Below, piece by piece: positions 1 to 12,317 of a stretch of DNA of 12,317 bases. The position numbers were made by a program, and so were the translations under genes. Source of the DNA: Promethearchaeota archaeon (GTDB lineage Archaea; Asgardarchaeota; Thorarchaeia; Thorarchaeales; Thorarchaeaceae); the NCBI GenBank assembly GCA_048939765.1, contig JBHLPF010000065.1:1-12317 (forward strand). Reading direction: 5' to 3'. The first letter of the stretch is position 1, and the number at the start of each line of letters is the position of its first letter. The notes under the pieces are model-generated. The model had not been told where the DNA came from, ran no database searches, and saw only the letters and a list, made by a program, of their open reading frames with translations.

Positions 1-32
1 ACCTTTGGGGTCCAAACGGGGTTGTTTGAGAC

Positions 33-695
33 TTGGAGCACCGCATCATTGACGACACGCACATGGAGACAGATACAGCCCACGATGTTCAGCACATCAT
101 CGTTTCGTTGTTGGAAAGCGGGCTCTCGATTTACTACAAGTCATTTGTCGCTGGCGAGATTGACCCTGACCTCTTCAGTGCGCTTCTCACAGCCTATTCT
201 TTTGTTGAAGAGCTTCATGGTGGTCAGGGTCTAAACGCTGATCACGAAACATACACGGTGGATGAACATGTGGCTCACATCTGCTATGGGGAATATTTGG
301 CAGGTATAGCCGTCGCGAGGGGAGATATTGAAGACCAATTCATGGTCAAGCTCAAGAATTTCATTACGGCCTACGAGAATGAATATGGCTTTCTTTTGAC
401 AACTTGGGACGGCGACCGCTCATTCTTCGATCATGAGTGGGCAGATATACAACTGAGAGAATACATCAACCCAAAGGAAACCAAATACAGACTTCACGAG
501 CGTCCCTTGAGTCTTTCATCGAACGCTCGGCAGTTTCGCCTGATACTTCTTGTCCGCAGATTTGTTGGATCAGACTCTTTCAGTCCTACTACACTCAAAG
601 AGCTACTCATGAGGGAACTTGATGTCACTGAATATGCCGCTAATGATTTTCTGACCATGCTAGAAACTAAAGGAATTATCCTGAGAGTATCATAG
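33..695 (+). CDS. Longin-like domain protein with a C-terminal winged-helix-like domain (Asgard-type)
   Basis: 220-aa ORF (TTG 33; alternative ATG 63). SGLSIYYKSF..IDPDLFSALLTA..FVEEL and FITAYENEY....WDGD...F resemble Asgard longin/roadblock-like domains. The C-terminal FSPTTLKELL..ELDVTEYAANDFLTMLETKGII resembles a winged helix. Confidence 0.65.
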   Translation: MEHRIIDDTHMETDTAHDVQHIIVSLLESGLSIYYKSFVAGEIDPDLFSALLTAYSFVEELHGGQGLNADHETYTVDEHVAHICYGEYLAGIAVARGDIEDQFMVKLKNFITAYENEYGFLLTTWDGDRSFFDHEWADIQLREYINPKETKYRLHERPLSLSSNARQFRLILLVRRFVGSDSFSPTTLKELLMRELDVTEYAANDFLTMLETKGIILRVS

Positions 696-765
696 CATTT
701 GCATCTGATACCAGAGACCATTGCCAAATTCATATAGAGCTATTGGATAATTGACCCGCCTAGAT

Positions 766-793
766 TGAGAAAAGAAGGGAGAGGCCTTTGGCC
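766..793 (-). terminator. Possible terminator of the EB_dh-like gene
   Basis: Directly after the stop on the minus strand: GGCCAAAGGCC mini-hairpin followed by the pyrimidine tract TCTCCCTTCTTTTCTC, in a convergent intergenic gap. Confidence 0.35.
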
Positions 794-1924
794 TTACCTC
801 CCTTTTCTGACAAATACCACAATTAGAAGTATGATTACAATCCCACCCAAAGTGGCTGCGATCAAAAGCGTTTGATCTGTTGGGGGTGGAGGAGGCGGGG
901 TTGTACTTGGTGAAGTTGCGGTAGTTGTAGATGTGGTAGTTTCAGCTGGGAATGCTAGAGTGTAAGTCGTAGGAGTAGCTCCTCCCGCCCTGAAGTGTGC
1001 TTCATCTCCGGAGTTATTGTGGATTGCAACAAAGAATGGCTGCTGACTCCCATCAAAAGCGACATCGTCGGCAGAGTTTCCAGTATCAAGAGCTCTCTTG
1101 AACTCCACATGCCAAGCCGTTCCATTGTGAGTTGAACTCGATAGAACGTCTCCTCTGCTACCTGTAGGAATAGTCGAGTTGTAGCCGTGGATATAGTCGC
1201 CGATTGGAGTTGAATTAGCACCGTTCGTCCAAGAGATCACAGCTCCTAAGTTATCCCAATAGGGGCGGTCATCATTACTGAACGCAACAACAGAAGAGCT
1301 GTTTCCAAGTGCAGCTGTTATAGCTGCAGGACTTGCAGCTTGAATCACGACCGAGTTTTCCAGATAGCCACCTGCCGTTTTTGCATCGCCATGTCTCCCC
1401 GAACCGTCCCAGAACTTATCATCAGTCCAACCAGCAAGGGCGGTCCGCGCAGCCTTCCAATGCCACACATCGAACAGCATGCTATCCGCTGTACTGGGAT
1501 TATGACCACAAACAATCGCAGTTCCTAATCCCCACGCAATAGTAATGCGGTCCTCATTGCCTCCAACATTTTCCCAATCTGTGCCATTGAACGCCCACCC
1601 TCTGCGTGTATCGTCTTTCGTTGAGTCATTCCATGTGGCATAGACATATACATAGTTTTGATCCGCAAGGGCTTTCAACGTAACTTCAATTCCAGATCCT
1701 TCAATGTCAGGAATGATGAGCGTGTCAGCCATGTCCCATGCTGCCTCTGAGGCATTACCATCCAGAGTGATAGAGTCTGTTGTTTCATAAACCATTAGGG
1801 TCGTTCCGTCTGGCAGAGCGACAATGCTATTTATCGCAAAGAACGCCGCTAGGAAGAATCCAAGAATGGCTAGACCAGCATATAGGTTCCTTGATTTCAA
1901 AAGCTTAAACCCCTTCCAATTCAT
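794..1924 (-). CDS. Secreted, C-terminally membrane-anchored ethylbenzene-dehydrogenase-gamma-like (EB_dh / DOMON heme-b-binding) protein
   Basis: N-terminal signal/TM (LYAGLAILGFFLAAFFAINSIVA). DOMON/EB_dh motifs ITLDG..SE.AW, YVYATWND, NEDR, DVWHWKAART, DD, GRHGD, GSRGDV, W.VEFKRALDTG..DDV.F and FFVAIH....H. Thr/Pro linker, C-terminal TM and RKGR tail. Start uncertain: ATG 1924, or TTG 1900 after GGAAGGGG; the ORF-track TTG 1954 is less likely. Confidence 0.8.
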   Translation of the reverse strand: MNWKGFKLLKSRNLYAGLAILGFFLAAFFAINSIVALPDGTTLMVYETTDSITLDGNASEAAWDMADTLIIPDIEGSGIEVTLKALADQNYVYVYATWNDSTKDDTRRGWAFNGTDWENVGGNEDRITIAWGLGTAIVCGHNPSTADSMLFDVWHWKAARTALAGWTDDKFWDGSGRHGDAKTAGGYLENSVVIQAASPAAITAALGNSSSVVAFSNDDRPYWDNLGAVISWTNGANSTPIGDYIHGYNSTIPTGSRGDVLSSSTHNGTAWHVEFKRALDTGNSADDVAFDGSQQPFFVAIHNNSGDEAHFRAGGATPTTYTLAFPAETTTSTTTATSPSTTPPPPPPTDQTLLIAATLGGIVIILLIVVFVRKGR

Positions 1925-1965
1925 GCAAATGCTGATTATCAGCTTCTTTGGCAAGAGGAGAGAAA

Positions 1966-1998
1966 CTAGTTAAGCATCTATCAAAGGTTTACTATAGT
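1966..1998 (-). promoter_or_regulatory. Promoter module copy 1: ACTATA-N7-TTTGATAG site plus TATA-like TTAACTAG, upstream of the EB_dh-like gene
   Basis: 22/33 ungapped identity with 2221-2253. Quasi-palindromic CTAT-N12-ATAG, 4 bp upstream of a TATA-like box. Confidence 0.55.
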
Positions 1999-2060
1999 TC
2001 CAGATGAGCTATACTGAAGCTACTGGATAGATATGCACAAGGAGAGTTGTTTTAGATGGC

Positions 2061-2090
2061 GGGAGAGGTCAGTTTGAATCTGACCCTCCC
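2061..2090. other. Strong GC-rich hairpin (terminator-like or the 3' stem of a small RNA)
   Basis: GGGAG-A-GGTCAG tttgaat CTGACC-CTCCC: 11 bp with one bulge and a 7-nt loop. No clear U-tract follows on either strand. Confidence 0.6.
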
Positions 2091-2220
2091 AATATGGTAT
2101 ACTATTTCTCTGTAGGAGTTGGAAATCGCATGAAGTGACCTGTAACCTTTGCGTGCTCGGTCCGGGAACCGATTCAATCACAGGAAAACTCTGATTACCA
2201 TGAAGGCATGGGTGAACGAG

Positions 2221-2253
2221 CTAAATAAAGGACTATCAAAAATCTGGTATAGT
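2221..2253 (-). promoter_or_regulatory. Promoter module copy 2: ACTATA-N7-TTTGATAG site plus TATA-like TTTATTTA
   Basis: Same motifs and spacing as 1966-1998. Predicted transcription start ~2199-2201, with no sizeable ORF downstream. Confidence 0.5.
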
Positions 2254-2316
2254 ATCAAAGTGGATATAGCTCGTCCTTTTACTGGAAATGAGATTGATTG
2301 TCGAAGTCAGTGTTCC

Positions 2317-3180
2317 TTATGAATTGCTTCCAGAGCCTGTCAGTACTGTGATATGCACCACTCTCTCTTCCTTGACCTTCTTGAAATGTTCCCTCAATGC
2401 GGTCTTCAACATACTTCCATTCAAATGGTCATCGCCAGCAGTGGGCGGATGCTCACGCATCTCAATGAATTCCCCTATCCCAAGCGGATCCTTGTAGTCG
2501 GCGATGAGTGCTGATGGCGTCACCACCGCGACCCTACCCTTAGGATGTAACACTCTTCGCCATTCAGTCAAGCACGCATCTAGGCACTCCTTCCTAATGT
2601 TTCCAGTAGCCATTAGAAGGTCGAGATAGTCGTCTTTCGTTGGGATGTCCTCCAGGGTTCCATCCAGAGTCAGAATATCGTCAATATCAAGGTCAGTGGT
2701 TGCTGTCTTGGGACAGAAGACGTAGATATTCGCTCTCGGGCGATTCTCTTTGAGTTTTTGCAGTAATCGTTTCATTGAGCTGGAAATCGTTGGTACTGCA
2801 TAGCCAATATTGATTTCCTCTCCTATCCCCTTGGTAAGGAGCTCAGCTATTCTATTGAAGGCGCTGAGGCCTGGTGGCAAATCCAAGAGGTATTCTATAT
2901 AGAAGTCATGAACCGTTCTTATCGCGTCCATGAGAATCATCTCTCTTTCCTTTCCACCTTTGGGAGAGATACAGTATACTCTGCGTTTGGGACCTGTTTT
3001 GCTCTTCTCCCAAGCATCATGAAGCAGTCCATCTGATTTCATTTCACCGAGTATCGAATAGAGGCGACCAATTCCCACCTTGATGCCTTTTTCACTGAGC
3101 CTCTGATGAATCTCGTATCCATAGAAATTGCGTGTCCCCGCCATTCTGAGAATGGTCTTCCGGAGTTCAGGTGTTCTCAT
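2317..3180 (-). CDS. PadR-family transcriptional regulator fused to a degenerate class I methyltransferase-like domain
   Basis: N-terminal PadR winged helix: YGYEIHQRL, GRLYSIL..M..DGLL...WE....GPKRRVYCISPKG. The C-terminal part has DGTLEDIP..DDYLDLL and LTEWRRVLHPKGRVAV, typical of methyltransferase type 11. ATG 3180 is preceded by GGTGGAGG; alternative GTG 3198. Confidence 0.85.
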   Translation of the reverse strand: MRTPELRKTILRMAGTRNFYGYEIHQRLSEKGIKVGIGRLYSILGEMKSDGLLHDAWEKSKTGPKRRVYCISPKGGKEREMILMDAIRTVHDFYIEYLLDLPPGLSAFNRIAELLTKGIGEEINIGYAVPTISSSMKRLLQKLKENRPRANIYVFCPKTATTDLDIDDILTLDGTLEDIPTKDDYLDLLMATGNIRKECLDACLTEWRRVLHPKGRVAVVTPSALIADYKDPLGIGEFIEMREHPPTAGDDHLNGSMLKTALREHFKKVKEERVVHITVLTGSGSNS

Positions 3181-3233
3181 TTCAGGTGCGTCCTCCACCT
3201 ACTTATTACAGTGTGGTTTATTCTGGCACTCGC

Positions 3234-3252
3234 ATGTTTCAATATGAAACAT
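3234..3252. promoter_or_regulatory. Putative autoregulatory operator of the PadR gene
   Basis: Perfect 8-3-8 palindrome ATGTTTCA-ATA-TGAAACAT, just downstream (minus strand) of AT-rich AATAATTA (3264-3257). Confidence 0.65.
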
Positions 3253-3534
3253 AGCCTAATTATTGATTCCGATTCCTATTTGCCGGATCTTTTCAGGCGG
3301 CTAATGGATTTATGGCCCAAATAATGGACTAAGCCAAGAAATCGAACTGTGGTCTTTCTGGAGAGCTCTTCATGGACTCTTCATCGAATCTAGAATATAG
3401 GATGCTATCAGTCTCCTTGCACTGCGCTCCTGGTAGTTTATGCCTGCTGGCTTCTCTAAGAGGCAAGAGTTGTAATAATGGGGTACCACAAAAGGCTTTT
3501 TTCAGCAGTCAGTTGCTGAGAGTGGTGAGGAACC

Positions 3535-5202
3535 ATGAAAATCGCTATGGCTCAGATCAATCCTACAGTGGGCGACTTCTCGGGCAATACTGCCAAGATC
3601 CTTGAGTTTCTCTCTAAGGCCAAAGAACAGGATGCAGATGTCGTTGCCTTTCCTGAGATGGCGGTGGCTGGCTACCCTCCGCAAGACCTTCTCTTGGAAG
3701 GATCTTTTCTGGAAGCAAACCGAGCAGCTCTCAATGAAATTGTGAAGAAGACTAAGGGGATTATAGCCGTAGTGGGATTCGTGGACTATGACGATGAGGA
3801 TCTCTTCAATTCCGCGGCAGTAATTCAAAATGGTTCCATATTGAAAATCATCCATAAGACGCTCCTTCCCACTTACGACGTGTTTGATGAAGCCAGATAC
3901 TTCACACCATTAGAGCCTGAGCGGATTCAACCAGTTTCACTCAAGATTGGACGCCAAGAGGTTAAACTCGGTGTGCAGATTTGCGAAGACCTCTGGGACG
4001 ATGAATACGACATTAAGGTGACAAGTAGTCTTGTGGAACGTGGAGCTCAATTGATTCTCAACATCTCGGCTTCGCCTTTCTATACTGCAAAATGTTTCAA
4101 GAGGGAGGAAGAGGTTCGAGATAGAGCCGTGGCTAACAAGGTCCCTATCTTTCTCACCAATATGATAGGGGGGCAGGACGAGCTGGTGTTCTCTGGACAG
4201 AGCGTGGCGATAGATGCTGATGGCACAGTCATTGCCAGAGGCGCTGACTTTGAAGAAGATCTGGTTATAACTGAACTCGATCCTGATACAATGACTGCGC
4301 CAGAGGTTCCCTCGCCTGACTATGACAGATATAGAGAGATGTTCAGTGCTCTTGTCTTGGGCCTTCGAGACTACTTCAAGAAGACTGGTTTTCAGAGAGC
4401 AGTACTTGGTCTCAGTGGCGGCATAGACTCATCCTTGACAGCATGTATAGCTTCTGAGGCATTGGGTCCGAAGAACATAATCGGGGTTAGTATGCCATCA
4501 AAGTTCTCAAGCGACCATAGTGAGTCCGATGCAGATGTCTTGGCAAGAAATCTTGGTATCCATTTCGTGAAATCCTCAATACAATCAATCATTGACGAAT
4601 TTCATGCCTCCACAGAGGCCCTGCTTGTCAATTTGCGAACTCTTCATCATGCAAAGCCAGAAGATGATGATACAGTGGCTGATGAGAACATTCAGCCAAG
4701 AGTCAGAAGCAATATCCTCATGGACATTTCTAACCGATTTAGAGAACTTCACATTCTTGTGCTCAACACAGGCAATAAGACAGAGCTTGCCCTTGGCTAT
4801 TGCACTCTGTATGGTGACATGACGGGAGGTGTTGGGGTTATTGGCGATGTTAGCAAGCTTGAGGTCTACGCCTTGGCGAAGTGGTACAACAAGATGATAG
4901 GAAGACAAGTGATTCCCAAAGGCTCGATTGAGAAGAAACCATCTGCAGAGCTCAAGCCGGATCAATTTGATCCATTTGATTTTGATATTGTCAGTCCCCT
5001 GGTTGACGATATTATTGAGGATCGCAAGAGCCGGTCTGAGCTGGTTGAGATGGGCTATCCCTCGGAAGTAGTAAATGATGTCTATGGCAGAGTTCGTCGG
5101 GCAGAGTACAAACGCTGGCAGGCGCCTCCTTGCATCAAAATCACGCAGAAGGCTTTTGGCGTTGGTTGGAAGATGCCTATTGTCAATAAGCATCAAGGAT
5201 GA
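3535..5202 (+). CDS. nadE: Glutamine-dependent NAD(+) synthetase (CN-hydrolase/glutaminase domain plus synthetase domain)
   Basis: MKIAMAQIN start. Glutaminase triad in FPEM (E), HKTLLPTYDVFDE (K) and QICEDLW (C). ATP-binding LGLSGGIDS, ENIQPRVR, NTGNKTE..GYCTLYGD, PSAEL and EYKR.QAP. RBS GGTGAGG at 3524-3530. Confidence 0.97.
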   Translation: MKIAMAQINPTVGDFSGNTAKILEFLSKAKEQDADVVAFPEMAVAGYPPQDLLLEGSFLEANRAALNEIVKKTKGIIAVVGFVDYDDEDLFNSAAVIQNGSILKIIHKTLLPTYDVFDEARYFTPLEPERIQPVSLKIGRQEVKLGVQICEDLWDDEYDIKVTSSLVERGAQLILNISASPFYTAKCFKREEEVRDRAVANKVPIFLTNMIGGQDELVFSGQSVAIDADGTVIARGADFEEDLVITELDPDTMTAPEVPSPDYDRYREMFSALVLGLRDYFKKTGFQRAVLGLSGGIDSSLTACIASEALGPKNIIGVSMPSKFSSDHSESDADVLARNLGIHFVKSSIQSIIDEFHASTEALLVNLRTLHHAKPEDDDTVADENIQPRVRSNILMDISNRFRELHILVLNTGNKTELALGYCTLYGDMTGGVGVIGDVSKLEVYALAKWYNKMIGRQVIPKGSIEKKPSAELKPDQFDPFDFDIVSPLVDDIIEDRKSRSELVEMGYPSEVVNDVYGRVRRAEYKRWQAPPCIKITQKAFGVGWKMPIVNKHQG

Positions 5203-5267
5203 TTCAGTCATCTATGATCGCAGGATGGCTCGCTCCGTTGTCAAGGAAGAAGTCTGACAAGTAGAAG

Positions 5268-5393
5268 TTGTGTGGTGACCAGCGCCAACAAGGCTTAGGC
5301 CTTTTCCGAAGAGAAGGCCACTGGTAGGAGGGGGGGAGTTATGAGGGCATGTTACAGAATATAGGCCCTGTTAGCCGCCTGCTCACCACACAA
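5268..5393 (-). ncRNA. Candidate unidentified structured small RNA (~125 nt)
   Basis: Arms 5362-5393 and 5268-5297 form a ~28-bp stem, with the outer 11 bp perfect. Hairpin 5298-5319 reads GGCCUUCUC-UUCG-GAAAAGGCC on the minus strand. Two stem mismatches become G-U wobbles on the minus strand. TATA-like TTATTAGG starts at 5420, 29 nt before G5391. Confidence 0.6.
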
Positions 5394-5397
5394 GTTG

Positions 5398-5421
5398 TGT
5401 AGTGCACTACATCCTAATAAG
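5398..5421 (-). promoter_or_regulatory. Putative promoter (CTTATTAG) and 14-bp palindromic operator of the candidate small RNA
   Basis: Perfect palindrome TGTAGTGCACTACA at 5398-5411, between the TATA-like box (5421-5414) and the predicted start (~5391). Confidence 0.5.
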
Positions 5422-5472
5422 AACTACTCTCAGAATTCGTAAGCTGGCGCCTATTATGGGCTGAAAATTGAT

Positions 5473-5508
5473 GTTATGCCATAACGGTCAAATCACAATC
5501 CTATAAAG
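5473..5508 (+). promoter_or_regulatory. Promoter of the OsmC-family gene: palindrome plus TATA box
   Basis: GTTATG-C-CATAAC (5473-5485), then CTATAAAG (5501-5508) and RBS GAGGT (5530-5534) before ATG 5542. Confidence 0.55.
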
Positions 5509-5541
5509 GGCCTCTCGTTCCGGTCACATGAGGTCCGCTCA

Positions 5542-6000
5542 ATGACAGAAGAACATCGATACGAACTCGATAGCAACTGGATCCGTGAGAAGATCGTCAC
5601 TGTTGAGATTGAGGGTAAACCAACATTTGAAGTAGCCACCCCGCCTGATTTCTGGCCTGAATCTCCAAGAGAACTCATTTCACCCGAAGAGCTCTTCCTA
5701 GCGTCTGCCGTATCGTGTTATGGAGTTAGCCTCTCCGGCGTCGCAAAACGGTTCCATGCTGAGTTCTCTGAATTCTCAGTCAAGAGTGAAGCAACTCTGG
5801 CTAAAGGTGAGTCTGGATACGAATTTGACCAGATAACCATGGTAGCCAATATAGTTGTCCCAACCGAGCAGGATCGCAAAAGGATGGAAAAAGCGGCTCA
5901 AAGAGCTCACACATACTGCCTAGTAGCCAACTCGATGAAGTGTCCTGTCCATCTCAAAGTTGAGATAGTCGTTCCTGAGGCTCCTATTGCGCCCCATTAA
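5542..6000 (+). CDS. OsmC/Ohr-family peroxiredoxin-like protein
   Basis: TPPDF, SPEELFLASAVSCY (first Cys) and AHTYCLVANSM (second Cys); 152 aa. Confidence 0.9.
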   Translation: MTEEHRYELDSNWIREKIVTVEIEGKPTFEVATPPDFWPESPRELISPEELFLASAVSCYGVSLSGVAKRFHAEFSEFSVKSEATLAKGESGYEFDQITMVANIVVPTEQDRKRMEKAAQRAHTYCLVANSMKCPVHLKVEIVVPEAPIAPH

Positions 6001-6053
6001 TAGTCCGTTCAAGGATACCAAACTGGAATATGGACTCATTCTTGAGCGACTAC

Positions 6054-6833
6054 CTATTTCCATTCGACCAATGCTTCAATAGCTGCATCGATGACCAAAT
6101 CGACTCCTCTTAGGAGCATCGGATCAATTTCTGGTCCAAAGAGCGGCTTTCCATGAAGCTGCAAATCTGATATACAGTTGATTGATGCTGCCGGGGTCTT
6201 GTTCTCCGAGGCTATCCCAAGAACCGCTGATGTTTCCATGTCCACTGCATGAGCTCCTCGCCGTATCCACTCTTGGAGTAGATCCTCTGTCTGCCTCAGG
6301 AGGACATCTGTTGTCCACATTGTCCCTCTATGTGTTGGCAAACCTGAATTCGCTGAATTAGTGAAGACCTGCTTGGTTAGAGTAGAGTCCGCATCTATCT
6401 TCTTTCCAGCTCCAAAATACACTGACGCCGCACCATCCCCCACAAGGACTGAATCAGCAACGAACGCATGACCAATACCATGCTCGCTTGATAGACCGCC
6501 ACAAAAGTCTGCACGAATGAATACTCGTGGATTGGTCTTCGCAATAGCATCCAAGAACATGATTGCAGCCGGCGAGCCAATCCCTGTGTCCAGAATACCT
6601 ATTGCTGTATCACCGTATTTTCCTGTCGTGAGCCTTCCCTTTGCCTTCTCGTTCTTGAGACGTGAAGCCGCTCCCTTCTTGAAGTTCCCAGTTGCAACTA
6701 CAAGAAGGCGGTCTGGAACATCATTAGCTCTAACGCCCAAAACACCCCTCACAATCCTCTCGTCCTGGGTCATGTTCTCAAATATCTTCGAAGCTATTCT
6801 TGCCTTCGCATGGTCTCTGGTTCGTGGCTTCAT
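6054..6833 (-). CDS. Nucleoside phosphorylase/nucleosidase family protein (PNP_UDP_1 fold)
   Basis: TGIGSPAA, FIRADFCGGL, GDGAASVY, HRGTMWTTD, GAHAVDMETSA and CISD motifs. Confidence 0.85.
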   Translation of the reverse strand: MKPRTRDHAKARIASKIFENMTQDERIVRGVLGVRANDVPDRLLVVATGNFKKGAASRLKNEKAKGRLTTGKYGDTAIGILDTGIGSPAAIMFLDAIAKTNPRVFIRADFCGGLSSEHGIGHAFVADSVLVGDGAASVYFGAGKKIDADSTLTKQVFTNSANSGLPTHRGTMWTTDVLLRQTEDLLQEWIRRGAHAVDMETSAVLGIASENKTPAASINCISDLQLHGKPLFGPEIDPMLLRGVDLVIDAAIEALVEWK

Positions 6834-6857
6834 CGGGAATCACAACCAGATACGAGT

Positions 6858-7238
6858 CTAGTCCTCAAGTTGCGGAAGCAGAATCTCTGTCTGGTAGGCA
6901 GCTCCGCACTCGCAATTGAACTTGGCGGACCATCGTTTTGGAAGAGGCACATGGAATTCATCGACAACTTCTTTGAGGCTGTTCTTTATTTCCTTGATGA
7001 GATTGACATATGCTCCTGAGAGTCGTTGTACCTCTTCTGGAAAATCAAAGTCTGAGAGGATGTACTTGACCCCCTTCTTGCATTCCGGACATGCTGTCAA
7101 CATCAGATGAGTCCCATCGCCGCAGTTCTTGCACTTCACTTCGACATGGCTGAAATTTGGAGCAATGGGCGCTACGGGAGTCAGGTCCACTGGGTGTCCA
7201 CAAACATAACAGTAGTAACGGAGATCAACCTTCGGCAT
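6858..7238 (-). CDS. Hypothetical double zinc-ribbon protein
   Basis: 126 aa with CYVC, CKNC, CPEC and CEC. RBS GAGGT upstream. 24-nt gap to the nucleoside-enzyme gene suggests co-transcription. Confidence 0.75.
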   Translation of the reverse strand: MPKVDLRYYCYVCGHPVDLTPVAPIAPNFSHVEVKCKNCGDGTHLMLTACPECKKGVKYILSDFDFPEEVQRLSGAYVNLIKEIKNSLKEVVDEFHVPLPKRWSAKFNCECGAAYQTEILLPQLED

Positions 7239-7340
7239 CTTTCAACCTCTTGACTTTCTTGTCCTACAAATGACAATCAGAGCTCTAAAAGTATTGGCCT
7301 GATGTGGCCAGATTGCGAGGGCTGTCTCCGTCCAACATAT

Positions 7341-8051
7341 TCATCGTTTCCGGAGGACTCCAACATACAGATTTCTGGGGCCGTATGTCTTGACGAGTTT
7401 CCAACCCGCTTTCTCAGCTATCGCTGACATCTCGTCCGAGTTGACCATTCGAAGATGCCACCAATCTCCTACGTGGCCTCTATACTTGAGTCGTATTTTG
7501 ACTAGTCCGATTGGAATTCCTCTGGATCTGTTCCTCTCATGATACGCAATGTGCTCGGGTTTGTCTGTGTCTGCAACATCTCTAGTCTGTGCTAATATCA
7601 CGGCATCAGGCTTTGTCATCCGATGCAAATCCATGAGCATCGCAACGATCTTCTCCTCATCACCAAGCACTCCGAAGTTATTTCCAAACAAGATAACCGT
7701 GTCAAAGGTATCGTTGGGGAAATCAAGACTCTCCGCAGACATGAGATAGACTTCTCTTACTCCTCTTTTGCGAGAAGCATCGACAGCCGCCTGCGAGATA
7801 TCAATCCCAACAACCTCATGTCCCTTCTTCTGGAAGTGGAGAGCTACGCGGCCAGCTCCACAGCCAATGTCAAGTATCTTGCCCTTGACCTCAGCGCTAG
7901 CCAATCGCTCGCTCTCATTCCATTCAGAGAATGGCGCAGTATATTGACTGCCCAGGCCTTCATGAGCATAGCCATCATCCCTTTCGATCTCATGCTTTGC
8001 ATCTTGCCCCTTTGCTGCATCATCCATTATCATTCCAAAGATATCGGGCAT
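7341..8051 (-). CDS. Class I SAM-dependent methyltransferase
   Basis: Motif I ILDIGCGAGR, VVGIDIS, FDTVILFGNNFG and N-terminal IERDDG. Start taken as ATG 8051 (MPDIFG); the ORF track extends to 8102. Confidence 0.9.
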   Translation of the reverse strand: MPDIFGMIMDDAAKGQDAKHEIERDDGYAHEGLGSQYTAPFSEWNESERLASAEVKGKILDIGCGAGRVALHFQKKGHEVVGIDISQAAVDASRKRGVREVYLMSAESLDFPNDTFDTVILFGNNFGVLGDEEKIVAMLMDLHRMTKPDAVILAQTRDVADTDKPEHIAYHERNRSRGIPIGLVKIRLKYRGHVGDWWHLRMVNSDEMSAIAEKAGWKLVKTYGPRNLYVGVLRKR

Positions 8052-8217
8052 AATCCAGTTCTGTAGGCAGTCAGGGAAAAGGAATTCGGTCAAAGGCTTC
8101 AACTAAACCGAACGTGGCCGCCAATGATGTTTCGCCTAGTTCTAGGCGTTGGCTCTCTAATTGGCGAGTTTGTAGTGGACCTCGGTGTCGTTCTTCGTTG
8201 GAGAGCTGCCAGGAGTT

Positions 8218-9483
8218 TCAGATGATATCAAACACAATTGCCCAGAACTCACGCTCAGAGACCCCTGTACGTAGGTCTTTGAGCTCCTCCTTTATTCTAT
8301 CAAACGAGTCCTTGGACTGACTCTTCTTGGTTGCCTCGTGTGTCTTCTTGATACGTTCTGCAATCTCTCGAGTTTGCTCTTCAGTGGCTTTCACCCCACC
8401 CATCTTGAGAAGGTATTCCACGAAATGTCTGCCTATGAACTTCCCAAGATGAAATTCGCGTCGTCGTCCTACGATGAGTGGGCTAATTGGCTCATAGGTC
8501 ATAGAATGAGTCAATTGGCCGTGAGAGTGTATCCCGCTGGAATGGGTAAATGCATTGTCACCCGAGATTGATTTGTGCAGTGGCAATGGGATTGCGAAAT
8601 TTCTCTCAACAAGTCTGCTTAGGCGGTAGAGCTTCTCAGTTTCAATGCCGGTCCTTACCCCATAAAGCTGCTCCAAAGCCATGACAATCTCTTCAAAGGC
8701 CGCATTTCCAGCACGCTCTCCATAGCCATTCACACAAACATGTGGGTAAGTGGCACCTTCCTCCACCGCAGCCAATGTGTTCGCACTAGCAAGCCCAAAA
8801 TCATCATGACAGTGCACCGCAATCGGGACTTTATATTTGCTCTTTCTCCAGAGGTCCTTCTTGACCTCCCTCATAATGTGGCGCATGACCTCTGGTCTCA
8901 CAAAGCCTACAGTATCAGCCACGCAGATCTTGTCAGCTCCGGCGTCAATGGCTCTCTTGTATGCTTGGCACAGAAAATCCATGCTGCTCCTTGTACTATC
9001 CTCTGCGATATAGTCTACGATTAATCCATGGTCTTTCGCGTATTGGACGCATTCCACTAGCCGATCAAGCATCTCATCTCGTGTCATTTGAAGTTGGTAC
9101 TTGAGCCTGAAGTCAGAGGTCGCAATGAAAATTGGCACCTCTTTCACACCTGCTTCGATGCATGCATCGATATCTGAGATGACTGCGCGTGCAGGAGCCC
9201 CTACAACTGCATTATCGAGGCCCTCCTTCGCAATAGCCGCTACTATCTCCTTCTCGTGTTCACTGACAGCCGGGAACCCCACAACTACAATCGAGGTTCC
9301 TATCTCATCCAGCATCTTGGCAATCTCAATCTTCTCATCAAGAGTGAGCGCCACACCCGGGGTCTGTTCTCCATCACGGAGAGTCTCGTCCCAAATGAAC
9401 ACCTCTTTCGGAAGGCTTTCGGGTTTTGTGCTTTCGACCTTATTATAATTGACAGCCAGTCCGGCTTTCTCAAGAGACTCCAT
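8218..9483 (-). CDS. Homocitrate synthase / isopropylmalate-citramalate synthase family enzyme (AksA-like, no C-terminal regulatory domain)
   Basis: DETLRDGEQTPG, ADTVG, HCHDDFGLA.AN.LAA, NGYGERAGNA, GDNAFTHSSGIH and YEP motifs. 421 aa, with an N-terminal YN-containing extension like archaeal AksA. RBS GGTGAT. Confidence 0.88.
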   Translation of the reverse strand: MESLEKAGLAVNYNKVESTKPESLPKEVFIWDETLRDGEQTPGVALTLDEKIEIAKMLDEIGTSIVVVGFPAVSEHEKEIVAAIAKEGLDNAVVGAPARAVISDIDACIEAGVKEVPIFIATSDFRLKYQLQMTRDEMLDRLVECVQYAKDHGLIVDYIAEDSTRSSMDFLCQAYKRAIDAGADKICVADTVGFVRPEVMRHIMREVKKDLWRKSKYKVPIAVHCHDDFGLASANTLAAVEEGATYPHVCVNGYGERAGNAAFEEIVMALEQLYGVRTGIETEKLYRLSRLVERNFAIPLPLHKSISGDNAFTHSSGIHSHGQLTHSMTYEPISPLIVGRRREFHLGKFIGRHFVEYLLKMGGVKATEEQTREIAERIKKTHEATKKSQSKDSFDRIKEELKDLRTGVSEREFWAIVFDII

Positions 9484-9529
9484 GGTCTATGATCACCCAT
9501 ACTCATAATCTATTGGGATGAACTCCCTT

Positions 9530-10078
9530 CTAATCAAATCGGTAACGACCCTCTGATGGGATTTTCCGAATGATTTCATCAAGGGCACTGATCTGTTTGG
9601 CATACTCCTCTTTGGATATTGCACCTTTGTCAAGTGCTTTCTTCGCTTTACTCTTTTTATAGTCCGCCCTTGCCTTGTCAAGATGGATCAATCGAAGTGC
9701 CGACTCCACTGTCGGCTTGGTTCCGGTTTCACCACCAATTCCTTCTAACATCGGCTTCCAGCAGATTTCCTCAACATGAAATGCATATTCAAGGCCGCGG
9801 TCGAGAATCCTATCCCAAAGCGGACAGGACTTTACGAGGATTTCTTTGCCCTTTAGGTCAACTTTCAAGCCAATAGCTGAGAAGAGACCTGCCGCGGTCT
9901 TCGCAGCAGCTTCAGGTCCTTGCGCCCTGTCGGATCTTGCTTTCTCTTCTCCCATCTGCCTGAATCCATTTGCATAGCCCTCATACATTGAGAGTGCTCC
10001 CACATTGTCACGCAATCCCCACCATAGTCCATCCAAGAAAGCAATGAAGCCCTCTCTCAAAATGTCAAGTTCGCTCAA
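9530..10078 (-). CDS. DUF6125-like (V4R/ATC-hydrolase-like) protein with a C-terminal SHOCT-like helix pair
   Basis: AFLDGLWW, VKSCP.W and ICW motifs; C-terminal ALDKGAISKEEY. TTG start 6 nt after the nitroreductase stop, with RBS GAGGTGA overlapping that stop. Confidence 0.55.
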   Translation of the reverse strand: MSELDILREGFIAFLDGLWWGLRDNVGALSMYEGYANGFRQMGEEKARSDRAQGPEAAAKTAAGLFSAIGLKVDLKGKEILVKSCPLWDRILDRGLEYAFHVEEICWKPMLEGIGGETGTKPTVESALRLIHLDKARADYKKSKAKKALDKGAISKEEYAKQISALDEIIRKIPSEGRYRFD

Positions 10079-10084
10079 TCATAT

Positions 10085-10828
10085 TCACCTCTGTTTCTTG
10101 AATGGTTCTCCCCACTTGTCTAGAAACGCTATCTCCTCCGGCATCTGTCTAGGAGGTCCCAATGTTCTCTCTGATATGGGGTATCCGAGAGTGAGACAAA
10201 GGATTGGCACCCAATGTGGGAACGGAATGCCTAGTTTCTTTGAAATTGCTCCCACGTCATCGAAGTGGTCCAACTGGACTGAAGAAACACAACTTCCAAC
10301 GCCCAACGAAGTTGCTGCGAGAGCCATATTCTGCATCATCATAGAGCCTGCTATGACTGCATGTCTGGGTGATGACCAACCGTACACGCCACCTGTACCT
10401 CTAAGGGTGGCTTGCGAGTTGCCTACATGGGTCTGGTCGATTGCAAGAACCAGGAGCACTGGTGCTCCATTTGTTTCAGGTTCGCCCTTGATGTACTCGA
10501 AGCGCTCGCCCGATATTAGAATGTCAATGGTGCCTTCTCTACTCACCTTTGATTTGATATAGCTGAGACGCCGCTCCAACTCCTCTCTCGGTGTAGCTCG
10601 TCCAAACAGCTCAATGGTCCTATCCACAGCAATCTGACCAATGAACTTCTGGGTTTCTTTGTCGCGCACAACGATGATTCTCCAAGGCTGCTGATTCTCG
10701 GCGCTTGGTGCGTAGCCGCCAGCCTCTAATATCTTGTAGATCAATTCGTCTGGGACATCCTTTGATGTCACATAATCGCGAATGGCTCGACGATTCTTGA
10801 TAACCTCGATCGTTTCATTGTCATCCAA
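10085..10828 (-). CDS. Nitroreductase-family flavoprotein
   Basis: RRAIRDY, APSAENQQPWRIIVV, APVLLVL, QNMALAATSLGVGSC and LTLGYP motifs. TTG 10828 is preceded by GGAGTGA; alternative GTG 10849. TATA-like TTTAAA at ~10889-10884. Confidence 0.92.
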   Translation of the reverse strand: MDDNETIEVIKNRRAIRDYVTSKDVPDELIYKILEAGGYAPSAENQQPWRIIVVRDKETQKFIGQIAVDRTIELFGRATPREELERRLSYIKSKVSREGTIDILISGERFEYIKGEPETNGAPVLLVLAIDQTHVGNSQATLRGTGGVYGWSSPRHAVIAGSMMMQNMALAATSLGVGSCVSSVQLDHFDDVGAISKKLGIPFPHWVPILCLTLGYPISERTLGPPRQMPEEIAFLDKWGEPFKKQR

Positions 10829-11114
10829 AATGATGTCACTCCAACCCACATGGTGCTTGATGAATTAGCCTCAAACTCTGATGTTTAAATCATTTAGCTT
10901 TAGTCAACAATCCCCTAAAGGTGACGCTACCGTTTAGTGCGTTCATTGCTGGGAATCGATTAAATCCCATCCATTTTACAATAAATGAATCAATGGATAT
11001 CTCAATAAGAAGCGACCTGTCTTGTTGAGGGGATTCAGCATGTCCATTGCATGTTCAGCCTCCTTTGAGAGATTGAAACCAGCATAGGTGTTTCCTACAC
11101 TGGCTTCACTTCAT

Positions 11115-12317
11115 CTATGGAATTGGAGCATCTTGGCCGTCATACTTGACATTAAAGCCAGTATCAAGATTCACGCTCTCTTTCAAAATCCGACCACTTG
11201 CAACCACTCGTTGAACCTGATTAGTTCCTTCGTAGATCTGCAACAGCTTTGCATCACGCATCAACTTCTCCGCAGGATATTCGGAAACATATCCATACCC
11301 ACCCATAATCTGGACTGCATCGATTGCGTTCTGCATGGCTGCGTCTGCAGCGAAGAACTTGGCAAATGCAGAGTCCTTTGAGTTGTCATGTCCATGGTCA
11401 GCAAGCCAGGCTGCATATCGAGTCAAGTGTCTCGACGCCGAGGTTCTAGCACCCATATCAGCAAGCATGAATGAGATGCCCTGGAACCTCCCAATTGGCT
11501 GCCCGAACTGATGGCGAATGTTAGCAAACTTAGCGGCTTCATCAAGAGCACGCTGGGCCACGCCAGTTGCAATGGCAGCGATTCCTGCCCGTGTCTTGTC
11601 CAATGTCATCATCGCAATCTTGAATCCCTCGCCCTCCTTTCCGACGAGCGCATTCTTAGGTACTCTCGCATCCTCAAAGATGACCTCGGACTGAACAGAG
11701 TTCAGCTGACCAACCTTGTTTTCGATATGTCCGATTTTGACTCCCTTTGACTTGGGAACCATGAACACTGAGAGGCCCTTGTGCTTCAGCTCAGGTTGAG
11801 TTGATGCAAAGACAGTGAACAGCGATGCTTGGGGCCCGTTAGTGGCGAAACACTTCAGCCCATTGATAACATATTCATCGCCATCTCTTACTGCTCTAGT
11901 GGCAACAGCAGCAGCATCTGAACCAGCCTTTCTCTCAGTGAGACAGAAAGCTCCGAATTTTGCATCCTTGCCTGTGATCAAGGGCTCGATATATTCTTGC
12001 AGCTGTTCGATGGTTGCACCAATCACTAGCGGTGCGAAGGCGAGATTGTTACACATTATGGAAGTCGCAATTCCGGCACCGCCGTATCCTGTTGCCTCTG
12101 AGACCAGGGTCTCTGAGAGAAGCGAAAGCCCAGGACCTCCGGCCTCTGATGGAATATGGAGATTCATAAGGCCAGCTTCGTACGCCTTCTGAACGACATC
12201 CTTGGGGAACTCCTTTCGTTTCTCAAGCTCCATGGCTCTCGGAGTGATATGCTCCTTCGTGAACTCCTTTGCTCTCTCAAACAGTTTCTGATCCTTCTCT
12301 GACAATGAAAAGTCCAT
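11115..12317 (-). CDS. Acyl-CoA dehydrogenase (short/medium-chain type)
   Basis: GAFCLTE..AGSDA, INGLKCFATNG, GEGFKIAM..LD..R, RHQFGQPI..FQ, QIMGGYGY and catalytic IYEGTNQVQR. The ATG lies exactly at the window edge. Confidence 0.96.
   Translation of the reverse strand: MDFSLSEKDQKLFERAKEFTKEHITPRAMELEKRKEFPKDVVQKAYEAGLMNLHIPSEAGGPGLSLLSETLVSEATGYGGAGIATSIMCNNLAFAPLVIGATIEQLQEYIEPLITGKDAKFGAFCLTERKAGSDAAAVATRAVRDGDEYVINGLKCFATNGPQASLFTVFASTQPELKHKGLSVFMVPKSKGVKIGHIENKVGQLNSVQSEVIFEDARVPKNALVGKEGEGFKIAMMTLDKTRAGIAAIATGVAQRALDEAAKFANIRHQFGQPIGRFQGISFMLADMGARTSASRHLTRYAAWLADHGHDNSKDSAFAKFFAADAAMQNAIDAVQIMGGYGYVSEYPAEKLMRDAKLLQIYEGTNQVQRVVASGRILKESVNLDTGFNVKYDGQDAPIP

Follow-up and report, generated by a model that had tools for sequence, protein, structure and literature searches.

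A predicted family of structured small RNAs with an invariant C-rich loop in the Thorarchaeales

Among the described small RNAs (sRNAs), close counterparts of the element reported here are the cuckoo RNAs of the Alphaproteobacteria (RSs0680/CcsR1-4 and alpha-r14), multi-copy sRNAs that combine variable stems with a fixed, anti-SD-like loop motif, CCUCCUCCC (PMC4615179). They consist of two to four adjacent short hairpins with CCUCCUCCC in each loop (PMC4615179); their genes are clustered and co-transcribed, and some members are stress-induced. The RoxS/RsaE sRNAs of the Firmicutes are associated with redox-related regulation, and the C-rich regions of RoxS have been demonstrated to pair with G-rich targets (PMC5419742). 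In the Archaea, sRNA41 and sRNA154 of Methanosarcina mazei are sRNAs that mask the ribosome-binding site (RBS) and repress translation (reviewed in PMC5867862).

The window, by which we mean the whole 12,317-nt stretch of thorarchaeal DNA that was analysed, carries at positions 5268-5393 of its minus strand a predicted RNA gene that shares some properties with each of these groups. Like the cuckoo RNAs, it belongs to a multi-copy family with free stems, a fixed anti-SD-like loop and subsets of members in a conserved genomic context. Unlike them, the thorarchaeal RNA is drawn as one long panhandle around a ~45-nt loop with two motifs (UGCCCUCA and CUCCCCCCUCCUACCA), its genes stand alone, it has an archaeal host and a TATA-type promoter, and it exhibits no sequence homology to the cuckoo RNAs and no Rfam match; CCUCCUCCC is absent, and the thorarchaeal loop reads CUCCCCCCCUCCUACC instead. 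With RoxS and RsaE the RNA has in common several unpaired C-rich tracts able to pair with G-rich sequence and, through a neighbouring OsmC gene, a possible redox link. It is nevertheless non-homologous to these RNAs, with another fold and no Rfam RsaE hit, and target pairing is putative here. The resemblance to sRNA41 and sRNA154 lies in the archaeal host, the intergenic position, an own (here predicted) promoter and an anti-RBS sequence; compared by description, these two RNAs show no sequence or structural likeness to the thorarchaeal family of three paralogues, and they are single-copy, nitrogen-regulated RNAs of another phylum with known targets.

Y RNAs and stem-bulge RNAs (Y/sbRNAs) have a variable loop and a conserved, bulged stem helix that binds Ro. 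The thorarchaeal RNA is like them in its size, in a stem that closes its 5' and 3' ends, in its pyrimidine-rich interior and in the presence of several paralogues per genome, but it lacks the Ro60-binding helix, no TROVE protein was found in the 31 genomes searched, and its pattern of conservation is inverted.

Structure and strand of the predicted RNA gene

The element occupies a 340-nt gap in which a NAD synthase gene (3535-5202, plus strand) ends toward it and an OsmC gene is transcribed away from it. The features of the locus are listed here by window position; A1 is a plain MAFFT alignment of 42 hand-picked copies of the element.

5268..5393, minus strand: predicted type A small RNA gene, with closing stem, conserved loop and inserted hairpin (RNAfold, covariance model, orthologues)
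5364..5393, minus strand: 5' arm of the closing stem P1/P2, UUGUGUGGUGAGCAGGCGGCUAACAGGGCC, which pairs with 5268-5297
5268..5297, minus strand: 3' arm of the closing stem P1/P2 (fold and covariation)
5320..5363, minus strand: conserved single-stranded loop core, which contains ACUCCCCCCCUCCUACC; columns invariant in alignment A1
5342..5349, minus strand: invariant motif 1, UGCCCUCA, inside CAUGCCCUCAU (5341-5351); in 100/100 distinct copies
5322..5338, minus strand: invariant motif 2, CUCCCCCCCUCCUACCA, which includes CCUCCUA at 5325-5331; CUCCCCCC in 100/100 distinct copies, CCUCCUA in 93/100
5298..5319, minus strand: lineage-specific inserted hairpin with its UUCG cap at 5310-5307; in the window and L003-L005 only
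5413..5420, minus strand: TATA-like promoter box, TTATTAGG, 29 nt before G5391; equivalents family-wide
5240..5267, minus strand: pyrimidine-rich 3' flank, CUUCUACUUGUC...CUUCUUCC, where transcription may terminate
5542..6000, plus strand: OsmC-family gene that divergently adjoins the type A RNA (Pfam OsmC, E = 2.6e-16)

RNAfold pairs the minus-strand segment 5393-5364 with 5297-5268 through 26 base pairs, to which two further UA/UA pairs might be added, and the minimum free energy of -50.5 kcal/mol (z = -3.98) was equalled or bettered by none of 200 shuffled sequences. The first-pass annotation of this DNA had drawn a long closing stem, a C-rich loop and a UUCG-capped hairpin on the minus strand, a drawing that the folding of 5393-5268 reproduces, and it had found no fit to tRNA, 5S, SRP, C/D or H/ACA patterns. 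Across the whole window Rfam 15 gave no match at the gathering score and ARAGORN predicted no tRNA or tmRNA gene, and a permissive Rfam search of 5150-5550 returned StyR-3 alone, a chance match whose 13.6 bits (E = 4.1) compare with a threshold of 59. With these searches empty and the fold as drawn, the earlier description of the element is therefore accurate. We regard it as very probable that the minus strand of the segment carries a real gene for a structured RNA, with a predicted RNA length of ~125 nt here and of ~90-100 nt in most of its relatives. The type A orthologues within the same genus are 93-97% identical, and the gene itself is matched at 5274-5387 of the minus strand (81.3 bits, E = 6e-19) by R1, a covariance model that was built from the 42 diverse copies of A1 with a hand-set P1/P2 structure.

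Compensatory changes in the homologues, which the first-pass annotation had named as the evidence to look for, are found throughout the stem. In alignment A1, 91.6% of the stem cells are paired and 15 of the 21 pairs exhibit double changes, and none of 500 shuffles attained any of the five measures applied. Alignment A2, in which 100 distinct copies were aligned to the model, has 93.2% of its cells paired, double changes in 19/19 pairs and 231 compensatory cells, figures that the fit to the model inflates somewhat; when the 3' partner was slid by one to three columns as a control, the paired fraction fell to 30-48%. The plain alignment A1 gives the same picture as the model-fitted A2. The homologues retain the GGG that tops the 5' arm, and its 3' partners vary by way of G.U pairs.

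The minus strand had originally been chosen on the basis of the tetraloop, the wobble pairs and the TATA-like box, of which the last two hold and the first is not decisive. The plus strand of the element folds with a better energy than the minus strand (-61.3 kcal/mol, z = -5.82), so that folding energy and tetraloop cannot decide between the strands. In the summed pair table for the 100 distinct copies, ~281 of 1803 stem cells (~16%) hold G.U or U.G; since these would become A.C mismatches on the plus strand, and the promoter box is present on the minus strand only, the minus strand is fixed. In 85/97 distinct copies, the first model position is preceded at a distance of 26-33 nt by a TATA-like box (TTATTAG, TTAATAG or a close variant), most commonly at -28 or -29, and the copies that lack it are truncated or carry large insertions. 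The box and the G.U pairs thus support the prediction that the RNA is transcribed independently from its own promoter on the minus strand, as the first-pass annotation had proposed, and the distance from the box would place the transcript start near 5391/5390. At the other end, 96 copies were read with 60 nt of 3' flank, and in 62 of them a tract of the TTCT/TTxTT type begins no more than 15 nt past the stem; the window itself has no clear oligo-T run downstream of the stem.

A perfect 12-bp palindrome, GTAGTGCACTAC, is located at 5399-5410, between the TATA-like box and the predicted start. At the same site, relatives in the same genus have different yet dyad-symmetric sequences (GTGTAGACAC, GTATGGATAC and GTACAGTAC), and the palindrome may be an operator.

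Distribution and neighbourhood of the family

The genome of the window has three paralogues, namely the type A gene of the window, a type B gene at C74:11318-11414 (plus strand) and a type C gene at C87:9824-9906 (minus strand), which supplies the copy number that the first-pass annotation had left to be counted. The loop is the only part that is common to the three; their stems differ. A BLAST search in relatives gave matches in 31/36 same-family genomes and in no genome from beyond the family. The covariance model R1 was then applied to 150 further genomes sampled across the phylum, in line with the survey of Asgard genomes that had been suggested at the outset, and it detected the RNA in every genome sampled from the window's family (26/26) and, at 34 bits, in the one genome (1/1) of its sister family within the order, with no detection in the 123 sampled genomes from 25 other Asgard families. 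Copy numbers within the family range from one to nine per genome and are typically three. An exact-pattern scan of 185,579 species, each represented by one genome, found at least 115 stretches; among the matches listed, all belong to Candidatus Thorarchaeota/Promethearchaeota or to unclassified archaeal metagenome-assembled genomes except for ~4 bacterial ones, which we count as chance hits because their number is roughly the number estimated to arise by chance. Collectively, these matches define what is, on the comparative evidence, an uncatalogued family of predicted non-coding RNAs that is confined to the Thorarchaeales among the genomes searched and is represented by three old paralogue types per genome.

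Each of the types is found in a setting of its own. Among the 47 type A copies with enough flanking sequence, 42 have a divergent OsmC homologue upstream, and the downstream neighbour of type A varies, being the NAD synthase gene here and a gene for a vWA-domain protein in many other genomes. Type B divergently adjoins a gene for a 422-445-aa protein without a Pfam domain at 34 loci (L002:2-1267, on contig C74, and 33 others) or follows a gene for a PAS histidine kinase. No protein gene is common to the neighbourhoods of all three types. Since each type has its own conserved neighbourhood, the copies are best seen as vertically inherited orthologues and not as mobile repeats. The first-pass annotation had allowed that many dispersed copies with target-site duplications would identify the element as a MITE; there are three copies in the genome, each in conserved synteny, with variable termini and stems and a conserved centre and loop, and no target-site duplications were seen.

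The pairing of type A with a gene of the OsmC peroxidase family hints at a redox or stress connection, which we offer as a lead only. The OsmC gene beside type A is tandemly duplicated in many relatives (L016, L022, L023, L036, L045, L050, L074, L079, L086, L105, L109, L132 and L133), and several of the OsmC genes have a TATA-like box so near to the ATG that their mRNA would be leaderless or nearly so.

A few relatives carry partial copies without the 5' arm in which the loop and 3' arm are kept (L136, with 884-971 and 6078-6178 named; L129:829-930; L135:980-1081). In L136, a full copy is followed after ~5 kb by the partial one, with both pointing the same way, an arrangement that resembles an att duplication. 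The 5-kb interval holds genes for a solute-binding protein, a TPR protein and others and no integrase, and for want of an integrase between the full and partial copies the idea that truncated copies are scars of integration was rejected.

The conserved loop and its inserted hairpins

The freedom of the stem is matched by the constancy of the loop. Both invariant motifs are unpaired and C-rich, and within the ~45-nt loop UGCCCUCA and CUCCCCCC(C)UCCUACCA hardly change. UGCCCUCA and CUCCCCCC are each present in 100/100 distinct copies, with the sister-family homologue included for UGCCCUCA, and the longer CAUGCCCUCAU is present in 98/100. In all, ~30 bases of the loop stay unchanged in the three old paralogues, in 16 genera and in the sister family, whose homologue retains UGCCCUCA and AACUCCCCCCUCCUA; the CAU is absent from type C and from the sister family. 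The sequence CCUCCUA, found in 93/100 distinct copies, is a heptamer that also occurs in the 3' tail of the 16S rRNA of the window's genome, which reads GGAUCACCUCCUAAG. Of the seven exceptional copies, four have CCCCUUACCA or CCCCUACCA instead, in two the heptamer is interrupted by an added hairpin, and one is a degenerate partial copy.

The UUCG tetraloop, which the first-pass annotation had treated as a defining feature, turns out to be restricted to the closest relatives. Its hairpin is found only in the window and in L003-L005 (with UUCA in L004) and is cleanly absent from L006-L008 and L014 of the same genus, so that by comparison of the orthologues it is a recent lineage-specific insertion and not a feature of the family. 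In other lineages, unrelated hairpins have been inserted at three or more other positions of the loop. Such insertions are typical of a structured RNA in which the single-stranded segments would be the functional part. Copies with extra loop hairpins include L048:83-191, L125:4524-4645, L033:1983-2110, L029:1437-1611, L077, L127 and L119, and two of the inserted hairpins split the CCUCCU heptamer and pair part of its C-run with an inserted GGGG.

An A-U-rich inner hairpin, P3 (AGUUU..GUAA / UUAC..AAACU around a CAUGCCCUCA loop), can be drawn for types B and C as well as for the sister family, and more complementary variants of it occur in L093, L049, L131 and the sister-family genome G037. Because its energies are weak (0 to -5 kcal/mol) and its four loop-proximal pairs hardly vary, we treat P3 as a candidate helix. 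A resemblance to the anticodon loop of the initiator tRNA (CUCAUAAC) was also considered; it is limited to type A, without a counterpart in types B and C, and the idea of mimicry was rejected.

Putative roles and biological meaning

The RNA occurs in every genome of the family that was searched with the model, its three paralogues are ancient, and most protein motifs are less strictly conserved than its loop. These properties point to an important partner, which almost certainly exists. The best and most economical reading, and one that we hold tentatively, is that the RNA is a trans-acting C-rich riboregulator that pairs with the Shine-Dalgarno (SD) or translation-start (SD/TIR) regions of mRNAs. 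As a stable clamp, the stem would expose the C-rich loop, which in turn would base-pair in trans with G-rich SD or translation-start regions, and the pairing would block ribosome binding or alter mRNA stability, as described for the C-rich bacterial sRNAs and the anti-RBS sRNAs of Methanosarcina. Of the two exposed motifs, one includes the anti-SD heptamer of the genome's 16S rRNA. The order of sequences in the loop, 5'-CAU...CCUCCU-3', is antisense to an SD-spacer-AUG arrangement, and the window's genome makes use of SD sequences, with GGAGG and its neighbours peaking at 11-15 nt before the starts. The intergenic position, the promoter box in 85/97 copies and the covarying stem are those of a trans-encoded sRNA. 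When the whole genome was scanned, duplex windows of -14 kcal/mol or below numbered 1160 in start regions versus 836 in gene interiors, which is a mild or weak enrichment.

Searches for particular targets gave largely negative results. In 41 genomes, the 12-mer complement of motif 2, TGGTAGGAGGGG, occurs almost solely inside the sRNA genes themselves, and there is thus no conserved long antisense target; a search of the window's genome for a long antisense target beyond the three sRNA genes found scattered 11-13-mers only. The motif complements UGAGGGCA and GGGGGGAG show no pattern before long ORFs and lie mostly within coding sequence. The base after GGAGG at the starts is not enriched for G (15% versus 19% in the genome), from which it follows that ordinary SDs do not extend into a complement of the poly-C sequence. 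The start regions of the neighbouring OsmC genes differ from one another and lack complementarity to the loop, and in several of them no SD is evident.

One site in this genome can be mentioned separately. The sole 12-nt perfect complement of motif 2 outside of the sRNA genes, at C25:11843-11862 (L155), spans the SD region of a gene for a class I SAM-methyltransferase (TGGTAGGAGGGGACTCAATG), and in 40 other family genomes no comparable site was found to have the 12-mer. The possibility that the RNA serves as a guide for rRNA was dropped, because the best duplexes of the loop with the 16S and 23S rRNA of this genome and their 300-nt flanks (-38 to -34 kcal/mol) are no better than those of shuffled loops (means of -34 to -36 kcal/mol).

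A possible but more doubtful reading is that the RNA binds a protein or the ribosome, as a decoy, sponge or RNP scaffold, and that the invariant loop is a binding platform instead of a seed for mRNA. Putative binders might be, for example, a KH or poly(C)-type protein or a factor that recognises the 3' end of the 16S rRNA (Dim2/Pno1-, Nob1- or initiation-factor-like). The ~30 invariant bases exceed the usual need of a pairing seed and therefore fit such a partner at least as well as they fit mRNA pairing. The lack of a conserved antisense target and of a bias toward extended SDs, the identity of the heptamer to the 16S tail, the presence of the RNA throughout the family genomes searched, and the preserved GGG atop the 5' arm, which suggests a constraint beyond pairing, all lean in the same direction, whereas no protein gene is shared beside all three types and the 16S-like heptamer is dispensable in 7/100 copies. 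A more specific version, which we consider unlikely, is that the RNA is a lineage-wide component of a ribosome-related RNP, or a ribosome-related decoy, and not an mRNA regulator. In either form, and with the same small likelihood, the RNA would use the copy of the 16S heptamer in its loop, along with a second fixed motif, to titrate or guide a factor for small-subunit maturation or translation initiation, or it would dock on the 30S subunit. It is the weak and negative outcomes of the target tests, taken together with the ~30 invariant bases, that keep SD/TIR pairing tentative and a protein- or ribosome-binding role possible at a lower level, with the rest of the probability left to other roles.

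A role at the DNA level or in cis is highly improbable. Set between the NAD synthase and OsmC genes, the element might in principle be a bidirectional terminator or attenuator, the leader of a mini-ORF on the plus strand, or a MITE, and its location directly downstream of the NAD synthase gene, the strong plus-strand fold (z = -5.82) and a plus-strand GGAGG-N9-AUG followed by a seven-codon ORF could be read in this way. However, the ~16% of G.U stem cells break on that strand, the promoter box belongs to the minus strand, the downstream neighbour varies while the RNA does not, and neither type C nor the sister family retains the mini-ORF start; the three copies with variable ends and a conserved centre, and with no target-site duplications seen, are likewise unlike a MITE. 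The mini-ORF itself (5322-5350), with its near-ideal spacing, would encode MRACYRI here and MRACYEN in type B, and in view of the loss of its AUG elsewhere it is most likely a mirror image of the RNA motifs. Weakest of all is the first-pass suggestion of a Y or stem-bulge RNA, acting in RNA quality control together with a Ro60-like protein, since the bulged stem joining the 5' and 3' ends and the pyrimidine-rich internal region that prompted the analogy are accompanied by no Rfam Y_RNA match, by no TROVE domain (PF05731) in 31 genomes, including that of the window (88.5% complete), although the Deinococcus and Bacteroides controls were hit, and by a free stem (double changes in 19/19 pairs) and a fixed loop, the reverse of Y RNAs.

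A full-text search of the literature found no paper that describes a thorarchaeal C-rich-loop RNA, and the RNA is without an Rfam family. New in the present analysis are the A, B and C types with their type-specific synteny, above all that of type A with OsmC, and the sister-family homologue, all as predicted from genome comparisons; new as well are the UUCG hairpin as a recent insertion and the negative target tests.

The Asgard archaea are the closest prokaryotic relatives of the eukaryotes, and to our knowledge almost nothing is known about their regulatory and structural RNAs. The covariance model and the 100-copy alignment might provide the basis for an Rfam family, and they offer precise coordinates for checks in metatranscriptomes. 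If a ribosome-related factor is bound, the RNA would be part of a new RNP, and a ribosome-related decoy or RNP would represent a new class of housekeeping RNA that is specific to one Asgard order. If the masking of ribosome-binding sites is true, the RNAs would be the first conserved family of post-transcriptional regulators to be defined for the Asgard archaea and would be a case of convergence with the C-rich sRNAs of bacteria.
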